Source: Candidatus Woesearchaeota archaeon
Lineage (GTDB): Archaea; Nanobdellota; Nanobdellia; SCGC-AAA011-G17; GW2011-AR20
Length of the DNA stretch: 64,000 nt
Assembly (NCBI GenBank): GCA_964359725.1
Contig: CAYHTT010000001.1
Span: forward strand, 14,618-78,617
Direction: 5' to 3'
The translations under genes were made by a program, and so were the position numbers. Below the pieces are notes generated by a model, which ran no database searches, was not told where the DNA came from, and was given only the letters and a program-made list of their open reading frames with translations. Shown here in pieces: positions 1-64,000 of the stretch. Within the stretch, counting starts at the first letter, position 1; every line of letters begins with the position of its first letter.

Positions 1-664
1 GATTAACCTCAACTAAATCATATTTTCTAATATTCTTAAGTAATTTAATTCTTTGTAATAAATAAATTAATTCTCTTGTACTAAGTCCTGCGGGCTCAAT
101 ATAACCTGTGCCTGGTGCAAAAGCTGGGTCTAAAACATCTATGTCTATTGAAATATACAAATCAGAGAAATTTCTTGCTAGTTCCATTATAGTATCACAA
201 TGATTTTGTAAATTATTAAATAATTGTCTTGTAGTAAAATATTTTATTTTATAATCTTTTATAAAACCAACTTCTTTAACATCGGGGTTCCTTATACCGA
301 TTAAAATTACGTTTTCTGGTTTAATTAATTTTTCTTCAATTAAAAAATATAACCAATCTTCATGCATTGGTGTATTAAAATGTTGATATAAATCTGGATG
401 TGCATCAAATATAATTATCCCTGGATTACTTTTATTAGATAAAAACTTTTTAAAAATATAATAACTTATACTATGATCTCCGCCAATAAAAATGTCTCCA
501 TCTTTTAATTCCTCTAAATTTGAATCAATAATTTCATATTTACTATCTTGAAAGTTTTCATTACTCCAAATATCATTTAGTTGTTTAATTATTTCATCAG
601 GTGCTTTTTCACAACCTTTATTTACGTCTGTTCCTTGTGAGTATGGTATTTTAACTAATTTCAT
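1..664 (-). CDS. Arginase/agmatinase-family ureohydrolase, 5'-complete but runs off the window start (C-terminus missing)
   Basis: Reverse-strand translation from the ATG at 662-664 reads MKLVKIPYSQGTDVNKG...GGDHSISYY...DAHPD...SIDIDVLDPAFAPGTG. GGDHS, DAHxD and DIDxxDP are the metal-binding signatures of the arginase/agmatinase family. The ORF is absent from the supplied track because it runs off the window. Confidence 0.6.
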   Translation of the reverse strand, partial: MKLVKIPYSQGTDVNKGCEKAPDEIIKQLNDIWSNENFQDSKYEIIDSNLEELKDGDIFIGGDHSISYYIFKKFLSNKSNPGIIIFDAHPDLYQHFNTPMHEDWLYFLIEEKLIKPENVILIGIRNPDVKEVGFIKDYKIKYFTTRQLFNNLQNHCDTIMELARNFSDLYISIDIDVLDPAFAPGTGYIEPAGLSTRELIYLLQRIKLLKNIRKYDLVEVN

Positions 665-694
665 AATTTAACAAGAATAAGTAATTTTATAAAT

Positions 695-1654
695 TTATTT
701 TTTGAATTTTTTCCTTATCGGTGTTAATATCTTAATTAAATATTCTGCACAAGAATTTTTTAAATCTTGCGGGTGTAATTTTTTATTAATAAATATTTTT
801 TCCAATTCATCATAATTATTAAAATCTGAATTACCACCAAATTTACTTGGTCTCTCTACAATAACCTTACTATTTCTCGGAAACACAATTAATTTCATTA
901 TTTGTAAAATTGGGTTATTTTCTGCAATACCCTCAGGGCAATAAGCATTATTAATTTTTTTATTTATACTTTCATTATTATCATTAATTGAAATCATGCT
1001 TTCTGGTTCTGAAGAACTCATCTTTCCAGGACCTTTTAAACTAGAAATTAAAGGTGTGTGTACAAAAACAGGAACTTTATAATTTATTAATGAAAGTAAC
1101 TCGATTCCCAAAGCGTGAATCTTACGTTGTTCTATACCTGCGTGTACTAAATCAATTTTTAAATGTTTTATATCTGCTATTTGCATTAAAGGATATATTA
1201 CTTGTGAAACTTTAGCATTTTCAAAGTCACGAGCTATTTCCTGCATACTTCTTAATGCTCTATTCATTGTTGTGTTTAATGCGAGAGTTAAAACATCGTC
1301 TATGTAATTAAGATTTCTTTGGAATTTACTTCCTAAAATAAATTCAGCTTTTAATCCAGCTGCTCTAAATCCATTTTCCCAAATTTTACATTGTTTATGT
1401 ATAAAATTCCAATCCCCTTTTCTGTTAAGCCAGGTATGCCAATCAGCTAATAATACTTTAACATGAAATCCTGCTCTCTGTAGGTCCATTAATTTTGTTA
1501 TTGTAACTAAATGGCCGAGGTGTAAGTCGCCGCTCGTTTCGTAGCCACAATAAGTTACTGGTTTTTTTAATTTAAGAATTTCTTTAATTCTATTTTCACC
1601 GATTATTTCAGCAGAATTTCTTTTTATTAATTCAAGCTTTTTATTTAAATCCAT
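695..1654 (-). CDS. tyrS: Tyrosyl-tRNA synthetase (archaeal type)
   Basis: 319 aa with class I HIGH motif (GDLHLGHLV) and a KMSSS variant of KMSKS (GKMSSSEPES). The size and the C-terminal AYCPxG region match archaeal TyrRS rather than TrpRS. Confidence 0.85.
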   Translation of the reverse strand: MDLNKKLELIKRNSAEIIGENRIKEILKLKKPVTYCGYETSGDLHLGHLVTITKLMDLQRAGFHVKVLLADWHTWLNRKGDWNFIHKQCKIWENGFRAAGLKAEFILGSKFQRNLNYIDDVLTLALNTTMNRALRSMQEIARDFENAKVSQVIYPLMQIADIKHLKIDLVHAGIEQRKIHALGIELLSLINYKVPVFVHTPLISSLKGPGKMSSSEPESMISINDNNESINKKINNAYCPEGIAENNPILQIMKLIVFPRNSKVIVERPSKFGGNSDFNNYDELEKIFINKKLHPQDLKNSCAEYLIKILTPIRKKFKK

Positions 1655-1696
1655 TAATCTAAAAAGTTATTTAAATAATATAAAGTTAACTATTTT

Positions 1697-2044
1697 ATGG
1701 ATGAAAAACAATTACTTAAAATTGCTTTATTTACTTCTTTAATCGGATTAATAATATTATTAATTATAGAACAAAAAATTGATTTAACTAATTCAAATAT
1801 TTCAAATATTACTCGTGATGATATAGATGACAAAGTAAAGATTAAAGGTGAAATTACAAGAATTACAGAAACACCAGGACTTTATATTATAGATGTTAAA
1901 GATTTTACAGGAGAAATCAAAGTTATTGTATTTAAAGATCAACCACTAGAATTAAAAAACGGTGATATTATTGAAGTAGAAGGAACTGTAGCGTTGTATA
2001 AAGATTTTGTTGAAATTATTGCTAAAAGAATTATTGTTTTATAA
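1697..2044 (+). CDS. Hypothetical membrane-anchored protein with a C-terminal OB-fold-like beta domain
   Basis: N-terminal hydrophobic helix (LFTSLIGLIILLII). The beta-rich C-terminus (KIKGEITRITETPGLYIIDVKDFTGEIKVIVF) resembles tRNA-anticodon/BOF-type OB folds. Confidence 0.35.
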   Translation: MDEKQLLKIALFTSLIGLIILLIIEQKIDLTNSNISNITRDDIDDKVKIKGEITRITETPGLYIIDVKDFTGEIKVIVFKDQPLELKNGDIIEVEGTVALYKDFVEIIAKRIIVL

Positions 2045-2103
2045 AAAAGTATCACCTCTTTTTTAGCATATCACCTAATCTTATGAACATAAAGATATTT
2101 ATA

Positions 2104-2676
2104 TTACTTTCGATAACCAAAACTTTTCCTTGTCATTTGATTCAAATGTTCGACTAAATCTTTTTCTGGTTTGTGTAAAGCTCGTTCATAAGCCCAGCGA
2201 AGAGCTCTACATGCAGCGTCATAGCCTGCTTGCGATATTTCATGATCTGCAGTAAACACAAAATGATCAGACATAGCAGAGGCAAATCCAAAATTAATCT
2301 CGTTTTGACCTTTCAATGGTTTATCTAATTCTACCCTCATGTAGCGGTTTGTTGCTTCAACAATTTTGCCTTCAAGAGGTATTCTATCTTCGTATTTAGT
2401 TCGTATTGGTATATGATTCTTTCTTATATTCTCTTCTATAGATTCGTATCTTCTCCATTTCTCTTTAGCTTCTTCAATCTTGTGTGAAGCATAATTCAAT
2501 ATAGCTTCTTCTCCTTGTTTAACTACCCCCCCTGGTATAGTTTCACTTACTCGATAAAAACTTTCATGATAAAGAGTTTTATCTTTGAGATCTGTGTAAA
2601 TAAATTTCACATTTCCAGAATCTAAAATAAACCTAAAGCCTTCTTTCATTAGTTCTTCTAATATTACTTTTGACAT
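2104..2676 (-). CDS. Hypothetical protein
   Basis: 190-aa ORF with coding-like composition, adjacent to the next ORF with a 1-nt gap. No recognisable motif. Confidence 0.4.
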   Translation of the reverse strand: MSKVILEELMKEGFRFILDSGNVKFIYTDLKDKTLYHESFYRVSETIPGGVVKQGEEAILNYASHKIEEAKEKWRRYESIEENIRKNHIPIRTKYEDRIPLEGKIVEATNRYMRVELDKPLKGQNEINFGFASAMSDHFVFTADHEISQAGYDAACRALRWAYERALHKPEKDLVEHLNQMTRKSFGYRK

Positions 2677-2677
2677 T

Positions 2678-3151
2678 TTAATCCTTAACTTTTATTCCTA
2701 GTAAATACCTTCCATCTAATTTTGGGTTATCTCTTCTTATATCTGAGATTAAACCTATGACTTCTTTGCCTTTTAATTCGTCAGTTAATTCTTTTTCAAG
2801 ACCCTTCCTTGATTTAGAAAATAAATTTGGATCCAAGTTATCTTCATTAAGTCTAAAATCTTTTAAAAATTTATATAAGCCAAATTCTTCTAAAAATTTA
2901 CTCCATTTCTCATATAAATCAAATTCAGGCCAACCTGATTCAGAATCGATTAATCTTAAATCTAAATTTAATGTAACAAATGAATTACAGGATACATTCC
3001 TATTTAATTTAAGATAAGCGGATTCTATTTTAAGTCTTGTTTTATGATACTCATCTTTACTTATCGGCTTAAGTGGTCCAAATCTTATATAGACTATTCC
3101 TTTTTCTCTTTCAATAAAATCCCAGGCAGAAATTAATTCTTGTTTTGTCAT
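2678..3151 (-). CDS. Hypothetical protein
   Basis: 157-aa ORF co-oriented and nearly abutting 2104..2676, consistent with an operon. No recognisable motif. Confidence 0.4.
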   Translation of the reverse strand: MTKQELISAWDFIEREKGIVYIRFGPLKPISKDEYHKTRLKIESAYLKLNRNVSCNSFVTLNLDLRLIDSESGWPEFDLYEKWSKFLEEFGLYKFLKDFRLNEDNLDPNLFSKSRKGLEKELTDELKGKEVIGLISDIRRDNPKLDGRYLLGIKVKD

Positions 3152-3254
3152 TTTATTTACCCCTTGTTATACTAAAATCCATCTACTATAAATAATTTTT
3201 TGACAATTTTATTCCTATAGGAATATTTATAAATACAAAAATTTACTTAAAATT

Positions 3255-3800
3255 ATGGTATTTGACATAACTCAGCTAAAGAAAATCCGTAAACAGCTAA
3301 ATTTAACACAGCATGAATTTGCTTTAAAAGCTGGAATAAGCCAAAGCATGGTTGCTAAAATAGAGGCTAATAAACTAGATCCAACTTATTCTAACGTAAA
3401 GAAAATAGAACAAGCTTTAGAATTATTAACTAAACATTATGAAAAAGAGGCTCAAGATATTATGATTAAAAATATTATTTCTGTAAGTAAAGATGAAAAA
3501 ATCTCTAGTATAATAAAATTAATGAATAAACATACAATATCACAATTGCCTGTATTGGATAATGATAAAGTAATAGGATTAATTTCAGAATCTTCAATTT
3601 TAAGTAAAAATTTAGAAGATATAAAAAACTTAACAGCCACGGATGTTATGGATGATATTCCTCCAATTATAGCTAAAAATACTAAAATAGAAGTTATAAA
3701 ACAGTTATTAAGATATTATCCTTTAGTATTAATTAAAGAAAAGGGTAAACTAATTGGATTAATAACTAAAGCAGATTTAATAAATAGTTTAGTTTCATAA
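3255..3800 (+). CDS. Transcriptional regulator, N-terminal XRE/Cro-C1 HTH plus CBS-domain pair
   Basis: LNLTQHEFALKAGISQSMVAKIE is a classic XRE HTH. It is followed by two CBS-like repeats (IISVSKDEKISS..., TATDVMDD...PLVLIKEKGKLIGLITKADL). Confidence 0.7.
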   Translation: MVFDITQLKKIRKQLNLTQHEFALKAGISQSMVAKIEANKLDPTYSNVKKIEQALELLTKHYEKEAQDIMIKNIISVSKDEKISSIIKLMNKHTISQLPVLDNDKVIGLISESSILSKNLEDIKNLTATDVMDDIPPIIAKNTKIEVIKQLLRYYPLVLIKEKGKLIGLITKADLINSLVS

Positions 3801-3860
3801 TAACCAAAACTTTAATATAATTTTAGTAATTTAATTATTTAACAAATTGGAGGTGTTAAA

Positions 3861-4463
3861 ATGTATACCCTACCAAATTTAGGATACGAATATAATGCAT
3901 TAGAGCCATATATAGATGAACAAACTATGAGGATTCATCATACAAAACATCATCAAGCTTACATAGATAAATTAAATGCTGCTTTAGAAAAATACCCAGA
4001 ATTGCAAAATAAATCAGCAGAAGAATTAATTAAAGATTTAAATAAAATTCCTGAAGACATTAGAACCGCTGTAAGAAATCATGGTGGTGGGCATGTAAAT
4101 CATTCTTTCTTTTGGCCATTATTAAAAAAGAACGTTAAATTTTCAGGAGAAGTAACAAAAACTATAACTAAACAATTTGGAAATTTTGAAAAATTCAAAG
4201 AAGAATTTAGTAATGCTGCTAATTTAAGATTTGGTTCTGGTTGGGCGTGGCTAGTAATAAATAATGGAAAACTAGAAATAATGAGTACTGCAAATCAAGA
4301 TAATCCGATAAGCGAGGGAAAAACTCCGATTTTATGTATAGATGTCTGGGAACATGCATACTATCTGAAGTACCAAAATAGAAGAGCTGAATATATATCG
4401 GCATTTTTTAATGTTATTAATTGGATTCAAGTTGATAAAAATTACAAAGAAGCAATGAAGTAA
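3861..4463 (+). CDS. sod: Fe/Mn superoxide dismutase
   Basis: LPxLxYxYxALEPxI N-terminus, HHxKHH, and the C-terminal DVWEHAYYL metal-ligand motif. A strong SD-like GGAGGTG lies 5 nt upstream. Confidence 0.85.
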
Positions 4464-4464
4464 A

Positions 4465-5664
4465 TTGTTACTAGAAATATTAATAGCAATTTTAGTTGGA
4501 TGTTTTCTTGGAATTATAACAGGGCTTTTTCCAGGAATTCATATTAACTTAGTAGCTGTTATTATTTTATCTTTATCACCTTTCCTAGCACAATATGTTT
4601 CAATCTTAACTTTAGCTATAATAATTATTTCAATGTCAATAACTCATACGTTTTTAGATGCTATTCCAAGTATATTTCTTGGAGCACCTGATTCAGGATT
4701 AGAATTAAGTGTTTTACCAGGACATAGGCTATTACTTCAAGGCAGAGGTTATGAAGCTGTTTTCTTAACTGCTATAGGAAGTTTATTTGCTGTAATAATA
4801 ATGGTTGCTTTTGCACCATTTGGATTACCATTTATAAGTAAAATTTATCCTTTAATTCAAGATTTTATTCCTTATATTTTAATTTTCTTTTCAATTTTAC
4901 TAATTTATAAAGAAAGAAAATCTAGAATATTAGCTTTAATTGTTTATTTACTTGCGGGTGTCTTAGGGTTAATAACTTTAAATTTACCTTTATCTCAACC
5001 CCTATTTCCTTTACTTTCGGGATTATTTGGAACAAGCATATTAATAACAAGCATACTTACAAAAACAAAAATTCCGCGACAAAAAATTACAGAATCAAAA
5101 TTAAAGGAAAAAGAAATTGGTAAAGCGCTAAGCTCTGGTTTTTTTGCAAGTTTTCTTGTTGGATTATTACCTGGATTAGGATCAAGTCAAGCAGCTATTC
5201 TTGCTACAACAGCTCAGAAAAAAATTTCTCCTGAAAAATTTTTAGTTATTGTTGGTAGTATAAATACATTTGTAATGATTGTAAGTTTTTTGGCCATTTA
5301 TTCAATAGATAAAGCGAGATCGGGTTCTGTTGTAGTAATATCAAAATTATTAGAAAATATTACGTTAAATCATCTAATTTTATTTTTAGCGGTTTCATTA
5401 ATCGTTGCTGGTCTAGCAACATTATTAACATTAAAATTTGCGAAAATCTTCTCTAATATAATGAGCAGGGTTAATTACATAAAATTATGTTTATTTGTTA
5501 TTTTTTTAGTTACAATATTAGTAACAATAATAACTGGTTGGAATGGGTTAGTTGTTTTAATAGTTGCCACATCAATTGGCTTAATACCAAATTTACTTGG
5601 CTTACAGAAAAATCATTTAATGGGTTGTTTACTTTTACCAGTTATATTATTTTTTTTATTATAA
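4465..5664 (+). CDS. Polytopic membrane protein, TctA/DUF112-like
   Basis: 399 aa and almost entirely hydrophobic helices. The GLFPGIH...LGAPDSG...LPGH motifs resemble the tripartite tricarboxylate transporter TctA/DUF112 family. Confidence 0.45.
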   Translation: MLLEILIAILVGCFLGIITGLFPGIHINLVAVIILSLSPFLAQYVSILTLAIIIISMSITHTFLDAIPSIFLGAPDSGLELSVLPGHRLLLQGRGYEAVFLTAIGSLFAVIIMVAFAPFGLPFISKIYPLIQDFIPYILIFFSILLIYKERKSRILALIVYLLAGVLGLITLNLPLSQPLFPLLSGLFGTSILITSILTKTKIPRQKITESKLKEKEIGKALSSGFFASFLVGLLPGLGSSQAAILATTAQKKISPEKFLVIVGSINTFVMIVSFLAIYSIDKARSGSVVVISKLLENITLNHLILFLAVSLIVAGLATLLTLKFAKIFSNIMSRVNYIKLCLFVIFLVTILVTIITGWNGLVVLIVATSIGLIPNLLGLQKNHLMGCLLLPVILFFLL

Positions 5665-6075
5665 CTAGCCTTTAGTCTTAATTCCAAAAATAGAACTCAT
5701 CTCCAAAACAATAAAAACCAATACTGCTACAATAATCGCTTCTACATAAAGACTTGCTCCAATAGCTAGACCAACAGCTGCTACAACCCATAATGTTGCT
5801 GCTGTTGTCAATCCAATAATTCTTTCTCTTGCTCCTATAATTGCGCCAGCTCCCAAAAAACCTATGCCCGTAATTATACCTGCTGCTATCCTACTTGGAT
5901 CAGCATTTTGAAAAAATTGCGTAGAAACAACCGTAATTAACATAGCACCTAAAGCTACTAAAATATGTGTTCTAAAACCTGCTGGTCTATGTCTTATTTC
6001 ACGTTCATAACCAATAACTCCACCAAGTATTACTACAAGAATAACTTTTAATAAGAATTCAAAGTCAAAGGCCAT
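5665..6075 (-). CDS. MgtC/SapB-family membrane protein
   Basis: N-terminal GGVIGYEREIRHRPAGFRTHILVALGA matches the MgtC family signature (GxERExxxKxAGxRT). Confidence 0.6.
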   Translation of the reverse strand: MAFDFEFLLKVILVVILGGVIGYEREIRHRPAGFRTHILVALGAMLITVVSTQFFQNADPSRIAAGIITGIGFLGAGAIIGARERIIGLTTAATLWVVAAVGLAIGASLYVEAIIVAVLVFIVLEMSSIFGIKTKG

Positions 6076-6113
6076 AATTGTATTAATAAAAATTAGTTAA
6101 TAAACTTTTTTAT

Positions 6114-9100
6114 TTAAAACCATTTCCCTAAACCTTCTTGTTTCTCGTCATCTTTACCAAACATACTTTCTATCCTTTGTTTTGTTAATTCTAAACTTTG
6201 CCTTAAATAAGGTGGTAAATCAAATTTCTCTGCTAAATCTAATGTTGGTTGTAAATATTTAACAATAAAACCTTCTGCAACTGTAAATATTATCCTTCCT
6301 TTACATTTTAAGCATTCTCCGACTAATGGTGGTCTTCTGTATTTTTCGTTGCAATTAACACATCTAAATTGTTGTGTACTAAACTTTCTTAAATTTCCCC
6401 TTATATCTCGTATGAAATGTCTTTCAATTACTAATTTTGCTACATCTACTTCGTCCACTGCACGAATTTTTTCTGCTAACTCTATTTGTCCGAGAACTTT
6501 TTCTTGCATGCTTGGAATTAATTTATATGCAGAGCATCTTACTCCTGAATTAAAATCGCTTACATCATGAGTAAATTTAAAATCATAATATTGTTTTTCT
6601 GTCCCTAATCTATCTTTTAATTGTTCTATTTTAATTTCATTGGGCCATTTATATTGTAAAGCTGCTTCATAAAGCTCTAAAGGATACTTATCAACTAAAT
6701 CTAAATCAAAAACCATATCATCTACCTCACTTGGTATTAATACAGAAGTTAGAACTAAAGGTGCATCTTGTGTCGCTCCACGATGACTTGGTAAATACTT
6801 TCTAGAAAAATTAATTAATGCGTCTAGCAAGAGCATTATGCAATTTTCATCACCTTCGCAATCCCGACGCTGTGCAGCATGCCACATTGGATGAGCAAAG
6901 CATCCTTGTGTTTTACTAAATCCAATTATCCTGCCAACTATTGCTGCGGAAGTGTGTGGCGCTAAACCAATAACTAAATGCCCTATTAAATCTTCTTTTG
7001 TTTTTGCATTGTAATATGACCCGAGATTATAGAAATTTTGTAATAAATCGTCAATAAAATTAGTCATCCTTAATAAAACAATATCTGCTCCCTCATCTGG
7101 CGATTCTTTGCAAGCTGGCAAAATTACATCACTTGGCATAATTTCAACTAACTGATCTTCATCTAATAAAGGGTTGCCATAAATATCTTGATTATAACCG
7201 AGTTCTCTTAATCTAGTTAATGAAGTGCTGATTTCTTTTGGTTTAAATGCTGTAATCGGCATCTCTGTCATATCAAAACGAATCGTGCCATCTTTATTAA
7301 CATACAAATTATGTAATGCTCTTAAAATTCCTTTAGCTAAATTTTCTGGTGTATGATCTTCATTACTTGTGCCACGAACGCCTTTTATTAAATCTGGTGC
7401 TTGCTTCAATTTTAATTTTTTTAATGCATTTTCAAAGAAATGATTTATTGATAAACTTTTTAATCCATATGGTTTTAATTCGCCATGTTTTTTACAAATA
7501 TTTGTATCATACATTAAATCACAATTTATACAATAAAATTTATTTTTTGTTTTCTTATCACAAACTTCACATATTTTGTAAATAGTGTCAATATTGCAAT
7601 TCCCACAATAATAAATAGGAAATTCTGCTATAACTTTACCATGTTCTAATGCTGATTGGAAACTTCTTAATTTACCACCTTCATCTCCAACTGGAAATAA
7701 AACATGAGGACTTCCAGTTAATTTTCTTATCTTAGCTTTTTCAGGACGTCCCATTCTCGCTCCTATGAAAGTTCCAGACTTATCTCTAATAATTGCTTTA
7801 CATGTTGCGTTTAATATCTCAAGAACATTTTCTTTATCTAATTTTAAATCAAAATCATTCAATGTAAATAATAATGCTCTAGCATCATCTTCTTTTATAA
7901 TTACTTCATTGTTTTTAACATAATGTGGCAAGCCAATTAACTCTAGTACACGCTTAGTATCTACATCTTTCAAATCTAAATTAATTTCATAAACTAATGG
8001 TAATATTATTTCATTACCTTTAACTTTGCCTTTTTCCAACCAATTTAATAAACTCAAGAATTGATGTTTATTAATATCATTCCAATGATAGGTATAACGC
8101 GAATGTAACGGAACTTTATATAGTAAAGAAATTTCTTTTGCAATATCAAAATTAATTTTTGTAATTGGATTTTTAAATAAATTAATCAAAAAATCCTCTT
8201 CTATACCTAAATCTACTGCAATCTTACTTAAATCGAGTTTTCCATACTTATTAATAATAGCTTTTTCAAATTCTCTTAACCACCATTCCTCACAATATCC
8301 TGCAGGTACTAAAAAATGAGCCCTATTATAGAATTCACCATAATTAATTAAAATATCTCCTAAAAATAAAATTTCCTCTACTTCATCTTTTACTTGTTTG
8401 GCTTGTTCTTCTGTTTCTACAAAAATTACACTTTGATCTTTTAATTTGATAATAGGACCTTCAATAGTATCGCAAAGTGCAATTGCAGTAGATTTTCCAG
8501 GACGCTCATACCTTAATTGAGTTCCTGTTGCAATATAATTTTTTAATAAATGCATTGTTGCAGGATGTATGCTTAAGCTGCTTAATCCAGAAACTCTGCT
8601 TCTACCATATCTTAGTCTAAATCCGCCTACACGTAAAGGGTGTGTCAAAACAGGTCTTCCCGCAACTAAATCTTTGATATAAGTAAAATCTGGTTTTAAT
8701 TTCTGTTCTGTTTTAGTTTCCTCTTTAATTTCACGCGCTTTAATCTTTTTTTGTAATTTTAAAAAATCTCCCAAAAAAGTCCAATCTTCTAACTCATATT
8801 CCTTGTAAAATTTATTTATTCTTCCAAAAAATTTAGGTGCTTTTTGGCAAAGAGCTTCTCCCATGACTAAACAAAAACCATTTCTTAATCTATTAGTTTC
8901 TATTCTTGGAATATCTTTATAATTTGAAACGTCCCATTTCTCACTTGGATCACCATCAATCTGTAATGGTAAATTTCTCATCATAAATTCTATTTCTTCT
9001 TCACTCGGTAAATATTGTAAATTGGTAACTTTTTCATGATAATCATATAATTCAACAATTGCTCTTCTAACTTCGTCTTCTGTAGGATCGTATTTATAAT

Positions 9101-9620
9101 AACCAAATTTTTTTCTTATATAATCTGCTACTAAAATACTCCCGCATGTTATAGTTGTTCCCGCACTTCTTATTGGACCAGAGAACATTAAGCAGAAATA
9201 TTCTTTACCATCTTTTCTTTTTTTAATTTTTAATTCTGTAAATCCCTCTAATGGGCTAGAAACAACACCATTACTCAAGTAAGCTAATCCTACCCTTATT
9301 CCAACTTCCATTGCTTCTTTTGTATTAGTAAATTTACAAAATTTTTCTTGTGCAACCTCTAAGCTAACTATTAATGCTACTCTCCAATCTAATTTTCCAT
9401 ATTTTAACTCAAGTTCTTCTATCCTAGCTACAATACCAGAATTTTTAATTTGAGGAGCAACCACGCTTATTAATCCCTCTACTCTTTCAGCCATATTTTT
9501 TGTTAATAAAATTTCTACATGATCAATGGGGTCGTAACCTAATCTTTTAGCTTGATCGGCTATCTTATATGCCTCTTCAATTTTTTCGTTCAATTCTGAA
9601 TAATATTCATTAATTTTCAT
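6114..9620 (-). CDS. polD2: DNA polymerase II (PolD) large catalytic subunit DP2
   Basis: 1168 aa. It carries the N-terminal clamp region, a central double-psi beta-barrel region, and the C-terminal Zn-binding CVNCNEKYRRPPLVGECLKCKG typical of DP2. The reading frame is uninterrupted, so there is no intein. Confidence 0.85.
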   Translation of the reverse strand: MKINEYYSELNEKIEEAYKIADQAKRLGYDPIDHVEILLTKNMAERVEGLISVVAPQIKNSGIVARIEELELKYGKLDWRVALIVSLEVAQEKFCKFTNTKEAMEVGIRVGLAYLSNGVVSSPLEGFTELKIKKRKDGKEYFCLMFSGPIRSAGTTITCGSILVADYIRKKFGYYKYDPTEDEVRRAIVELYDYHEKVTNLQYLPSEEEIEFMMRNLPLQIDGDPSEKWDVSNYKDIPRIETNRLRNGFCLVMGEALCQKAPKFFGRINKFYKEYELEDWTFLGDFLKLQKKIKAREIKEETKTEQKLKPDFTYIKDLVAGRPVLTHPLRVGGFRLRYGRSRVSGLSSLSIHPATMHLLKNYIATGTQLRYERPGKSTAIALCDTIEGPIIKLKDQSVIFVETEEQAKQVKDEVEEILFLGDILINYGEFYNRAHFLVPAGYCEEWWLREFEKAIINKYGKLDLSKIAVDLGIEEDFLINLFKNPITKINFDIAKEISLLYKVPLHSRYTYHWNDINKHQFLSLLNWLEKGKVKGNEIILPLVYEINLDLKDVDTKRVLELIGLPHYVKNNEVIIKEDDARALLFTLNDFDLKLDKENVLEILNATCKAIIRDKSGTFIGARMGRPEKAKIRKLTGSPHVLFPVGDEGGKLRSFQSALEHGKVIAEFPIYYCGNCNIDTIYKICEVCDKKTKNKFYCINCDLMYDTNICKKHGELKPYGLKSLSINHFFENALKKLKLKQAPDLIKGVRGTSNEDHTPENLAKGILRALHNLYVNKDGTIRFDMTEMPITAFKPKEISTSLTRLRELGYNQDIYGNPLLDEDQLVEIMPSDVILPACKESPDEGADIVLLRMTNFIDDLLQNFYNLGSYYNAKTKEDLIGHLVIGLAPHTSAAIVGRIIGFSKTQGCFAHPMWHAAQRRDCEGDENCIMLLLDALINFSRKYLPSHRGATQDAPLVLTSVLIPSEVDDMVFDLDLVDKYPLELYEAALQYKWPNEIKIEQLKDRLGTEKQYYDFKFTHDVSDFNSGVRCSAYKLIPSMQEKVLGQIELAEKIRAVDEVDVAKLVIERHFIRDIRGNLRKFSTQQFRCVNCNEKYRRPPLVGECLKCKGRIIFTVAEGFIVKYLQPTLDLAEKFDLPPYLRQSLELTKQRIESMFGKDDEKQEGLGKWF

Positions 9621-11233
9621 ATTTCATTAAAATTTAGTATTTTCACATCTCTTGTTTTTAAATTAACCAAAACAGCTTTACAAGGATCTGGTACTATACC
9701 ACGTCTTTTTTGATCTTCTGTTTGATCTATCCAGGCGCTACAATTTATTGTTGTAACACCGTGATAATTGTCTACTTTAGTTTTATGTAAATGTCCACTA
9801 ATGAAGAAATCTGGAATTTTCTCAATTAACAAAGGATCTTCATCTGGATTTGGTAAATATAATGTAGCTGTGTGGCTTGGTGCAAGATGTCTGCGTTGTA
9901 ATAAAAATTTCATTATTAAATCTGGTCTTTCGGTTCTTCCAGCTCTTCTTATACTTTCAACGTTCTCAACAATATAAAAAAAACTTGAGCCGTGATAAAT
10001 TAAAATATTAAATCCTGAAAAATCTTTTGTCGATGCTATATTAACTAAACTTGGGTTAGTGGCCATAATAACATTTGAAAATTCGTATAATAAAGGTGCC
10101 ATCTTTTTATCTGGAAATGGTTGTGGCTCAGCTAATCTAACTGCATCATGATTGCCCACACTTAGAATTATCTTAATGTCTTTTCTTATTCTTGCAAGAT
10201 ATTCTGCTAATTTTTCATATTGCTTGTAAATATCTAATATTGCTAAATCATATTCCTGATCGGGGTAAACCCCAACGCCATCCACCAAATCACCCGGAAT
10301 AAATAAATATTTTACTCTCTTTGCTATTTCGCGTTGTTCTTTATTTCCATAATTTCCATTAATCCAATCAATAAACTTTAAGAAATTTTTTTCAAAAAAT
10401 ACTTTATTTCCAACTTGTAAATCAGAGGTAAAAGCAACATACTCTTCATTTGGACCTTTTTTAAGTTCATTGTTTAATGATATATCTGGCAAGAAAATTT
10501 CATTAACAAAAATTATTCTATCACCATTATAACCCGTAACTCCAATTACTTCATCAAAAATAATGTCATTTGCTAATTCAAACAGCTCTTTTCTTGATTT
10601 ATTTATAACAACATTAATTAAACCAGTAGGGTCTTCTAATGTTATTAAAATATTACCATTTTTTGTTATTCTTTTATCATTTACTAAACCGATTATTGCT
10701 ATAGTTTCTCGTTCAGATCTATTTAATGCTCTGTTTATTGAGACTGCATTTTGTAATTCCTGTCTTTTTAATAAAATATTTTTTAAAAAATTATAACGAA
10801 TTTTAAAATAATCAATAAAATCTTGAACTTCTCTTTTCTTATCTTTATCAACATAATTCTTTAAAATAATTACATTACCACCGTTACCCTCTTCAAGCTC
10901 GATTTCTATTTTTGGTTCTCCTTGTCCTTCTTCAAAAATTTCATTATTATTAAAATCTTGTTTTAATATATCTAAAAAGAGATTATAAGTTTTATTTTCT
11001 TTATTTTTCTCGGCAAGTACCCGAGCTCTGTCGAATTCCTGCCAATTTATATTAGCTGGGTTATTATCTTGATTTAATATTTCAAAAACATCTTCATTTA
11101 TTACCAAAGGTTTATTTTTAAGCTTATTAAAATTTTTTATAACCTCCTTTATATCAATATTTTCAAGTTTTTCAATTAATTTTGGGCTTACTAAATAGCC
11201 CTCTTTAATAAAATACTCAATTAAATCCTTCAT
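9617..11233 (-). CDS. polD1: DNA polymerase II (PolD) small subunit DP1 (Mre11-like phosphoesterase)
   Basis: 538 aa with calcineurin-like phosphoesterase motifs (FIPGDLVDGVG, GNHD, GHLH). It overlaps the DP2 start by 4 nt, as in DP1-DP2 operons. Confidence 0.85.
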   Translation of the reverse strand: MKDLIEYFIKEGYLVSPKLIEKLENIDIKEVIKNFNKLKNKPLVINEDVFEILNQDNNPANINWQEFDRARVLAEKNKENKTYNLFLDILKQDFNNNEIFEEGQGEPKIEIELEEGNGGNVIILKNYVDKDKKREVQDFIDYFKIRYNFLKNILLKRQELQNAVSINRALNRSERETIAIIGLVNDKRITKNGNILITLEDPTGLINVVINKSRKELFELANDIIFDEVIGVTGYNGDRIIFVNEIFLPDISLNNELKKGPNEEYVAFTSDLQVGNKVFFEKNFLKFIDWINGNYGNKEQREIAKRVKYLFIPGDLVDGVGVYPDQEYDLAILDIYKQYEKLAEYLARIRKDIKIILSVGNHDAVRLAEPQPFPDKKMAPLLYEFSNVIMATNPSLVNIASTKDFSGFNILIYHGSSFFYIVENVESIRRAGRTERPDLIMKFLLQRRHLAPSHTATLYLPNPDEDPLLIEKIPDFFISGHLHKTKVDNYHGVTTINCSAWIDQTEDQKRRGIVPDPCKAVLVNLKTRDVKILNFNEI

Positions 11234-12432
11234 AATCCTAATCCTTCTTTCAATGTTTCCTTTATTTTTGGAAATGTAGAAGGGTGTATTGCTAACTCAA
11301 TTTCTCGGGTTCTTCCATATCTGCCTTTAGAAATTACTTTTGTGTTAATAATCCCAAGCATATCAAACTCTGCTATGATATCAGAAACTCTTCTTTGGGT
11401 TAATGGTTTAATATTAAGTTCATGACAAGTTTTTTTATAAAAGTCGTAAGTTTCTCCTGTAAATACTTTATTATCTTTATCAGAAACATTCAATATACTA
11501 TATAAAGTAATTTGGAATTGTTTTGGTTGTGTTCTTACTGCATCTAAAATCCTGTCATGTTCGATTTTCTCGTCAGCCTCATCAATATGTTCTATTCTAA
11601 TTTTTGGTTGGTTTTTCCTTTCTGCTAATTCCCCTGCTACTCTAAGCAATTCTAAAGCTCGTCTGGCATCACCATGTTCACGAGCTGCATAGGCTGCGCA
11701 TTTCTCAATCACACCATCTTCAACAAAGCTATCCCTAAAAGCTAGTTTAGCTCTTTGTCTCAAAATATCTTGAAGTTGTATTGCGTTATAAGGCGGGAAT
11801 ATTAATTCTTCCTCGCTCAAACTAGACTTTATTCTGGGATCAAGATTATCTATAAACATTAAATCATTCGAAATACCAATCAAAGACATCTCACATTTTT
11901 TTAATTCTGAGTTTAGCCTAGTTAAATTATATAATATTCCATCTCCTGTTTTTGTAACTAGTTGATCAATCTCATCTAAAACTAAGATAACAAGTTGCTT
12001 TTCATTATCTATTGCATCAATAAATATTTTATAAATTTCTTCTGTCGGCAGGCCTGTAGCTGGAACCTCCTTACCAAATGATCTTGCTAATTGGGCTATT
12101 AATCTGTATTCTGTATCAGCTACCTTTTTTAATTTACAATTTAGATAAGCATACTTTAATTTCAAATTTTTTTTGTTAATAATTTTAATAATTTGATCCA
12201 TTACATGTTGTGTTACACATGTCTTTCCTGTTCCGGTTTTACCATAAATAAAAACATTACTTGGTTTTTCATTTCTTAATGCGGGTGCTAATATACTTGC
12301 AAGTTGTTCGATTTGTTCGTCTCTATGTGGAATAGTATCTGGGGTATAATTACTTTGTAATGCTTTTTTATTAACAAATATAGATTTCTTTTCAAGATAC
12401 GTTTCAAAAAATTTAGATAATTTTTCCCCCAT
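11230..12432 (-). CDS. cdc6: Orc1/Cdc6 replication initiator
   Basis: 400 aa with AAA+ Walker A (GKTGTGKTCV), Walker B (LVLDEID) and a C-terminal winged-helix region. It overlaps the DP1 start by 4 nt. Confidence 0.85.
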   Translation of the reverse strand: MGEKLSKFFETYLEKKSIFVNKKALQSNYTPDTIPHRDEQIEQLASILAPALRNEKPSNVFIYGKTGTGKTCVTQHVMDQIIKIINKKNLKLKYAYLNCKLKKVADTEYRLIAQLARSFGKEVPATGLPTEEIYKIFIDAIDNEKQLVILVLDEIDQLVTKTGDGILYNLTRLNSELKKCEMSLIGISNDLMFIDNLDPRIKSSLSEEELIFPPYNAIQLQDILRQRAKLAFRDSFVEDGVIEKCAAYAAREHGDARRALELLRVAGELAERKNQPKIRIEHIDEADEKIEHDRILDAVRTQPKQFQITLYSILNVSDKDNKVFTGETYDFYKKTCHELNIKPLTQRRVSDIIAEFDMLGIINTKVISKGRYGRTREIELAIHPSTFPKIKETLKEGLGL

Positions 12433-13300
12433 TTTGAAAACTTATGAAAACTAAGCTGATATTTAAACATTCTTATAATAAAATATACAAACCATGACCT
12501 ATATTTCATATGGAACATATTTTTCATGTTAGAAACCTTTGTTTCATGTAGACTTAAAAAGAATAATATATAATAAAAAATATATTTTTAAATAATATAT
12601 AAAATAATTTAGAAAAATTTAAATAATAATATATAAATAAAAAATATAAAAGTGTAAAATTCTTAATATATAAGCCTTAAAAAGGCAAATTTTAATTTCT
12701 TTATTTTTAAAATTACAAAATATTTTTATCGACGATGAGCTAAATTTAATTAAAATTATTTTATTTATAAATCAAAGCTTATTTTGAACTCCAAAAGAAA
12801 TTCCAAGCTTATTTTGTTTCCATCCGCAATAAAGGTGTCTGGGTGTTAGAGAAAATTATAATCCAACCTTCCTTAACATTATACCATTTCTATAAAAATT
12901 TATAGAAGGTTTAACGTAAATATCTACTTTTGATATTCCCTAATCTCAACAGGCGTTTGTATATAAGATTCAAGTTTTATTTTTTTATCTGATTCATGTA
13001 TGGTTGCCACACAAATTCCAAAAGATTTACCTTCAGAATAAAATAACAACACCCTCTCCTTTTTGATTGGGAGAAGAAATACCAACGAGTTCTATTTTAT
13101 TTCTTATAACAAAACCTTCTAATATTTTAAGATTTTTTTCTATTATTTTACATTCAACCATTTTCTAAAAATTAATAATTAGATTTTATATTACCCATAC
13201 TAAAATATATAAAATTATAAAATTTTTCACAAAACCCTCGAATAACACAAAGTTTATAAATAAGTTGTTACTTTAAGATTAATATTGAGGTAAAACAAAA
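12433..13300. promoter_or_regulatory. Candidate replication origin (oriC) region upstream of orc1/cdc6
   Basis: This 868-bp non-coding region is the longest intergenic gap in the window. It sits directly upstream of the cdc6-DP1-DP2 operon, which is the oriC position in Pyrococcus-type archaea. It contains an extremely AT-rich block (about 12551-12720) and short repeated TTTCATRT/GAAAAC elements. Confidence 0.45.
12504..12550. repeat. Three direct TTTCAT(R)T repeats at 18-20 bp spacing (possible degenerate mini-ORB elements)
   Basis: TTTCATATGGAAC (12504), TTTCATGTTAGAAAC (12522) and TTTCATGTAGAC (12542). An inverted GTTTTCAT-type copy (ATGAAAAC) lies at 12444-12451. Confidence 0.35.
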
Positions 13301-13301
13301 A

Positions 13302-13568
13302 ATGGCAGAGGAAGAGAAAAAATACAATTCAAGACAAATACTAGGGAAGCTCATCGTTACAAAAACAGGCAAACGTTTTGGTGAAGTCGGTGATTTAACA
13401 TTCGAGACTAAAACTGGAGAATTAATTCATGTTGTTGTTAAAAACCCAACTGGCTATTGTGAAGGTTTAGAACTCGAGAAAGATAAATCGGGAAATCCAT
13501 TAATACCATATTCAGCTGTTATTGCTGTAGGCGACTTTATTGTAGTCGCAGAAGAAGAAATAATTTAA
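13302..13568 (+). CDS. PRC-barrel domain protein
   Basis: 88 aa. The GKLIVTKTGKRFGEVGDLTFETKTGELIHVVV pattern is typical of archaeal PRC-barrel proteins. GAGGT lies upstream. Confidence 0.55.
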   Translation: MAEEEKKYNSRQILGKLIVTKTGKRFGEVGDLTFETKTGELIHVVVKNPTGYCEGLELEKDKSGNPLIPYSAVIAVGDFIVVAEEEII

Positions 13569-13613
13569 TTCTAAGATAAAGATTTTTAAACTAGAAAGAT
13601 ATTATAATATTGC

Positions 13614-15482
13614 ATGAAATCGTTTAATTTTAAAACCACAGCAGAAATAAAAATTCCGACTAATATAATTGATCAAATAGTTGGACAAGAGCAAGCTGTT
13701 AACATAGTTAGGAAAGTAGCAAAACAAAGACGTCATTTATTATTGATAGGACAACCTGGCGTGGGAAAAAGTTTAGTGGGACAAGCTTTAGCAGAGTTAT
13801 TACCCGAAGAAAAATTAGTTGATGTGCTAGCTTACCAAAATCCAGCTGATGAAAATATTCCTTTAATAAGGATGGCACCAAAAGGCCAGGGTAAAAAAAT
13901 AGCCGCAAGAGCAAAAATTCAGGAAATGTCCTCTTTAAAAAATCAGAATGTTATTTTCTTTATATTATTAATTTTAGCCTTAATTGCACCATGGTGGATT
14001 AGAAAAAGTTATGGTGATATAATGGCAGCAGCCTCGTTAATCGGGAGCATGATGTTTTTAGCAGCATTTGTATTATTTATTAATTTAAACAAAAGGGTCG
14101 CTCTTAGAGGTATGGAAATTAGAGCGCCAAAAATTTTAATAGATAATTCCTCGACGGAAAAAGCACCATTTATTGACGGTACTGGTAGTCATTCCGGCGC
14201 ATTACTTGGTGATGTACTTCATGATCCACTTCAAAGCGGCGGACTGGGCACACCCGCTTACGAGCGTTTAATTCCCGGAATGATTCATAGAGCAAATGGT
14301 GGAGTATTATTTATTGATGAAGTAGCAAATTTAAATCCTAAATCTCAACAAGAATTACTTACAGCATTACAAGAAAAAAAGTATTCTATTACTGGACAAA
14401 GCGAGAGAAGCTCTGGTGCAATGACTAGAAGCGAACCTGTTCCATGCGATTTTGTTTTAGTTGCTGCGGGTAATCCCGAAACTGTTAGAAACATGCATCC
14501 TGCTTTACGTTCTAGAATACGTGGTTATGGTTACGAAGTTTATATGGGGCATGAGCTAGACGATACAGAAGAGAATAGAATGCATCTTGCAAAATTTGTT
14601 GCTCAAGAAGTTGTTAAAGATGGTAAAATACCTCATTTTACAAGAGAAGCTGTTTTAAAAATAATTGAAGAAGGTAGAAGAAGAGCTAGTACTTCTGGAA
14701 AATTAACATTGAGATTAAGAGAATTAGGTGGATTAGTAAGAGCAGCTGGTGATTCAGCATTAGAAGAAAAATCAAAATTTGTTGAACCAAAACATATTGA
14801 TAAAGCAAGATTATTAGCAAGAACATTAGAACAACAAATGGCTGATAAATATATTGAGCAGAAAAAACGTTATCAAGTTATTACAACTACAGGCTATTTA
14901 GTTGGCAAAGTTAATGGGTTAGCTGTTATGGGATCAGAAGATCATTTTTCTGGAATAGTACTTCCAATTGAATCAGAAGTTACACCCGGTGGAAGAAAAG
15001 CAGAGTTTATTGCTACAGGTCAACTTGGTAAAATAGCAAAAGAAGCTATAAAAAATGTTTCAGCTATCATATTAAAATACTTTGGTGAAGATATTAAAGA
15101 AAAATATGACATCTTTATACAATTCTTACAAACAGCAGATACAGGTGTTGAGGGTGATTCAGCTAGTATATCAGTAGCTACAGCAATTGTTTCAGCATTA
15201 AAAAAAGTTCCTGTAAGGCAAGATACAGCAATGACTGGTAGTTTATCTGTTAGGGGAGAAGTATTAGCTATAGGAGGAGTAACAGCAAAAATAGAAGCAG
15301 CTATAGAAGCAGGCATAAAAAGAGCGATTATTCCAAGAGCTAATGAAAAAGATGTTTTATTGAGCAAGGAACATCAAGGTAAAATTGAAATTATTCCAGC
15401 AAGCACAATCCAAGAAGTTTTAAAGCACGCTTTATATTGGAAAGGTAAAGAACATATATTAAGAAAATTAAAATCAAGATAA
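13614..15482 (+). CDS. lon: Archaeal membrane-bound Lon protease (LonB)
   Basis: AAA+ Walker A (GQPGVGKS) and a two-helix membrane insertion ([14 protein letters not shown]...FLAAFVLFI) inside the ATPase domain. The C-terminal S16 domain has the catalytic Ser ([16 protein letters not shown]) and a downstream Lys. There is no intein. Confidence 0.85.
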
Positions 15483-15737
15483 TAATTCTTTATATTTATT
15501 ATAAGCTAGATTAGTTAAGCACCATTTTCTCTTAACTTTATTACCTTTACTTTCCTCTATATGGATAATTAAATTATTTTTTTGAAGCTCTTTTAATAAT
15601 GCTAAACTAAACTCATTATCCCTTATAATAGAATCAGCAATATTATAAGTATACATAAATTCAGGATAACTTTCGTATAATACCCTTAATATTTCTTCTT
15701 TAATTTTCTCTTTTTTCTCTTGTGAAATTTGAGACAT
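15474..15737 (-). CDS. Small hypothetical protein, possible winged-helix
   Basis: 87-aa ORF with a helix-rich N-terminus and a basic C-terminus. Confidence 0.3.
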
Positions 15738-15841
15738 AATTTTTACTAAATTAACCTTTATTTAAATTTAACTCATTCGGTTAAACAAACTAAACAAACA
15801 TAACATTTATATATATTCTTTAAGCAATAATCCTGATTAAA

Positions 15842-16282
15842 ATGCCATTTATAGGGTTTAATTTTGATAAAATAAGTGCAGAGCATTTAAAAGATGTTCG
15901 AGGTAATGTTAATGTAAAACATAACTTAAATATAGTTAATGTTAAAGAACATGAAGTTAATCTAGATAAAAAACAAGAAGTTCTTAAATTTGAGTTTGAA
16001 TTTAATTTAGATTATGAGCCAGGTTTTGGCAATATTAATATTAAAGGCCACATGCTTTATACAGATAATCCTAAAAAAATGAAGGATATTTTACAAGAAT
16101 GGAAGAAAAATAAAAAACTTCCAAATGATGTAATGGCAAGCTTATTTAATACAACATTAGCTAAATCCAATATTAAGGCTTTAGCTTTAAGTCAAGACAT
16201 TAATTTACCTCCTCATTTACCTTTACCGAGGATAGAGAAGCAACAAAAAGTAAATGTAAATGTTAAAGAATATATTGGTTAA
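15842..16282 (+). CDS. Hypothetical protein
   Basis: 146-aa ORF with no recognisable motif. Confidence 0.35.
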   Translation: MPFIGFNFDKISAEHLKDVRGNVNVKHNLNIVNVKEHEVNLDKKQEVLKFEFEFNLDYEPGFGNINIKGHMLYTDNPKKMKDILQEWKKNKKLPNDVMASLFNTTLAKSNIKALALSQDINLPPHLPLPRIEKQQKVNVNVKEYIG

Positions 16283-16546
16283 ATAAATTCGTTTAATGTT
16301 TTAATTTCCTTTTCTTTTTTCTCAGCTTCAGCCCAACTTATGCCCTCTTTTTTCATTATCTTTAGAATTTTAAGCTCTTTGATCATTTTATGTTAAGATG
16401 AAAATTGTTTTTATTTAAATACATTTTTAGCTTTAAAGATATATTATAAATCATAGTTAAAGAAATATAGCTAAAAAAATGAGATTATTATTTTATAATT
16501 AAAATTTTTGAGTTAATTTTTTATATTTATTCTTGCTAATAATTCT

Positions 16547-17116
16547 ATGGACCCTGATTTTGATACTAAAATAAGAGCTTCTTTTGCAAAAGTTAGGCAA
16601 GACATACAGATTATTAAAGAAGAGATAGAAAAGCTTAAAGAAGCTTTAATTTTACAAAATAAGTCTAATTCTACCTTAAAAGAGGACGTGGGCTACCTTA
16701 AACAGCTTTCAAATGAGCTAAGAAGCAAGATTTCAACTATTTCCATCGGAAATCGTAGGGTTGATGATGACGATCAACGATCAATGACAATGAATGACAA
16801 TGCCAAACAGCTAAGATTCCTGCTAGAAAACAAGTTTAGAAGCTTAACAGACAGAGAATTTTCAGTGTTTATGGCCATTTACCAGCTCGAAGAAGAGCAA
16901 GGAACAGTTACTTACCAAGATATGGCCAATAAACTAAATATTAGTGGAAGTAACCTGAGAAATCATGTATTATCTTTAATAAATAAAGGAATTCCCGTCG
17001 GAAAAGAGCGTTTATTCAATGGAAAAACCACCTTTTTTATAAAAAAAGAGCTTCGCAACCTTAATATTGTGGCTGATCTAATTGAGTATAGACAGCATAA
17101 AACCTTTAAACAATAA
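16547..17116 (+). CDS. Coiled-coil plus C-terminal winged-HTH protein (putative regulator)
   Basis: N-terminal heptad-rich segment (IQIIKEEIEKLKEALILQ...) and a C-terminal wHTH-like segment (LTDREFSVFMAIYQLEEEQGTVTYQDMANKLNISGSNLRNHVLSLINKG). Confidence 0.45.
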   Translation: MDPDFDTKIRASFAKVRQDIQIIKEEIEKLKEALILQNKSNSTLKEDVGYLKQLSNELRSKISTISIGNRRVDDDDQRSMTMNDNAKQLRFLLENKFRSLTDREFSVFMAIYQLEEEQGTVTYQDMANKLNISGSNLRNHVLSLINKGIPVGKERLFNGKTTFFIKKELRNLNIVADLIEYRQHKTFKQ

Positions 17117-17230
17117 CTCTCACTTCGCTATTTTTCCTTAAAATTTGCTTATTTTTAATTGATTTTTATTTAAAGATACCAAAACCCTCACTTTTTAGAA
17201 GTTAAGTATACTTTTAGTAGTCAGGAACTC

Positions 17231-17785
17231 TCACTTTTTTGATCTTACCATCCTTTTTACCATCTTGTCTAGGTAGAATACCTTCCTCCTTGCCTCAGTA
17301 TCCACCCTCTCACTTATATTAAAACCCATCTTTTTCACGTCGTTAACATGCCTTCTTACTGTTATAATACTTAATTTTAATTCTTTAGCAATATCCCCAT
17401 ATTCTAGTGGGGTTTCAGCTATCATTAATAATTGGATTACCCTTTTTTGAGCTGGTGTAAGTACATTTTTAAGCTTTTGAACGTTCATGAATGATTGATT
17501 TGAACGCTTGAACGCGATTGAACGTTCATGAACGATTGAACGCTCCTCCCCCGTCGGCTCCTCGTCGACATTTTTTTCTAAAATCTCCTTCATTTCCATT
17601 AATGTTTGCTCGATTTTATCCAGCCTTTGATCATGTTTTTCGTGCTTATCTTTAAATTGATTAAGAACCTTATCAATCAAATTCATATCTTTCTTTATAT
17701 TTGAGAAAGAATTATTTAAATTCGACTTTAATTTTTCGACTTTCCCATCTTTTTTTCTACCGAAGAACCAAAAAGCCATTAACAA
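17231..17785 (-). CDS. Coiled-coil plus C-terminal HTH protein, same architecture as 16547..17116
   Basis: N-terminal coiled-coil (LDKIEQTLMEMKEILEKN) and C-terminal HTH (LTPAQKRVIQLLMIAETPLEYGDIAKELKLSIITVRRHVNDVKKMG). An internal ERS-encoding nucleotide tandem repeat is also present. Confidence 0.45.
   Translation of the reverse strand: MLMAFWFFGRKKDGKVEKLKSNLNNSFSNIKKDMNLIDKVLNQFKDKHEKHDQRLDKIEQTLMEMKEILEKNVDEEPTGEERSIVHERSIAFKRSNQSFMNVQKLKNVLTPAQKRVIQLLMIAETPLEYGDIAKELKLSIITVRRHVNDVKKMGFNISERVDTEARRKVFYLDKMVKRMVRSKK
17477..17543. repeat. Intragenic tandem/palindromic repeat: five copies of TTGAACG, with TTGAACGTTCATGAA twice
   Basis: Read directly: ttgaacgttcatgaa tgattgat ttgaacgc ttgaacgcga ttgaacgttcatgaa cga ttgaacgc. 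TGAACGTTCA is a perfect palindrome. On the coding strand the repeat encodes reiterated E-R-S. Confidence 0.6.
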
Positions 17786-17857
17786 ATTAAATATTAAATA
17801 TTATATAAATGTTTCTTTACAATAAAGCTTAAATATTTCAAGCAATTATTAAAATTA

Positions 17858-18529
17858 ATGTACGAAGAGTTAAAGATAGACCCTTTAAATCATGAATATA
17901 CACTTTCTAAAGTTGTTTCTTATATTGATTCTAGATTACAATTAATTGAACGTTCAAAAAGAGTAGATATATTTGATGAATTTGCTAATCTAATAAATTA
18001 TGCCGAGAAAGTTGGGTTAAAGGGCAATCATTTACCTGTACTAAGATCAAAAATGTTTAAGTTTTTAGGCGGTAAAGCAGATGATAGCATAGAAAGCGAC
18101 GACAAACAAATTCTAATAGACGAATTGAATCATCATAAAACAATAATGGAAAATGACATTATTGAATCTAAATTTAAAGACGAAGAGGATGACTCAATTA
18201 ACATTTATATTTTAGAAGCGCACTTCCCACTAAAAGGAAAAGAAGACCGAATTGGTGTTATTGCCCACACCTATTCTCAAGCAGCATTTAAAATTAGAGA
18301 AGAATATGGTGAATTTCATTTACAAAACCCAAACGAGTTCAGAAAATTAGAGTGCAAACATTTAAGGATAAGGGTGGATGAAGATAAGACAGTTGTTATA
18401 TGCGAATTATTGAGAGGAGAGTGCCCTGTTTTTTATCAAGGCGATAATTTATGCATTAAACCAGGATATGAAAATTTCGAATCACATTTTGAAAAGACAT
18501 TAGAAAAAATATTAAACGATTCTAGCTAA
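17858..18529 (+). CDS. Hypothetical protein
   Basis: 223-aa ORF with no recognisable motif. Confidence 0.4.
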   Translation: MYEELKIDPLNHEYTLSKVVSYIDSRLQLIERSKRVDIFDEFANLINYAEKVGLKGNHLPVLRSKMFKFLGGKADDSIESDDKQILIDELNHHKTIMENDIIESKFKDEEDDSINIYILEAHFPLKGKEDRIGVIAHTYSQAAFKIREEYGEFHLQNPNEFRKLECKHLRIRVDEDKTVVICELLRGECPVFYQGDNLCIKPGYENFESHFEKTLEKILNDSS

Positions 18530-18591
18530 AAACTTTTTAGCAATTCTTAAAATTTTTATTATAAATAAAAAAAAGAAAAAATAGGCCTTAT

Positions 18592-18966
18592 TTACTTACT
18601 AAACCCAGACCATAAGGCCCAAACAGCTACAACTAAATGTAGGATGTTATCTAGAGCTTCTAAGTTGGCACCTAAGAAATTTGCACCAGCAAAAAATCCG
18701 GAAAGTGTTGCAACTGCTGCAAATAATCCTACTAATACAGTAACCCATTTGTTTAAACTATTATTCTTAACGAAGTAGACCAATAATAATGCTACTACAC
18801 CAAGAACTAAATGGGCCCAATTTTCTGCATTATCAAACCACCATGCAGCACCAAATACACTTGTATCAGAAGTAGGTCCAATAAGGAAAAATCCTAGGAC
18901 ACCAATTACAACTAGAACCCATCCACCCCACATTAAAAAGTTTTTTGGAGTGAAAAATCCAGCCAT
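18592..18966 (-). CDS. Small four-helix membrane protein (DUF4383-like)
   Basis: 124 aa with four hydrophobic helices. The Trp-rich pattern (WGGWVLVVIGVLGF, AAWWFDNAENWAHLVLG) resembles DUF4383-type membrane proteins. Confidence 0.4.
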   Translation of the reverse strand: MAGFFTPKNFLMWGGWVLVVIGVLGFFLIGPTSDTSVFGAAWWFDNAENWAHLVLGVVALLLVYFVKNNSLNKWVTVLVGLFAAVATLSGFFAGANFLGANLEALDNILHLVVAVWALWSGFSK

Positions 18967-19085
18967 TAATTACACCTCCTTTTGATTAAAATACCTAGGT
19001 AAATCTTATATATAAATATATTGATTAGAAGTTTTTAGCAATGATAAAAGGTTAAATTTATATTAATTTATTATTAATTATTTGT

Positions 19086-19424
19086 ATGAAAAGAAAAAAG
19101 TTAACAAGTAAAGATGAATTATTTGGAAAAGACGAAACCTCTAAGTTATTAGATCAAAGTGCTTTAATGATAAAACAAAAAAAGCACGTGTTGAAAACAA
19201 TAGAGTACGATGATATTGCAGACGAAACAAGGCAAAGGATATATAATTTATTAAAAAAAGCTAGAGAAAAACCAAGAACTAAGCAAAAATTAGAGAAAAT
19301 GCTATCTTTCCACTGTGAGTTTTATGCACATAAGGGCGACAGATACGCAAGCTATTCTCATCAATTTCTTACTGAACTTTATTATTGGAAACAAGGAAAA
19401 GACGGCTTATACTACCCATATTAA
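19086..19424 (+). CDS. Hypothetical basic protein
   Basis: 112-aa ORF followed by a hairpin at 19447-19474. Confidence 0.35.
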   Translation: MKRKKLTSKDELFGKDETSKLLDQSALMIKQKKHVLKTIEYDDIADETRQRIYNLLKKAREKPRTKQKLEKMLSFHCEFYAHKGDRYASYSHQFLTELYYWKQGKDGLYYPY

Positions 19425-19446
19425 AACTTTTTAGCAAATAAGAGTA

Positions 19447-19474
19447 GATGTAACAGTGATTACGTCTACTTTCA
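19447..19474 (+). terminator. Hairpin (11-bp stem, G-U tolerated) downstream of 19086..19424
   Basis: AGTAGATGTAA cagtga TTACGTCTACT. One position in the two arms is non-Watson-Crick (T/G). Confidence 0.3.
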
Positions 19475-19575
19475 GCTGTTTTCAATACAACTTTTCGATA
19501 TAAGGTATATTATGTACACTTGTATGTGGAACGGACCATAACCTAATGTATATAAATAAGTTCTGACTTCAAGGA

Positions 19576-20079
19576 ATGATGTTAAGAATAATATTAGATA
19601 CAAACATTTATGGTTTCTTAATAAAAGAGAAAAATATTGATGACTTAAATAAAAAATTAAAAGAAAATAAAGATTTAAAGATCTTTGGTTATAAAGTTAT
19701 AAAAGAAGAGCTTAGAGATGTTCCTAAGAAACAAAAATTAGGGGATCATAAGTTAAGAACATTGTTAATTAATCTGTATTCCGATTTAATAAAAGAGCAG
19801 TATGGCAGATCTACAGAAATTAAAAAATTAGCAGAAGAATATTATAAAGAATTCAAAAGATTAGGTGGTAAAAGAGCATTTGGTGATTTAAAAAATGATT
19901 TTGAAATAGTTGCCTGTGCTTCCATCCATGATTTGGATATTATAATATCTGATGACGAGAAGACACTAAAGGGTAGAATAGCCTTAAGGTGTTATGAGAA
20001 TATAAATCTAAAAAACCACCTAAAAGTACCAAATTTTTATGGTTATGAAGATTTAAAGAAAAAAATTATTGGGTTGTAA
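19576..20079 (+). CDS. PIN-domain-like protein (putative VapC-type nuclease)
   Basis: N-terminus IILDTNIYGFLI, with downstream acidic residues (EEL, GDLKND, DLDIIISDDE) at PIN-like spacing. Confidence 0.4.
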   Translation: MMLRIILDTNIYGFLIKEKNIDDLNKKLKENKDLKIFGYKVIKEELRDVPKKQKLGDHKLRTLLINLYSDLIKEQYGRSTEIKKLAEEYYKEFKRLGGKRAFGDLKNDFEIVACASIHDLDIIISDDEKTLKGRIALRCYENINLKNHLKVPNFYGYEDLKKKIIGL

Positions 20080-20378
20080 GCTTAATAAATTTATTAACCT
20101 CTCTAATAAAATTAGGATCTTTTTGGGCCTCTTTAATAGCCCTTATTAATTCCCCATTTGACATTTTTTTTGTTTTTTTCATTTTAGACTCCCCCGACTA
20201 TCACCTCTTAATCTTTCAAATCAAAAAATCACCCATTTTTGCCCTTCCCATAAGAGCAAAATATCCATCGGTCAACCCCCTTCCCTTTTGGATATTAAAA
20301 CTATATAAATACGATATAAGTACTATATAAATATTACTTTTAGCAACTTTTATTAATATCTTTATTCTATAAATTTTA

Positions 20379-21053
20379 ATGAAAATAAAAGAAATTCCCT
20401 GGTTTAATCGCCCTGGATTTAAATTAACTAGGAATGGTGTAAGTTCTTTAGATAGTGCAGAATTGTTATCTATTATTTTTGGAATAGGTAATGAGAAAGA
20501 AAGTGCTTTAGAATTAAGTAATAGATTACTAAAAAAATATAACTTAAACAAACTAGAATATTTAGGGTTAGACGAATTAAAAAAAGAATGTAATAATGAT
20601 ATAACTAAAGCTCTTAAAATTCTTAGTTTAATTGAACTAAGTAAAAGATACAATAAATTGATGAAAGGGGGTTATAATAGCAAAATTATAAGCAACGCTA
20701 AAGATGTATATGACATGTTTGTAGATGAGATGAGAAGCTATAGGAAAGAGGTTTTGAAGATTGTTTTGTTGGATACTAAAAATAAGGTTATTAAGGTTAA
20801 TGAGGTTTCTGTTGGGACTTTGAATAATTCATTAATACATCCTAGAGAAGTGTTTAAAGAGGCAATTAAGGAAAGTGCTTATTCTGTAATGTTGGTCCAT
20901 AATCATCCATCAGGGAATCCAGAACCAAGTAAAGAGGATATTGAAATGACAAAGAAAATTATTAATGCCGGAAAACTTCTTGGCATATTAGTTTTAGATC
21001 ATGTTATTATTGGAAACGACAGATATTGGAATTGGTTAGACAATCAATTTTAA
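20379..21053 (+). CDS. radC: RadC-family JAB/MPN domain protein
   Basis: Typical RadC N-terminus (LSDAELLSIIFGIG) and the JAMM motif HNHPSGNPEPSKEDIEMTKKI. Confidence 0.8.
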   Translation: MKIKEIPWFNRPGFKLTRNGVSSLDSAELLSIIFGIGNEKESALELSNRLLKKYNLNKLEYLGLDELKKECNNDITKALKILSLIELSKRYNKLMKGGYNSKIISNAKDVYDMFVDEMRSYRKEVLKIVLLDTKNKVIKVNEVSVGTLNNSLIHPREVFKEAIKESAYSVMLVHNHPSGNPEPSKEDIEMTKKIINAGKLLGILVLDHVIIGNDRYWNWLDNQF

Positions 21054-22910
21054 TTCTTTAGCTTTATTTTTAAAATATTCTTCAGTATCCTTATTCATAA
21101 AAAAAACAAATATGCCTTTGTGTGCTCTTGTTAAGAGAACCCTATAAATATTTTTAAGATGTTGAACAAATTCATCATTTCCTCTTTTAGCCATATTATC
21201 ACAAGAATTTTCTGGTTTTGCATACCAACTTTTATGTTTTTTATCCCATACTAAATCATTTCCAAATATAATACCCATATAATCAAATTCAAATCCTTGA
21301 GAAGTATATACAGTTCCTATTTGCTTCATACCAGAATCATCTGTAGCCCATTTCCAAAATACCTCTTTGTTCTCCCAAGGCATTTCAAAATCTCCTATCT
21401 TAACATCATTAACAAGAGACCCGTCTGTATTTGGTTTACTCCAAGGCCAACAAAAACCTGCAGTCAATCTTGCAGAATTTTTCTTTTCTTTATTTTTTTC
21501 GTCAATTATCTTTTTAAGTTCATGAGGTGAACTAACAATTTTAAATTCCATTTTAGTTTCTTTATCAGGTTCAATATCAGTACCTTCTTTTATCCCCAAT
21601 ATTTTTTCAATTTTTTCCAAATAACTCCCAGAACCGCCACATCTAAATTGAGTTTTAAGTTCTGGTAATTCATATACTTTTGCATTGAATTTTTTTGCAG
21701 CTTCTTTAATAAGGTCAACACTTCCTGTTTCTGTTGGTCTAACAACTTGTTGTTCATCTATGAAGAAGAGAGATAATTTTGCTGATCTAATTAATTCATT
21801 TATTTGTGGTTCTCCAGTTCTTAGATGCTTTGGCGTATATATACTTTCGCTTGTTTTTCTTATTCTATGTGCTTCATCACAAATGATAACATTTATTCCA
21901 TTTTCTTTATACTTTGATTGATCAACAAAACTATTAAAAAATTTGAATTGTTTTGCGGACCTTGTTCCAAGTATCTGCTTTAATGTATTTGTAAATGCTG
22001 ACGAACCTGTAGCATGAACAACATTTACCCCTTTTCTTAGTAATACCCCCATAACTTCTAGCGCAATAACAGATTTTCCCGTTCCCGGACCGCCTTTTAT
22101 AATCATGATAGCCTTTTCTTTAGATTTAGAAATTTGTTTTGCTTTTGTCATGATTGCATTATAAGCTGTTCTTTGTTCATCTATTAAATTAAAAATTTGC
22201 TGTTTATTTATCATTTCACTCGTATGATCCATTAATTTCTTTGAAGGTCGTAAAATACTTATGTTGAATCTTCCAAAAACACCCAATCCCGAATCCGATG
22301 CTAATTTTTCTATAAGAAAATTTCCAAGATTTATCATTTCTTGTTTTGAGAAAATAGGATATTCTTCAAGACATTTCTTAAATTTAGGAAGATATAGAAC
22401 TTCATTGAACCCTTTATTGTAATTATGACAATAAACACATGCACTTAATAATATTTTTGGATTTTCATCAAATACAGTTACAAAATCTTTTAAATACCAG
22501 TAATAACCTTCAGCTTGTGATGAAGGATGTGGAACTTCTCTCCAGCCTTTACCTATAAACGCTCTAATATTTCCTTCATTAAAACTATCTTTTACCGAAT
22601 CGTTAGACCATTGTTTTAATTCAATAATAACAATATTATCATTCCCTTGTTTATCTTTTCCAAATAAAAGAACATCTATTCTTTTTTGTGAATAAGGCAA
22701 TTCATATTCAATAATTATTTTATTTTTATTTAATGGAGTATTTTCTAAAACGGTTTTGACAAAATTTAAAGAGTTTACCCAAGACCTAATTTCTGATGGA
22801 CTTGCTCTTTTTTTGTAATACTCTAAATATTTATTAGAAATTTTATCAGCAACTACATTCTGAGAAACATCTTCTTTGAATTTTTCAACCACATTTTCAT
22901 ATAATCTCAT
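21036..22910 (-). CDS. DUF2075/Schlafen-like protein: N-terminal PD-(D/E)xK-like nuclease plus SF1-helicase-like P-loop ATPase
   Basis: N-terminal RIDVLLFGKD...NIVIIELKQW is a D...ExK restriction-endonuclease-like motif. The central Walker A (IIKGGPGTGKSVIAL) and Walker B/DEAH-like (VIICDEAHRI) are followed by the C-terminal SF1 motifs VYTSQGFEFDYMGIIFG and RVLLTRA. Confidence 0.65.
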   Translation of the reverse strand: MRLYENVVEKFKEDVSQNVVADKISNKYLEYYKKRASPSEIRSWVNSLNFVKTVLENTPLNKNKIIIEYELPYSQKRIDVLLFGKDKQGNDNIVIIELKQWSNDSVKDSFNEGNIRAFIGKGWREVPHPSSQAEGYYWYLKDFVTVFDENPKILLSACVYCHNYNKGFNEVLYLPKFKKCLEEYPIFSKQEMINLGNFLIEKLASDSGLGVFGRFNISILRPSKKLMDHTSEMINKQQIFNLIDEQRTAYNAIMTKAKQISKSKEKAIMIIKGGPGTGKSVIALEVMGVLLRKGVNVVHATGSSAFTNTLKQILGTRSAKQFKFFNSFVDQSKYKENGINVIICDEAHRIRKTSESIYTPKHLRTGEPQINELIRSAKLSLFFIDEQQVVRPTETGSVDLIKEAAKKFNAKVYELPELKTQFRCGGSGSYLEKIEKILGIKEGTDIEPDKETKMEFKIVSSPHELKKIIDEKNKEKKNSARLTAGFCWPWSKPNTDGSLVNDVKIGDFEMPWENKEVFWKWATDDSGMKQIGTVYTSQGFEFDYMGIIFGNDLVWDKKHKSWYAKPENSCDNMAKRGNDEFVQHLKNIYRVLLTRAHKGIFVFFMNKDTEEYFKNKAKELKLIV

Positions 22911-22911
22911 T

Positions 22912-23298
22912 TTATAACTCCGTATATTTCTTATTAGAACCTTTTGCTTTTTTTATAGGATATTTTTCTTCATTCTTTTTTAATTTTTTGTTCAATTCAG
23001 TTGTTAGGTCGATATTATATTTTTGTGCTAATCTTAAAAGAAAATATAAAGCATCTGCCATTTCTTCAGAAATATGCTCTCGCTTTTCTGTGTTTTTAAA
23101 CATCTCTTCAATTTCTTTTTCAGATTTGAATCTAAAATGTTCTAAGAGCTCCGATGATTCCGTTATTATCCCAATGGCTAAATCTTTTGCCCCATGAAAT
23201 GGACCCCAATTTCTATCTTCACAAAATTTTTTAATTTTTTCTTTTAATTCATGAATGTTTGTTTTATCATCCATTTTCTCTCCAATTGCAAAACACAC
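22912..23298 (-). CDS. MazG-like all-alpha nucleoside triphosphate pyrophosphohydrolase
   Basis: The EExxE / EExxD pairs (ITESSELLEHF and ISEEMADALYFLLRLA) are characteristic of MazG/HisE-type NTP-PPases. The start may be the internal Met at 23274, because the annotated start overlaps the upstream gene by 32 nt. Confidence 0.55.
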   Translation of the reverse strand: MCFAIGEKMDDKTNIHELKEKIKKFCEDRNWGPFHGAKDLAIGIITESSELLEHFRFKSEKEIEEMFKNTEKREHISEEMADALYFLLRLAQKYNIDLTTELNKKLKKNEEKYPIKKAKGSNKKYTEL

Positions 23299-23923
23299 AA
23301 TCTTTTCCCCTTTCAGGAATTTCTCCTTTTACTATTTCAATTGCTCTTTTAAATAACATTTCAGCATGTTTAACATCCACTTTCATCTTTATTAGTTCAT
23401 TCTTAAATTTAAATTCACCACTTTCCATAACTTGTTCAGGTAAATAAAACAATAAATAAGCATAATCCTCTGTTTCATAACCATTTTTCCTTAATAAAAA
23501 ATTATATATGTTTAATTGATCTTGATAATGATGAGCAGTGTCTTCCTTTAACGCAAATCCTCTTGTCTTGTAATCTATTACAATTAACTTATTTTCTTTG
23601 CTTAATAAATTATCAACTGCTCCATGCAATAAAACATCATTTTCCTTATCATAATATTCTACACCTTTAAGATTATTTCTCCATGTTTTTAATAAATCTT
23701 TATCTGGAAATAATTTAACATCTTTAAGCTCTTTTAATTCAGGTGGTAATTTATTATTATCGCGAAATCTGTCAAAATGTTCTTTAAGCATCTTATCTAC
23801 ACCAGAAGGTAAACTTGGAAATATTCCAGAAGGACGAGGAGTTTTTTTAACAACTTGCAGCCAAAAACATCTAGGGCAATCTTCTATTAAGCTTATTGAT
23901 GAGGGTGAGAGTTTGTAAGTCAT
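23267..23923 (-). CDS. Cas4/RecB-like PD-(D/E)xK nuclease with putative Fe-S cysteines
   Basis: HGAVDNLL...ENKLIVIDYKT gives the D..E.K core, and YQDQLNIY is the QxxxY motif of RecB/Cas4 nucleases. Cys pairs CPRC at the N-terminus and CVFC at the C-terminus could ligate a Fe-S cluster. Confidence 0.55.
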   Translation of the reverse strand: MTYKLSPSSISLIEDCPRCFWLQVVKKTPRPSGIFPSLPSGVDKMLKEHFDRFRDNNKLPPELKELKDVKLFPDKDLLKTWRNNLKGVEYYDKENDVLLHGAVDNLLSKENKLIVIDYKTRGFALKEDTAHHYQDQLNIYNFLLRKNGYETEDYAYLLFYLPEQVMESGEFKFKNELIKMKVDVKHAEMLFKRAIEIVKGEIPERGKDCVFCNWRENG

Positions 23924-23927
23924 TTAT

Positions 23928-24569
23928 TTAATATAATACTTTTAATATTTTAAACCTTTCTCTTATCAAAATAACTATCCAAGCAAAAAAAGCTCCAATC
24001 ATTCCTAATATCATATCTTTTTGAGCATCCCATTGATCCCCCTGCATCCCCAAGAAATTAGTTCCTATAATTTCACTTTTAGTTGTTAATAAAGACAAAT
24101 ATTCAATAACCTCATAAATACCTTTAAGTCCTGTAACAATTAAAAATATTATAAAATATAACCAAAACCCCCTAATCCCAACTTTCTTAGAAATAAATTC
24201 ATAAGCAGGAAAATAAAATATAAAACCAAATATAAAATGAACAAACCTATCATAGTTATTTCTTTCTAAATTAAAATTATCTTTAATTAAATCAAATAAT
24301 GGCACCTCAGTGTAACTAAAATGGCCTCCAATTGCATGCAAAACAAGCAATATAAAAAGCAAACTGTATGTAAAATTAGAGAATTTAAACCTTTTATATG
24401 TTAAAATCAACAAAAATACAAATACAATAGTAAGAATATTCTCATAAGCCCATGCAATCCTATATCTTGGATTAATTGCTAATAATATCCAAATAATCAG
24501 AAATAATACAAGCAAAAATTTAGAATAATCTCCCTTTTTAAAAATCTTCATAATTAAACAAGAACTCAA
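23928..24569 (-). CDS. Polytopic membrane protein, DUF2238 (YjdF)-like
   Basis: 213 aa with 5-6 hydrophobic helices. The HAIGGHFSYTEVP and RFVHFIFGF motifs resemble DUF2238. Confidence 0.5.
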   Translation of the reverse strand: MSSCLIMKIFKKGDYSKFLLVLFLIIWILLAINPRYRIAWAYENILTIVFVFLLILTYKRFKFSNFTYSLLFILLVLHAIGGHFSYTEVPLFDLIKDNFNLERNNYDRFVHFIFGFIFYFPAYEFISKKVGIRGFWLYFIIFLIVTGLKGIYEVIEYLSLLTTKSEIIGTNFLGMQGDQWDAQKDMILGMIGAFFAWIVILIRERFKILKVLY

Positions 24570-24570
24570 G

Positions 24571-24840
24571 TTAATATAAATTTACCTTATCAACAAGGTG
24601 ATATAATTTATCTTTACCTAAAGCAAAACTGCAAATATATTCTAAATTTGGATGTTTTAAAATAGCACCCTTAACATGTTCATAATCTAAAAACTCAACC
24701 TCTGCATTATAATCAGTTTTAAATCTTTCTAAATCAACTTTACTTACAGGTTCGCCGTTCATTCTATCAAGAAGTTGAGAAATACTAATATTAATATGAG
24801 AAATGCTTGTAACCCCTTTTTCTAAATTTTCCTGTTCCAT
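24571..24840 (-). CDS. Small hypothetical protein
   Basis: 89-aa ORF that immediately abuts the membrane protein gene. Confidence 0.35.
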   Translation of the reverse strand: MEQENLEKGVTSISHINISISQLLDRMNGEPVSKVDLERFKTDYNAEVEFLDYEHVKGAILKHPNLEYICSFALGKDKLYHLVDKVNLY

Positions 24841-24895
24841 TTTAAAGTAATCTATGTTTTTTCCAAAATATTAAAAAAATTACTAGAATTTAAAC

Positions 24896-25513
24896 TTAAC
24901 TATTTGAAAAGTTTAAAATTAAATTGCCATCTCTGCTAGGACTCATATAAAACTCACCTTCACCATCTCTAGGGAATAATTTTCTGTATTTAATTTTATA
25001 TAAATGTCTAACAATAAAATTTAAAGCCCTTTCATTAGTAATCCAATCTTGTTCAAATATAGATAAATCAATTTTAGCATAACCCCGTAAAGTTAAATCT
25101 GTTAAATCACTTGTAAAATAATTCCAATAATAAGGATAATAACTCATAACTAAATCCTTAATTGTACGAAATTTTGGTTCTCTTCCAAGCAAATTTTCAT
25201 CCCTTGATTTAGCAACACTACCAAATTTACCATCTTTCTTGTAAATAAATATATTATGATCTAAGTCACGAGCCTCTAAACAAACTATCAATGGTAAGTA
25301 ATTATGCTGGCTTAATATAGCAGCAGCACATAAAGCACCTTCTAAACAATCCGCTTTTTTTTCTCTAACCACCACTCTAAAAGATCTTTCAATTTCACTT
25401 TCATCGTCTAGCCTATATTCTAGCTCATTTACTAAAAAATCTTGTACTTTACTTGGGGTATTTAATTTACTAATTAATCTTAATTCTTTTGAAGTAAAAT
25501 TTGGTTTAAACAT
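24896..25513 (-). CDS. Hypothetical protein with a Cys/His/Asp constellation (possible papain/transglutaminase-like fold)
   Basis: ADCLEGALCAAAIL is followed by DLDHNIFIYKKDG. The Cys...His...Asp order is suggestive only. Confidence 0.3.
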   Translation of the reverse strand: MFKPNFTSKELRLISKLNTPSKVQDFLVNELEYRLDDESEIERSFRVVVREKKADCLEGALCAAAILSQHNYLPLIVCLEARDLDHNIFIYKKDGKFGSVAKSRDENLLGREPKFRTIKDLVMSYYPYYWNYFTSDLTDLTLRGYAKIDLSIFEQDWITNERALNFIVRHLYKIKYRKLFPRDGEGEFYMSPSRDGNLILNFSNS

Positions 25514-25564
25514 TTATTTTCATTAATTCATAATATTTTTATACTTATCTTTTATTATACCTTT

Positions 25565-26377
25565 ATGCTTGATAAATTGCAAACTGAATTAAAAATAAGA
25601 GGTTTTAGCCAAAAAACTATAGATTCTTATTTGCTTCATAATAAATTATTCTTAAATTACATTAATAAGCAACCAGAGAATATAGAAGAACAAGATATTA
25701 AAAACTATTTGGCGTATTTAATGGATAAAAATTACAAACCCAGAAGTATAAGCTTAGCTTTAAGTTCATTAAAATTCTTTTATCACAATATTTTAAATAA
25801 AACTATATTAACTAATATTAAAGCTCCTAAACTTGATAAAAAAATACCAACAGTTTTAACAAATGAAGAAGTTAAATCTTTACTTAATGCTTTAACAAAT
25901 ATAAAACATAAGATATTAATTAGTTTAATGCTATCTAGTGGATTAAGAGTTAGTGAAGCTGTTTCTGTAAAAACAGATGAAATTAATTTTAATGATCATA
26001 CTTTAATAGTAAGAAGTGGAAAAGGTAAAAAAGACAGAATTACAATAGTTTCAGAAAAATTATTAGAAGATATTAAAGCATATTTAGCTAAAAGAAAAGA
26101 TAAAAATCCTCATTTATTCCCTATAAGAGATACTCATGTTACAATTAAATTAGCTCAAAAAATAATTAAACAAGCTGCACGTAAAGCAAATTTAAATAAA
26201 CGTATATATTGTCATGCTTTAAGATCAACATTCGCTACAAATTTAATGAATAATGGGGTTAATCTCAGGTTTATACAGAGTTTACTTGGTCATGCTAATT
26301 TAAGTACGACAGAGGCGTATACAAAAGTTAATACAGAAGAACTTAAGAAAATAAAAAATCCTTTAGATTATTTATGA
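25565..26377 (+). CDS. xerA: Tyrosine recombinase (XerA/XerCD-like integrase)
   Basis: N-terminal SAM-like core-binding domain. The C-terminal catalytic motifs are R (LRVSEAV), HALRSTFAT, LLGHANLSTTEAYTKV (HxxR...Y). Confidence 0.75.
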   Translation: MLDKLQTELKIRGFSQKTIDSYLLHNKLFLNYINKQPENIEEQDIKNYLAYLMDKNYKPRSISLALSSLKFFYHNILNKTILTNIKAPKLDKKIPTVLTNEEVKSLLNALTNIKHKILISLMLSSGLRVSEAVSVKTDEINFNDHTLIVRSGKGKKDRITIVSEKLLEDIKAYLAKRKDKNPHLFPIRDTHVTIKLAQKIIKQAARKANLNKRIYCHALRSTFATNLMNNGVNLRFIQSLLGHANLSTTEAYTKVNTEELKKIKNPLDYL

Positions 26378-26623
26378 TTCTATCTTTTCTTCGAGACTTT
26401 TTTCAAACATTTCAGAAAGTTTTAATGCTAATTCAGAAGTTTCTTTATCATGAACTCTCTTTTTAAATATATTTTCTACAGTTTCCCAAGTATACCCGAG
26501 AGGTAGCCCGTCTATAAAACCCCATTTTTGAGGCATACAATCATTCTCATAAATAAATATTTTCTTTTCTACCGTATTAAGTCTGAATTCATACATATTA
26601 TGACCAATAACGTAAATTGCCAT
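26372..26623 (-). CDS. Small hypothetical protein
   Basis: 83-aa ORF. Confidence 0.3.
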   Translation of the reverse strand: MAIYVIGHNMYEFRLNTVEKKIFIYENDCMPQKWGFIDGLPLGYTWETVENIFKKRVHDKETSELALKLSEMFEKSLEEKIES

Positions 26624-26653
26624 AATATTAAAAATAAAGAAATATTAATAAAT

Positions 26654-26947
26654 TTATTCATTTATTAAATTAAAATCACTAACTAATTTTGCTAAATCTT
26701 TATTACTTCTATTTCTATTTTGAATTTCTTCTAGTATTTCTACTGTAAGTTCACCCTTTCTGATTACCTTTTCTTTATAAAAAACATCAGATAATTCTTC
26801 TATCCCATCTATTTTTTTGTAAGACATGATCCCCCTTATATCATCTTCATTATTACAAATTTGTCTTGATAAATTGGAAAAATCCCCATCAAAATCGTCC
26901 ATATACACTTTAATTAAATTTTTCCATTCGACGTAAACTTTATCCAT
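26654..26947 (-). CDS. Small hypothetical protein
   Basis: 97-aa ORF. Confidence 0.35.
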   Translation of the reverse strand: MDKVYVEWKNLIKVYMDDFDGDFSNLSRQICNNEDDIRGIMSYKKIDGIEELSDVFYKEKVIRKGELTVEILEEIQNRNRSNKDLAKLVSDFNLINE

Positions 26948-27117
26948 TTTTAGGCTATAATAACCCCATTATATGGCATAATAATTAAGAATTTAAAATT
27001 AACTATTTTATAAAAACCAAATCTATATTCGATAAAATACCCATAGATAGATTTATATACTAGTTTATATTAATAATAGCGTCGATATTTACAAAAATAA
27101 TAAGGGGGTGCAAGTCA

Positions 27118-27207
27118 ATGGGAAAAGTAATAGCCCGCAACATCGTCAAACGCAGGAAAGGCTATCTTTACTACGTAGATGGTAAAGGAAATTCTATTTG
27201 TGTCTAA
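27118..27207 (+). CDS. Unannotated 29-aa basic ORF (MGKVIARNIVKRRKGYLYYVDGKGNSICV)
   Basis: It lies in a locally GC-richer island. AAGGGGGTG lies 7 nt upstream of the ATG, and a TATA-like TTTATATA lies about 50 nt upstream. An in-frame continuation after a single TAA runs to 27276, and a stem-loop plus T-tract follows at 27262-27295. Confidence 0.3.
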   Translation: MGKVIARNIVKRRKGYLYYVDGKGNSICV

Positions 27208-27324
27208 GCAACTAGGACCAGAGATGTCTGCGAAGCAATGATGGCTCGCGGTGGACGAAGAAAAAAGAGGAGATAAAACTAACTCCTCATTTTTTATTTT
27301 AAAAATAAGAAAATTAATTAGAAA

Positions 27325-27720
27325 TTAAAATCTCTGTGAGAAACCATCGAGTGTTTTATAAGTCATTAGATAATTCTCGCTATACCCTCGACTTTTAAAA
27401 TTCCTCACTAAATCACTAAATTTCCTAAAGAAATTACTTAATTTTGTTTCTAATTCTTCTAAATCATCAGCATATCTTATAATTATAATACTCTCAACTA
27501 AATCATGAGTTAATATTGGTTTATTTCTTGCTTTAACATGATCTCGAATAAAATTAATCAAATCTTGCGTCATTAATTCAGGTTTGCTTAATTTATACTC
27601 TTTTTTTAATAAATCTTTTTCTCCATTTACCGCTATATTAATACTTAAAATAAAACTATCATCATTTCTTTTATAATTATTAATTTTTAGTTCATTTATC
27701 TTTATAGATAAATTTTTCAT
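27325..27720 (-). CDS. Hypothetical protein
   Basis: 131-aa ORF. Confidence 0.35.
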   Translation of the reverse strand: MKNLSIKINELKINNYKRNDDSFILSINIAVNGEKDLLKKEYKLSKPELMTQDLINFIRDHVKARNKPILTHDLVESIIIIRYADDLEELETKLSNFFRKFSDLVRNFKSRGYSENYLMTYKTLDGFSQRF

Positions 27721-27795
27721 TAATATGATTTAGATTAACATATTAATAAATTTTTCCAATACATTTTTAAACTAAAATTCTAGAAATTACCTTAA

Positions 27796-27883
27796 GGGCC
27801 CTTAGCTCAGTCTGGTAGAGCACTTGAATAAAATGGTGAAGCTCTTAACCAAGGGGTCGTGGGTTCAAATCCCATAGGGCCCG
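27796..27883 (+). tRNA. tRNA-Lys(CUU) with a 14-nt intron at a non-canonical position (between nt 30/31 of the anticodon stem)
   Basis: Acceptor GGGCCCT/AGGGCCC, D-arm GCTC-AGTCTGGTA-GAGC, T-arm GTGGG-TTCAAAT-CCCAT. Removing AATAAAATGGTGAA gives the anticodon arm CTTGG-CTCTTAA-CCAAG with anticodon CTT. No CCA is encoded. Confidence 0.65.
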
Positions 27884-27929
27884 TGCAATTTTCAAAACTT
27901 TTATATATCATTTAGTTTTATTATTAGCA

Positions 27930-28289
27930 ATGCGTACTATTAATGATTGGGTAAACGAGTTAGCGCATAATAACTATTCTTTAATAATTGTAGAAGGAAA
28001 GAAAGATAAGATCGCATTAAATAAACTTGGAATTGAAAATGTAAATTCTATTAATGAACCAATTTATTTAGTTATTGAAAAATTAGTTAATCACAATAAA
28101 GAAATTATTATATTAACAGATTTAGATAGAGAAGGAAAAAAGATTTACGCAAAATTAAAACATGAATTTCAAAGATATGGTATTAAAATTAATAATAAAT
28201 ATAGAAAATTTTTAATCAAACATACGAAAATTACTCAAATAGAAGGTTTACCAACTTATATTAAAAATAATTTTAAAGAATTTCTTTAA
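27930..28289 (+). CDS. Small Toprim-domain protein (COG1658-like)
   Basis: IIVEGKKDKIAL and ILTDLDREGKKI are the Toprim E and DxD motifs. Confidence 0.6.
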   Translation: MRTINDWVNELAHNNYSLIIVEGKKDKIALNKLGIENVNSINEPIYLVIEKLVNHNKEIIILTDLDREGKKIYAKLKHEFQRYGIKINNKYRKFLIKHTKITQIEGLPTYIKNNFKEFL

Positions 28290-28584
28290 TTCTCTCAACG
28301 TATTCAGCAACTTTATTTCCAGTTTCTGTTAACTGTATACTTTTAATTCTTCCATGTTTTTCAAAATTTACTAACTTTGCTTTTTCCATTTCTTGAAGAA
28401 TTTTAACAGCATGAGAATAAGTGCAATCAACTTCCTTCGCTATTACACTCCCATAACGATTTTTATTGCTTCTGCGCAAAGCAACTAATATCATAGCAGG
28501 TTTGTTTCTGAAAAAAACATCAAAGATACTGTCGCGTTTTTTAATCACTTTAATTTCCCCCTTAAAATAACTTGTAGTAATCAC
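28273..28584 (-). CDS. Winged-helix transcriptional regulator
   Basis: 103 aa. GSVIAKEVDCTYSHAVKILQEMEKAKLV is HTH-like, followed by a beta-hairpin wing. Confidence 0.45.
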   Translation of the reverse strand: MITTSYFKGEIKVIKKRDSIFDVFFRNKPAMILVALRRSNKNRYGSVIAKEVDCTYSHAVKILQEMEKAKLVNFEKHGRIKSIQLTETGNKVAEYVERIKEIL

Positions 28585-28671
28585 CTATATTTAAACCTTT
28601 TCATTGTAAAATATATATTCAAGGAAATAATACCATAATGTTTAAATAACCTTAAAATTTATGAATAATTA

Positions 28672-29952
28672 ATGATAGACATTAATTTAGTTCGCGAGAA
28701 TTCCAATTTAGTTAAGAAAAATTTAGAAAAAAGATTTCAAAAAGATAAAATACCGTGGGTAAATGAGATTCTTACACTAGATAAAAAATGGCGTTCCTTA
28801 AAACAAGATATAGAAAAATTACGTCACGAAAGAAATATTATTTCTGAAAGGATTAATTTATTAAAAAAACAAAATATGCCATACGATAAAGAATTAGAAA
28901 AAGCACAAATTTTACCAAAACAAATTTTTAGATTAGAATCTGAAGGAGATAAAGCAAAAGAAAAAATTGATTATTATTTATTTAATTTGCCAAATATATT
29001 GCACGAGAAAGTTCCTATTGGGGAAGATGCTAGAAAAAATAAAGTTATTAGAAAATTTGGTAAGCCAGAAAAATTTAAATTTGAATTAAAAAGTCATGTA
29101 GAATTATTAGAATTATTAAAATTAGGCGATTTTGAACAAGGTAGAGAAGTTTCTGGACAAGGTTTTAATTATTTAATTGATGAAGTAGCAAAATTAGATT
29201 TGGCATTGCAAAGATATGGTGTTGATTTTTTACTTAAACATAAATTTAAATTAATTATTCCACCGATGATGTTAAGTAAAGAATCATTAGCTGGTGCAAT
29301 TGATGCAAATGTTTTTCAGGATGTTTATAAGATAGAAAATGAAGATTTATATTTAATCGGAACAGCAGAACATTCACTTGTTAATTTTCTTAAAAATAAG
29401 AGTATAAATAAAAAAGATTTACCAATTAAGGTTTGTGCAGTAACATCCTGTTTTAGAAAAGAAGTTGGTGGTCATGGCGTTGATACAAAAGGATTATTTA
29501 GAATGCATCAATTCAATAAAGTAGAGCAAGTCGTTTTTACGACAAAAGAAAATTCTTATAAATTGCTCGAGGAAATGGAAAAAATTACAGAAGATTTTTT
29601 TAAATCATTAAAAATTCCATTCAGAGTAATAGAAATATGTTCGGGTGATTTAGGAGGAAAATTTGCTAGGCAATACGATATTGAAGCCTATTTCCCAAGA
29701 CAAAAAGAGTATAAAGAGGTAACATCAGCAGGTAATTGTACAGATTACCAAGCAAGAAGATTAAATATAAAATATATTGATGGACAAGAAAAATATTATT
29801 GCCATATTTTAAATAATACAATGGTTGCTACATCAAGAGCAATGGTTGCTATACTAGAAAATTATCAACAAAAAAATTATGATATTAAAATACCAAAAGT
29901 TTTACAAAAATATACAGGATTTAAGGTGATAAAATGCCCAAAGACGAAGTAG
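28672..29952 (+). CDS. serS: Seryl-tRNA synthetase
   Basis: N-terminal coiled-coil tRNA-binding arm. Class II motifs 2 and 3 are present (CFRKEVGGHGVDTKGLFRMHQFNKVEQ; GNCTDYQARRL). Confidence 0.85.
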   Translation: MIDINLVRENSNLVKKNLEKRFQKDKIPWVNEILTLDKKWRSLKQDIEKLRHERNIISERINLLKKQNMPYDKELEKAQILPKQIFRLESEGDKAKEKIDYYLFNLPNILHEKVPIGEDARKNKVIRKFGKPEKFKFELKSHVELLELLKLGDFEQGREVSGQGFNYLIDEVAKLDLALQRYGVDFLLKHKFKLIIPPMMLSKESLAGAIDANVFQDVYKIENEDLYLIGTAEHSLVNFLKNKSINKKDLPIKVCAVTSCFRKEVGGHGVDTKGLFRMHQFNKVEQVVFTTKENSYKLLEEMEKITEDFFKSLKIPFRVIEICSGDLGGKFARQYDIEAYFPRQKEYKEVTSAGNCTDYQARRLNIKYIDGQEKYYCHILNNTMVATSRAMVAILENYQQKNYDIKIPKVLQKYTGFKVIKCPKTK

Positions 29953-30200
29953 ACAATTATGAAGAAGGTCACGAAGGCATTTATAACGAGAGATTTAGAG
30001 AAGAATTAGAAGAAAATGACGAGATTAGTGAGAAAGAAGAAGGATTTATGGAAGGTTATGACAAAGAAGAAGCTGTAGCAACATGTGCAAAATGTAGAAG
30101 AATATTATTTGATCATAATATCATAGAAGAAGAGATTAACGATAAGCATTATAGATTTTGTTCTCAAGAATGTGCAGATAAATTTATGAAAAAAATTTAG
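29934..30200 (+). CDS. Acidic protein with a C-terminal CxxC...CxxC zinc-ribbon
   Basis: 88 aa with an acidic N-terminus, then CAKCRRILF...RFCSQEC. Confidence 0.4.
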   Translation: MPKDEVDNYEEGHEGIYNERFREELEENDEISEKEEGFMEGYDKEEAVATCAKCRRILFDHNIIEEEINDKHYRFCSQECADKFMKKI

Positions 30201-30331
30201 TAAATAGTCGGCAAACATTTCTTACAAATACCTTTTACCAGGCATTTATCACAAACATTTCTTTGACAAAGCCTGCAATTTAATGTAGCAATATTTTGTT
30301 TGCATATTTCGCATCTTTGCATTACTTTCAT
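30197..30331 (-). CDS. Unannotated 44-aa eight-cysteine mini-protein (four CxxC pairs)
   Basis: Reverse-strand translation reads MKVMQRCEICKQNIATLNCRLCQRNVCDKCLVKGICKKCLPTIY. It has an ATG start and a TAA stop, and it sits antisense in the gap between two plus-strand genes. Confidence 0.4.
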   Translation of the reverse strand: MKVMQRCEICKQNIATLNCRLCQRNVCDKCLVKGICKKCLPTIY

Positions 30332-30383
30332 TAATTATGTAATGTAATAAAACTTTATAAACCTTATTTACAATAATAAGATT

Positions 30384-30986
30384 ATGAAAATATTAGCAGC
30401 TGGAGATTTACATGGAGATATTGATGCAGCTAGAGCTTTAGCAAAAAAGGCTGAAAAAGAAAATGTTGATTTAGTTGTTTTAGCTGGTGACATAACATCA
30501 GATGATACCTTATTGCCGGGAGTAATAAACCCTTTCTTAGAGAAAAAGAAAAAAGTTTTATTCGTTCCTGGAAATCATGAAAGTTTAGCAACAGCTGATT
30601 TTATAGCAGATTTTTATGGAATAACAAATTTACATGGTTATTCTGTTAAATATGAAAATGTTGGAATATTTGGATGTTCCGGTACAAATATAGGAATAAA
30701 TCAGCTTTCTGAAGATGAAATATTTTATTTACTTAAAAGAGGATTCGAGAAAATTAAAAATACAAAGAAAAAAGTTATGGTAACTCATGTTCATCCAATT
30801 AAAACAAAAATAGCAAAATTCTCTCAATTTGTTCCGGGTTCTACAGGGGTAAATAAAGCATTAAAGAAATTTAAACCAGATATTTTGATTTGTAGTCATG
30901 TGCATGAGGCTTCTGGCATTGAAGAAAAAATAGGAAAAACTAAAATAATAAATGTTGGAACTGAAGGAAAAATTATTGAGATTTAA
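30384..30986 (+). CDS. Calcineurin-like metallophosphoesterase
   Basis: AAGDLHGD, LAGDITS, VPGNHE and ICSHVHEA motifs. Confidence 0.7.
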   Translation: MKILAAGDLHGDIDAARALAKKAEKENVDLVVLAGDITSDDTLLPGVINPFLEKKKKVLFVPGNHESLATADFIADFYGITNLHGYSVKYENVGIFGCSGTNIGINQLSEDEIFYLLKRGFEKIKNTKKKVMVTHVHPIKTKIAKFSQFVPGSTGVNKALKKFKPDILICSHVHEASGIEEKIGKTKIINVGTEGKIIEI

Positions 30987-30988
30987 CA

Positions 30989-33052
30989 ATGACTGAAATA
31001 ATAATAAGTGAGAAGCCAGCATCAGCATTGAAAATAGCAACAGCTTTAGCAGACGATAAAGTTGTTAAAAAAAATAATAAAAAAGTTCCTTATTATGAAA
31101 TTACTCATAAAGGTAAGAAAATACTAGTCTTATGTGCAGTTGGTCATCTGTTTGGCTTAAAAGAGACAAATGGAAAAGGATGGATTTATCCTATCTTTGA
31201 TTATGACTGGCAACCTATTTATGAGGTTAATAAAAAAGCAAAATACACTAAAGATTATATTGAAACAATTAAAAAATTATCAAAAGATGCAGATAAATAT
31301 TATAATTTTTGTGATGTAGATACAGAAGGAGAACTAATTTTTAGAAATATTTTAAGATTTATTTGTAAAAAAGAAGATGCAAATAGGGCTTATTTTTCAA
31401 CTCTGACTAAAAATGACTTAGTAAAGGCCTTTGAGAATGTTAAACATCATATCGATTTTGGATTAGCCGAAGCTGGGGAAACTCGTCACATACTTGATTG
31501 GCTTCACGGTATCAACTTATCAAGAGCACTAACGTTAGCAATAAAAGCAGCACAAGGTGGATTTAAGGTTCTGTCTATTGGAAGAGTTCAAGGCCCAACA
31601 TTAAATCTAATTGTTCAAAAGGAAAAAGAAATTTTAGCATTTAAACCAGTTCTATATTGGGAAATTTCATTAACAGGAAAGGTTGATAAGAAAGAAATTA
31701 TTGCATGGCATAAAAATAATGAATTCTGGAAAAAAGAAGATGCAGAAAAAGTCATAAAAAATGTTAAAGGTAAAAAAGCGATTGTTCAAAGTATCAAGGA
31801 ATCTGAATTAAAACAAGCAGCACCATTCCCATTTGACTTAACAACACTACAATTAGAAGCTTATAGGAATTTCGGAATTAATCCTAAAGAAACTTTAGCA
31901 ATTGCTCAAAGTTTATATGTTAATGGATTAATTAGTTATCCTCGTACTAGTTCACAACAAATTCCAGATTCAATTGATATGAAAGAAATATTCACTAAAC
32001 TATTTGATTCAAAGTATAAGGATTTAGTAAAACAATTATTAAAAACGAAATTAATTCCAAATAATGGAAAGAAAACAGATCCTGCGCATCCTGCTATAAT
32101 AATTACTGGAGAAATTCCGGAAAAATTACAAGAACGCGAGAATAAAATTTATGATTTAATTGCCAAAAGAACGTTTGCAACATTTGCAGATCCTGCTAAA
32201 CGTAGATCATTAATAGTCGAAATAAATTGTAATAAAGAAATTTTTATTGCTAAAGGTATCTTAACAACATACCCTGGTTGGCATTTATTTTATTCTCCTT
32301 ATGTTGATCTAAAAGAAATTGAATTACCAAGTTTAGAAAAGGGGCAAGAAATTTTAAATCCTAAATTTGAGTTGTTTGAAAAAGAAACTCAACCACCGAG
32401 ACGTTATTCTCCCGCATCTTTAGTTAAAGAACTCGAATCTAGGCATTTAGGTACAAAAGCCACAAGATCTAATATCATCGATACTTTATATGATAGACAA
32501 TATATAGCAGAACAAAGTATTCGAGCTACAGAATTAGGAATTAAAACTATAGAAACTTTAGAAAAATATTCTCCTGAAATTATTGATGAAAACTTAACTC
32601 GTGAATTTGAAGAAGAAACTGAATTAATTGAAGAAGGAATGAAAACAAAAGAAGAAATCGTTGAGAAAAATAAAAAAATTTTACTTAAGATACTAGAAAA
32701 GTTCAAAAAAAATGAATTAAATATTGGCAAGGAATTAGCAGAAGCAAATAAAGAAACAAGAGATAAAGCAAGTATTGTGGGAAAATGTCATAAATGTAAA
32801 ATTGGAGATTTAAGAATATTATATAATAGAAATAGTAAAAGTTATTTTATTGCATGTAACAAATATCCAGAATGTAAAACTACTTTTTCAATGCCAAAAT
32901 ATGCTTTACCTAAACCAAACGATATATGTAAAGAATGCAATTATCCTAGATTAAAGATGATTAGAAAGGGTAAAAGACCATATGACTTTTGTATAAATCC
33001 AGAATGTCCTTCTAGAAAAAGATATTTAGAGCAGCAAAATAATAATTATTAG
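30989..33052 (+). CDS. topA: DNA topoisomerase, type IA (topo I/III)
   Basis: N-terminal Toprim (IISEKPSAALKIA). The active-site Tyr lies in GLISYPRTSSQ. The C-terminus has Zn-ribbons (CHKCKIGDL...CNKYPECKTTFSMP, CKECNYPRL...CINPECP). Confidence 0.8.
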   Translation: MTEIIISEKPASALKIATALADDKVVKKNNKKVPYYEITHKGKKILVLCAVGHLFGLKETNGKGWIYPIFDYDWQPIYEVNKKAKYTKDYIETIKKLSKDADKYYNFCDVDTEGELIFRNILRFICKKEDANRAYFSTLTKNDLVKAFENVKHHIDFGLAEAGETRHILDWLHGINLSRALTLAIKAAQGGFKVLSIGRVQGPTLNLIVQKEKEILAFKPVLYWEISLTGKVDKKEIIAWHKNNEFWKKEDAEKVIKNVKGKKAIVQSIKESELKQAAPFPFDLTTLQLEAYRNFGINPKETLAIAQSLYVNGLISYPRTSSQQIPDSIDMKEIFTKLFDSKYKDLVKQLLKTKLIPNNGKKTDPAHPAIIITGEIPEKLQERENKIYDLIAKRTFATFADPAKRRSLIVEINCNKEIFIAKGILTTYPGWHLFYSPYVDLKEIELPSLEKGQEILNPKFELFEKETQPPRRYSPASLVKELESRHLGTKATRSNIIDTLYDRQYIAEQSIRATELGIKTIETLEKYSPEIIDENLTREFEEETELIEEGMKTKEEIVEKNKKILLKILEKFKKNELNIGKELAEANKETRDKASIVGKCHKCKIGDLRILYNRNSKSYFIACNKYPECKTTFSMPKYALPKPNDICKECNYPRLKMIRKGKRPYDFCINPECPSRKRYLEQQNNNY

Positions 33053-33816
33053 AAAGCATACTTCATAGCTTCTTGAATATTATTTACTCCAATCACCTTT
33101 AAACCATATTCTTTTTCAAAATACTCTATAACATTAATTTCTTTAGGTACAAATCTTGTACTTGTAATTACTAAATTACCAACTTTTCTCTTAGTTGTTT
33201 GTGGTTCATAATAACGGAATATAGTTTCACCAGCAGGTATTAAATATAATTCAAGATTATTATTAGCAACAGCCTCCCCTTTTTCTATTACTGCTCCTAC
33301 TTGTCCTATCTCACCATTAGGTAAAATTGTTCCCGTAATTCCAATATTTTTTAACTGTTTATTTTGTAAAGCAGCAATAGTTGCAAGAGTCATAGAAGCA
33401 CCAGCACTTGGTCCACCAACAACCGTGCCATTAATATCAAAATCATAAATTATATTTTTATCTTCTAAATTAATTCCTGTAATATTACTAGCAACTAAAG
33501 CAGCTATGTTAGCACTAAATTGTGTATCTGGCTCAAGAAAAGGATTTGTATTAATTAATATTTTACCATTACCTTGTGTAATTTCAACTTCAACTTTACC
33601 AAGTAAACCTTGCCTGTTTTGATCTACAGCTATGACATTAGTAGTCGATTTTAATAATGTGGTATTTATTGGCAAACTAATTCCACTCTTTTCAACTTCT
33701 TTTATTTCATTTTCTTTAATTTCACTTGGTTTATAAAATATTAAAACAGCTAATAAAAATCCTAATAAAAAAGTTAGTACATAAACATGAAATTTATTTC
33801 TTTTCTTTCTTTTCAT
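33049..33816 (-). CDS. Membrane-anchored Lon-like S16 peptidase domain protein
   Basis: N-terminal TM helix (VYVLTFLLGFLLAVLIF). The S16 catalytic Ser motif is GGPSAGASMTLATIAAL, and the downstream Lys lies in VGAVIEKGEAV. It overlaps the upstream radB-like gene by 4 nt. Confidence 0.6.
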   Translation of the reverse strand: MKRKKRNKFHVYVLTFLLGFLLAVLIFYKPSEIKENEIKEVEKSGISLPINTTLLKSTTNVIAVDQNRQGLLGKVEVEITQGNGKILINTNPFLEPDTQFSANIAALVASNITGINLEDKNIIYDFDINGTVVGGPSAGASMTLATIAALQNKQLKNIGITGTILPNGEIGQVGAVIEKGEAVANNNLELYLIPAGETIFRYYEPQTTKRKVGNLVITSTRFVPKEINVIEYFEKEYGLKVIGVNNIQEAMKYAF

Positions 33817-34418
33817 TTTAATATTATTCCTTTGTCCTGAATTTCAAATAAACTTTCTTTATTAACAGGTTTTTCAATAATTAATTTTCTAGGGTCTTTC
33901 TCAAGCCTTATTAAATTATCTGCTAGATTTTTAACCAAGTTACCACCAACCATGCTTATGTCGTCTAATTTAAAGCTTTCATAAACTTGGTTTGTTATTA
34001 AAATAATTGTATTTTTATTATTAAGTTCTTTTAATATTCTAAAATCCTTTTGAACACGTTTATTTGTTACAAAAGATTCTTGTTTCAATTCCATTCTATA
34101 ATACTTTCCTAGACTATCAATAACAACTAATTTAAGATTATTTAAGTTAGCTAATCTTTTAATAGCTTCATGTTGTTGGATAAAATTATTTGCTTTAATT
34201 AATAATATATTTTTTAAGCATTTATCATAATCATCATGAGAAATTTGTTTAAACCTTTCTATTGAAAAACTATTTTCTGTATCTATGAATATTACTTTGC
34301 CTAGTTTAGAATAATTATATACAAGCATTAATGCCAAAGTTGTTTTGCCAGTAGCTGCTTTTCCATAAACTAAATTTATTCCCGAATTAAAATTTATTAA
34401 ACTTAAAATATCATTCAT
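33813..34418 (-). CDS. radB: RadB-like RecA-superfamily ATPase
   Basis: 201 aa. VYGKAATGKTTLALMLV (Walker A) followed by KVIFIDTENSFSIERFKQI matches the RadB pattern YG..GSGKTTLALQ...KV.YIDTEG.FS.ERL.QM. Walker B is LVVIDSL. Confidence 0.65.
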   Translation of the reverse strand: MNDILSLINFNSGINLVYGKAATGKTTLALMLVYNYSKLGKVIFIDTENSFSIERFKQISHDDYDKCLKNILLIKANNFIQQHEAIKRLANLNNLKLVVIDSLGKYYRMELKQESFVTNKRVQKDFRILKELNNKNTIILITNQVYESFKLDDISMVGGNLVKNLADNLIRLEKDPRKLIIEKPVNKESLFEIQDKGIILK

Positions 34419-34515
34419 TGTAAATAATTAATATAATAGAATTAAAAAACTTACTAAACAAAAGATTTATAAATAAGTGTATATACCCCTTGTATATACA
34501 TAGAGGTTATACAAA

Positions 34516-34887
34516 ATGCCAGACATATTTGAAACAACTATAATATGTGATAATTGTGATAGAAAAACAATAAAGAATCAGTTCTATAAAGAGGGATTTC
34601 GAATTAGAATTTGGGAATGTCCTAATTGCGGTAAGCGTTGGTATCATCCAGAAGATAAGCAAGATTACGAAGATTTTCACCAACTAAAGCAAAAACAATT
34701 TCAAGTTAAGTTGAGAATGGTTGGTAACTCATATACTGTTTCAATACCTCGCGAGATTATAGATTTTGAAGAAGAATTTAATCGTGAGTTTAATAAACTA
34801 TTAAATTTAACATTAGAAGAACCAGGTAAAGTTTCAATATTTTTCAATAAGAGAATTAGAAAGATTTTTAATAATAAGGAACAATAA
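34516..34887 (+). CDS. Zinc-ribbon plus AbrB/SpoVT-like swapped-hairpin DNA-binding protein
   Basis: CDNCD...CPNCG ribbon. VKLRMVGNSYTVSIPREI resembles the AbrB/MazE swapped-hairpin. Confidence 0.4.
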   Translation: MPDIFETTIICDNCDRKTIKNQFYKEGFRIRIWECPNCGKRWYHPEDKQDYEDFHQLKQKQFQVKLRMVGNSYTVSIPREIIDFEEEFNREFNKLLNLTLEEPGKVSIFFNKRIRKIFNNKEQ

Positions 34888-34902
34888 AATAGAAGTATTA
34901 AA

Positions 34903-37200
34903 ATGGCAATGAAAGAAGTTAAAGAAACCAAGCTAAAAGTAATGGAAGCTTTGCAAGAAGAAGCTTACAATGGAATAATTAGAATAGATACCGAGACAAT
35001 GAGAAAGCTTGGGGTGCATCCTGGTGATGTGGTTGAGATTATGGGTGGAAGAACAACAGTTGGAATAGCAGATAGAGCTTATCCTTCTGATATTGGTCAA
35101 GAAATAATTAGAATGGATGGTATTATTAGAAGAAACGCAAAAACTTCTATAGGTGAATATATTATATTAAGAAAAGCTGATATAAAAGAGGCTAAAACAG
35201 TTACAATTGCTCCTGCTCAGAAAGGTGTAATGATTAAAGCTGATCCTCGAATATTTAAACGCGGTTTACTTGGAAGAGCTGTTTTAAAAGGAGATATTAT
35301 CGTACCAGGTGGAACTCGCTCAAGACATAGAACAATGTCTGATCATCCTTTCTTTGAAGAAATATTTACTAACTTGTTTGAGGAAAGTTTTACAGCAGGG
35401 TTTAACTTAAGAGGATTAAGATTTATTGTTGTTAATACAAATCCAAAAGATGCTCCCGCAATCATAACAGAAAATACTGAATTAATTTTGAATTCTAAAG
35501 CTGTTGAAGTTATTGAAGAAAGAATCCCAGAAGTAACTTATGAAGATATAGGTGGATTAAGTGAAGAAATCGCAAAGATAAGAGAAATGGTTGAATTACC
35601 ATTAAAACATCCTAATTTATTTTTGAGATTAGGAATTGATCCACCAAAAGGAGTTTTATTACACGGACCTCCTGGAACAGGCAAAACATTATTAGCAAAA
35701 GCTGTTGCAAATGAATCAGAAGCTAATTTCATTTTAGTTAATGGTCCTGAAATTATGAATAAGTTTTATGGTGAATCAGAAAAAAGAATTCGCGATATAT
35801 TTGAAGAAGGTGAGAAAAACGCTCCAAGTATAATTTTTATAGATGAAATAGATGCTATTGCACCAAAAAGAGATGAAAGTTATGGTGAATTAGAAAGAAG
35901 AGTTGTTTCACAATTATTAACAATGATGGATGGATTAAAAAGCAGAGGTAAAGTAATTGTTATTGGTGCAACAAACAGACCAAATGCAGTTGATCCAGCT
36001 TTACGTAGACCTGGAAGATTTGATCGTGAAATTATTATTGGGGTTCCGAACAAAAAAGGCAGATTAAATATTTTAAAAATCCACACAAGACATATGCCAT
36101 TAGCAAAAGATGTTAACTTAGCTAAATTAGCAGAAATTACACACGGTTTTGTTGGAGCAGATGCAGCTGCATTATGTAGAGAAGCTGCTATGAGTGTACT
36201 AAGGAGAATATTACCGCAAATTAAACTTGATGAAAAAGAAGATATTCCCGAAGAGGTTTTACAGAAACTTACTGTTACCGATTATGACTTTCAAGAAGCA
36301 TTAAAATTAGTAAGACCTAGTGCAATGAGAGAAGTATTAATTGAAACACCAAATGTTAAATGGGAAGATATTGGTGGATTAGAACAAATAAAACAAGAAC
36401 TTAAAGAAGCTGTAGAATGGCCATTAAAGAATCCAGCCGCGTTTAAAAGATTAGGTATAAGGCCACCAAGAGGATTATTACTTTATGGACCTCCTGGAAC
36501 AGGCAAAACATTATTAGCAAAAGCTGTTGCAAATGAATCAGAAGCTAATTTCATTTTAGTTAATGGTCCTGAATTAATAAACAAATGGGTTGGCGAGAGT
36601 TCTCGCGGTATTAGAAAAATATTTGAAAAAGCTAGGCAAGCATCTCCAACAATAATATTCTTTGATGAGCTTGATTCAATTGCATCTAGACGTGGGACAG
36701 AAATGGGTGTAAAAGTAGTTGATCAAATGGTTAATACATTATTAGCTGAAATGGACGGATTACAAGAATTAAATGACGTTGTTGTTATTGCAGCTACAAA
36801 TAGACCAGATATTTTAGACCCGGGTTTATTACGTCCTGGAAGATTTGATCGCTTATTGTTAATACTACCACCAAATAAACAAGCTAGATTAGAGATTTTA
36901 AAGATTCATACAAAAAACATGCCTCTTGCAAAAGATGTTGATTTAAATGTGCTAGCTGAAAAAACAGAAGGTTATGTTGGATCTGACATAGAAGGTGGTT
37001 GCAGAGAAGCAGGATTACTGGCATTACGTGAAGATATTAAAACAAACGAAGTTAAAAAGAAACATTTTGAAGAAGCTTTAGTGAAAATACAAGCTTCAAT
37101 ATCACCAGAAACAATGGAGCGCTATAAAGAGATAGAGGAAACATACTTAAAGAATGCGAGAGCAGGATTAGTTAAAGAAGTTCCTAGTTACTTTGGCTAA
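34903..37200 (+). CDS. cdc48: CDC48/VCP-like AAA+ ATPase (two AAA domains)
   Basis: N-terminal double-psi domain. D1 and D2 each have GPPGTGKTLLAKAVANE Walker A, DEID/DELD Walker B and SRH regions. Confidence 0.85.
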   Translation: MAMKEVKETKLKVMEALQEEAYNGIIRIDTETMRKLGVHPGDVVEIMGGRTTVGIADRAYPSDIGQEIIRMDGIIRRNAKTSIGEYIILRKADIKEAKTVTIAPAQKGVMIKADPRIFKRGLLGRAVLKGDIIVPGGTRSRHRTMSDHPFFEEIFTNLFEESFTAGFNLRGLRFIVVNTNPKDAPAIITENTELILNSKAVEVIEERIPEVTYEDIGGLSEEIAKIREMVELPLKHPNLFLRLGIDPPKGVLLHGPPGTGKTLLAKAVANESEANFILVNGPEIMNKFYGESEKRIRDIFEEGEKNAPSIIFIDEIDAIAPKRDESYGELERRVVSQLLTMMDGLKSRGKVIVIGATNRPNAVDPALRRPGRFDREIIIGVPNKKGRLNILKIHTRHMPLAKDVNLAKLAEITHGFVGADAAALCREAAMSVLRRILPQIKLDEKEDIPEEVLQKLTVTDYDFQEALKLVRPSAMREVLIETPNVKWEDIGGLEQIKQELKEAVEWPLKNPAAFKRLGIRPPRGLLLYGPPGTGKTLLAKAVANESEANFILVNGPELINKWVGESSRGIRKIFEKARQASPTIIFFDELDSIASRRGTEMGVKVVDQMVNTLLAEMDGLQELNDVVVIAATNRPDILDPGLLRPGRFDRLLLILPPNKQARLEILKIHTKNMPLAKDVDLNVLAEKTEGYVGSDIEGGCREAGLLALREDIKTNEVKKKHFEEALVKIQASISPETMERYKEIEETYLKNARAGLVKEVPSYFG
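35665..35751. repeat. 87-nt perfect direct repeat, copy 1 (cdc48 D1 Walker A region)
   Basis: ggacctcctggaacaggcaaaacattattagcaaaagctgttgcaaatgaatcagaagctaatttcattttagttaatggtcctgaa is identical at 36487-36573. Confidence 0.9.
36487..36573. repeat. 87-nt perfect direct repeat, copy 2 (cdc48 D2 Walker A region)
   Basis: Identical 87 nt to 35665-35751, read directly from the sequence. Confidence 0.9.
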
Positions 37201-37475
37201 ATTTTATTTTTCCTTTTAATTTTATTATAAATGAAAATTATTAGACAAGAGATTAAATACCAGAATATTATATCAACAAAAAAATTCAAAACTGAGAATG
37301 GCGGAGCAACTTCAGACATTTCAAATCCAGTGCTAACAAAACTCTTTATTGGCCAAAAATATAACGGCCATCCACCATACCCATATGTTAGATTACTAGA
37401 AAACCAGGTCGAAATAATTATCAATATAAAGAATAAGATAACTTTTACAATTGTTGGTTTCAAAAATTCTTTCAT
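37197..37475 (-). CDS. Small membrane protein
   Basis: 92 aa with two hydrophobic helices. It is preferred over the antisense ORF 37231..37539 because it abuts the downstream CBS gene by a 4-nt overlap. Confidence 0.3.
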   Translation of the reverse strand: MKEFLKPTIVKVILFFILIIISTWFSSNLTYGYGGWPLYFWPIKSFVSTGFEMSEVAPPFSVLNFFVDIIFWYLISCLIIFIYNKIKRKNKI

Positions 37476-37906
37476 AAATATTCTTTTCTTAATTTTTTAC
37501 TTAAATATTTTAAAACAAATTTCTTTCTTTGTTTTGTAAAATAATCAATTAATGTTGATTGTGAAATAAATCCAACAACTTTATTATTTTTAACAACAGG
37601 ATAACGTTTAAAGCCCTTTTGCTGCATCATCTTGCTTGTATAATAAATATTAGCATCTGGATGAATACCTTGTACAGGACTTGTCATTATATCTTTAGCT
37701 TTAGTTTTTCTAGGATTTAAATTTTTTGCTATAACTCTTTTAACCATATCTCTTTCTGTAATAATGCCTAGAGGTTTTTTATTTCTGCCAACTATTATAA
37801 CAGCTCCAATATCTCTTACACCCATAACCTTAGCAATTTTATTAACACTAGAATCCGGACCAAAAGCAGTAATTTTTTTTACCATTATATCTTTAACAAT
37901 ATCCAT
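37472..37906 (-). CDS. CBS-domain pair protein
   Basis: Two CBS repeats (IMVKKITAFGPDSSV...GAVIIVG...GIITERDM; IMTSPVQGIHPDANI...RYPVVKNNKVVGFISQSTL). Confidence 0.6.
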   Translation of the reverse strand: MDIVKDIMVKKITAFGPDSSVNKIAKVMGVRDIGAVIIVGRNKKPLGIITERDMVKRVIAKNLNPRKTKAKDIMTSPVQGIHPDANIYYTSKMMQQKGFKRYPVVKNNKVVGFISQSTLIDYFTKQRKKFVLKYLSKKLRKEYL

Positions 37907-37943
37907 AATTTTATTTAATTTAATGTTTATATAAAATTATCGC

Positions 37944-38819
37944 TTACTCTGCTTTCGTTAATATTTTTGGTTGGTCCTTTACCAATAATGTATGTTCTAC
38001 TTGACTAACCAAACCTTTACTTTTTTCAGACAATTGAGGATAATGATGCAAAATATTTTCTCTTTCTAAAATGCGTAATCCAAAATTAACTTTAAAACTA
38101 GGAAATTTTTTTAATAACCATCTTCTTGCAAACGGTAATGTCTTATACTCTTGAGCAATAAATCTTAATAATTCACGAGCAATATTGTCTCTTACTGGTT
38201 TAAGATTAATTATTTTATAGATATTAGATAATTTACCATCTTCAACTAATCCAATACCATCAGTTGCAAATGGCTCAATTGCTATAACTTGATCTTCTTC
38301 TAATTCAGTTTCATCTTTATTATCATAATTTGGAATTGTCATACCAGCATGTTCTTCATATTCTTGTATGCTATGGCCAGAAAGATTTCTTACAGACTTA
38401 AAACCAAACTCTTTAATTATTTTTTCTATTACCATTCCAATTTCATTAATTTTTGTACTTGGCTTTACAATTTTAATTGCTTCTTTTAATGCTAGCTCGC
38501 TTGCTTTAACTAACTCTTTATTATTTCCAAGATCGATTGTAATAGCATTATCTCCTATAGCACCTTCTATATGTGCCCCTACATCTAATTTAACAACATC
38601 ATTTTCTTTAAATTTAAAGTCATCCTCATTTATAGTAAAATGAGCGGCCATTTCATTTATTGAAACTTGAACAGGAAATGCTGGCCTAGCACCTAGCTCA
38701 ATAATTTTAGCTTCAACTTTTTCAATGATATCTTTCATGCTTGCATTTATTTTAATTAATCTAGCTCCATAATTTAAAGCCTGTGCACTTATCTTTCCAG
38801 CTAATTCCCAATTATCCAT
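37944..38819 (-). CDS. map: Methionine aminopeptidase, type 2 (archaeal)
   Basis: Pita-bread fold motifs: FPVQVSINEMAAHF, DVGAHIEG and EPFAT. Confidence 0.8.
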   Translation of the reverse strand: MDNWELAGKISAQALNYGARLIKINASMKDIIEKVEAKIIELGARPAFPVQVSINEMAAHFTINEDDFKFKENDVVKLDVGAHIEGAIGDNAITIDLGNNKELVKASELALKEAIKIVKPSTKINEIGMVIEKIIKEFGFKSVRNLSGHSIQEYEEHAGMTIPNYDNKDETELEEDQVIAIEPFATDGIGLVEDGKLSNIYKIINLKPVRDNIARELLRFIAQEYKTLPFARRWLLKKFPSFKVNFGLRILERENILHHYPQLSEKSKGLVSQVEHTLLVKDQPKILTKAE

Positions 38820-41239
38820 TAAAATTCTCCTAACTTACTTTGCTCTCTAATTAATATGTCATCTCTTTTAACTCCAAAAACTTCAAAAATCTTTTCTACA
38901 CTTGGCAAGATTTGATTTTCAACATAATAATTAGCATCATAATCTTTACATTCTTCAGGAATTACAGCTTTATCTCTTATTATACCTTCTTTATTACTTA
39001 TAATATAATAAATTGTAGCACCAGGACTTACATCATAACCTTTAATTTTCATTTTTCTTGCAACAGCAACATGCGGTCCAATTTGTCTATAATCTTCTAA
39101 CCTTAATTTAAGCTGCTCTCCAATAACCATTTTCTTTAATGGAATTTTTTTATCATAAACATCTTTTATAACTTTTTTAATATATTTTAATGCATTTTCA
39201 TAATTACCTTCTTTTAATATAAGCTCGAGGACTTTTAACTGAGTTTCACGAGCAATTAAACTCCAATCTTTTCTTACAGTTTCAAAACCAGTTACTTCTA
39301 TTTCATTATCCTCATTAATTAAAGCATATTTCTTTTTTGCACCTAATGTTTCACTCTTTTTACTTACAAATATTCCTCGAGGATAAAAATTTTCTATCTC
39401 AATTTCCATTAAACTTGGTAATTCATCATTAACCTTTCCTAAAAAAATTAATGCATCTTTTTTTGTCTTGCCCTTTAATGTTATAGCTAAACTATCTGTA
39501 TCAGAATAAATAACTTCAAAACCTTCTTCTTGAGCTTTTTTAATAGTATCTTGAATAAATTCACGACCGAATGCTGTTATACTAGCTGCACATTCTCTGC
39601 AATAATATCTTGCACCAAAAAAGGCCAACATCCCATAACTAGAATTAGCAACTGTTTTTAACGCATAATTTCTAGCTTCTAATGCAACACTCTTCTCTTG
39701 TTTCATTATTTCTTTAATTCTATTCCTTCTAACAATTAAATCTTTAACAACTTTAGGAATAAATCCTTCAAATTTTGTATCAAAATAATAAAAAACTTTT
39801 CTTTCTTGCTCGTCAAGAATCTCAGGAGTTTTATAACCTCTTTCTTCTATGTTAAATGTTCCAGGATCAATATTTTTAGCTACAATTATGCTCGGATACA
39901 GAGACATATAATCAAAAAATACAACATCTTTATAAAAACCAATTTTTGGCTCCATTACAAACGCTCCTTGATATGTAGCTTGAATTCTTTCTGAAATGCT
40001 TTCATGACTTGGTCTGTTAGGAACAATTTCATTAAATTCACGAGCCCTTTTAATTAAATAATTCTCAACTAACTTACCATAACTCATTCTACAAATATCA
40101 AACATTGATATGCTAATTAATTTTACTAACTCAGCTAAATTAGGATATATTTTTTGAAATATCTTAAATGTTAATTCTGTGTCATGTATATTATATTCAA
40201 CAAATTTTTCTAAATCTTGTACTTTATCCCACGCTAGCATAATATTATTTATATCGAGTTCTTTTTTCCTTTCATGGATTAATGCATTTGCAACTTCGTC
40301 TAAGCTATAAGAATCAAGTTGTAACGATCCAGCCATAATCTTTCTTATAAACTTAAATATATCTAAATGCAAAATACCTTTAATCTTTACAGAACTTTCT
40401 CCTAAATTTCTTCTAATTGCAATAAGGCTGTTATCTAAACCAAGATTAAGTTTAATTTTATATTTATCAGCTCTTGCCTTAATATAAGGAAAATCAAATT
40501 CGTCAGAATAATATCCTATAATACAATCTGGTTTATAATCTTTAATATTTTCAACAAATCTTTCAATCATTTCAGCCTCGCTATTTACAAATTCAACATA
40601 AGAAGGAGCTTTAAATTTCTTCCATGTTATAACTTTTTTTAAATCCTTACCAAGTAAACCAATCATTAATATTGGATCATTTTTTACTTTTTCTACCCCA
40701 CCTAAAGAACCATAAACTTCAATATCAATAACTAAAACTTTTAAATCATCATAAAATTCTTCATTACTTTGTTTTAAATTTCCTTTAATACAGTAATCAA
40801 AATTTTCATCCTCAATTAATTCACCAGATGCCTCAGTTAATGTTAATGGAGTAATTTCTTTATCAATTAAATAACGCTTTGCAAAGTTTACATCAATTTC
40901 TTTTATTTCTAAATTAAATTTTCTAATAAGTTCAGCTATTTGTTTAACTGCACTTGGTTTATTTACAGTAACTTTTATTGCTTTTACCGGTTTGCTTAAA
41001 TAATTTTTATCAAATATTTCTATTTTAATCACTTTATTATCATCTATCTCAATTTCATTCATTTTTTTAGCTATCTTATCTAAATCTTCATTACCAAAAA
41101 CCCAGAAATATGGTTTAAAAGTATCATCATAAACACAAACTTTTTTTCCATCTTTTGTTGTTCCAATTACTCTTATAATGCCTTGGCTATCAAAATCTAT
41201 ATCAATGGGATAAAAATATACTCTAGCCCCCTCGTCCAT
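38819..41239 (-). CDS. polB: Family B DNA polymerase
   Basis: Exo I VLVIDIEV, exo II/III regions, polymerase motif A (DFPYI...SLYPSII), motif B KTVANSSYG and motif C YSDTDS. The reading frame is uninterrupted, so there is no intein. Confidence 0.85.
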   Translation of the reverse strand: MDEGARVYFYPIDIDFDSQGIIRVIGTTKDGKKVCVYDDTFKPYFWVFGNEDLDKIAKKMNEIEIDDNKVIKIEIFDKNYLSKPVKAIKVTVNKPSAVKQIAELIRKFNLEIKEIDVNFAKRYLIDKEITPLTLTEASGELIEDENFDYCIKGNLKQSNEEFYDDLKVLVIDIEVYGSLGGVEKVKNDPILMIGLLGKDLKKVITWKKFKAPSYVEFVNSEAEMIERFVENIKDYKPDCIIGYYSDEFDFPYIKARADKYKIKLNLGLDNSLIAIRRNLGESSVKIKGILHLDIFKFIRKIMAGSLQLDSYSLDEVANALIHERKKELDINNIMLAWDKVQDLEKFVEYNIHDTELTFKIFQKIYPNLAELVKLISISMFDICRMSYGKLVENYLIKRAREFNEIVPNRPSHESISERIQATYQGAFVMEPKIGFYKDVVFFDYMSLYPSIIVAKNIDPGTFNIEERGYKTPEILDEQERKVFYYFDTKFEGFIPKVVKDLIVRRNRIKEIMKQEKSVALEARNYALKTVANSSYGMLAFFGARYYCRECAASITAFGREFIQDTIKKAQEEGFEVIYSDTDSLAITLKGKTKKDALIFLGKVNDELPSLMEIEIENFYPRGIFVSKKSETLGAKKKYALINEDNEIEVTGFETVRKDWSLIARETQLKVLELILKEGNYENALKYIKKVIKDVYDKKIPLKKMVIGEQLKLRLEDYRQIGPHVAVARKMKIKGYDVSPGATIYYIISNKEGIIRDKAVIPEECKDYDANYYVENQILPSVEKIFEVFGVKRDDILIREQSKLGEF

Positions 41240-41270
41240 AAGAAGAATTTAGCTAATAATCTATATAAAC

Positions 41271-41921
41271 TTATTGTACAAATTCTAATATTGGCTTATT
41301 TTCAATTAATTTTAAATCAGGTTTAAATGCATAAGCATATTTTTCATCAAAATAACCACATCTAAAATTTTCTAAATTAATATTTGTTCTTTTACTTAAC
41401 ATTAATGCGTAGAAATAAACTTGTGTTTGGGCGTATCTTTCATAATAAGCTCCCGGCTTGTAATCCCATATCCAAATTTTATTATCCTCAATTCTTAAAA
41501 CATCTATATGACCGGTAAGCGGAGATTTTATTTTAAACACATTAGTAAATTCTTTTAATTCATTTGGGTAAACCCATATTGGAACTTCCATTGCTATTGT
41601 ATTATTATCATTTTCTAACAAAAAAACCTGTATTCTTGGATGTTTATCTTTAAAACGTTCTTTATTAATTACTAATGCTTGTTTTGCTAAATCACTTATT
41701 TCATGACCAGAAATTTGATGCAATTTTAAATTATTTAATCTAAATCTTAACCCCGAGCTACGAGGACCATAATTAAAATATTCATTTGGACAACTAGTAA
41801 ACATATTATCTAAATAATCTTTTAAAGAACTAAAACCATTACAAAGTTCTTTTGTTTTTAGCTCATGAACCTTGTAACTATAATAACCACCTTTGTGATC
41901 CAATGTAAGATTTCTGATCAT
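41271..41921 (-). CDS. RecB/Cas4-family PD-(D/E)xK nuclease-like protein
   Basis: GHIDVLRIEDNKIWIWDYKPG (D..E.K) and QTQVYFYALML (QxxxY). It sits 31 nt upstream of polB on the same strand. Confidence 0.45.
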   Translation of the reverse strand: MIRNLTLDHKGGYYSYKVHELKTKELCNGFSSLKDYLDNMFTSCPNEYFNYGPRSSGLRFRLNNLKLHQISGHEISDLAKQALVINKERFKDKHPRIQVFLLENDNNTIAMEVPIWVYPNELKEFTNVFKIKSPLTGHIDVLRIEDNKIWIWDYKPGAYYERYAQTQVYFYALMLSKRTNINLENFRCGYFDEKYAYAFKPDLKLIENKPILEFVQ

Positions 41922-41957
41922 TAATTATAATTAGAATTAAGGTTAATATAAATTTTT

Positions 41958-42461
41958 CTACTCGCCAGGGCTTCTATCTAATCTGCTGTCTAAATGCTCA
42001 TAATAATGTTCAGAAGACGCTACTCTATCTCTATGATAAGTTTGATTTAAATCTAAATTAAATCTATTTTGAAGATTCATATTTTCTTGTTCGAATAAAC
42101 TTACTTCTTTCGGTGTATAGGAAAAACCATTTTTAGCTGCATTTTCAACAGCTTGAATATAAAATGAGATATCGCCCTTAAGTTCTTTAAAATAAAAATC
42201 TGTAAATTCTAAAGCTTTATTATAATTACCAAACTTCAATATAGCTTCATAAGCTAGTACTTCATCTAATCCAAAATTTCCATATTTTTTACCCATTATA
42301 TAAGCTTCTGATTCAAATTGATCATCAGTAGCTTGCAACCCAGCATAAATGTTACCTTCATCTTTAATTATAGAATCATCTTTTAATAAAGCCTCTAGAA
42401 TTTCTTTTCTTTTCTGTTCTCTTATACGTTCTTCTTTACTTTTAAATTGGTGTAAACTCAT
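41958..42461 (-). CDS. Hypothetical protein
   Basis: 167-aa ORF. Confidence 0.35.
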   Translation of the reverse strand: MSLHQFKSKEERIREQKRKEILEALLKDDSIIKDEGNIYAGLQATDDQFESEAYIMGKKYGNFGLDEVLAYEAILKFGNYNKALEFTDFYFKELKGDISFYIQAVENAAKNGFSYTPKEVSLFEQENMNLQNRFNLDLNQTYHRDRVASSEHYYEHLDSRLDRSPGE

Positions 42462-42543
42462 TTTATTAAGAAATTCGATTTTATATTATTATTTAAAGCT
42501 TTTGGTATAAAGATTTATAAAGTTGTTTTACTAATTAGCTTTA

Positions 42544-43548
42544 ATGGGCTTGCAAATAGGCGAATTAGTTCCAAAAAAGGAAATTTCTTTTAAAGATTTA
42601 GAGAAAAAGAAAATTGCAATAGACGCTTCTCAAACGCTTTACCAATTTCTTAGCTCAATTAGACAGCAAGATGGAACTCCTTTAATGGATCGCAATGGTA
42701 ATATTACATCGCATTTACAAGGTATAATTACTAGAGTAACAAATTTAATGTCGAAAAACATTAAACTAGCTTTTGTTTTTGATGGTAAAGCACCTTTACT
42801 TAAGATAAAAGAACAAGAAGAACGTGAATATAGAAAACAATTAGCTGAAGAAAAACTAAAAGAAGCAAAAGAAACTGGTGATGAATTTTTAATGTTAAAA
42901 TATTCAAAACAAAGTACTAGATTAAATCAAGTTATGATAAATGAAGCTAAAGAATTAATCAAGGCTTTAGGTTTACCAATAATACAAGCACCAAGTGAGG
43001 CAGAAGCTCAATGTGCATTTATGAATGAAAGAAAAGATGTTGATTTTGCTGGATCAAGTGATTATGATTCATTATTGTATGGAGCTCCAAAGATTGTGAG
43101 AAATTTAACTTTGTCAACAAAAAAAAGATTACCAAGTGGAGCTTATGTTAAGATTAATCCTGAATTAATTGAATTAAAAGAAGTATTAAAAAATTTGGGT
43201 ATAAAACAAGATCAATTAATTATCTTAGCTATATTAGTTGGTACAGATTATAATAAAGGTGTTCCAAGAATAGGGCCGAAAACAGCTTTAAGATTAGTAA
43301 AAGAGTATAAAAATTACAATATTTTGTTTAAAGAAGTGAAAGCAGAATTTGATTGGAAAAATATTTATGCAACTTTTAAAAATATGCCTATAATAAAAAA
43401 TTATAGTTTAAAATGGACAAGTATTAATTTTGATAAGGTAAAAGAAATTTTAGTTGATAAACATGATTTTAATCAAGAAAGAGTAGAAAATAATTTAGTT
43501 AGAGTAAAAAAAATAAAACAAGAATTTGGATTAAGTAAATGGCTTTAA
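42544..43548 (+). CDS. fen: Flap endonuclease 1
   Basis: N-domain (IAIDASQTLYQFL), I-domain acidic residues, and a helix-3-turn-helix (LVGTDYNKGVPRIGPKTALRLV). Confidence 0.85.
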   Translation: MGLQIGELVPKKEISFKDLEKKKIAIDASQTLYQFLSSIRQQDGTPLMDRNGNITSHLQGIITRVTNLMSKNIKLAFVFDGKAPLLKIKEQEEREYRKQLAEEKLKEAKETGDEFLMLKYSKQSTRLNQVMINEAKELIKALGLPIIQAPSEAEAQCAFMNERKDVDFAGSSDYDSLLYGAPKIVRNLTLSTKKRLPSGAYVKINPELIELKEVLKNLGIKQDQLIILAILVGTDYNKGVPRIGPKTALRLVKEYKNYNILFKEVKAEFDWKNIYATFKNMPIIKNYSLKWTSINFDKVKEILVDKHDFNQERVENNLVRVKKIKQEFGLSKWL

Positions 43549-44114
43549 TCTTTTTTGTATGGTTTTTCATAAACTAATGCAGCTCTTGTAACTCTTCTAT
43601 AAACCATGAGCATTCTTGGTATTCTTGAAATCGGTCTTATCAATCTTTCAAATAAACTTAATCTTGTTAATTTACTTCCTTCTCCAATCTCGCGAAATAT
43701 TCTTGCAGCTTCTCTATCAACTTTTTCAACCTCTCTAATTTCTTTTACCACTCTTTCTACTTCTATTCCACTATGTAAAATTTCTTGCCCTTCTCTTAAT
43801 CCCCCACCTAATCTAAAAAATAACGTAAGTTCCTCAAATAATCTGAATAATAAGAAAAATGGAAATACTGCAATAATCTCGAGCCAATATTTTTTTATAA
43901 AAGTTTTAGCATCTCTAACTCTTACATATTTAAAAATCAAATCTATTATAAAAATTCCTATAATAACAGCATCAATAATATTAATTAATCTTTCATATTG
44001 AATAAGAGACTTATGATAGAAAAATTCCCCTAAAATTATTATCATTATTAAAGCAACCAAATAAGGAATACTTTTATCAACTATCACCTCAATTTTATGC
44101 AACCATAATTCCAT
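43545..44114 (-). CDS. Hypothetical membrane protein
   Basis: 189 aa with three N-terminal hydrophobic helices and a charged C-terminus. Confidence 0.35.
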   Translation of the reverse strand: MELWLHKIEVIVDKSIPYLVALIMIIILGEFFYHKSLIQYERLINIIDAVIIGIFIIDLIFKYVRVRDAKTFIKKYWLEIIAVFPFFLLFRLFEELTLFFRLGGGLREGQEILHSGIEVERVVKEIREVEKVDREAARIFREIGEGSKLTRLSLFERLIRPISRIPRMLMVYRRVTRAALVYEKPYKKD

Positions 44115-44168
44115 ATCATCATAAAATAAAACACAATATTTAAATATAACTAAACTAAACTTTAATTA

Positions 44169-44606
44169 ATGGCAGAATTAATGATTATCCCAGCTTTAGT
44201 TCTTGGTGCAGTTATTGGGTTATATGAATTAATTTTAGTACATCGAGATGAGAATTTTCGTGGCAGTCATTGGTTAACTCATGGTTTACATTCTGTTTTT
44301 TGGGCTATGCTAGCTGTATTTGCAACAATGAATGCAGAGTTTGTTTATGCTAATCTAACTTTCTTGCAAAATATTCCTTTTATAAGTAATATTTTAGTTT
44401 TTAGAATTTTTATTGGCTTACTTACAATAATTAAAGTTCATTCAGCTTCTGCTGTAGTTAGAACAACAATTGGAAGTAGTAAAGGTTTAAAACAAACATG
44501 GGCTCATAGCCTTGTTATTGGTATATTAGTTGTTATCGCTCCATATATTTGGCCTTTTGTTGAACCAATAGTAAGTCCTTATTTAGGTGGAGTACCAAGT
44601 AAATAA
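44169..44606 (+). CDS. Hypothetical membrane protein
   Basis: 145 aa with four hydrophobic helices. Confidence 0.35.
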   Translation: MAELMIIPALVLGAVIGLYELILVHRDENFRGSHWLTHGLHSVFWAMLAVFATMNAEFVYANLTFLQNIPFISNILVFRIFIGLLTIIKVHSASAVVRTTIGSSKGLKQTWAHSLVIGILVVIAPYIWPFVEPIVSPYLGGVPSK

Positions 44607-44825
44607 TTATTTAGCTAATTCTTCAATTTTCTTTAATCTTTCATTTATATTATCTAATTTTGCATTAATTGTTTCTAATTTACTTAGAATTAAATCTTCT
44701 TTATCTAATCCAGGATATTCTCTTTCTAAGGGTAATCTATCTTGAAATGGCTGAGTAAAATCTTGTGCAATATCTTCTGGTTGTTCAACTTTTTTCTTTT
44801 TAAAAATTTTAAATGGATTTATCAT
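44607..44825 (-). CDS. Small coiled-coil protein
   Basis: 72 aa. It lies 1 nt downstream of the 414-aa membrane protein gene on the same strand. Confidence 0.3.
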   Translation of the reverse strand: MINPFKIFKKKKVEQPEDIAQDFTQPFQDRLPLEREYPGLDKEDLILSKLETINAKLDNINERLKKIEELAK

Positions 44826-44826
44826 T

Positions 44827-46071
44827 TTATAAATTATTTATCGCTCTTCCTAAATTTACTATCCAATTTTGCATGTTTCTACCTCTTCTATACTCAATAC
44901 TTAGTTGTCTTGCATCTCTAATTCCTAATAATCTATCGCTTCTCGTGTTAATGCTTCTCGCTAAACCCATTACTTGATTTACAGCAGGGCTAGTTAATGA
45001 AGATCCTCCAAGAGTTGCAATTATGCCTCTAGAATTATTTCGAAGAGCAGATAAAATTTTTTTAATATTATTTAAATTTGGATTATTACTATTTAATTCA
45101 TTTAATGTTTGTTGATGTGCAGCTTGTATGGGCATATAATAATTGCGTAATAAATTTTGTTTAATTTGTTGCACATTGACTTGTTGTTGTGGTTGTTGCA
45201 TAGACGGTGCTTTTTGTTGTCCTCCAGCTTGTTTTTTTCTTTGTCTCCAATTACGAAATGCACCCCAACCTCTTTTAACCCCCCCACCAACTGAAGTTCC
45301 TAATTCTCCATATGCTCTTCCAGCCCTACTTAATGATCCCGTTGGTGTACTTCCTCCAACTGGTTCTTCTACAGCTGTTCCACCAGTCAAAGTTTTTATA
45401 AATAAATACCAAAAGAAAAATATAAAAGAAACAAGCATGCCTAAGCTAAGAACTGTATTAAAAATAGCACCCGCACCTAACGCAGAATCAAATTTTGTTA
45501 GAACATATGATGAAGAGGTATTTATTAAAATTAATAAAACAAAAGAAGCAAATGCTTTTATAAAATAAGTAAATCTATTTTCTTCACCTCTTTGAAAATT
45601 ATATACCCAATACAATCCACCTAATATTAAACCAATAACCACAAATAAAAATGCTGAATTTCCAATTAAAAGTAAAAATTCTACCGGGGTAAATATCACA
45701 GCAATTAAAGCAAGAAGTCCAGCAATTATATTGGCTCTTTTTACACCAGTTTCATCAGCACCAAATCTTTTTCTTAAACCATCAAACCCAGATATTATAA
45801 AAAATAAGAATAACCAATAAATTACTCTAAGAAATATAGCATTTCTGTCTTCTCCAATAACCTCAAACAATGGAGTTAAAATATCTGAGAATAACCCTAG
45901 GGCATTTCTTATCGTATTACCAAGATCAGCAGTTTGTAATCCAGTTATTTTATTTTCTATAACTAATAAACTAGTATTATTTAATCCGAATTCAACTATT
46001 AAGATTGCAAAAATAAATAAAAATAGCAATAGAAGTCTGTTACTAGAACCTTGTTGCCTACCTCTTTTCAT
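44827..46071 (-). CDS. Membrane protein with a Gly/Gln-rich low-complexity region
   Basis: 414 aa with multiple TM helices in the N-terminal two thirds, then a GGSTPTGS...QQPQQQVNVQQ tract. The tract is locally GC-rich, which explains the spurious antisense Cys-rich ORF 45143..45568. Confidence 0.4.
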   Translation of the reverse strand: MKRGRQQGSSNRLLLLFLFIFAILIVEFGLNNTSLLVIENKITGLQTADLGNTIRNALGLFSDILTPLFEVIGEDRNAIFLRVIYWLFLFFIISGFDGLRKRFGADETGVKRANIIAGLLALIAVIFTPVEFLLLIGNSAFLFVVIGLILGGLYWVYNFQRGEENRFTYFIKAFASFVLLILINTSSSYVLTKFDSALGAGAIFNTVLSLGMLVSFIFFFWYLFIKTLTGGTAVEEPVGGSTPTGSLSRAGRAYGELGTSVGGGVKRGWGAFRNWRQRKKQAGGQQKAPSMQQPQQQVNVQQIKQNLLRNYYMPIQAAHQQTLNELNSNNPNLNNIKKILSALRNNSRGIIATLGGSSLTSPAVNQVMGLARSINTRSDRLLGIRDARQLSIEYRRGRNMQNWIVNLGRAINNL

Positions 46072-46135
46072 TAAGCATACCTCTTTATTATATCAAATCA
46101 TAAACTATATATAAACTTTACTTTACAGTTATTAT

Positions 46136-46942
46136 ATGACTAGCTTAAAAGAAGCATTAAAAAATAAACTTCCAGAACAAGAAATTCCAACATCTTATGA
46201 TATGATTGGCAATATAGCAATATTTTCAAAATTACCAAATAACATTAAAAAACAAAAATTAATTGCTAATACATTATTAAAAATAAATCCTAATATAAAA
46301 ACAGTTTTATTAAAAACTAAAAAATTTTCTGGTAAATATAGATTACCAAAATTTAAAATATTAGATGGAATTAAAACTAAAGAAACTTTACATAAGGAAA
46401 ATAATTGTATTTTTAAATTAGATGTTGAAAAATGTTATTTTAGTCCAAGATTAGCTAATGAAAGATTAAGAATAGCTAAACAAATTAAATCTAATGAAAT
46501 AATTTTAGTAATGTTTTCTGGTATAGCTATTTATCCAATTATTATAAGTAAAAATTCAAGCGCTAAAGAAATTTATTCTATTGAAATTAATCCTATAGCA
46601 GATTATTACGCAAAAGAAAATTTAATGCTAAATAAAATTAATAATGTTAGATTGTTTAAAGGCGATGTTAAAGAAATCTTGCCAAAAATTAAATTAAAAT
46701 TTAATAGAATAGTAATGCCTGCTCCAAAAAATGCTGAAAAATATTTGCAATTAATTAAAAATAAAATTAAAAAAAATACTATAATTCATTTTTATGATTT
46801 CAGCCAAGAAAAAGATTTTCCTAAAGCAAGTATAAATAAAATAAAAAAATATTTTAAAAAAATTAAAATTCTAAAAGCAATAAAATGCGGTAATGTTTCA
46901 CCTTATAATTACCGTGTATGTATAGATTTTCAAGTTCTATAA
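46136..46942 (+). CDS. Trm5/Taw2-family (Met-10+ like) tRNA methyltransferase
   Basis: YDMIGNIAIF (the FDVIGDIAI-type motif), YFSPRLANER, the SAM-binding stretch ILVMFSGIAIYPI, and NRIVMPAP (the NLP-like motif). Confidence 0.6.
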   Translation: MTSLKEALKNKLPEQEIPTSYDMIGNIAIFSKLPNNIKKQKLIANTLLKINPNIKTVLLKTKKFSGKYRLPKFKILDGIKTKETLHKENNCIFKLDVEKCYFSPRLANERLRIAKQIKSNEIILVMFSGIAIYPIIISKNSSAKEIYSIEINPIADYYAKENLMLNKINNVRLFKGDVKEILPKIKLKFNRIVMPAPKNAEKYLQLIKNKIKKNTIIHFYDFSQEKDFPKASINKIKKYFKKIKILKAIKCGNVSPYNYRVCIDFQVL

Positions 46943-47490
46943 CCTTTAGCAACAATATACATTTCTTTACTAGATTTTTTAGAAGCCTCTGGTTTAGTCG
47001 CTTTAACAAAATTAAAATAATTTTTAATATCTTTTAAAAATTCATTAAATTCTTGACTCTGAAATGTTTTGCAAACAAAATTTCCATTCCTATTTAATAC
47101 TTTTCTAGCAATATTAAAAGCTATTTTACTTAATTCTAATGATTTATATTGATCTTGCTCAATATTCCCCGAAATTCTAGGAGCTAAATCACTTAAAACA
47201 ACATCAAATTTTTCCAAAGAATAAATTTTATCACGAGTTTCTTTTTTAAATATATCTCCTAAAATAAATCTTACATTTTTTATATATTGGATTTGTTTAG
47301 TATCAACACCCGTTACTTGAGCACTTAAATTTTGACAAACTTGCATCCACGATCCTGGCCATGTTCCTAAATCCAATACTTTATCATTTCTTTTAATTAA
47401 ATTATATTTTTTATTAAGAGAAATCAATTTGTAAGCGCTTCTTGCACGATAGCCTTCCTGTCTTGCACGTAAAGTGAATTTATCAATCAT
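46930..47490 (-). CDS. FtsJ/RlmE-type ribosomal RNA 2'-O-methyltransferase
   Basis: RSAYKLISL, LDLGTWPGSWMQV, VLSDLAP and the catalytic K. Confidence 0.75.
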   Translation of the reverse strand: MIDKFTLRARQEGYRARSAYKLISLNKKYNLIKRNDKVLDLGTWPGSWMQVCQNLSAQVTGVDTKQIQYIKNVRFILGDIFKKETRDKIYSLEKFDVVLSDLAPRISGNIEQDQYKSLELSKIAFNIARKVLNRNGNFVCKTFQSQEFNEFLKDIKNYFNFVKATKPEASKKSSKEMYIVAKGYRT

Positions 47491-48788
47491 AATTCGATTA
47501 ATTTCCTTTTAATTTTAATAGCACTTAAAGATTCTCCAGAATGCCAACTCATTTTTGGCCTTATCCTCATTGGATAAATTCTTTCATTATTATCATCTAG
47601 AATTATAGCAGCACCTTTATCTTTAGGTAAATTATTTAAATGAGTTAATATATCTTGAGTTAAATAAGTTTGATTTATTGTATTTAATGCTTCAATATCT
47701 GGTTTAGCTGTTACCCTATGGCTAATTACAATATCACTTTGCGTAATAACATCACGATGAATTTCACCTGGTTGTTGAGTAGCCATTACCAAACTTATTC
47801 CAGGTTGTCTGCCTTCTCTTATTAACTGGATTAGAGCATCTGTTGCAGGAGTTTTACCTTCTTTTGGTAAAAATTCATGACCCTCGTCTATAAAAATCCA
47901 AACTAAGGGTAATTCTTGTTTTTTATCTTCTTCTATACTAAAATAATGTCTGCTAGTTTCCAATTCCTCTAGTTCTTCATATTTTCTAATTGAAATTCTT
48001 TCTTGTAATAATTTCTTGCTTATTATACTAGCAACTAAAGCTTTAACATTAAAATCATCATAAACACTTGTATCAAGAATACTAACTTCACCACTTTTAA
48101 CAATATCCTTAATTTCACTACCCTCAATATCAAATAAACCCCATGATTTAACAGCTTGAAATCTATTTTCAGTTGCATTTTTTGTATCTTGGTCTGTATT
48201 TGTATCTAATTTAATTTCAGCTATAACATCCTCTATACTATACTCTCCTATTAGCTTAGTTAAAATTCTTTCAATCAATACCCCAATATTACTTGTAATT
48301 GAGACATTAAATATATTACACCAATCTAAAGCATTTAATTCACCTGGCTTTATACTAAAACTATAATCTACAGGAATTCCTCTTTCTTTATATTCGTCAA
48401 ATTTTCCTTTTGGTGTATAAACCTTAACATCTAAGCCACGAGGTTCTAAACCCCATTCTTTTAATAAATCAGTTTGCCTTTCATTTGGAAATTTCATACT
48501 CCAAAAAATCCCCATCGTATCAAATATTAATATAGCTAAATTTTTCTTAATATCTTCTTGTAAATTAGCCATACCTTCTGCCATTACCCCAATCGAATAG
48601 GATTTTCCAGATCCTTTTTTACCCGCTATCAAAATTGTATGTGGTTTAGCTATATCAAGTAAAATATAATTACTTAAAGAAGTAGTTTGGCCCATTTTAA
48701 CATAACTTTTGCCAAGATAAATTAACCCATTCATGCCAAGCTCTTTTTGCTCTTTTTCATTTCTACCAATTATTATGTTATAAGGCAT
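47487..48788 (-). CDS. HerA/FtsK-like P-loop ATPase (DUF87-type)
   Basis: Walker A TILIAGKKGSGKSYSIG, Walker B VWIFIDEGHEF, and the later ATQQPGEI...VISHRV region. It overlaps the ftsJ-like gene by 4 nt. Confidence 0.5.
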   Translation of the reverse strand: MPYNIIIGRNEKEQKELGMNGLIYLGKSYVKMGQTTSLSNYILLDIAKPHTILIAGKKGSGKSYSIGVMAEGMANLQEDIKKNLAILIFDTMGIFWSMKFPNERQTDLLKEWGLEPRGLDVKVYTPKGKFDEYKERGIPVDYSFSIKPGELNALDWCNIFNVSITSNIGVLIERILTKLIGEYSIEDVIAEIKLDTNTDQDTKNATENRFQAVKSWGLFDIEGSEIKDIVKSGEVSILDTSVYDDFNVKALVASIISKKLLQERISIRKYEELEELETSRHYFSIEEDKKQELPLVWIFIDEGHEFLPKEGKTPATDALIQLIREGRQPGISLVMATQQPGEIHRDVITQSDIVISHRVTAKPDIEALNTINQTYLTQDILTHLNNLPKDKGAAIILDDNNERIYPMRIRPKMSWHSGESLSAIKIKRKLIEL

Positions 48789-48846
48789 TTTCTAACAAAA
48801 ACTTTTTAAACATATAAATCTTTTTAATTTTTGTAAAGGAGTTAAA

Positions 48847-49692
48847 ATGTGGAATCAAATTAAAACTGTATTATTGCTTGGAATCTTAACAGCTTTATTA
48901 TTATTTATAGGAAGCTTTTTTGGTCCAACTGGTTTAACCATTGCACTTGTAGTAGTTGTATTAATGAATTCTATAATGTATTTTTTCTCAGATAAAATTG
49001 CCTTAATGATGTATCGTGCTCATGAGATAAAGAAGAATGAATACCTTTATTTTCATTCCATAATTGATGAGTTATGCAAAGAAAATAAGATGAAAAAACC
49101 CAGACTTTACGTAATTCCAAGTGAGCAAAGTAACGCGTTCGCGACCGGTAGAAATGAGAAAAATGCGGCAGTTGCATGTACCAAAGGTATTTTAAAACTA
49201 TTAACAAAAGAAGAATTAAAAGGAGTATTAGCGCACGAGCTTTCTCATATAAAAAATAAAGATATTTTAATAACTACAATAGCAGCAACCATAGCTGGGA
49301 TTATTTCATATTTAGCTTTTATGGCAAGATTTGCAGCTATTTTTGGTGGTATGGGGAGAAACAGAGAAGGTGGTGGTAACATATTAGGATTACTCGTATT
49401 AGCAATTCTTACACCAATAATTGCTTTAATAATTCAATTAGCAATTTCAAGAAGTCGTGAGTATTTAGCAGATGAAACAGGAGCAAGATTAGTTAAAGAT
49501 GGTAAGCCATTAGCAAGAGCATTAGAAAAAATACATCACTCAGTTAAACAGCATCCTTTAACTTTTGGCTCACAGTCAGGATCTAGTTTATTTATAGCAA
49601 ATCCTTTTAAATCAGATTTTTTCACTAATATTCTATCTACCCACCCTTCATTATCAAGTCGCTTGGAAAGACTTGCTAAAATGAAGTTTTAA
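48847..49692 (+). CDS. htpX: HtpX-like M48 zinc metalloprotease
   Basis: Two N-terminal TM helices, HExxH (HELSHIKN), a further TM pair, and the third Zn ligand in EYLADETG. AAGGAG SD lies upstream. Confidence 0.8.
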   Translation: MWNQIKTVLLLGILTALLLFIGSFFGPTGLTIALVVVVLMNSIMYFFSDKIALMMYRAHEIKKNEYLYFHSIIDELCKENKMKKPRLYVIPSEQSNAFATGRNEKNAAVACTKGILKLLTKEELKGVLAHELSHIKNKDILITTIAATIAGIISYLAFMARFAAIFGGMGRNREGGGNILGLLVLAILTPIIALIIQLAISRSREYLADETGARLVKDGKPLARALEKIHHSVKQHPLTFGSQSGSSLFIANPFKSDFFTNILSTHPSLSSRLERLAKMKF

Positions 49693-49976
49693 TCAATAAC
49701 TTCTAATTTACCAAATCTGCCAGCTGTCAATTGCTTCTCACCTTGAAACTCACCACAATAACCATTAGTTATTCTAACCTTACTGCCAATCTTAACTACA
49801 TCAATTTCATTATTCCACAAAGTTAATTTTATCTCTCCAGAATCATCTTTTGCAGTAGCTGTGGCAACTCTCCCAGTATTTCCAAATTTATTAAATTCTC
49901 TTATTTCACTTATATCTATGATTTCTAATGTAATATCTATTTTACCTTGTTTTAGAGTAATATCTTTTACTTGCAT
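49689..49976 (-). CDS. Single OB-fold ssDNA-binding protein (RPA/SSB-like)
   Basis: 95 aa with an all-beta pattern typical of RPA OB folds (GRVATATAKDDSGEIKLTLWNNEIDVVKIGSKVRITNGY). Confidence 0.5.
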   Translation of the reverse strand: MQVKDITLKQGKIDITLEIIDISEIREFNKFGNTGRVATATAKDDSGEIKLTLWNNEIDVVKIGSKVRITNGYCGEFQGEKQLTAGRFGKLEVID

Positions 49977-50007
49977 GAGATTAAAATTTATATTCGCTTT
50001 ATAAGTT

Positions 50008-51147
50008 TTATGCTACTAAATAATTTATTTCCTCTTTACTTAAATCTAAACTTTTAATAACATCTTTATTTTTTAAAAATTGTTTCATATAAGGCAATTC
50101 TTTTAAAAATTTATATTTTGACATATGCAATTTAGAAACTAATTTCTCGGCCATATTAATTTTTTTCTTTTTCTTTGCATTATAAATCCACATTTTTAAT
50201 AATCTCGAATTTCTTTTATAATTTACAAAAGAATTATTCGCTTGATTTTTAACTAAAGCAATTCCTAAACTCATGAATAATTTTTGATAAACTAAAAATC
50301 TAAAGTATTGTTGTCTTAAAATTCTTTTTCTGTATACATCAGCTTTAGATAATGAACTATAAGCCCTTGCTAAATCATTACCATAATATTCTTTTGGCAA
50401 ATTTTCCTCAAGCCATAAAAAAATTTCATCAAAATTCTCGTTTAAACTATCCACACTATTTAAAATTAAATTAATATCTTTTGTTTTAAAAATATTTTTT
50501 AAAGCATAGAATATTGTTTGATTTCTTTCTCTTAAATCAATATTTTTATCATTTATCATTAATAATGCTAAATCGTTTATTGCAGATCTGGCATCTCCAG
50601 AAGATTTTAAAGCAAGATCTTTTAGTAAATTATCATTAACATTTATTTTCTCTTTTTTACAAATATCTTTTAAAATACTATAAATTATTAAATTGCTTAA
50701 TGTATTAAATTCAATTAATTTACATTTTCTTCTTAATGAAGAGAACTTAGAGTTCCAAGGATTATTCGCTATTAAAACAATTGGGAAATTGACGTTTTCA
50801 AATAATTTTAATAATTCTTGTAACCCACCTCTATCACTCGCGTTAATTCCATCTAATTCATCAATTAAAATTATCTTATTTTTTCCAAATAAACTTTTTT
50901 GTTCTAAATTATTCTTAACTATACTCTGAATTTGTTCTTTATTTCTTAAATCACTAGCATTAACCTCAAGAATTTCATAATTTAATTCATTGGCTATTGT
51001 ATAAACACTAGCTGTTTTGCCAATACCAACTTTTCCATAAATTAATACAGGTTTGTTATTAATAATAGATTTCTTTAATTCTTCTAATTGTTTATCTTGG
51101 CCTTTAAGGTCCTTTATCTTTTTTGGTTTATATTTATTGATTAACAT
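50008..51147 (-). CDS. rfcL: Replication factor C large subunit
   Basis: KYKPKKIKDL N-terminus, Walker A GKVGIGKTA, Walker B ILIDELD, sensor regions, and a helical C-terminus. Confidence 0.8.
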   Translation of the reverse strand: MLINKYKPKKIKDLKGQDKQLEELKKSIINNKPVLIYGKVGIGKTASVYTIANELNYEILEVNASDLRNKEQIQSIVKNNLEQKSLFGKNKIILIDELDGINASDRGGLQELLKLFENVNFPIVLIANNPWNSKFSSLRRKCKLIEFNTLSNLIIYSILKDICKKEKINVNDNLLKDLALKSSGDARSAINDLALLMINDKNIDLRERNQTIFYALKNIFKTKDINLILNSVDSLNENFDEIFLWLEENLPKEYYGNDLARAYSSLSKADVYRKRILRQQYFRFLVYQKLFMSLGIALVKNQANNSFVNYKRNSRLLKMWIYNAKKKKKINMAEKLVSKLHMSKYKFLKELPYMKQFLKNKDVIKSLDLSKEEINYLVA

Positions 51148-51148
51148 T

Positions 51149-51481
51149 TTATTTTAAATATCTTTTAAGAAGTTTCATAAGAGCCTCGAACTCCTCTAAT
51201 GATTTAATTTTCATATTAATATAATATCCTCCTCCCATTACACCAATATTAGCAGATTTTCTCATACTAAAAGCAAGATCTAATTTATTTCTTACCTTAT
51301 CCCACAAAAAAGATTCATCCCCTGTTGTTTCACTATCCTCATCTATAATTCTTAATAATTTATTATAATCTTTCTTTAATTTCATATATTCATCATACCT
51401 GTTTTTATCTAACGCTCTTTTTAATTTTTCAAGCAGAGAATAAGCCATTTTCTTTACATTCATTATTTCTTCTTTAGTCAT
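51149..51481 (-). CDS. Hypothetical helical protein embedded in the rfc operon
   Basis: 110 aa. It is flanked by rfcS (4-nt overlap) and rfcL (1-nt gap) on the same strand. Confidence 0.35.
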   Translation of the reverse strand: MTKEEIMNVKKMAYSLLEKLKRALDKNRYDEYMKLKKDYNKLLRIIDEDSETTGDESFLWDKVRNKLDLAFSMRKSANIGVMGGGYYINMKIKSLEEFEALMKLLKRYLK

Positions 51482-52422
51482 TTTTTACTCATATATGCTA
51501 ATAACGCACCAAGCTGTATAAATTCATCACTACCTTCAACCAATCTAAATTCTACTTCACCACATTTATCTATTAACTCTAATTTTTTATTATCATCTAT
51601 TTTTAAATTTAAAATTTCTTTTTGTATTTGTTTTATTATATCTAATCCGCTTAATCCATTTTTTAACATAACATCAATTAATTTATCTCTTGATTCAATA
51701 AATTTACCTTTAATAGCTAACTCCAAAACATCTTTAATTTCTTTAGGTTCAATACTCCCAACAACATCATAAATTGTTTTTTCAATTATATTATTACCAA
51801 TACTAGCACAACTTTGTAATATATTTTCAACCCTTCTTACATCACCCTCACTTATGTTATATAGTAAATCAGCTACACTATCAGAAATTTTTAATTTCTC
51901 TTCTTTTGCAATTCTATTAACTATTTTCTTAATATCATTTTTCTCTAATGGCTTAAATCTAAATATTGTACATCTGCTTTGTATTGGCTCAATTACCTTA
52001 CTTGAGAAATTACAACTTAAACAAAATCTTGTATTTTCTGCAAAATTCTCCATTGTTCTACGTAAAGCTTGTTGCGCTTCTCTCGTTAATGAATCACACT
52101 CATCTAAATAAATTATCTTAAAAGGAACATCTCCTATAGATTTAGTTCTAGCAAAATCCTTTATCACCCCCCTTATAGTATCTATGCCACGTTCATCAGA
52201 AGCATTTAGCTCGAGAAAATTTTGTCTCCATTTTTCTCCATAAAGTTCTTTAGCAACAATTAATATTAAAGAAGTCTTACCTGTACCTGGAGGACCAGAG
52301 AATAATAAATGAGGCAAGTTTTTTTGCTTTACCATAGCTTTAATTCTTTCAACAATAATATCTTGCCCAACTAATTCATCAAAGATTTTTGGACGATATT
52401 TTTCAATAAAAATTTCATTCAT
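51478..52422 (-). CDS. rfcS: Replication factor C small subunit
   Basis: KYRPK, GPPGTGKTS, DECD, SRC motif (IQSRCTIFRF). It is 314 aa and intein-free. Confidence 0.85.
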   Translation of the reverse strand: MNEIFIEKYRPKIFDELVGQDIIVERIKAMVKQKNLPHLLFSGPPGTGKTSLILIVAKELYGEKWRQNFLELNASDERGIDTIRGVIKDFARTKSIGDVPFKIIYLDECDSLTREAQQALRRTMENFAENTRFCLSCNFSSKVIEPIQSRCTIFRFKPLEKNDIKKIVNRIAKEEKLKISDSVADLLYNISEGDVRRVENILQSCASIGNNIIEKTIYDVVGSIEPKEIKDVLELAIKGKFIESRDKLIDVMLKNGLSGLDIIKQIQKEILNLKIDDNKKLELIDKCGEVEFRLVEGSDEFIQLGALLAYMSKK

Positions 52423-52501
52423 GTAACTAATTAAATCTATAATCTTTATAAAAGTTATGTAAAAATAAAAAAGAAATAGCTATCTAAGATAATAATTAAC
52501 T

Positions 52502-52834
52502 TTATTCTTCACCAAATGATTCAGAATCCTCTACTTCTTCATCACTTTCTTCAGCTTCGGGCATTTCTTCTGATTCTTTACTTTCTTTTACCTTTTCGCT
52601 ACCAGCACCAACTATTTCTCCAAAGCCTACTTTTCTTAATACCTTAGTTATTTTTATTTTAACGTTTTCCCCTTGTTTTGCATTTGGTACAAAGATGACA
52701 AAGCCCTTTATTTTTGCTATCCCATCACCCTTTTCACCAACTGCCTCTATCTTTACTTCAATTTCATCTCCGACATTTACAGGAGCAAAGCTACCTCTGT
52801 CCTGATGACCTCGAAATTTTCTATCTCTATACAT
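52502..52834 (-). CDS. TRAM-domain protein with acidic C-terminal tail
   Basis: VNVGDEIEVKIEAVGEKGDGIAKIKGFVIFVPNAKQGENVKIKITKV is a TRAM beta-barrel pattern. The tail is SEEMPEAEESDEEVEDSE. Confidence 0.6.
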   Translation of the reverse strand: MYRDRKFRGHQDRGSFAPVNVGDEIEVKIEAVGEKGDGIAKIKGFVIFVPNAKQGENVKIKITKVLRKVGFGEIVGAGSEKVKESKESEEMPEAEESDEEVEDSESFGEE

Positions 52835-52933
52835 ATTTTTTACACTCCTTAAGTTTATTCAATTACTAAAACTACCTTAAAAGTAGCCTTAATAACTGTA
52901 ATTTTAATTATTAAAATTAAGATTTATAAAACT

Positions 52934-55774
52934 TTGCTTTTAAAGCTAGAAAAATATTTAAACTATGTTAATAAATGTTGTAAGATGTATAACTTTAAAA
53001 ATGTTGAAGAAGAAGTAACTAATCTTTGGAATAAACAAAGTAAAGAAATTAAAGCTTCATTGCAATATGATTCCAAGAAAAAGCTTTATTCTTTCTTAGA
53101 AGGACCACCCACTGCAAATGCTCCTCCCGGATTACATCATGTAGAAATGCGCGTTTTCAAAGATTTATTTTGCAGGTTTAAATATATGCAAGGTTTTACT
53201 GTACCGAGAAAAGGTGGTTGGGATTGTCATGGATTACCAGTAGAAGTCCAAGTTGAAAAATCTTTAAAATTAAATTCAAAAAAAGATATCTTGCGTTATG
53301 GCATAGCAAAATTTAACAAAAAATGTCATGATTCTGTTTTTTCCTATATTCAAGATTGGAGTAAATTAACTGAGAAAATGGCTTTTTGGATTGATTTAGA
53401 AAAACCTTATGTTACTCTAGATAATAATTATATAGAAAGTGTTTGGTGGTCTTTAAAAGAATTATATAATAAAAAAATGTTGTATGAAGGCCATAAAGTT
53501 GTTCCTTTTTGCCCTAGATGTGAAACTCCATTAAGTAGCCATGAAGTTGCCCTTGGTTATAAAGATGTTACCGAACCAACGATTACTGTAAAATTTAAAT
53601 TAAAAAATAAAAATCAGTATTTACTAGCGTGGACAACTACACCATGGACTTTGCCTAGTAATTTAGCTTTAGCAATAAATCCAAAAATAGATTATGCTGT
53701 TGTTAAACAAGATAATAGTGAGTATATTCTAGCTAGTGATTTGGTTAAAAAATATTTTGAAAATGCTAAGATAATCAAAAAAATAAAAGGCAAAGAATTA
53801 CTTAATTTAAAATACGAACCAATATTCCCATATTTTAAGAATTTAAAAAATTCATTTAAAATTATTGCAGGCAAGTTTGTTTCTACAGAAGAGGGTACTG
53901 GAATTGTGCATATGGCCCCTGCATTTGGTGAAGATGATTATGAAGCTTGCAAGTTAAACAAAATTGATTTTGTACAACCAATAGATGAAACAGGCCATTT
54001 TACTAGTGAAGTTAAAGATTTTAGAGGAATGTTTGTTAAAGATGCAGATCCAAAAATAATTGATTACTTAGAAAAAAAAGAAATTTTATTTAGCAAAGAA
54101 TCTTATACACATAGTTATCCATTTTGTTGGAGATGCGAGACCCCATTAATTTATTATGCAATGAAATCATGGTTTATTAAAGTTAGTTCATTTCGTGATC
54201 AATTATTAAAAAATAATGCTAAAATAAATTGGATTCCTAAACATATTAAAGAGGGGAGATTTGGAAATTGGTTAGAGGGAGCAAAAGATTGGGCATTATC
54301 AAGGAAAAAATTCTGGGGAACACCTTTGCCGATATGGCGTTGTAACAAATGCAAAAATGAAATTATTATTGGAAGTATAAAAGAATTAAAAGAAAAATCT
54401 GGAATTAAAAAAGATATTGATTTACATAAACCAGAGATTGATAACGTAAAAATAAAATGTAATAAATGTAAAGCTTTTATGACTAGAGTACAAGATGTTA
54501 TTGATTGTTGGTATGATTCTGGTGCAGCAACATTCGCCCAATTTCACTATCCCTTTGAGAATAAAGAAATTTTTGCGAAAGGTTTTCCTTATGACTTTAT
54601 AGCAGAAGCAATTGATCAAACTCGAGGTTGGTTTTATACATTACATGTTCTTGGTACTTTATTATTTAGCAGGAATGCTTATAAAAATGTAGTTTGTGCT
54701 GGATTGCTTTTAGATGAAAAAGGAGAGAAAATGAGTAAGAGTAAAGGTAATGTTATTGATCCTTGGTACATGTTTAATACTGTTGGTGTAGATGCCACTA
54801 GATTACAATTTTGTATTACTGAAGTAGGGGATGATAAAAGATTTAGTGTAAATTTAGTTAATCAGCAAGTAATGCCATTCTTAACTATTCTATGGAATTC
54901 ATATCAATATTCTAAATTATTAAAATCTACAAATAAGCCAAATTTACAATTAGAGGATAAATGGATTTTATCTCGGGTTAATACATTAATTAATGATGTT
55001 ACACAAGAATTAGAAAAACATAATTATAATAAGTGTCTTGCAAATTTTATAAATTTTGTAAATGAAGATCTATCTCGTACTTATATTAAATTAATTCGTG
55101 AGAGAGCAGATAATAATGATACTACATTATGTTATGTATTTAATTACATTTTTAATAGATTAGCAAAATTATTAGCACCATTTGCCCCATATATTTCTGA
55201 TTACTTGTATCAGAATATTGAGAAAAAAAGTGTTCATTTAGCGGAATGGCCTTTAGCAGATAGACATATGATAAAAAAAGATCTTGAAGATTATATGTTA
55301 CATGCTAAAAATGTCATACAAAAAATTCTTAGCGAGAGAGCAAATAAACAGATTGGGGTAAGATGGCCTTTAGCAGAGATTACAATATTAACTAAAGATG
55401 ACATTATATTTAAATCTATAAAAAATTTAGAAATTTTAGTGAAAAAACAAGTTAATTGTAAAAAATTAATTGTTAAGAAACAAGATACCGAGCAAGAATT
55501 TGAGGTTATATTAAATACAAAATTAACACCAGCTTTAGAGAAAGAAGGATTTACTCGTGAAGTAATTAGAAGAATACAAGATTTAAGAAAGAAAGCTAAA
55601 TTAAATAAGCAAGATAAAATTGAATTATATTTATTAAGTAAAATCGATTTAGATTTAGAATTAATTAAAAAAATAACTAATGCAAAATTAGTAAAAAATT
55701 TAACTCATGCTAAATATTCTGATAAATTTAAAATAAAAGATAAAGAATTTTTAGTTTGGTTTAATAAAATTTAA
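52934..55774 (+). CDS. ileS: Isoleucyl-tRNA synthetase (compact, 946 aa)
   Basis: GWDCHGLPVE, WTTTPWTLPSNLALAINP (the editing/CP1 junction typical of IleRS) and KMSKSKGN. The HIGH region reads PPGLHHVEM and appears degenerate. Confidence 0.75.
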   Translation: MLLKLEKYLNYVNKCCKMYNFKNVEEEVTNLWNKQSKEIKASLQYDSKKKLYSFLEGPPTANAPPGLHHVEMRVFKDLFCRFKYMQGFTVPRKGGWDCHGLPVEVQVEKSLKLNSKKDILRYGIAKFNKKCHDSVFSYIQDWSKLTEKMAFWIDLEKPYVTLDNNYIESVWWSLKELYNKKMLYEGHKVVPFCPRCETPLSSHEVALGYKDVTEPTITVKFKLKNKNQYLLAWTTTPWTLPSNLALAINPKIDYAVVKQDNSEYILASDLVKKYFENAKIIKKIKGKELLNLKYEPIFPYFKNLKNSFKIIAGKFVSTEEGTGIVHMAPAFGEDDYEACKLNKIDFVQPIDETGHFTSEVKDFRGMFVKDADPKIIDYLEKKEILFSKESYTHSYPFCWRCETPLIYYAMKSWFIKVSSFRDQLLKNNAKINWIPKHIKEGRFGNWLEGAKDWALSRKKFWGTPLPIWRCNKCKNEIIIGSIKELKEKSGIKKDIDLHKPEIDNVKIKCNKCKAFMTRVQDVIDCWYDSGAATFAQFHYPFENKEIFAKGFPYDFIAEAIDQTRGWFYTLHVLGTLLFSRNAYKNVVCAGLLLDEKGEKMSKSKGNVIDPWYMFNTVGVDATRLQFCITEVGDDKRFSVNLVNQQVMPFLTILWNSYQYSKLLKSTNKPNLQLEDKWILSRVNTLINDVTQELEKHNYNKCLANFINFVNEDLSRTYIKLIRERADNNDTTLCYVFNYIFNRLAKLLAPFAPYISDYLYQNIEKKSVHLAEWPLADRHMIKKDLEDYMLHAKNVIQKILSERANKQIGVRWPLAEITILTKDDIIFKSIKNLEILVKKQVNCKKLIVKKQDTEQEFEVILNTKLTPALEKEGFTREVIRRIQDLRKKAKLNKQDKIELYLLSKIDLDLELIKKITNAKLVKNLTHAKYSDKFKIKDKEFLVWFNKI

Positions 55775-55870
55775 TTACTTATAAATAATCACACTTCCTT
55801 TATAAATAACCTTTATATAGTTTGCTATTCCTTTATAAATAAAATTTTAAAAAAAGAAGGGGGTTAAATA

Positions 55871-56425
55871 ATGGCTAAAAGCAGATCTAAAATAAAAATA
55901 CAAAATATTGTTGTTTCTACTTCTTTAGAACATGATATACCATTAATAAAACTTGCTGAGGTTCTACCAAACACAGAATATAATCCTGAGCAATTTCCAG
56001 GTTTGGTAATGCGTATTAAAAATCCAAAAACTTCTGCATTAATTTTTAGTTCTGGAAAAGTTGTTTGTACTGGTGCAAAGTCAATAACAAAAGTAAAAGA
56101 GTCTTTGAGTAAGATAATAGAAAATTTACGCAAGATTAGAATTAAAATAAAAGTTAAACCAAAAATAAATGTACAAAATATGGTTGCCTCTGGCACAATA
56201 AATATGGATTTAAATTTAAATTCTTTAGCAATGAAGTTAGAGAATACAGAATACGAGCCAGAACAATTTCCAGGATTAGTTTATAAGCTACCTGGAACAA
56301 GAGCAACGTTTTTATTGTTTAGTAATGGAAAAATTGTATGCACTGGAACAAGATCAGAAGTTAAATTAAGAGAGGCTGTTGCAAAATTAGTTAGTAATTT
56401 AAGAAAAATAAATAAGCTAAAATGA
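55871..56425 (+). CDS. tbp: TATA-box binding protein
   Basis: Two imperfect repeats (IQNIVVSTSLEH...EQFPGLVMRI / VQNMVASGTINMDL...EQFPGLVYKL). GAAGGGGG SD-like lies upstream. Confidence 0.85.
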   Translation: MAKSRSKIKIQNIVVSTSLEHDIPLIKLAEVLPNTEYNPEQFPGLVMRIKNPKTSALIFSSGKVVCTGAKSITKVKESLSKIIENLRKIRIKIKVKPKINVQNMVASGTINMDLNLNSLAMKLENTEYEPEQFPGLVYKLPGTRATFLLFSNGKIVCTGTRSEVKLREAVAKLVSNLRKINKLK

Positions 56426-58446
56426 GGCTAGATGCTACCGAACAAATAGAACGCTTTAAGGAGTTTATCCAAGCTACTTATGAAGATTATTTACATAATT
56501 TAGTAGCTCATGGTGTAAATGTCCTTAAAGTTGATTTTACAGAGTTAGCAAAATTTGATTTAGAATTAGCAGATGAATTACTCGAGAATCCTGAAGATAC
56601 GATAAGAGCAGCAGAATTAGCAATAGATAGCATGGAATTAATCTCGAAAGGATTTAGAGTTCGTTTATTTAATTTACCAAAAGACCAATTTATTTTTATT
56701 CGTGATATTAGGAGTACTCATTTAAATAAATTAATGTATACAGAAGGTATAGTAAGACAAAGTTCAAGTGTAAGACCAAAAGTAACTTCTGCTAAATTTG
56801 AATGCCCTGCTTGTGGCAACACAATCACAATGTTACAGATAGATACAAAATTTCGCGAGCCAACTAGATGCTCTTGCGGAAGACGCGGTTCTTTTAGATT
56901 GATAGGAAAAGATTTAGTTGATGCTCAACGTTTAGTTATAGAAGAAGTTCCAGAATCATTGGAAAGTGGAGCTCAATCAAAACGATTAACTGTATTTTTA
57001 AATGAAGATTTAGTTGAACCAAAGATGGAAAAACATACTACGCCAGGAAGTAAAATCTTAGTTGTTGGCATAATAAAAGAAGTTCCAATTATTCTTAGAA
57101 CTGGGGCTCAATCCACAACATATGACTTGATGATGGATTCTAATAATGTTCAAGCTATAGAAAAAACATACTGGGAAGTTGAACTTAATGAGGAAGATGA
57201 AAAAGAAATAAAAAAAGTGGCAAAAGACCCAAGAGTTTATGAAAAATTAATTAGTTGTATTGCACCAAGTATATATGGCCATGAAAAAGTAAAAGAAGCA
57301 TTGTTATTGCAATTAATGGGTGGGATAAAAAAAGTGAAAGAAGATGGTACAGTAACAAGAGGAGATATGCACGTGTTGCTAGTTGGGGACCCTGGAGCGG
57401 GAAAAAGTCAAATGTTAACATTTATTTCAAAAATAGCACCTAAAGCAAGACTTGTTTCTGGGAAAGGTTCAACGGGTGCTGGCTTAACTGCTACTGTAGT
57501 TAAAGATGAATTTTTACGAGGCTGGGCATTAGAAGCTGGAGCCTTAGTTTTAGCAAATGGTGGAACAGCTGTTATAGATGAGTTAGATAAAATGTCTAGC
57601 GAAGATAGAGATGCTTTGCATGAAGCATTAGAGCAACAAAGAATTTCAATAGCAAAGGCAAATATTCAGGCAACATTGAAAGCCGAGACAACAGTTTTAG
57701 CAGCTGCGAATCCTAAATTAGGAAGATTTGATCCATACACTTTAATAGCAGCTCAAATTGACTTACCCCCAACTTTAATTAACAGATTTGATTTAATATT
57801 TCCAATACGCGATATCCCCAATAGAGAATTAGATAGCAAGATAGCGGGTCATGTACTCACCTTACAACAAAGACCAGAAGAACTTAAAACAGAAATACCT
57901 TTGGAATTAATAAAAAAATATATCTCTTATGCTAAGCAAAAAGTCTATCCTAAATTAACAGATGAAGCTTTAGATGAAATAAAAAATTTCTATGTTAATT
58001 TACGTAACAGTGAGCAAAGAAGTGAGCAAGAAATTAGACCAATTCCAATTAGTGCAAGGCAATTAGAAGCTTTGGTAAGATTAGCAGAGGGTTCTGCTCG
58101 TACTAGACTTTCAAATAAAGTAACTAGAGAAGATGCAATTAGAGCAATTACCTTATTAAGACATTGTTTGATGGAAGTCGGGTTTGATAAAGAAACAGGA
58201 CAAATAGATATTGATAGAATTGCAACAGGAATTCCAACCTCGCAACGTTCTAGAATTATTATTATACGAGAGATTATTAAAAAATTAGAAGCTAAAATAG
58301 GTAAGATGATCCCAATTCAAGATATAATAAATGAAGCCTCTGTTAAAGAATTAGATCAGGCTCAAGTTGAAGAAGTGATAGAACAATTAAGAAGAGAAGG
58401 AGAAGTATTTGAACCACGTCGAGGTTTTATTAGCCCATTAAGATAA
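56422..58446 (+). CDS. mcm: MCM replicative helicase
   Basis: N-terminal Zn motif (CPACGN...CSCG), Walker A GDPGAGKSQ, Walker B IDELDKM, and arginine finger SRFDLIF. The protein is 674 aa and intein-free. Its start overlaps the tbp stop (ATGA). Confidence 0.85.
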   Translation: MRLDATEQIERFKEFIQATYEDYLHNLVAHGVNVLKVDFTELAKFDLELADELLENPEDTIRAAELAIDSMELISKGFRVRLFNLPKDQFIFIRDIRSTHLNKLMYTEGIVRQSSSVRPKVTSAKFECPACGNTITMLQIDTKFREPTRCSCGRRGSFRLIGKDLVDAQRLVIEEVPESLESGAQSKRLTVFLNEDLVEPKMEKHTTPGSKILVVGIIKEVPIILRTGAQSTTYDLMMDSNNVQAIEKTYWEVELNEEDEKEIKKVAKDPRVYEKLISCIAPSIYGHEKVKEALLLQLMGGIKKVKEDGTVTRGDMHVLLVGDPGAGKSQMLTFISKIAPKARLVSGKGSTGAGLTATVVKDEFLRGWALEAGALVLANGGTAVIDELDKMSSEDRDALHEALEQQRISIAKANIQATLKAETTVLAAANPKLGRFDPYTLIAAQIDLPPTLINRFDLIFPIRDIPNRELDSKIAGHVLTLQQRPEELKTEIPLELIKKYISYAKQKVYPKLTDEALDEIKNFYVNLRNSEQRSEQEIRPIPISARQLEALVRLAEGSARTRLSNKVTREDAIRAITLLRHCLMEVGFDKETGQIDIDRIATGIPTSQRSRIIIIREIIKKLEAKIGKMIPIQDIINEASVKELDQAQVEEVIEQLRREGEVFEPRRGFISPLR

Positions 58447-58447
58447 A

Positions 58448-59125
58448 ATGCCAATTTCTAGATTAACAGCTTACAAAATATGGATTGCTAATTTAATTAA
58501 TTCTCCTTATGTAAATAGTCCAGGTGAGTTTGAGTCTAATTATATAAGCTTTAATGGTAAAGAAATATCAAGAGTAAATATAATTGCTACTGTAGTTGAT
58601 AAATTTGTTTCGGAAGATAATAGTTATGTTACAATAATGATAGATGATAGTTCTAGCCAAATAAGACTTAAAACTTGGAGAGAAGATACCTCTTTATTAA
58701 AAAATATAAATTTAGGTGATGTAATTTTATTAATAGCTCGAGTTAAAAATTATCAAAATGAAATTTATTTGTTACCAGAAATTGTAAAAAATGTAAATCC
58801 TAATTGGGAAATTATAAGAAAATTAGAGTTACTAAAAGAATATGGTAAACCAGAATTTGAGGTAGGTAAAGTTGAAGAAATTATCACACCATCTACACAA
58901 ATTACAGAAACTCTGAAAATAGAAGAGATTAGTTTTAGTTCGACTAATTTAAGAAATGAATTATTGAATCTAATTGAGAAATATGAAGAAAAACTAGGAA
59001 TAAGTTTAGAGGAAATTAAAACAGAGTTACATTATAGTATTGGAGATATGAATAATATTCTACAAGAACTAATAAAAGAAGGTCAGATTTACCAAATAGG
59101 AGAGAAATATAGATTAATGTTATAA
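58448..59125 (+). CDS. OB-fold plus C-terminal winged-helix protein (RPA32/Stn1-like)
   Basis: Central OB-like beta pattern (RVNIIATVVDKF...YVTIMIDDSSSQIRLKTW...GDVILLIARVKNYQNEIYLL). The C-terminal wH-like segment is ILQELIKEGQIYQIGEKYRL. It lies 2 nt after mcm. Confidence 0.4.
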   Translation: MPISRLTAYKIWIANLINSPYVNSPGEFESNYISFNGKEISRVNIIATVVDKFVSEDNSYVTIMIDDSSSQIRLKTWREDTSLLKNINLGDVILLIARVKNYQNEIYLLPEIVKNVNPNWEIIRKLELLKEYGKPEFEVGKVEEIITPSTQITETLKIEEISFSSTNLRNELLNLIEKYEEKLGISLEEIKTELHYSIGDMNNILQELIKEGQIYQIGEKYRLML

Positions 59126-59159
59126 AAAGCTTTAAAAACATAATTTCTAAATCAATATT

Positions 59160-59573
59160 ATGAAATATGATTACGAAAAATTATTAGAGCAAGCGAAGAA
59201 GAATTTACCCGAGATTAAAGTAGGCAGCGAAAGATTTGAAATTCCTAAAGTTACAGGTCATATTCAGGGTAATAAAACCATAATTTCAAATTTTGCAGCT
59301 ATAGCAAAAATATTTAATCGTGATCAAAATCATTTACTCAAATATTTATTAAGAGAATTAGCTACTCCAGGAAATGTAGATGGTCCTAGATTAATTCTTG
59401 GTAGAAAAATCTCTGCTTCATTAATAAATTCAAAAATCCAGCAATATGCAGAAGAATTTGTACTTTGTCCTGTATGCAAGAAACCAGATACAATATTAAA
59501 GAAAGAAGAACGTATTACAACAATGAAATGTATGGCTTGTGGCGCGAAAAATCCTGTTAAAACTAGAATATGA
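59160..59573 (+). CDS. Translation initiation factor 2 beta subunit (aIF2beta)
   Basis: 137 aa with C-terminal C4 zinc-ribbon (CPVCKKPDT...CMACGAKN) and an aIF2beta-like core. Confidence 0.7.
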   Translation: MKYDYEKLLEQAKKNLPEIKVGSERFEIPKVTGHIQGNKTIISNFAAIAKIFNRDQNHLLKYLLRELATPGNVDGPRLILGRKISASLINSKIQQYAEEFVLCPVCKKPDTILKKEERITTMKCMACGAKNPVKTRI

Positions 59574-59863
59574 TTTATTTAAAGAAAAATATTTCACAAG
59601 AATCAGAGGTTATTGCAATTTGTGATTCTGATTTAATAGGGAAAAAACTTTTTGATAAGGGATTAGTATTAGATATTACAGAGAGATTTTACAAAGGCGA
59701 ACTATTAAATGAAGAAGAAATAATCGAAATATTAAAAAATGCTAAAAATATTAATATAGTTGGTAAAGAAGCTGTAAAATTAGCATTAAAAATTGGAATA
59801 ATTGAAGAAGAAAATATATTAAAAATTCAAAACATACCACACGCTTTAGTATTTGGAATATGA
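59570..59863 (+). CDS. Conserved archaeal small protein (DUF424-like)
   Basis: 97 aa. AICDSDLIGK...VGKEAV...IPHALVFGI fits my memory of the DUF424 pattern. Confidence 0.4.
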   Translation: MIYLKKNISQESEVIAICDSDLIGKKLFDKGLVLDITERFYKGELLNEEEIIEILKNAKNINIVGKEAVKLALKIGIIEEENILKIQNIPHALVFGI

Positions 59864-60171
59864 TATATACAAATTCAATGTATTATGAAGGAATTTTACA
59901 GATACGTCCAAATAATGAAAAAGTTATTGAATATATTAAAGATGAAATAGAAAAAGCAGGAAATGTTTTTATTTCTCGCGAGATTGTAAAAAAATTTGGA
60001 ACAGATTTATACTTAACAAATAAATTTTTCTTAAGCCAATTATCTAATAAATTAAGAAAAAAATTTAATGGTGAAGTAAAACGCTCAAGAAGTTTGTATA
60101 AAATAAGTAGAATGACAAGTAAAGAATTAACTAGATTAACAATTTGTTTTAGACTTACAAAAGATTTATAA
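59860..60171 (+). CDS. Hypothetical protein
   Basis: 103-aa ORF that overlaps the previous stop by 4 nt. Confidence 0.3.
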   Translation: MIYTNSMYYEGILQIRPNNEKVIEYIKDEIEKAGNVFISREIVKKFGTDLYLTNKFFLSQLSNKLRKKFNGEVKRSRSLYKISRMTSKELTRLTICFRLTKDL

Positions 60172-60194
60172 AAAGAATTTCTGAATAATAATTT

Positions 60195-60503
60195 ATGGAA
60201 CAACCTCAAGAAGAAATCAGAATAAAAACTCCAAGAGGCAATCAAGTACTCGGGTTAATAGAGCAAAGACTAGGTGGAAGTAGAATGCGAGTAAAATGTT
60301 TAGATGGAAAAATAAGAATTTGTAGAATTCCTGGAAGATTAAAAAGAAAACTCTGGATTAGAGAAGGTGATTTATTATTAATCGAGCCATGGGAATTTGA
60401 TAATGAAAGAGGAGATGTTATTTTTAAATATCAACCAAATCAAGTTGATTGGCTTAAGAGAAAAGGATATTTAAAAGAATTAGAAAATTTAGAAGAATTC
60501 TAG
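60195..60503 (+). CDS. Translation initiation factor 1A (aIF1A)
   Basis: S1-like OB fold: MRVKCLDGKIRICRIPGRLKRKLWIREGDLLLIEPWEF. Confidence 0.8.
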   Translation: MEQPQEEIRIKTPRGNQVLGLIEQRLGGSRMRVKCLDGKIRICRIPGRLKRKLWIREGDLLLIEPWEFDNERGDVIFKYQPNQVDWLKRKGYLKELENLEEF

Positions 60504-60505
60504 AT

Positions 60506-61027
60506 ATGGACGAAATTAGAATTCCAAAAGATAGAGTAGCAGTTCTTATAGGTAAAAAAGGAAAAACTAAAAAAGAGATTTCTCAAGCTACACATACAAA
60601 AATTAAAGTTGATTCAAAAGAGGGTGATGTTATAATTATAGGAGAAAATGGCTTAGATGTTTATAATGCTAAGAGAATTATACAGGCAATTGGTCGCGGT
60701 TTTAATCCCGATAAAGCTTTAGAATTATTAGAAGAGGATAAAGCATTTGAAATAATTAATATGCAAAATTATGCAAGAAATACAAAAGATGATTTAAAAA
60801 GAATAAAAGGCAGAATTATAGGAAGAAGAGGTAAAGCTAAAAAAATGATTGAGGATTTAGTTAATGTTAATTTATCAATTTATGGAAAAACAGTTAGCAT
60901 TATTGGTAAGCAAGAAAATGTTGATATAGCTAGACATGCAATATCTAATTTATTGTCTGGCAGCAAACACGGTAAAGTATATAATTATTTAGAAAAACAA
61001 AGGAAAAAGAAAAAATATATAATATAA
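60506..61027 (+). CDS. KH-domain RNA-binding protein (Dim2/Pno1-like)
   Basis: Two KH-like GxxG segments (IGKKGKTKKEI, IGRRGKAKKMI). The gene directly follows aIF1A, as is common in archaea. Confidence 0.65.
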   Translation: MDEIRIPKDRVAVLIGKKGKTKKEISQATHTKIKVDSKEGDVIIIGENGLDVYNAKRIIQAIGRGFNPDKALELLEEDKAFEIINMQNYARNTKDDLKRIKGRIIGRRGKAKKMIEDLVNVNLSIYGKTVSIIGKQENVDIARHAISNLLSGSKHGKVYNYLEKQRKKKKYII

Positions 61028-61059
61028 GAACTATAACCTTTATAAATTAGTTAATAACT

Positions 61060-62652
61060 TTGTTTCTTATGAAAGCTGAAAAGAGAAGTGATATAGTAGC
61101 ATTAGAATTAGCCAAGCAACAACGCGAGATTAGTATATCAGAATTTTTCTTAAAAAACAGGCATTTACTTGGTTTCGATAATCCTACACGTGCTTTAATG
61201 ATGGTTGTTAAAGAAGCTTGTGATAATTCTTTAGACGCTTGTACAGATATGAGGGTTTTGCCTGAGATAAAAGTTGAACTTACTCAATTAGCAGAAGATA
61301 GATTTAAAGTTGTAGTTGAAGATAATGGACCAGGTATAGTTAAACAACAAATTCCAAATATATTCGGTAAATTATTATATGGAAGTAAATTTTATACTTT
61401 AAAACAAAATCGTGGTTCTCAGGGTATTGGGATAAGTGCAGCTGTTCTTTACTCACAACTTACAACAGGAAAACCAACTAAAATTTATTCTAGAATAAGC
61501 CCCAAAAAATCCGCACATTACTTTGAATTACAAATTGATACTAAAAAAAATGAGCCACGAGTTTTAAAGGATAATGAAATAAATTGGAATAAAGACCATG
61601 GTACTAAAATTGAACTTGAGATAGAAGGACGTTATTTAAAAGGAAAACAAAGTGTTGATGAGTACATAAAACAAACAGCTATTGTGAATCCCCATGCTAC
61701 TATTATCTACATTACACCTGAAAAAGAGAAATTTGAATACAAAAGAGTAACAGAAGAATTACCAAAAGAAGCTAAAGAAATTAAACCACATCCTTATGGA
61801 ATCGAGTTAGGACAATTAATCAAGATGTTACATGATACTCGTGCAAATACTTTACAAGGTTTTTTACAAAGTGATTTTTCTAGAATAGGTCAACTAACAG
61901 CTAAAGAAATATGTAATAAAGCAAAGTTAAAACAAGATGAAAAACCAAAAAAATTAGAGCATAAACAAATTGAAGTATTGTTTAAAGCATTACAAGAAAC
62001 TAAAATAATAAGCCCATCAAGTGATTGTTTAAGTCCTATTGGAGCTGAATTATTAGAAAAAGAATTAAGAAAAGAAATTAATGCTGATTTTTATGTTACA
62101 ATATCTAGAAGCCCAGCTGTTTATAGGGGAATGCCTTTTATTATTGAAACAGGAATGGCTTATGGTGGTGAGTTAGATAAAGAAAGCCAAGTTAGATTAA
62201 TGAGACTTGCTAATAGAGTACCTTTACTTTATCAACAAGGTGCTTGTGCAATTACAGAAGCTGTTACAGAAACAAATTGGAAACCATATGAATTACAACA
62301 AAGTGGAAATAATTTACCAGTAGGGCCAACTCTAATCTTAGTTCATATTGCAAGCGTTTGGGTTCCATTTACAAGCGAGGCAAAAGAAGCAGTAGCTCAT
62401 TACGATGAAATTATTAAAGAAATTAAATTAGCATTGCAAGAATGTGGAAGAAAGTTAAGTATTTATATTCATAAGCATATTAGAGCAGCAGAGCAACGTG
62501 ATAAAATAGATTTATTTGAAAAATACATTCCAGAATTATCAAATGCTTTATCAAATCTAACAAATTATAAAAAAGAATTATTACAAGAAAAATTACAAAA
62601 ATTATTAAAAAAAGAACTTCCAACTTTAGAATCTGAAAATGAAAAAAAGTAA
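61060..62652 (+). CDS. top6B: DNA topoisomerase VI subunit B
   Basis: GHKL ATPase motifs (ACDNSLDA, DNGPGI, GSQGIGIS) and transducer domain. Confidence 0.85.
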   Translation: MFLMKAEKRSDIVALELAKQQREISISEFFLKNRHLLGFDNPTRALMMVVKEACDNSLDACTDMRVLPEIKVELTQLAEDRFKVVVEDNGPGIVKQQIPNIFGKLLYGSKFYTLKQNRGSQGIGISAAVLYSQLTTGKPTKIYSRISPKKSAHYFELQIDTKKNEPRVLKDNEINWNKDHGTKIELEIEGRYLKGKQSVDEYIKQTAIVNPHATIIYITPEKEKFEYKRVTEELPKEAKEIKPHPYGIELGQLIKMLHDTRANTLQGFLQSDFSRIGQLTAKEICNKAKLKQDEKPKKLEHKQIEVLFKALQETKIISPSSDCLSPIGAELLEKELRKEINADFYVTISRSPAVYRGMPFIIETGMAYGGELDKESQVRLMRLANRVPLLYQQGACAITEAVTETNWKPYELQQSGNNLPVGPTLILVHIASVWVPFTSEAKEAVAHYDEIIKEIKLALQECGRKLSIYIHKHIRAAEQRDKIDLFEKYIPELSNALSNLTNYKKELLQEKLQKLLKKELPTLESENEKK

Positions 62653-63721
62653 ATCTGAAGAAAGATTAAAAGAACTTGGCTTAAAGGTAATTAAAGACGT
62701 TGAAAAGAATAAAAATCCAAGTATTACAGTGCCAATAAGAGCTTTAAGTAATGTTATATTTAATGAAAAAACTAAAACTTTAGAATTGGGAAATAAAACC
62801 TCTAACAGATTTTTCTTCAACGTTGCTCATGCTAAAAAATTCTTACAAACTATTGAAGTAGCTAGTATAAGTAAAAATTTAATTGAAGAAGGAAAGCATG
62901 CAAGTTTAAGGGATGTGTTTTATATGGCTAAACGTACTATTCCTGAAACAAATGTTAATTTAGTTGATGATCAAAGTGAAAGTGATGATATAATAGAAGA
63001 TTTAGAATTAGTTACAGGTAATTCAAGAGAGCAATTACATGTTAATGCAAATAAAAATGGAAGTGTTGTAGGAAAAGTTACAATAGAAGATTCTGGTGAT
63101 ATAATAAGATGGGATAAATTAGGATCAGGAGGATGGAGTATTCCTAGTAACGTTGAAGATATTAAATTTAAAAATGTAAATGCAAAATATGTAATTTATA
63201 TGGAAAAAGCAGCTGTTTGGGAAAGATTAAACGAAGATAAATTTTGGAATAAACAAAATTGCATCCTTTTAAGTTCACAAGGTCAAACAACCAGGGGAAT
63301 AAGAAGACTGTTACAAAGGTTGTATGAAGAACACAAACTTCCAATTTATGTCCTCTGTGATTTTGATATTTTTGGTGCTTATATCTATTCTGTTATAAAA
63401 TATGGTAGTATTAATTTAGCGCATGCTTCCGAACACATGGCAATACCAAGTGTGAGATATTTAGGGATAACCGCACAGGATATAGAAAAATATGATTTAA
63501 AAAAGCATTTAATTAAATTAAATGATAAAGATATTGCAAGAATAAAGCAAGTTTCTGAATATGAATGGTTCAAGAATAATAAGGCATGGCAACAACAATT
63601 TAAAATGATGAAACAAATGAATGCAAAAGCTGAAATTCAGGCATTAAGTGCTCGTGGTATTACTTTTATTTCTGAAAAATATTTACCAGAGAAGATTAAG
63701 AATAAAGATTTTATTGATTAG
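62639..63721 (+). CDS. top6A: DNA topoisomerase VI subunit A (Spo11-like)
   Basis: 5Y-CAP region with the catalytic Tyr area, and the Toprim E/DxD (YMEKAAVW ... LCDFDIFG). It overlaps top6B by 14 nt. Confidence 0.85.
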   Translation: MKKSKSEERLKELGLKVIKDVEKNKNPSITVPIRALSNVIFNEKTKTLELGNKTSNRFFFNVAHAKKFLQTIEVASISKNLIEEGKHASLRDVFYMAKRTIPETNVNLVDDQSESDDIIEDLELVTGNSREQLHVNANKNGSVVGKVTIEDSGDIIRWDKLGSGGWSIPSNVEDIKFKNVNAKYVIYMEKAAVWERLNEDKFWNKQNCILLSSQGQTTRGIRRLLQRLYEEHKLPIYVLCDFDIFGAYIYSVIKYGSINLAHASEHMAIPSVRYLGITAQDIEKYDLKKHLIKLNDKDIARIKQVSEYEWFKNNKAWQQQFKMMKQMNAKAEIQALSARGITFISEKYLPEKIKNKDFID

Positions 63722-63771
63722 CAACGAGTATTAGAAACATTTTTAAAGAATTTCTGACGATTTTATTTTAT

Positions 63772-63857
63772 GCCCCGGTAGCTCAGTCTGGTAGAGCACA
63801 TGGCTGTTAGAGAATGTAGAAACCATGCGGTCGTCGGTTCAAATCCGGCCTGGGGCG
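63772..63857 (+). tRNA. tRNA-Asn(GUU) with a 12-nt intron at the canonical 37/38 position
   Basis: Acceptor GCCCCGG/CTGGGGC (one G-U), the same D-arm as tRNA-Lys, anticodon stem CATGG/CCATG, and T-arm GTCGG-TTCAAAT-CCGGC. Removing GAGAATGTAGAA leaves the loop CTGTTAA. An alternative excision giving Tyr-GUA is less canonical. Confidence 0.6.
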
Positions 63858-63860
63858 CTT

Positions 63861-63936
63861 GGGGCTGTAGTTCAGCCTGGTCTAGAACGCTACTCTGATA
63901 AGGTAGAGGTCGGAAGTTCAAATCTTCCCAGCCCCA
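63861..63936 (+). tRNA. tRNA-Ile(GAU), intronless
   Basis: Acceptor GGGGCTG/CAGCCCC, D-arm GTTC-AGCCTGGTCTA-GAAC, anticodon arm CTACT-CTGATAA-GGTAG, T-arm GGAAG-TTCAAAT-CTTCC. It lies 3 nt after tRNA-Asn. Confidence 0.8.
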
Positions 63937-64000
63937 CTTTTTATTATAAAATGAAAATCTTATTTATATGTAGAGCAAACTTACAAAGAAGTCCTACAGC

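Follow-up and report, generated by a model that had tools for sequence, protein, structure and literature searches.

The non-coding stretch upstream of the orc1/cdc6 initiator gene, at positions 12433–12855 of the window (the whole 64-kb stretch of DNA analysed here), is very probably the chromosomal replication origin, of the oriC1 type, of a Woesearchaeota/Nanobdellota archaeon; firing at this site is a prediction. The region presents the features of an oriC1-type origin, with an adjoining orc1/cdc6 gene, multiple ORBs, an inverted arrangement of these ORBs around an AT-rich element, and a layout conserved among relatives. The case is built on the anatomy of the sequence, its exceptionality within the window, the conservation of elements and layout over ~45 loci, and the orthology of the initiator. 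A preliminary description of this DNA had placed a candidate oriC upstream of cdc6, a call now upheld, with more evidence than was then to hand, by the conserved ORBs, their inverted layout, and the initiator orthology detailed below. DPANN archaea are uncultivated and often host-dependent, with reduced genomes, and we know of no experimental work on how they initiate replication.

The window has a GC content of ~28%. A scan for Cdc6 relatives, using one genome per species, identified 57 encoding loci, which were taken with ±5 kb flanks (11-kb loci). Nearly all are labelled Woesearchaeota, Nanoarchaeota, Pacearchaeota, Aenigmarchaeota, or Undinarchaeota, and some records of metagenome-assembled genomes are labelled otherwise. 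Because the 57 related loci are nearly all DPANN-labelled and the closest Cdc6 proteins share ~80% amino acid identity, we assign the window to an uncultivated DPANN archaeon (Woesearchaeota/Nanobdellota). The initiator gene is followed by those for the small and large subunits of PolD (Table 1), with an overlap of 4 nt between each pair of neighboring ORFs; ORF coordinates and Pfam domains agree with the cdc6-DP1-DP2 operon recognized earlier. Over almost all of its length, the encoded Cdc6 aligns with Orc1-1 of S. solfataricus (2qby_A, E = 2e-114) and with ORC1 of A. pernix (2v1u_A, E = 8e-101), the two initiators whose crystal structures were solved with origin DNA. On this basis, we regard the window Cdc6 as orthologous to these ORB-binding initiators of Sulfolobus and Aeropyrum. 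The 64-kb window contains no second cdc6 paralog, and ORC1/Cdc6 has been described as a single-copy core gene in Nanobdellota (bioRxiv 10.64898/2026.05.13.725050).

Table 1 Coordinates of the predicted origin, its neighboring genes, and an isolated ORB in the 64-kb window
Feature	Position	Strand	Sequence	Remarks
PolD large subunit DP2	6114–9620	−		Pfam PolC_DP2_N, central and catalytic domains
PolD small subunit DP1	9617–11233	−		Pfam Metallophos, DNA_pol_E_B
orc1/cdc6 initiator gene	11230–12432	−		400 aa; Pfam Cdc6_C, Cdc6_lid, AAA; heads the cdc6-DP1-DP2 operon
Probable cdc6 TATA box	12460–12467	−	TTTAAATA	~30 bp upstream of ATG; block GTATAAGAATGTTTAAATA kept in 7/7 relatives
ORB-a, full ORB	12492–12516	−	GTTCCATATGAAATATAGGTCATGG	Dyad core and G-rich tail; reads towards cdc6, away from the AT block
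ORB-b, degenerate ORB	12532–12553	−	GTCTACATGAAACAAAGGTTTC	TCTA for TCCA; oriented as ORB-a, 38 bp away
Candidate duplex unwinding element	12554–12787	.		234 bp, ~10% GC; between ORB-b and ORB-c
Conserved block in AT-rich element	12604–12621	−	TAAATTTTTCTAAATTAT (relatives TAAATTTTTCTATTATAT)	Near-invariant columns inside drifting AT-rich element
ORB-c, mini-ORB	12788–12805	+	ACTCCAAAAGAAATTCCA (relatives CTCCATTAGAAAT)	Dyad core only, without G-rich tail; points away from the AT block
ORB-d, full ORB	12817–12845	+	TTTCCATCCGCAATAAAGGTGTCTGGGTG (relatives TTTCCAGAAGCAATGAAGGTGTGGG)	Inverted relative to ORB-a/ORB-b; 29 bp from ORB-c
Decayed small gene	12856–13161	−		~100 codons, at least one frameshift; reading-frame switch; fills a third of the gap
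TATA of divergent promoter	13253–13262	+	TTTATAAATA	Promoter block conserved in alignment
PRC-barrel gene	13302–13568	+		Pfam PRC; divergent from cdc6
Isolated full ORB	16740–16763	+	TTTCCATCGGAAATCGTAGGGTTG	In HTH_11 gene (16547–17116); third in window, 20.5 bits; 3.9 kb from ORB-d, same orientation

The gap between cdc6 and the divergent PRC-barrel gene (12433–13301, 869 bp) is the largest ORF-free interval in the window, the runner-up measuring 377 bp. It had been described as an 868-bp non-coding gap; its rank stands, but it is not non-coding throughout, as it includes the decayed small gene listed in Table 1. In relatives, this gene carries an in-frame stop (L003) or is eroded (L010), with the C-terminal ...GL* end kept. 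Among the related loci, it is confined to the immediate clade of the window; it belongs to no Pfam family and has no intact homolog in the loci compared. The decayed gene is not part of the origin. Once it is set aside, 423 bp of true non-coding sequence remain, and no other non-coding stretch in the window is longer. Across the gap, the PRC-barrel gene is the divergent neighbor of cdc6 in many Woese- and Pacearchaeota loci. On the near side, the short distance from TATA box to ATG points to a cdc6 mRNA that is leaderless or has a very short leader. The cdc6 promoter block (12455–12492) has a mean identity of 0.76, compared with 0.47 for positions 12433–12454. This poorly conserved interval holds what was thought to be an inverted ATGAAAAC/GAAAAC pair (12436–12451) lying across the AT block from the other repeats. 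The sequence reads GAAAACTTATGAAAAC, a direct repeat. Like the other repeats, it sits on the cdc6 side of the AT block, past the TATA box and ahead of the start codon. Being direct, unconserved, and within the cdc6 leader, the pair was rejected as an origin element.

Alignment of the sequence upstream of cdc6 in the window and in six close relatives (7 genomes, Cdc6 ~80% identical), a test that the preliminary description had named, gave a clear positive result. Sharply conserved blocks stand out amid drifting AT-rich sequence and represent four copies of one motif, ORB-a to ORB-d, conserved in the close relatives. The copies share a TTCCAnnnGGAAA-like dyad core and comprise two full ORBs scoring ~21 bits, one degenerate ORB, and one mini-ORB. 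ORB-a and ORB-d conform to TTCCAnnnG(A/C)AAYnrAGGTGT, in which the classic dyad is followed by a G-rich tail, and the shorter consensus yTCCAnnnG(A/C)AAYnrAGGT accommodates ORB-a, ORB-d, and, with TCTA, ORB-b. ORB-a is located 82 bp upstream of the cdc6 start, about 25 bp beyond the TATA box, with a mean identity of 0.89 in the 6 relatives; most related loci likewise have an ORB near −80 from cdc6. ORB-b is kept in 7/7 close relatives (mean identity 0.71), and a second same-strand ORB is found at about −110 to −215 in some other lineages. ORB-c has a mean identity of 0.75 in close relatives, and ORB-d is kept in most of them, being degenerate in L001. The ORB-a/ORB-b pair is inverted relative to the ORB-c/ORB-d pair, with the TCCA ends facing the AT block and the G tails pointing outward.

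Part of this arrangement had been glimpsed beforehand as three TTTCATRT repeats at 12504, 12522, and 12542. All three occupy these positions, forming a local cluster within 46 bp, and the first and last of them (12504 and 12542) correspond, in reverse complement, to the cores of ORB-a and ORB-b; the repeat likened to a degenerate ORB core, "TTTCATATGGAAC", is ORB-a itself. The middle TTTCATGT repeat (12522) is unconserved and not ORB-like, and was rejected. The earlier details on which repeats matter and on what flanks the unwinding element were only partly right, and the far-side ORB pair (12788–12845) had been missed. A generic repeat finder also missed the ORBs, its output being mostly AT repeats of low complexity; they came to light only in the cross-genome alignment.

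The ORBs are exceptional within the window. A matrix derived from 94 sites of distant relatives, with the close clade excluded, was scored over ~128,000 window positions and ranked ORB-d first (21.3 bits), ORB-a second (21.0 bits), and ORB-b fourth (12.6 bits); the probability of finding three of the top four matches inside one given 423-bp interval is ~1e-6. ORB-c is weak on this full-ORB matrix (3.2 bits, rank 18) and fits the core TCCANNNGMAAY, which has 5 matches in the window against 2.3 expected, three of them within 12503–12830 (Poisson P ~6e-7). When the matrix is built from the six close relatives only, ORB-a and ORB-d take the first and second places among the ~128,000 positions. The distant-relative matrix detects no second ORB cluster in the 64-kb window. 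The same matrix assigns 20.5, 18.7, and 15.5 bits to P. furiosus ORB1, ORB2, and ORB3, respectively, and −18 to a control oligonucleotide. Oligonucleotides of P. furiosus ORB1-3 bind Cdc6/Orc1 in vitro (PMC1904270).

The inverted arrangement extends well beyond the immediate clade. Across 55 DPANN loci, the density of the core TCCANNNG[AC]AAY is 3.1 per kb within 700 bp upstream of cdc6 and 0.083 per kb elsewhere, a 37-fold enrichment. An ORB(−)/AT-rich/ORB(+) layout, with a cdc6-strand ORB near −80 and an opposite-strand ORB farther upstream, is present in 43 of the 47 loci with ≥700 bp of upstream sequence, as counted with a matrix (≥11 bits) that was partly trained on the scored loci; the regular-expression count over the 55 loci is free of that circularity. 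The median inter-ORB distance in related loci is 251 bp, with a GC content mostly of 10–25%, and the 100-bp segment of lowest GC in the 11-kb locus falls between the inverted ORBs in most of them. ORBs persist across lineages down to ~55% Cdc6 identity, and the lineage consensus TTCCAnnnGAAAYnAAGGkGT is common to Woese-, Pace-, Aenigm-, and Undinarchaeota loci. Many related lineages have a third ORB, at −6 to −30, that overlaps the cdc6 TATA box itself. The ORB(−)/DUE/ORB(+) arrangement has been described as the minimal functional archaeal origin pattern (PMC4010727; PMC12141716; Ori-Finder-Arch preprint). The divergent strand accounts for 71% of the coding sequence upstream of the site, and for more than 50% in 34/43 loci; this divergence of genes from the site gives soft support for an origin, to which shared synteny contributes.

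The AT-rich stretch enclosed by the ORBs is a candidate duplex unwinding element. The nearly pure A/T block reported at about 12551–12720 is confirmed, with 15 G+C in 170 bp, and includes the least stable duplex in the window. At the 100-bp scale, the minimum falls at 12549–12649 (4% GC, z about 4), and the least stable duplexes at the 150- and 200-bp scales are also located in the AT block (z of 3.7–4.1 over 100–200 bp). The conserved block inside this element has a mean identity of 0.74, compared with 0.61 for the AT-rich element as a whole, and is possibly an accessory-factor site.

Cumulative GC skew, computed over the 64-kb window, has a local minimum at 12–13 kb and a window-wide minimum near 53 kb. 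Because both minima follow gene-strand switches, the skew of the window neither supports nor refutes an origin. The preliminary description would have given up the origin if the skew minimum lay elsewhere and conserved ORB-like dyads were lacking in related genomes; conserved ORB-like elements are present, so the origin is not refuted on these terms.

By analogy with Sulfolobus oriC1, Orc1/Cdc6 monomers would bind ORB-a and ORB-b on one side of the AT-rich element and ORB-c and ORB-d on the other. The Orc1 winged helix would engage the TCCAnnnGAAA dyad, and the AAA+ initiator-specific motif would contact the G-rich tail. With the pairs inverted, both dyad ends would face the 234-bp, 10% GC stretch, to which ATP-bound Orc1 would bring MCM; melting would ensue, followed by bidirectional replication. 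Orc1 binding, MCM loading, and firing at this locus are what we infer from homology with Sulfolobus oriC1. Given how close ORB-a is to the cdc6 TATA box, on its upstream side, Orc1 bound there may also modulate cdc6-PolD transcription, and the third ORB over the TATA box in many lineages points the same way, to autoregulation of cdc6.

Such placement would also suit a different reading, which we regard as unlikely: Orc1/Cdc6 does bind the ORBs, yet the locus would serve chiefly as a cdc6-PolD autoregulatory operator, or be a dormant origin, with replication starting elsewhere or by recombination. In T. kodakarensis, the ORB-bearing origin and Cdc6 are dispensable, and replication proceeds without Cdc6 or oriC (PMC5663688), so a canonical origin sequence does not prove use; dormant ORB-bearing origins are likewise known in haloarchaea (Ori-Finder-Arch preprint). 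Further counterpoints to an origin are that ORB-b, with its TCTA, and ORB-c, lacking the G tail, are degenerate, and that the inter-ORB spacer exceeds the Sulfolobus unit in length. Promoter control, however, needs no distal inverted ORB pair ~390 bp upstream, past a 234-bp spacer of 10% GC, and this distal inverted layout is kept in 43/47 loci. Reduced DPANN genomes have a single Orc1, and the window holds no second ORB cluster. Autoregulation and origin function are, moreover, compatible, and we retain a replication origin at 12433–12855 as the preferred reading.

It is very improbable that the conserved blocks are part of a non-coding RNA or of some other cis element unrelated to replication. 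Conserved intergenic blocks without an assigned function, including that at 12604–12621, could be taken in this sense. Rfam, at the gathering threshold, reports three tRNAs only, all outside the gap region, and no match in the gap region at E up to 1. The blocks are explained by the ORB consensus and lie on both strands in inverted orientation, a DNA-level pattern, and a GC content of ~10% would give little stable RNA structure; the RNA alternative is effectively excluded. Scarcely credible is an ordinary AT-rich divergent promoter region with chance short repeats in a 28% GC genome: two promoters do sit in the gap, the GAAAAC repeat is unconserved, and TTTCATRT occurs 17 times in the window against 17.2 expected by chance, in line with the caution voiced at the outset about short repeats in so AT-rich a genome, but other promoters in the window have neither ORBs nor comparable AT extremes, the ORBs rank first, second, and fourth by an independently trained matrix, persist in distant lineages, and match the experimentally bound Pyrococcus ORBs, and this reading is effectively refuted by the core enrichment, the matrix ranks, and the shared layout.

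The predicted origin resembles oriC1 of Sulfolobus/Saccharolobus in adjoining an orc1-1 ortholog (the 2qby_A match), in the dyad core and G-rich tail of its ORBs (CTCCAATGGAACCGAAGGGGTGT in S. islandicus versus the lineage consensus given above), and in having inverted ORBs around an AT-rich unwinding element with the dyad ends inward. The polarity is the same in S. islandicus oriC1, which reads ...ACACCCCTTCGGTTCCATTGGAG-[DUE]-TCTCCAAATGAAAT... when rebuilt from mutagenesis oligonucleotides (PMC12141716 supplement). The window differs in its spacer of 234 bp, compared with the ~130-bp ORB3-DUE-ORB2 unit of Sulfolobus, and in having two ORBs per side, one of each pair degenerate. The Sulfolobales ucm (AGATAACCATTTATACAAAAG), located midway in the unwinding element, has no counterpart: no substring is common to the window region and M6/M7 (ucm) of S. 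islandicus oriC1, and the one long word shared with that origin, AAATCAAAGCTTATTTT, lies outside the ucm. The AT-rich stretch of the window holds a different conserved block, at 12604–12621.

Gene order links the locus to Pyrococcus and other Thermococcales, in which oriC is followed by cdc6 and the genes for the small and large PolD subunits (PMC1904270). The ORB core is near-identical in the two systems, Pfu ORB1 (GTTCCAGTGGAAATGAAACTCTGGGGGG) reaching the 20.5 bits noted above with the DPANN matrix, and both combine an inverted ORB pair with mini-ORBs. The tail is spaced differently: in Pyrococcus, a G-run lies ~10 nt after the core, whereas the window resembles Aeropyrum and Sulfolobus, with GGTGT coming 3 nt after the core. 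Thermococcales also have a second ORB/mini-ORB cluster inside dp1 (PMC1904270). The distant-relative matrix finds no match above 4 bits within the window dp1 (9617–11233); in place of a dp1 cluster, the window has one isolated ORB in an HTH gene, 3.9 kb away on the other side.

In the terms of Ori-Finder-Arch/DoriC, the locus fits the 'Type I, RIP-adjacent' class as well as the ORB(−)/DUE/ORB(+) minimal pattern. The Ori-Finder-Arch preprint describes automated oriC annotation across archaeal phyla, Nanobdellota assemblies included; its text makes no mention of the lineage consensus, the DUE-internal block and palindrome, or the intragenic ORB. Elsewhere, 208 Nanobdellota genomes were rotated to ORC1 and the origin was not analysed (bioRxiv 10.64898/2026.05.13.725050). 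None of the papers located in our literature search describes DPANN ORBs.

This kind of element is well known, and the woesearchaeote appears, from the features described, to keep a canonical Orc1-ORB-DUE origin with a sharp lineage consensus. The locus provides a reliable anchor to orient and close metagenome-assembled genomes, as well as a reference point when replication rates are estimated from metagenomic coverage, and Orc1 and the ORBs define DNA/protein pairs for in vitro work. The extreme AT-rich element also suggests why many contigs stop just upstream of cdc6, inside the element.

Two further observations concern parts outside the ORB-DUE-ORB scheme. The block at 12604–12621 includes a half-site of TTTCTATATAGAAA, a palindrome that more distant relatives carry in the corresponding region. 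Allowing ≤1 mismatch, the 14-bp palindrome TTTC(T/A)ATAT(A/T)GAAA occurs exactly once between the ORBs in 17 of 44 related loci, compared with 0.06 expected from shuffles, and has only 2 matches in the 532 kb outside. The full 14-bp palindrome is absent from the window itself, and we found no description of it in our literature search. It may be a second recognition element within the DUE, reduced in the clade of the window to TAAATTTTTCTAttATAT at 12604–12621. By analogy, it could bind a dimeric accessory factor comparable in role, not in sequence, to the Sulfolobus ucm/UBP pair; alternatively, it could be a symmetric Orc1 site. Taking this element together with the outlying intragenic ORB, we tentatively raise the possibility that woesearchaeal origins carry conserved parts beyond ORB-DUE-ORB, an idea we hold with some reserve.

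The intragenic ORB lies beside an AT-rich gap (16283–16546), which was considered as a second origin and rejected because it has no inverted partner ORB. The element is kept in 7/7 homologous genes, inside an otherwise variable protein linker. It uses the rare Ser codon TCC (3% of Ser codons), and the GG of its tail is kept while the encoded amino acid toggles between R and G. The rare codon and the GG retained despite the R/G switch suggest that the intragenic ORB is maintained by selection on DNA rather than on protein. It is possibly an outlying Orc1 site and could serve as an Orc1-dependent regulatory or origin-control site.

Outside the predicted oriC upstream of the cdc6-DP1-DP2 operon, a matrix scan for the origin recognition box (ORB), the predicted Orc1/Cdc6 site, placed a full ORB, TTTCCATCGGAAATCGTAGGGTTG, inside the coding sequence of an HTH_11 regulator, 3.9 kb from the origin. 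With a matrix trained on distant relatives, this site scores 20.5 bits and ranks third in the window. The ORB is kept in all seven homologous genes, within a linker that is otherwise variable. A serine in this stretch is encoded by the rare TCC codon (3% of Ser codons), and the nGG is retained although the encoded residue alternates between Arg and Gly; codon choice and nGG retention together suggest, from sequence comparison, selection on the DNA itself.

The arrangement of ORBs varies among the cdc6 loci of related DPANN archaea (L-numbers). Many lineages carry a third, opposite-strand ORB with a G tail that extends into the cdc6 TATA box (...GAAATnnAGGTTTATAA); this third site looks like a candidate autoregulatory operator and is absent from the clade of the window. 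Pacearchaeota-like loci have extra high-scoring ORBs ~2.2 kb upstream of cdc6, and at L054 the entire ORB cluster is shifted to ~-1.3 kb.

In related loci, the AT-rich element between the ORBs can carry a 14-bp palindrome, TTTC(T/A)ATAT(A/T)GAAA, present as a single copy in 17 of 44 loci (≤1 mismatch), where shuffled sequences give an expectation of 0.06; only two matches occur in 532 kb outside the inter-ORB regions. In the clade of the window, the palindrome is reduced to TAAATTTTTCTAttATAT, with the half-site in the candidate unwinding element. The palindrome is analogous by position to ucm, an accessory element in the unwinding element of Sulfolobus oriC1, but differs from it in sequence. 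The AT-rich element of the window also contains AAATCAAAGCTTATTTT, all 17 nt of which are identical to a stretch of the S. islandicus oriC1 unwinding element, whose sequence was pieced together from published oligonucleotides. In both origins, the match lies on the unwinding-element side of an ORB in the same orientation, and part of it, AAGCTTATTTTG, recurs nearby in the window. Because the 17-nt sequence is not conserved among the DPANN relatives, it is probably a coincidence (rough estimate, ~1e-4).

Many metagenome-assembled contigs stop 125-300 bp upstream of cdc6, within the extremely AT-rich element, and assemblies seem to break repeatedly at the origin. On the far side of the origin, the PRC-barrel gene, with a product of 85-88 aa, is a conserved divergent neighbor of cdc6/oriC across Woese- and Pacearchaeota. 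The small gene in between is frameshifted in the window, interrupted by an in-frame stop in L003, and eroded in L010; it matched nothing in Pfam, and the fetched loci contained no intact homolog.

Coordinates of features in the window and at related cdc6 loci (negative values, bp upstream of cdc6)
Feature	Position	Strand	Location or loci
Full ORB	16740-16763	+	Within HTH_11 ORF 16547-17116
Palindrome half-site	12604-12621		Window
Palindrome			Inter-ORB regions, e.g., L021, L023, L027, L032, L036, L056
17-nt match	12769-12785		Window
Recurrence of its part	12805		Window
Small gene, ~100 codons	12856-13161	-	Between origin and PRC-barrel gene
PRC-barrel protein gene	13302-13568	+	Window, divergent from cdc6/oriC
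PRC-barrel gene, homologous position			L003, L012, L013, L038, L043-L046, L051, L054
Third ORB at cdc6 TATA box	-6 to -30 (L018: up to -52)		L015-L018, L022, L023, L027, L030-L037, L041
Extra upstream ORBs	-2279, -2210		L044
Extra upstream ORB	-2246		L045
Extra upstream ORBs	-2191, -2114		L046
Shifted ORB cluster	-1462 to -1219		L054
Contig ends upstream of cdc6			L005, L007, L011, L014, L019, L025, L030, L031
tRNA genes (ARAGORN)	27796-27883; 63772-63858		Window

Elsewhere in the window, ARAGORN called two tRNA genes of 87-88 nt with odd or undetermined anticodons, both of which may contain introns.

Follow-up and report, generated by a model that had tools for sequence, protein, structure and literature searches.

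The locus raises the question of whether three closely packed minus-strand genes, here termed g1, g2 and g3, form an undescribed defence cassette, as had been proposed in a sequence-only reading of the window (the whole 64-kb stretch of DNA that was analysed). An ORF check confirmed the three open reading frames (218, 128 and 624 aa; Table 1) and their junctions. The longest g2 frame opens with a GTG at 23298 and overlaps g1 by 32 nt, but the ATG at 23274 is the more likely start, because its 120-aa product has the length of nearly all homologues, a GGAGAG lies 4 nt upstream and the overlap with g1 is then the 8-nt ATGGATGA. Since this short overlap comes with a Shine-Dalgarno-like GGAGAG, g1 and g2 are probably co-translated at the window locus. 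The TAA stop of g2 (22914-22912) is followed by a single nucleotide and then by the ATG of g3, with a GGAG approximately 10 nt 5' of that ATG, and g2 is probably translationally coupled to g3. Close packing is not peculiar to the trio; the three genes upstream (24896-25513, 24571-24840 and 23928-24569) run in the same direction and are packed equally tightly (gaps of 55, 1 and 4 nt), so that the minus-strand unit probably comprises six genes. As had been noted from the letters alone, no CRISPR-like repeat array was present in the whole 64-kb window.

Table 1. Features of the locus, with positions in the window.
Feature	Position	Strand	Evidence and remarks
RadC (JAB domain)	20379..21053	+	NCBIfam RadC 204 bits, cutoff 180; convergent with g3, 18-nt overlap with the g3 3' end
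g3, predicted nuclease-helicase, 624 aa; second gene of the pair	21036..22910	-	Pfam, PADLOC, AlphaFold, homologues
g3 SF1B-type helicase/ATPase (DUF2075), aa 266-604	21099..22115	-	Walker A GGPGTGKS, Walker B CDEAH, QFRCGGS, YTSQGFEFD
g3 putative N-terminal PD-(D/E)xK (RecB/NERD-like) core, aa ~60-165	22416..22733	-	D79, E97-x-K99, Q132-xxx-Y136, CxxCH 158-162
g2, DCTPP1-like all-alpha NTP pyrophosphatase; first gene of the pair	22912..23274 (longest ORF to GTG 23298)	-	Pfam, PDB match, conserved residues
g1, Cas4-like PDDEXK_1 nuclease with CxxC...CxxC	23267..23923	-	Pfam 7.5e-14; TIGR00372 below cutoff
Upstream genes: 205 aa, 89 aa, DUF2238 membrane protein	23928..25513	-	context, outside the module; missing from syntenic L091
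XerA, archaeal chromosome-dimer-resolution recombinase	25565..26377	+	recomb_XerA_Arch 254 bits, cutoff 220; housekeeping context

Profile searches bore out the domain assignments of all three products. The g1 protein scored 52.7 bits on Pfam PDDEXK_1 (cutoff 22), and 83-84 of 84 homologues retain C16/C19, D104, D117-x-K119, Q136-xxx-Y140 and C209/C212; the core motif described earlier stands in its D, K, QxxxY and CxxC pairs, but the catalytic acid is D117 (DYK) and not the glutamate that had been marked. Assignment to Cas4 proper was rejected, with g1 reaching 32.6 of the 65 bits required by the TIGR00372 equivalog and hitting PADLOC Cas4 models at only 1e-10. The Fe-S cysteines of canonical Cas4 are arranged as one N-terminal and three C-terminal, whereas those of g1 follow a 2+2 pattern (CxxC at 16 and 19, CxxC at 209 and 212) in 83 of the 84 homologues. 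A CRISPR-linked Cas4 was likewise rejected on the absence of a repeat array from the window and on the neighbours of 80 g1 homologues, which are methyltransferases, HsdR, Vsr and transposases.

The g2 protein matched Pfam MazG-like PF12643 (4.6e-15; 56 bits against a cutoff of 27) and aligned end to end with dCTP pyrophosphatase 1 (DCTPP1; PDB 6sqw, 1.2e-15). The EExxE/EExxD signature reported earlier holds, since E47-xx-E50 and E79-xx-D82 show little or no variation among 76 homologues and align with DCTPP1; R29, W31, H35, N109, Y113-P114 and K124-Y125 are also conserved in these homologues and match DCTPP1, K38 (Arg in DCTPP1) being the exception. By sequence g2 is homologous to DCTPP1, and its ExxE…ExxD site is intact. 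The housekeeping families named beforehand as alternatives failed: HisE/PRA-PH scored 20.8 bits against a cutoff of 21.3 (and a his-operon context is absent), dimeric dUTPase (dUTPase_2) 20.8 against 22.9, and TIGR03188, run as a further HisE/dUTPase comparison, 18.7 against 42.7. None of the PADLOC models matched g2.

The g3 protein matched Pfam PF09848 (SLFN-g3_helicase/DUF2075) with an E-value of 4.1e-81 (273 bits against a cutoff of 24), covering model positions 1-352 of 354, and 6012 homologues were found at E <= 1e-10. The nuclease-like, P-loop and DEAH motifs of the earlier reading proved invariant in 59 homologues (D79, E97-x-K99, GGPGTGK 273-279 and CDEAHR 344-349), and all nuclease-core residues, including Q132-xxx-Y136 and CxxCH 158-162, are invariant or at least 90 % conserved; mean column identity across these 59 sequences from several phyla was 71 %. 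In the full-length AlphaFold model (pLDDT 84.6), the putative nuclease region has a predicted strand-strand-strand-helix-strand arrangement (pLDDT ~90) whose topology is compatible with PD-(D/E)xK. It resembles NERD below the cutoff (7.5e-4) and PADLOC NERD+UvrD at 2e-4, and alignment of g3 with the g1 profile by hhalign was not significant. The motor has an SF1B fold closest to SLFN11, RecD2 and Dda, with SLFN11 as the top Foldseek match (1.4e-10); RecD/RecD2 itself, the other housekeeping alternative, failed by a wide gap (TIGR01448, 18.5 bits against a cutoff of 500).

Gene neighbourhoods were compared at 83 g3 loci, of which 79 were informative for MazG adjacency, and at 80 g1 loci; the informative g3 loci, with g3 identities of 39–77 %, represent 36 archaeal genome records, 44 bacterial ones and some extras. 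In 66 of the 79 informative loci (84 %) the g3 homologue is immediately preceded, on the same strand, by a MazG-like gene; in 4 further loci one gene intervenes, and in 9 no MazG is within reach. Two loci found from the g2 side (P0125 and P0220) each continue into DUF2075, and the linkage survives where g3 identity falls to 31-34 %, namely on a Priestia plasmid and in a Microcystis phage record. The window's g1-g2-g3 arrangement, in contrast, occurs in only 5 of 83 g3 loci. The conserved unit is therefore g2+g3, recurring across archaea and bacteria, and not the trio that had been put forward as the cassette.

A system in which the Cas4-like nuclease, the MazG-like protein and the DUF2075 protein act together in DPANN archaea would fit the probable co-translation of g1 and g2 through their 8-nt overlap, the g1-g2-g3 order in L001, L007, L016, L038 and L056 and also in L091 and L102, and the finding in 15 of 83 g3 loci of a g1 homologue no more than ~4 kb before or 3 kb after the pair, which is above our chance expectation for one gene; three bacterial loci (L029, L036 and L037) also have weaker g1 relatives close to the pair. 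However, the pair is missing at 75 of the 80 g1 loci, among them those of the closest g1 homologues and of g1 copies 85-87 % identical for which 4-6 kb of flank is available, and g1 is missing at 68 of 83 pair loci, including those whose g3 is 77 % identical (L005 and L006) and the P0220 lineage. Among loci, g1 differs in where it lies and which way it points relative to the pair, and the close packing extends to three unrelated upstream genes. Elsewhere g1 is most often flanked by DNA methyltransferases and restriction genes (HsdR, Vsr), and so marks a hotspot. An obligate g1-g2-g3 system is largely refuted, and joint action of the three products is improbable; g1 is at most a facultative partner, a DPANN gene with a distribution of its own, located at the edge of a variable slot and co-transcribed here.

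The pair behaves as an accessory element. At least 562 matches were found in 185,579 species genomes, with a patchy phyletic distribution and near-identical copies in unrelated lineages, and the pair was found on plasmids as well as in the phage record. Its cultured carriers include Parageobacillus caldoxylosilyticus NBRC 107762 (L064) and Priestia aryabhattai, through plasmid NZ_CP083270.1. What occupies the slot between g1 and RadC varies: the window has the pair, L091 has the pair with another g3 allele swapped in, and L090, a closely syntenic genome in which RadC is present and the pair is dispensed with, has an N6/N4-methylase with ParB_N and DUF4062. In L091 the g2 DNA is 91 % identical to that of the window, and g3 falls to ~55 % exactly at the junction; across loci, the divergence of g2 from the window is weakly correlated with that of g3 (Spearman 0.38, n=70). 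Since adjacency persists though partner alleles have been swapped, we read its retention as selection for the pairing.

The window locus is embedded in core chromosome (topoisomerase, SerRS, LonB, Cdc6, PolD), and this setting near Cdc6 and PolD counts against an antiviral reading. The tyrosine recombinase that had been taken as a sign of an accessory stretch passes the archaeal XerA equivalog and is syntenic in L089-L091, so that a mobile-element integrase was rejected, and the locus is not a mobile element; a PIN-like gene listed at 19576-20079 was not confirmed by Pfam. RadC, previously treated as mere surroundings, does adjoin the locus but is a recurrent neighbour, found near the pair in 12 of 83 loci, about as often as the Cas4-like gene, convergent with g3 in L001 and L005-L007 (the same layout recurs in L172-L177) and within the operon in 7 bacterial or archaeal loci (L022, L024, L028, L032, L035, L036 and L037). 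Elsewhere the pair neighbours SRA-HNH (9 loci), MTaX1/HNH_2 (6+3) and a type IV mREase (2), the Priestia plasmid copy lies beside McrB-N, type I R-M and restriction endonuclease genes, and BrxP, AbiEii, PDC-S01 and ParE-like pairs also occur nearby; Kiwa KwaA adjoins one g2 homologue. Most of the 136 immediately flanking genes, on the other hand, are non-defence (proteasome, permeases, ExoVII and others), which counts against an antiviral role, as does a g3 conservation that is unusually high for a defence gene.

A rival reading is genome maintenance, in which g2 would clean damaged or non-canonical dNTPs and g3 would process stalled forks or damaged DNA, under RecA/SOS control in some lineages. 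A C-terminal LexA/UmuD-type Peptidase_S24 domain is present in 19 of 83 g3 homologues, with a catalytic Ser (GxSM), Lys and AxG-like cleavage site that align with LexA, and these fusions, the recurrent RadC and a MutT adjoining the Priestia copy fit a DNA-damage role equally well. The strong sequence conservation and core-chromosome setting point the same way, as do the house-cleaning function of DCTPP1 (PMC13510388) and the replication-stress response (summarised in PMC6765204) of human SLFN11, the protein structurally closest to the motor. Against this stand the dispensability of the pair in L090, its patchy spread with near-identical copies in distant hosts, the swapping of partner alleles, its carriage on plasmids and in a phage record, and recurrent neighbours that are restriction-type nucleases and not repair genes; we regard genome maintenance as unlikely.

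Toxin-antitoxin or abortive infection offers another account, with g3 as a toxin that the MazG-like protein, or else a nucleotide removed by MazG, restrains until infection frees it to cause death or arrest. The small upstream gene coupled to a large downstream effector, the AbiO match of g3, the ParE-like and AbiEii modules near several loci and a partner reshuffling that resembles toxin-antitoxin modularity would agree with it. We find it very doubtful, given that 9 of 79 informative loci have g3 without MazG, that one g2 homologue is paired with an unrelated 448-aa protein, and that the invariant catalytic residues of g2 imply selection for enzymatic activity and not for mere binding.

With somewhat better than even confidence, we propose that g2+g3 is a two-gene, Nhi-like antiviral module with a dedicated (modified-)dCTP pyrophosphatase, previously undescribed; no published description of the pair was found in the literature searched. 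A defence role, as suggested earlier, is plausible for g3 from its genomic context and its best PADLOC matches, PDC-S41 (1e-22) and AbiO (7e-15), both of them weak and covering only parts of g3. On this antiviral proposal, modification-dependent nucleases, often found beside the pair, would make the first cut; g3 would load on foreign, replicating or already-nicked DNA and degrade it processively, driven by ATP. The g2 protein, which may interact physically with g3, would hydrolyse dCTP-type nucleotides, base-modified ones above all, a preference extrapolated from mammalian DCTPP1. This could deprive a virus of the modified dNTP needed for protecting its DNA, or could block re-incorporation into the host chromosome of modified nucleotides freed from degraded viral DNA. 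The pair would move between lineages as accessory cargo into variable slots.

Several known systems share parts of this plan. Human Schlafen proteins of group III (SLFN11, SLFN14) have Pfam PF09848 in common with g3, but sequence identity is ~12 % and the nuclease at the Schlafen N-terminus is unlike that proposed for g3 in domain type. Mammalian DCTPP1 (RS21-C6), to which g2 aligns over its whole length, shares nearly all conserved residues with the g2 family (ExxE, ExxD, RxWxxFH, NxxxYP, KY); it is a stand-alone housekeeping enzyme, whereas the g2 gene is tied to that of a predicted nuclease-helicase and its substrate is predicted. The dCTP deaminase and dGTPase of nucleotide-depletion defences are single enzymes acting as effector; they place a nucleotide-pool enzyme in an antiviral context, as proposed for g2, but g2 would be the small partner of a putative DNA-degrading motor. 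DCTPP1 acts on 5-methyl-dCTP, and a review describes selective hydrolysis of abnormal cytosine-derived triphosphates (PMC4491611, PMC13510388). MazG is among the domains predicted, not validated, as defensive by DefensePredictor, and no partner gene for it is apparent from the text of that paper (PMC13092281).

The PDC-S41 model also aligns to the N-terminal region of a g3 relative (L025, aa 3-313), suggesting a like overall architecture, but it matches g3 with 78 bits in three fragments, while a true PDC-S41 member, a paralogue flanking another locus, reaches 5.6e-49. PDC-S41 and lactococcal AbiO are both listed as one-gene entries that include no pyrophosphatase, whereas g3 has g2; to our knowledge, PDC-S41 is a candidate and not a validated system. 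The closest parallel in design is Nhi (SERP2475 of Staphylococcus epidermidis) with the Nhi-like proteins (Millman et al. 2022), which join an N-terminal PD-(D/E)xK domain to an SF1B DUF2075 motor, a plan that g3 probably shares; Nhi protects against phage (10.1101/776245; 10.1101/2022.05.11.491447), and Dda, Upf1 and Dna2 are the closest structural relatives of both Nhi and g3 (10.1101/776245). The PADLOC Nhi model did not match the window g3 at E 0.01, but matched its relatives L025 and L091 at 1e-11 and 1e-14, in the first helicase lobe only. Nhi and Nhi-like proteins are described as stand-alone, whereas in 84 % of informative loci a MazG-like gene immediately precedes the g3 homologue.

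An ORF scan recovered the three minus-strand genes of the sequence-only reading at exactly the coordinates it had claimed: g1, encoding a Cas4-like nuclease; g2, encoding a MazG-like pyrophosphatase; and g3, encoding a DUF2075 helicase with a putative nuclease domain (see the table). The junctions were as described, with 1 nt between the g2 stop and the g3 ATG, upstream of which lies a GGAG. The g2 start is most likely the ATG at 23274 rather than the GTG; a g2 that starts there is 120 aa long, the same length as almost all homologues, with GGAGAG 4 nt before it and an 8-nt overlap with g1. Since the next three genes, upstream of g1, show equally close spacing (gaps of 55, 1 and 4 nt), tight packing is a trait of the compact genome and not of these three genes.

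Coordinates of features in the window and in the collected loci (L-numbers) holding g3, g1 or g2 homologues
Feature	Position	Strand	Description
g1	window 23923-23267	minus	218 aa
g2	window 23298-22912	minus	128 aa from GTG
g3	window 22910-21036	minus	624 aa
Reported PIN-like ORF	window 19576-20079		167 aa, begins MMLRIILDTN
tRNA genes	window 27796-27883 and 63772-63858		87-88 nt
22-nt direct repeat	window 17477-17539		TTGAACGTTCATGAAYGATTGA, 41-nt spacing
ORF holding the repeat	window 17231-17785		184 aa
ORF adjoining it	window 16547-17116		189 aa
Stretches aligned at DNA level	window 20385-23923; L091 6001-9566		window against L091
Examples of g1 neighbours	L087 6798-7613; L090 6664-10101; L092 2836-3891 and 7619-7966; L108 2-3025; L132 4721-6220		DPANN metagenome contigs
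RadC within the operon	L022 297-3216; L028 2210-5110; L032 4947-7857; L035 4840-7854; L036 678-3632; L037 4877-7869
S24-bearing g3 homologues	L025 2070-4460; L027, L029-L031, L033, L034, L040-L045, L054, L058, L071, L073, L074, L078
g2 homologue P0180 with 448-aa partner	L170 3439-7834
Defence island with the pair	L179 1667-11842		plasmid NZ_CP083270.1
Tandem DUF2075 paralogues	L178 2904-6890; L043 120-4496		L178, plasmid NZ_CP114769.1

To define the conserved unit, we collected 84 loci with g3 homologues, of which 4 were retrieved by exact-protein look-up and 80 by sampling a single genome for each species (39-77 % identity; 36 archaeal and 44 bacterial records), and counted upstream genes in the 79 loci with enough upstream sequence. 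A MazG-like gene lay immediately upstream of the g3 homologue on the same strand in 66/79 loci, with a gap of about -7 to +80 nt, was one gene removed in 4 and was absent upstream in 9, and the linkage was still seen at 31-34 % g3 identity, on a Priestia aryabhattai plasmid and in phage and IMG/VR sequences. A Cas4-like gene, by comparison, was close to g3, no more than ~4 kb upstream or 3 kb downstream, in 15/83 loci; the g1-g2-g3 layout of the window was present in only 5 of these 83, all DPANN, and elsewhere distance and orientation differed. In the reverse direction, only 5 of 80 metagenomic loci with g1 homologues (35-87 % identity) held MazG or DUF2075, and g1 copies 85-87 % identical, with 4-6 kb of flank, had neither. 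These counts, taken in both directions, identify g2+g3 as the conserved unit and g1 as independently distributed. The observation and the domain assignments of the sequence-only reading hold, and its interpretation is supported in part; its three-gene cassette is not a conserved system. We regard it as very probable that the pair is the functional unit. Archaea and bacteria both carry it, in a total of at least 562 among 185,579 species genomes, and it apparently represents an undescribed, widespread, cross-domain gene pair. Viruses were rejected as its main habitat because only one IMG/VR match and four phage-collection records were found; in that match, as in the Microcystis phage Mwe-JY31 record, the pair comes after a TPR protein, with an additional intervening gene in the IMG/VR contig.

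Seen from g2, the close homologues P0125 and P0220 are likewise followed by DUF2075, and P0180 (78 % identical) is followed instead by a 448-aa protein that matched nothing in Pfam or PADLOC. A degenerate DUF2075 was ruled out for this partner (hhalign probability 0.6 %), and its gene has an HNH_5 gene, a PDC-S69-like PD-(D/E)xK protein and Kiwa KwaA as flanking neighbours. The MazG-like gene may work with effectors of more than one kind. As a separate observation, tandem DUF2075 paralogues occur in two loci; those on a Hymenobacter canadensis plasmid adjoin a site-specific DNA methyltransferase and a DUF4747 protein, with no MazG in the annotation of a plasmid whose gene table is incomplete.

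Profile searches upheld the domain calls for all three proteins. The g1 protein matches PDDEXK_1 (7.5e-14), carries D104, D117-x-K119, Q136-xxx-Y140 and a conserved CxxC…CxxC, and shows weak Cas4 similarity that falls below the Cas4 equivalog cutoff. The g2 protein matches MazG-like PF12643 (4.6e-15) and aligns over its whole length to mammalian dCTP pyrophosphatase 1 (DCTPP1, 6sqw; 1.2e-15), which is identical at nearly every residue conserved among 76 g2 homologues: R29, W31, H35, E47, E50, E53, E79, D82, K105, N109, Y113-P114 and K124-Y125, with K38 replaced by Arg in DCTPP1. The ExxE…ExxD metal site of DCTPP1 is retained. The housekeeping alternative that had been raised for g2 was not borne out, HisE and dUTPase models scoring below their cutoffs, and no PADLOC model matched.

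The g3 protein matches SLFN-g3_helicase/DUF2075 over aa 266-604 (4.1e-81) and has a sub-threshold NERD nuclease match at its N-terminus. Invariant in 59 homologues are D79, E97-x-K99, Q132 and Y136, which make up a RecB-type D…ExK…QxxxY set, together with Walker A GGPGTGK, Walker B CDEAHR and several DUF2075 motifs. AlphaFold modelled the protein with confidence (pLDDT 84.6). Sequence searches of the PDB with g1 and with g3 returned no relatives, and a profile of the g3 N-terminus, the candidate nuclease region, found nothing among PDB sequences; its hhalign comparison with the g1 profile was not significant (probability 1.3 %), with motif registers that coincide. A C-terminal Peptidase_S24 domain was present in 19/83 g3 homologues, all bacterial and of ~795 aa, from Omnitrophota, Bacillota, Nitrospirota, Burkholderiales and others. 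Because the GxSM Ser, the Lys and an AxG-like site of this domain align with LexA, RecA-stimulated self-cleavage is suggested as a switch.

The companions of the pair were determined by unbiased clustering of all ORFs around 83 loci and by a census of 136 immediately flanking genes. RadC was near the pair in 12/83 loci; in the window and its DPANN relatives it is convergent and overlaps the 3' end of g3, and in seven loci, among them loci from Gammaproteobacteria, Doudnabacteria, Patescibacteria and Bathyarchaeia, it lies inside the operon in the order RadC-MazG-DUF2075 or MazG-RadC-DUF2075. RadC may be functionally linked to the pair. An SRA-HNH nuclease was found in 9/83 loci, usually as the next gene downstream, MTaX1-HNH_2 or other HNH_2 nucleases in 6 and 3, and PLD-helicase-DUF3427 type IV enzymes in 2; BrxP, AbiEii and PDC-S01 were single cases, ParE-like pairs also occurred, and many other flanking genes were ordinary metabolic or informational ones. 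The theme common to the nuclease companions is recognition of modified cytosine, which fits a DCTPP1-type partner. The pair stands within a clear defence island on a plasmid of a cultured host, Priestia aryabhattai, where a restriction endonuclease, MutT, a McrB-N-domain protein (1.5e-51) whose gene overlaps the MazG-like gene, the MazG-like gene and DUF2075 are followed by a type I R-M system and a restriction-associated AAA ATPase.

In the window, the surroundings of g3 are core chromosome (topoisomerase, SerRS, LonB, Cdc6/Orc1, PolD small subunit), GC is flat at ~28 % with no compositional island, and, as had been stated, no CRISPR-type repeat array occurs across the 64 kb. The reported tyrosine recombinase gene is present, and its product passes the archaeal XerA equivalog (254 bits against a cutoff of 220). 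Flat GC, the XerA identity and the core-gene neighbours rule out a mobile-element reading of the locus. The protein identical to g3 is encoded on Hainich groundwater 0.1-µm metagenome contigs, and close g3 homologues are annotated as Woesearchaeota or Nanoarchaeota. The ORF that had been called PIN-like gave no significant match in Pfam, NCBIfam or PADLOC; a 42 % identical copy occupies the same relative position in L007. Elsewhere in the window, two tRNA genes (Rfam 54 and 57 bits), to which ARAGORN assigned no anticodon, are probably intron-containing archaeal tRNAs, and a direct repeat lies within one of two adjoining, weakly HTH_11-like ORFs that face each other.

Two syntenic loci, L090 and L091, share with the window the order SerRS, small ORF, Toprim gene, 131-aa ORF and XerA and, further along, g1, a slot and convergent RadC. 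The slot holds g2+g3 in the window and in L091, and in L090 a 184-aa ORF, an N6/N4 DNA methylase (1.8e-61), a ParB_N protein and a DUF4062 protein. When the window is compared with L091 at DNA level, identity is 0.77-0.85 for g1 and 0.91 for g2, against a background of 0.67 for XerA, and drops to ~0.55 exactly at the g2/g3 junction; the two g3 proteins are only 44 % identical. Judged by these identities, L091 is a mosaic locus in which the g3 allele was swapped and g2 kept. The divergences of g2 and of g3, each measured against the copy in the window, correlate only weakly (Spearman 0.38, n=70), and on this measure partners have been exchanged repeatedly with adjacency retained. That adjacency is kept despite such exchange argues for selection for pairing. 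In other genomes the commonest g1 neighbours are an N6/N4 methylase (13 loci, 10 directly downstream), Eco57I-type (6 loci) and C5 (5) methylases, HsdR, Vsr and a transposase; the site beside g1 is therefore one where these archaea tend to accumulate restriction-type cargo, a hotspot marked by g1, or else g1 itself may work with the neighbouring methylases. DPANN archaea keep a variable defence slot beside a conserved Cas4-like gene.

Overall, the pair is accessory, horizontally exchanged and frequently accompanied by restriction-type neighbours, and its operon joins a nuclease-helicase to a DCTPP1-like pyrophosphatase with intact catalytic residues. We lean, by a little, towards an antiviral or anti-MGE role. 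The main rival, a non-immune role in DNA damage or nucleotide sanitation, is credible in light of strong sequence conservation, LexA-like fusions, RadC and the MutT neighbour, but it sits poorly with a pair that is dispensable in syntenic genomes, has its alleles swapped, is carried on plasmids and in phage records and keeps restriction-type neighbours. If the role is defensive, the module would restrict invading DNA in the manner of Nhi, for which its authors describe a PD-(D/E)xK nuclease activity alongside a bipolar helicase activity (10.1101/776245), and the pyrophosphatase would take away dCTP-type nucleotides, probably base-modified; the substrates of DCTPP1 include 5-methyl-dCTP and other abnormal cytosine nucleotides (PMC4491611, PMC13510388). 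Policing of the pool in this way could deprive a virus of the modified base that protects it, and could keep modified nucleotides from degraded viral DNA from being salvaged into the host genome, where they would invite attack by co-resident modification-dependent nucleases. This specific modified-dCTP model is tentative and somewhat unlikely to be correct. A broader proposal, which we consider improbable, is a pan-domain antiviral module whose halves are prokaryotic counterparts of human DCTPP1 and a SLFN11-type helicase: modified dCTP (5-methyl, 5-hydroxymethyl and similar) would be policed, which would keep viruses from assembling protected DNA or the host from re-using their nucleotides, the nuclease-helicase would then destroy exposed DNA, and the LexA-like domain that the helicase bears in a quarter of carriers would link activation to RecA-coated single-stranded DNA.

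The idea is directly testable, since cultured carriers exist (Parageobacillus caldoxylosilyticus, and P. aryabhattai with its plasmid). If defensive, the pair would be a widespread two-gene system joining two strategies so far described separately, Nhi-type nucleic-acid degradation and nucleotide-pool manipulation, and would provide the MazG-type genes that recent machine-learning work flags as defensive with their first function; in a 2026 study, MazG is one of the domains for which a defensive role is predicted, not validated (PMC13092281). As both partners have human homologues, DCTPP1 and Schlafen group III, it also bears on whether an immune module was the common source of these human proteins. 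According to a 2019 study, DUF2075 NTPases occur next to modification-dependent enzymes of the DUF3427 type (PMC6765204). Our literature searches found no paper naming DUF2075 together with MazG, nothing joining MazG, Schlafen and phage, nothing on PDC-S41 and nothing relevant joining MazG, Nhi and defense. Among PADLOC models, the window g3 matches PDC-S41 (1e-22) and AbiO (7e-15) and its relatives also match Nhi (1e-11 to 1e-14), scores that indicate kinship, not membership. Unlike the pair, these nearest described systems, namely the single proteins Nhi and Nhi-like, the single-gene candidate PDC-S41 and AbiO, have no pyrophosphatase; since, in addition, our searches found no paper joining DUF2075 and MazG, we view the pair as a variation on the Nhi type, in which what is new is that a nuclease-helicase of this type has a nucleotide-pool enzyme dedicated to it.

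Follow-up and report, generated by a model that had tools for sequence, protein, structure and literature searches.

A radB-like gene and a membrane-anchored S16 protease gene overlap in a compact DPANN genome and are likely functionally unrelated

The genes for a RadB-like ATPase and for a membrane-anchored serine protease of the S16 (Lon) type overlap in the analyzed window, a stretch of 64,000 nucleotides from a Candidatus Woesearchaeota archaeon. It is likely that they are two functionally unrelated housekeeping genes of a compact DPANN genome, which are probably co-transcribed, and the radB-S16 locus needs no new mechanism. By homology, the first gene would encode the divergent RadB of this lineage, a cytosolic, core-only paralogue of RadA, which may help RadA to load and to polymerize on single-stranded DNA. 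The second gene would encode a protease with an N-terminal signal anchor, which keeps it in the membrane, and with a catalytic domain for which an outward orientation is predicted. With such an anchor and domain orientation, an ATP-independent action on envelope or secreted proteins is most likely, and the mechanism may be like that of the bacterial transmembrane-anchored proteases YlbL and SepM and not like that of Lon or Sms. YlbL is a precedent for a transmembrane-anchored Lon domain that acts outside the cell without an ATPase (PMC6051672).

Gene overlaps in the window

Both genes are located on the minus strand, the radB-like gene (201 amino acids) at positions 33813-34418 and the protease gene (255 amino acids) at positions 33049-33816. 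The stop codon of the former is shared with the start of the latter in the sequence ATGA (33813..33816, minus strand; the plus strand reads tcat), which confirms the overlap of 4 nt described in the original prediction. At its 3′ end, the protease gene overlaps by 4 nt (33049..33052) with the convergent topA gene, which is encoded on the plus strand (30989..33052). In relatives without the protease, topA shares about 4-21 nt of its 3′ end with the RadB-like gene instead.

The overlap of the two genes had been interpreted as translational coupling. The overlap itself stands, but it is not a special feature of this pair, since an overlap of exactly 4 nt is found in 8 of the 38 same-strand neighbor pairs of the window; overlaps of any length are found in 11 of these pairs. 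Four of the 14 convergent pairs in the window, the protease gene and topA among them, also overlap by 4 nt. The host genome, which belongs to the Nanoarchaeota within DPANN, is small and very compact (28% GC, 91% coding). Overlaps of 4 nt are generic in this genome, and the overlap between radB and the protease gene reflects compaction. In streamlined DPANN genomes, gene overlap is a poor guide to function.

The RadB-like ATPase

The RadB profile TIGR02237 is the top match of the 201-residue protein with 136.7 bits (residues 14-198 of 201, profile positions 14-209 of 210). It leads the next profile by about 68 bits, as RadA profiles reach 68.0 and 52.8 bits, Dmc1 49.9 bits, KaiC_arch_3 18.5 bits and Sms 18.0 bits, and the KaiC models in general only 18-22 bits. 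The Pfam model Rad51 scores 49 bits, above its cutoff of 22. The original assignment to RadB and not to KaiC therefore holds, although the score remains under the curated equivalog cutoff of TIGR02237 (172.4 bits), for which reason the protein is named RadB-like or divergent RadB here. RadB is also the best profile for each of ten homologues from across the clade (115-163 bits), none of which reaches the cutoff of 172.4; these homologues form a continuum with sequences that are named RadB by JGI.

The AF2 model of the protein (pLDDT 92.7) consists of a single RecA-like core and carries no N-terminal HhH/DNA-binding domain. Its top 50 fold matches in the PDB are all RadA, Rad51 or DMC1 cores (TMq 0.74-0.85), and its best single-domain PDB match by sequence is RadB of T. 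kodakarensis (2CVF). Profile, PDB and fold data agree on a core-only ATPase of the Rad51/RadA fold. The stretch LVYGKAATGKTTLAL...KVIFIDTENSFSIERFKQI, which the original prediction had quoted, was found in the protein. The Walker A motif or P-loop GKAATGKT is located at residues 19-26 (34341..34364, minus strand), with G19, G24 and K25 invariant in 33 homologues. The Walker B strand KLVVIDS comprises residues 96-102 (34113..34133, minus strand) and contains the invariant D101. E48, which takes the position of the catalytic glutamate, and Q144 are invariant in the 33 homologues as well, and D46 is likewise invariant. For an ATPase of the RecA family, these Walker A, Walker B, glutamate and glutamine positions fit a working ATP site.

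The sub-cutoff score, the NCBI name 'AAA family ATPase' and the N-terminal motif G..LD.LLGGG, which is lost in the sub-lineage of the window, unlike in L013, L015 and P0112, where it is kept, could also indicate that the protein is not RadB. It would then be another member of the RecA superfamily, such as a KaiC-like protein, an aRadC or a generic AAA ATPase, and the repair framing would be moot. This is the least probable of the alternatives considered, in view of the lead of the RadB profile over all other profiles, the ten clade homologues with RadB as their best match and the exclusively RadA/Rad51/DMC1-type fold matches. Judged from its sequence, its fold and the position of its gene between CDC48 and TopA, which is conserved in relatives, the protein is probably orthologous to the recombination mediator RadB and represents it in DPANN. 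Its N-terminus is truncated in relatives with and without the protease alike, and the features of RadB vary independently of the protease.

The membrane-anchored S16 protease

The second gene encodes a standalone serine protease of the S16 family, which comprises a signal anchor and a full Lon proteolytic domain. Lon_C (PF05362) was identified at residues 129-195 with 27.9 bits, above the threshold of 21.1, as expected from the original prediction. A profile of the protein family extends the match to LonB structures to residues 59-195, with E-values of 4e-16 (1XHK) and 1.5e-15 (1Z0E) for archaeal LonB P-domains. The AF2 model (pLDDT 88.1) is composed of a transmembrane helix, a linker and the P-domain. 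No ATPase was found, either in the model or by profile searches, and the latter gave no PDZ match. In Foldseek, the model matches the P-domains of E. coli Lon with E-values of about 1e-12 and target-normalised TMt values of 0.78-0.80. A long beta-hairpin (residues 199-228) is specific to the family. A 100% identical protein from a Nanoarchaeota MAG is annotated as 'S16 family serine protease'.

Both catalytic residues are retained, and the motifs GGPSAGASMTLAT and VGAVIEKGEAV, for which they had been named in the original prediction, are present. Ser137 (codon AGT, 33406..33408, minus strand) is part of GGPSAG and aligns with the serine of 'G(D)SA' in the LonB P-domain, and Lys179 (codon AAA, 33280..33282, minus strand) is part of IEK and aligns with the lysine of LonB 'ggv.eK'. 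Both residues are invariant in 31 diverse members of the family. A canonical AAA+ LonB is also encoded in the window (13614-15482), which makes the 255-residue protein an additional, ATPase-less paralogue.

The single transmembrane or signal-anchor helix comprises residues 9-27 (FHVYVLTFLLGFLLAVLIF; 33736..33792, minus strand), has a mean Kyte-Doolittle value of 2.49 and is preceded by MKRKKRNK. It was modeled by AF2 as a helix from residue 6 to 27, and no second hydrophobic segment was found in the hydropathy scan of the protein. Among 116 members of the family, the flank N-terminal of the helix has a net charge of +2.2 and the C-terminal flank one of -0.5, with the N-terminal flank being the more positive one in 80% of them. 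By the positive-inside rule, a charge bias that about 20% of the family do not have, the protein is predicted to be oriented N-in/C-out, which would place the protease domain outside the cytoplasm and away from the cytosolic RadB.

The protease is a typical member of its family, as over 200 archaeal proteins of the same architecture, which are 240-280 amino acids long, share 34-71% identity with it. This standalone S16 family occurs across DPANN, Methanophagales and Methanocellales. In databases, its members are labeled 'predicted S18 family serine protease', the name used by JGI, or 'S16 family serine protease', and we take the family to be COG1750. A literature search on the standalone archaeal S16 family found no characterization, substrate or function, and a search for 'COG1750' found no paper. 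As a by-product of this analysis, the family can be described by an N-terminal anchor, a full Lon P-domain, an invariant Ser-Lys dyad, an extra beta-hairpin and a domain that probably faces outward.

Conservation of the adjacency

About 120 related loci from MAG and metagenome contigs were compared, with presence or absence scored at the locus. A RadB-like neighbor was found in only 4 of the 80 species-representative genomes with the protease (L012-L015). These four genomes are MAGs of the Nanoarchaeia or Woesearchaeota type, and their proteases are the closest ones to that of the window. The neighbors in the other 76 protease genomes are lineage-specific and encode Kae1/TsaD, V-ATPase D/B, Gar1 or an M50 protease. 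In Aenigmatarchaeota, the S16 protease gene is followed by an overlapping gene for an M50 membrane protease, and in L017 the genes beside it encode small signal-anchored proteins. These neighbors would fit an envelope role of the S16 protease.

In the RadB clade, the block PolB-MetAP-CBS-CDC48-(118-137 aa ORF)-RadB-TopA-metallophosphoesterase is kept. The protease is present at the CDC48-RadB-TopA locus in 6 of the 15 sampled lineages (the window, L006/7 and L012-15) and missing from the RadB-TopA locus in the other nine (L001-3, L004-5, L008-9, L010-11 and L111-L115). The lineages without it include relatives with a TopA that is 81-88% identical and with the same flanking synteny. The protease is also absent from all of the 16 examined RadB loci that are more distant. 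The neighborhood of radB and the protease gene, which the original prediction had offered as a possible mark of a joint function, is thus patchy and lineage-restricted, and the radB/topA junction contains the protease gene within a single clade, and there only in part of the lineages.

The six lineages with the pair, in which both genes overlap on the same strand, fall into two clades of the TopA tree with about 53% TopA identity between them. Furthermore, the pair persists in L013 and L015 despite a replaced upstream flank. This persistence across two clades and a replaced flank could reflect selection for co-expression.

Alternative explanations

A split RadA/Sms-like arrangement, as originally proposed, is not supported, as neither protein is specifically Sms-like and the pairing is not conserved. 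The proposal also fails a refuting condition that the original prediction itself had named, a lack of the adjacency in related genomes. The Sms profile TIGR00416 scores 18 bits on the RadB-like protein, against a cutoff of 403, and has no match on the protease. No Sms chain matched the family profile of the protease at E ≤ 0.01; the P-domains of LonB and LonA match it instead. By fold, the RadA P-domain 5LKQ ranks 41st against the model of the protease, with an rmsd of 8.1. A C4 zinc finger is found in neither protein, as the RadB-like protein contains one cysteine and the protease none after its transmembrane helix. The KNRFG motif is also missing from both sequences, and direct reading of the RadB-like protein found no KNRxG.

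These comparisons also make it very unlikely that the two proteins form a two-component, membrane-tethered machine of the Sms or Lon type, in which the protease domain would face the cytoplasm and which would serve in the turnover of repair proteins or the recruitment of RadB to the membrane. RadA/Sms itself shows that a RecA-like ATPase and a Lon-like domain are workable together (PMC4357459). The overlap on the same strand, the intact Ser-Lys dyad and the retention of the pair in six lineages, including the deep L012-15, across rearrangements of the flanks would suit such a machine. However, the adjacency is missing in 76 of the 80 protease genomes and in nine of the 15 RadB-clade lineages, the predicted topology keeps the two proteins apart, and the N-terminal truncation of RadB is independent of the protease.

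Another explanation is that the outward-facing protease is co-expressed with RadB in a response to DNA damage or replication stress and there removes a checkpoint or division inhibitor that is anchored in the membrane. In B. subtilis, YlbL (DdcP) clears YneA during recovery from the DNA-damage checkpoint and is likely extracellular (PMC6051672). The logic would be alike, as YlbL also combines a transmembrane anchor with a Lon Ser-Lys domain and has no ATPase (PMC6051672). The predicted topology of the archaeal protease agrees with it, and so does the operonic position with radB in a block that is rich in replication and repair genes (PolB, CDC48, TopA). In addition, the SepM-family model NF041438 matches the protease weakly (E 8.7e-9). 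The explanation nevertheless seems unlikely, as the pairing with RadB is limited to few lineages of one clade and dispensable in close relatives, the protease is without a PDZ domain, no candidate gene for a membrane-bound inhibitor was found at the locus, and the S16 family adjoins unrelated genes in other archaea. Furthermore, we know of no SOS-like damage regulon that is established for DPANN archaea.

A wider form of this explanation regards the radB-S16 operon of this Nanoarchaeota sub-lineage as a functional unit. Once repair has begun, the outward-facing, ATP-independent protease would remove an inhibitor of the cell cycle or of division that is anchored in the membrane, or else a factor of host contact, which would make the unit an archaeal analogue of YlbL/DdcP and YneA. 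The recurrence in two TopA clades would then be due to selection and not to inheritance. We regard this as even more doubtful. A functional pairing would point for the first time to a protease connected with recombination proteins in archaea, and an archaeal protease family that is widespread but unstudied would thereby gain a role. Two unrelated housekeeping genes in a compact genome remain the preferred explanation.

Comparison with known systems

The first protein resembles archaeal RadB in that it consists of a RecA/Rad51 core (about 200 amino acids), lacks an N-terminal HhH domain and has Walker A and B motifs and the conserved glutamate and glutamine. It differs in its sub-cutoff score, as do all sampled DPANN homologues, and in the loss of LD.LLGGG in the sub-lineage of the window. 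Its gene lies in a CDC48/TopA context and not in one of the Pyrococcus type, where radB presumably rides with the cdc6-polD operon, as the original prediction also stated. RadB of H. volcanii is a recombination mediator, and RadA-mediator activity and DNA binding are known only for RadB of H. volcanii and Thermococcales (PMC5480776).

The protease resembles the P-domains of LonB and LonA (MEROPS S16; 1XHK, 1Z0E and 1RR9) in its fold, with target-normalised TM values of 0.75-0.80, and in its Ser-Lys motifs. It differs from them in its predicted extracytoplasmic location and in the family-specific beta-hairpin 199-228. LonA, LonB and LonC contain an AAA+ or degenerate AAA+ module, which is absent from the protease, so that it is none of the three. 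Moreover, the anchor of LonB is an insertion in the ATPase, whereas that of the protease is a single N-terminal helix.

Like YlbL/DdcP and SepM, the protease combines an N-terminal transmembrane anchor with a Lon Ser-Lys domain and has no ATPase, and it may likewise act outside the cytoplasm. However, it has no PDZ domain, and its NF041438 score of 34.8 bits compares with a cutoff of 200. The likeness is probably an architectural convergence and not orthology, with the family being archaeal.

In RadA/Sms, a RecA-like ATPase and a Lon-fold domain are joined in one protein, whereas here they are merely juxtaposed as two genes, and the protease keeps its catalytic serine and is membrane-anchored. 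Finally, compared with the COG1750-type family, nothing sets the protease notably apart but its RadB neighbor.

Overlapping Genes for a RadB-Like ATPase and a Standalone S16 Protease

The two genes lie on the minus strand inside a block rich in replication and repair genes. ORF1 (33813..34418, 201 aa) encodes a RadB-like ATPase and ORF2 (33049..33816, 255 aa) a standalone protease of the S16 (Lon) family with an N-terminal transmembrane anchor. Both contain the ATGA at 33813-33816, and the overlapping pair was confirmed with every motif quoted in the original prediction found in the window sequence. The 3′ end of topA (30989..33052, plus strand) shares 4 nt with ORF2. The flank on the topA side encodes SerRS, a metallophosphoesterase and TopA, the opposite one a 123-aa Zn-ribbon protein, CDC48, a CBS protein, MetAP and PolB. 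A 'Nanoarchaeota archaeon' MAG (contigs up to 115,666 bp) encodes proteins with 100% identity to both ORF products, which are named 'AAA family ATPase' (ORF1) and 'S16 family serine protease' (ORF2) in the database.

The window has a GC content of 28% and is about 91% coding. Overlaps of 4 nt are frequent in it: 11 of the 38 same-strand neighbor pairs overlap, eight of the 38 by exactly 4 nt, and 20 lie within 20 nt of each other, while four of the 14 convergent pairs overlap by 4 nt. The overlap of ORF1 and ORF2 is a sign of genome compaction, and it points to no more than a probable co-transcription of the pair.

The 123-aa ORF (34516..34887, plus strand) contains two CxxC pairs (Zn ribbon) and a stretch, VKLRMVGNSYTVSIPREII, which reads like an AbrB/SpoVT swapped hairpin; no match was obtained with Pfam or PADLOC. 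In most sampled relatives an ORF of 118-137 aa, with no Pfam match on record, occupies the same place immediately upstream of CDC48 and divergent from radB. The 123-aa protein may regulate transcription of the CDC48 unit as a small factor. Furthermore, 37472..37906 (minus strand) encodes a 144-aa protein with a standalone CBS pair, which is also present in the PolB-MetAP-CBS-CDC48-RadB block of four related loci (L007, L008, L010, and L011). In P. abyssi, the CBS-domain protein Pab0961 was reported to associate with RadB; for its homolog in H. volcanii, association with both RadA and RadB was reported (PMC3820547).

Additionally, two tRNA genes of 87-88 nt (27796..27883 and 63772..63858, both plus strand) reach the Rfam tRNA threshold, were assigned no isotype by ARAGORN and are probably intron-bearing or otherwise atypical archaeal tRNAs. 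The second one is followed by a normal tRNA-Ile(GAT) gene (63861..63937).

Identity of the RadB-Like ATPase

The assignment of ORF1 as RadB-like proved essentially correct. Among NCBIfam models, RadB (TIGR02237) scores highest: its match of 136.7 bits spans residues 14-198 (of 201) and profile positions 14-209 (of 210). Next come RadA (68 and 53 bits), Dmc1 (50), KaiC_arch_3 (18.5), and Sms (18); Pfam gave 49 bits for Rad51 and 22 for KaiC. The score lies under the equivalog cutoff of TIGR02237 (172.4). The same holds for 10 homologs from across the clade of ORF1, all of which scored best with RadB (115-163 bits) and none of which reached the cutoff. The clade appears to be a rapidly evolving branch of DPANN RadB and not a separate family. 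In a sequence search, the top single-domain PDB match was RadB of T. kodakarensis (2CVF). The AF2 model shows a RecA-like core (pLDDT 92.7), and all of its top 50 PDB fold neighbors are RadA/Rad51/DMC1 ATPase cores. Invariant across 33 homologs are G19, G24, and K25 of Walker A, E48, D101 of Walker B, and Q144. The N-terminal G..LD.LLGGG motif has been lost from the sub-lineage of the window, in loci with and without the protease alike.

An identity as KaiC or aRadC was rejected in view of the profile margins and the fold matches. That ORF1 is something other than RadB, as the scores below the cutoff might suggest, is highly improbable in view of these matches. RadB of H. volcanii is a mediator that promotes RadA polymerization (PMC5480776), and by analogy ORF1 would act as a RadA mediator as well.

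Identity and Topology of the S16 Protease

The 255-aa protein was likewise correctly recognized as a Lon protease domain: its Pfam Lon_C score of 27.9 bits exceeds the threshold of 21.1, and the family profile matches best the archaeal LonB proteolytic domains (1XHK, 4e-16; 1Z0E, 1.5e-15), with LonA next and no RadA/Sms chain among the PDB chains at E ≤ 0.01. Retention of the catalytic residues is also borne out by the family alignment of 31 sequences, in which Ser137 (GGPSAG) and Lys179 (EK) are invariant. The AF2 model (pLDDT 88) consists of a helix (residues 6-27), a disordered linker (29-49) and a complete Lon P-domain, which superimposes on E. coli Lon with a target-normalized TM of 0.78-0.80; the RadA P-domain (5LKQ) ranks 41st by fold with an rmsd of 8.1. 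Two long strands (E199-212 and E215-228, pLDDT > 90) form a beta-hairpin (residues 199-228), an insertion into the P-domain within its C-terminal half. The aligned Lon chains are shorter (178-198 residues versus 204-223 alignment columns), and the modeled hairpin is a feature specific to the standalone S16 family.

Profile searches found neither an AAA+ module nor a PDZ domain in ORF2. A canonical archaeal membrane LonB of 622 aa, with AAA+ modules, LonB_AAA-LID and Lon_C (115 bits), is encoded elsewhere in the window (13614..15482, plus strand), so the organism has a full Lon besides the standalone protein. Homologs of 240-280 aa with the architecture of ORF2 occur in Aenigmatarchaeota, Micrarchaeota, Iainarchaeum, Nanohaloarchaea, Methanophagales (ANME-1), Methanocellales, and others, some under the JGI label 'predicted S18 family serine protease'. 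No literature on this archaeal family was found.

The N-terminus of ORF2 (MKRKKRNK) precedes a single hydrophobic helix (residues 9-27), and the 15 residues past the helix are net acidic. Across 116 family members the mean charge is +2.2 for the N-terminal and -0.5 for the C-terminal flank, the former being more positive in 80%. Under the positive-inside rule, this bias predicts an extracytoplasmic catalytic domain. If the prediction is correct, the protease could not contact a cytosolic RadB. A direct complex of the two proteins is very unlikely.

Conservation of the Gene Neighborhood

The clade of ORF1 has a conserved order: CDC48-(118-137 aa ORF)-RadB and then, in convergent orientation, TopA-metallophosphoesterase. 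The protease follows RadB in the window, in L006/7 (TopA 80% identical to that of the window) and in L012-L015 (about 53%). It is absent from L010-11 (81%), L001-3 (70%), L004-5 (56%), and L111, L112, L113, L114, and L115, as well as from L008-9 (88%, partial), where four other genes are inserted. In protease-minus loci that still have TopA downstream, radB directly overlaps the 3′ end of topA. A scan of metagenome contigs with the RadB-like alignment confirmed at least 19 loci, and none of the 16 more distant ones has the protease beside RadB.

The neighbor-joining tree of TopA splits the loci with the protease into two clades, (window, L006) and (L012-14), with protease-minus loci interspersed. 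The protease was thus either gained twice at this one junction or lost several times; the TopA and RadB trees fit either history. In both cases, the linkage of RadB and the protease is dispensable.

The four genes at the radB|topA junction of L008 (4627..7270, minus strand) and L009 encode a GT2 glycosyltransferase and three proteins (201, 86, and 226 aa) without Pfam match. Gene insertion and replacement seem to concentrate at this junction. In L112 (1..2058, minus strand), the CDC48 ortholog beside radB (1325 aa) contains an intein (PF14890, Intein_splicing) within an AAA domain.

A scan of genome contigs for the protease gave at least 539 confirmed relatives among 600 pattern matches listed, of which the best 80 species-representative loci were kept. 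An HMM search of all ORFs in these 80 found a RadB-like gene immediately upstream of the protease only in L012-L015, all from Nanoarchaeia or Woesearchaeota-type MAGs, whose proteases are also the nearest to that of the window among the 80 (45-48% identity). In a Methanophagales MAG (L069), RadB and the protease are on opposite strands and 2.5 kb apart, separated by two ORFs of 188 and 437 aa that are unrelated to them, and this proximity was judged fortuitous.

No universal partner gene emerged when the two neighbors on either side were clustered in 74 of the best 80 loci (largest cluster, 8). Recurrent neighbors are Gar1 (8 Methanophagales and related loci), Kae1/TsaD (7 Iainarchaeum-type loci), V-ATPase B/D (4 loci) and an overlapping gene for an M50 membrane metalloprotease (6 Aenigmatarchaeota loci: L065, L067, L073, L078, L079, and L086). 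The M50 gene is located directly downstream of the S16 gene on the same strand, and its product is polytopic in the membrane and about 200 aa long. In the representative L065 the two genes overlap by 8 nt. The M50 protein has HExxH and LDG motifs (Pfam Peptidase_M50, 31.9 bits). This recurrent membrane-protease pair accords with an envelope role of the S16 family more closely than does the link to RadB. In L021, another Woesearchaeota MAG, the neighbors of the protease are a 351-aa P-loop protein, which reads like Orc1/Cdc6, and small ORFs that read like toxin-antitoxin genes.

Comparison with Known Systems

The proposed role in repair-protein turnover was not supported, as the pairing is lineage-restricted, the linkage is dispensable and the protease domain is predicted to face outward. 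No RadB-protease link was found in the literature, and in the P. abyssi interaction network the reported partners of RadB include a CBS protein and DNA ligase, with no protease. A defense system was dropped as well, given only marginal PADLOC matches on the window (mad8, 25 bits; BrxL and CRISPR-Lon, 15-17 bits). Both genes belong to already known kinds, and their neighborhood, a divergent RadB beside a standalone, probably outward-facing S16 protease, is likely a fortuitous, lineage-restricted operonic one. The most useful lead is the uncharacterized archaeal standalone S16 family together with its M50 association in Aenigmatarchaeota.

Among bacterial proteins, YlbL (DdcP) resembles ORF2 in having a transmembrane anchor and a Lon domain without an ATPase, with the same inferred arrangement; it is described as a protein that 'likely resides extracellularly' (PMC6051672). 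A second such example is SepM, which the title of a bioRxiv preprint terms an 'outer surface protease'. The likeness to YlbL would allow an indirect coupling of the protease to DNA damage; given the dispensable link to RadB, such coupling is unlikely, and a more specific form of it slightly more so.

Finally, the pair had been proposed to be a split version of bacterial RadA/Sms (TIGR00416), in which a RecA-like ATPase is fused to a Lon-like domain. This membership fails on every testable feature: the pair lacks the Zn finger and the KNRFG motif, neither protein has Sms-specific similarity, ORF2 keeps the catalytic Ser, and the two modules show no conserved linkage. The contrast drawn with RadA/Sms over this Ser was fair, since the putative active-site Ser of E. 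coli RadA is not needed (PMC4357459). The likeness of the pair to RadA/Sms is one of juxtaposition only.
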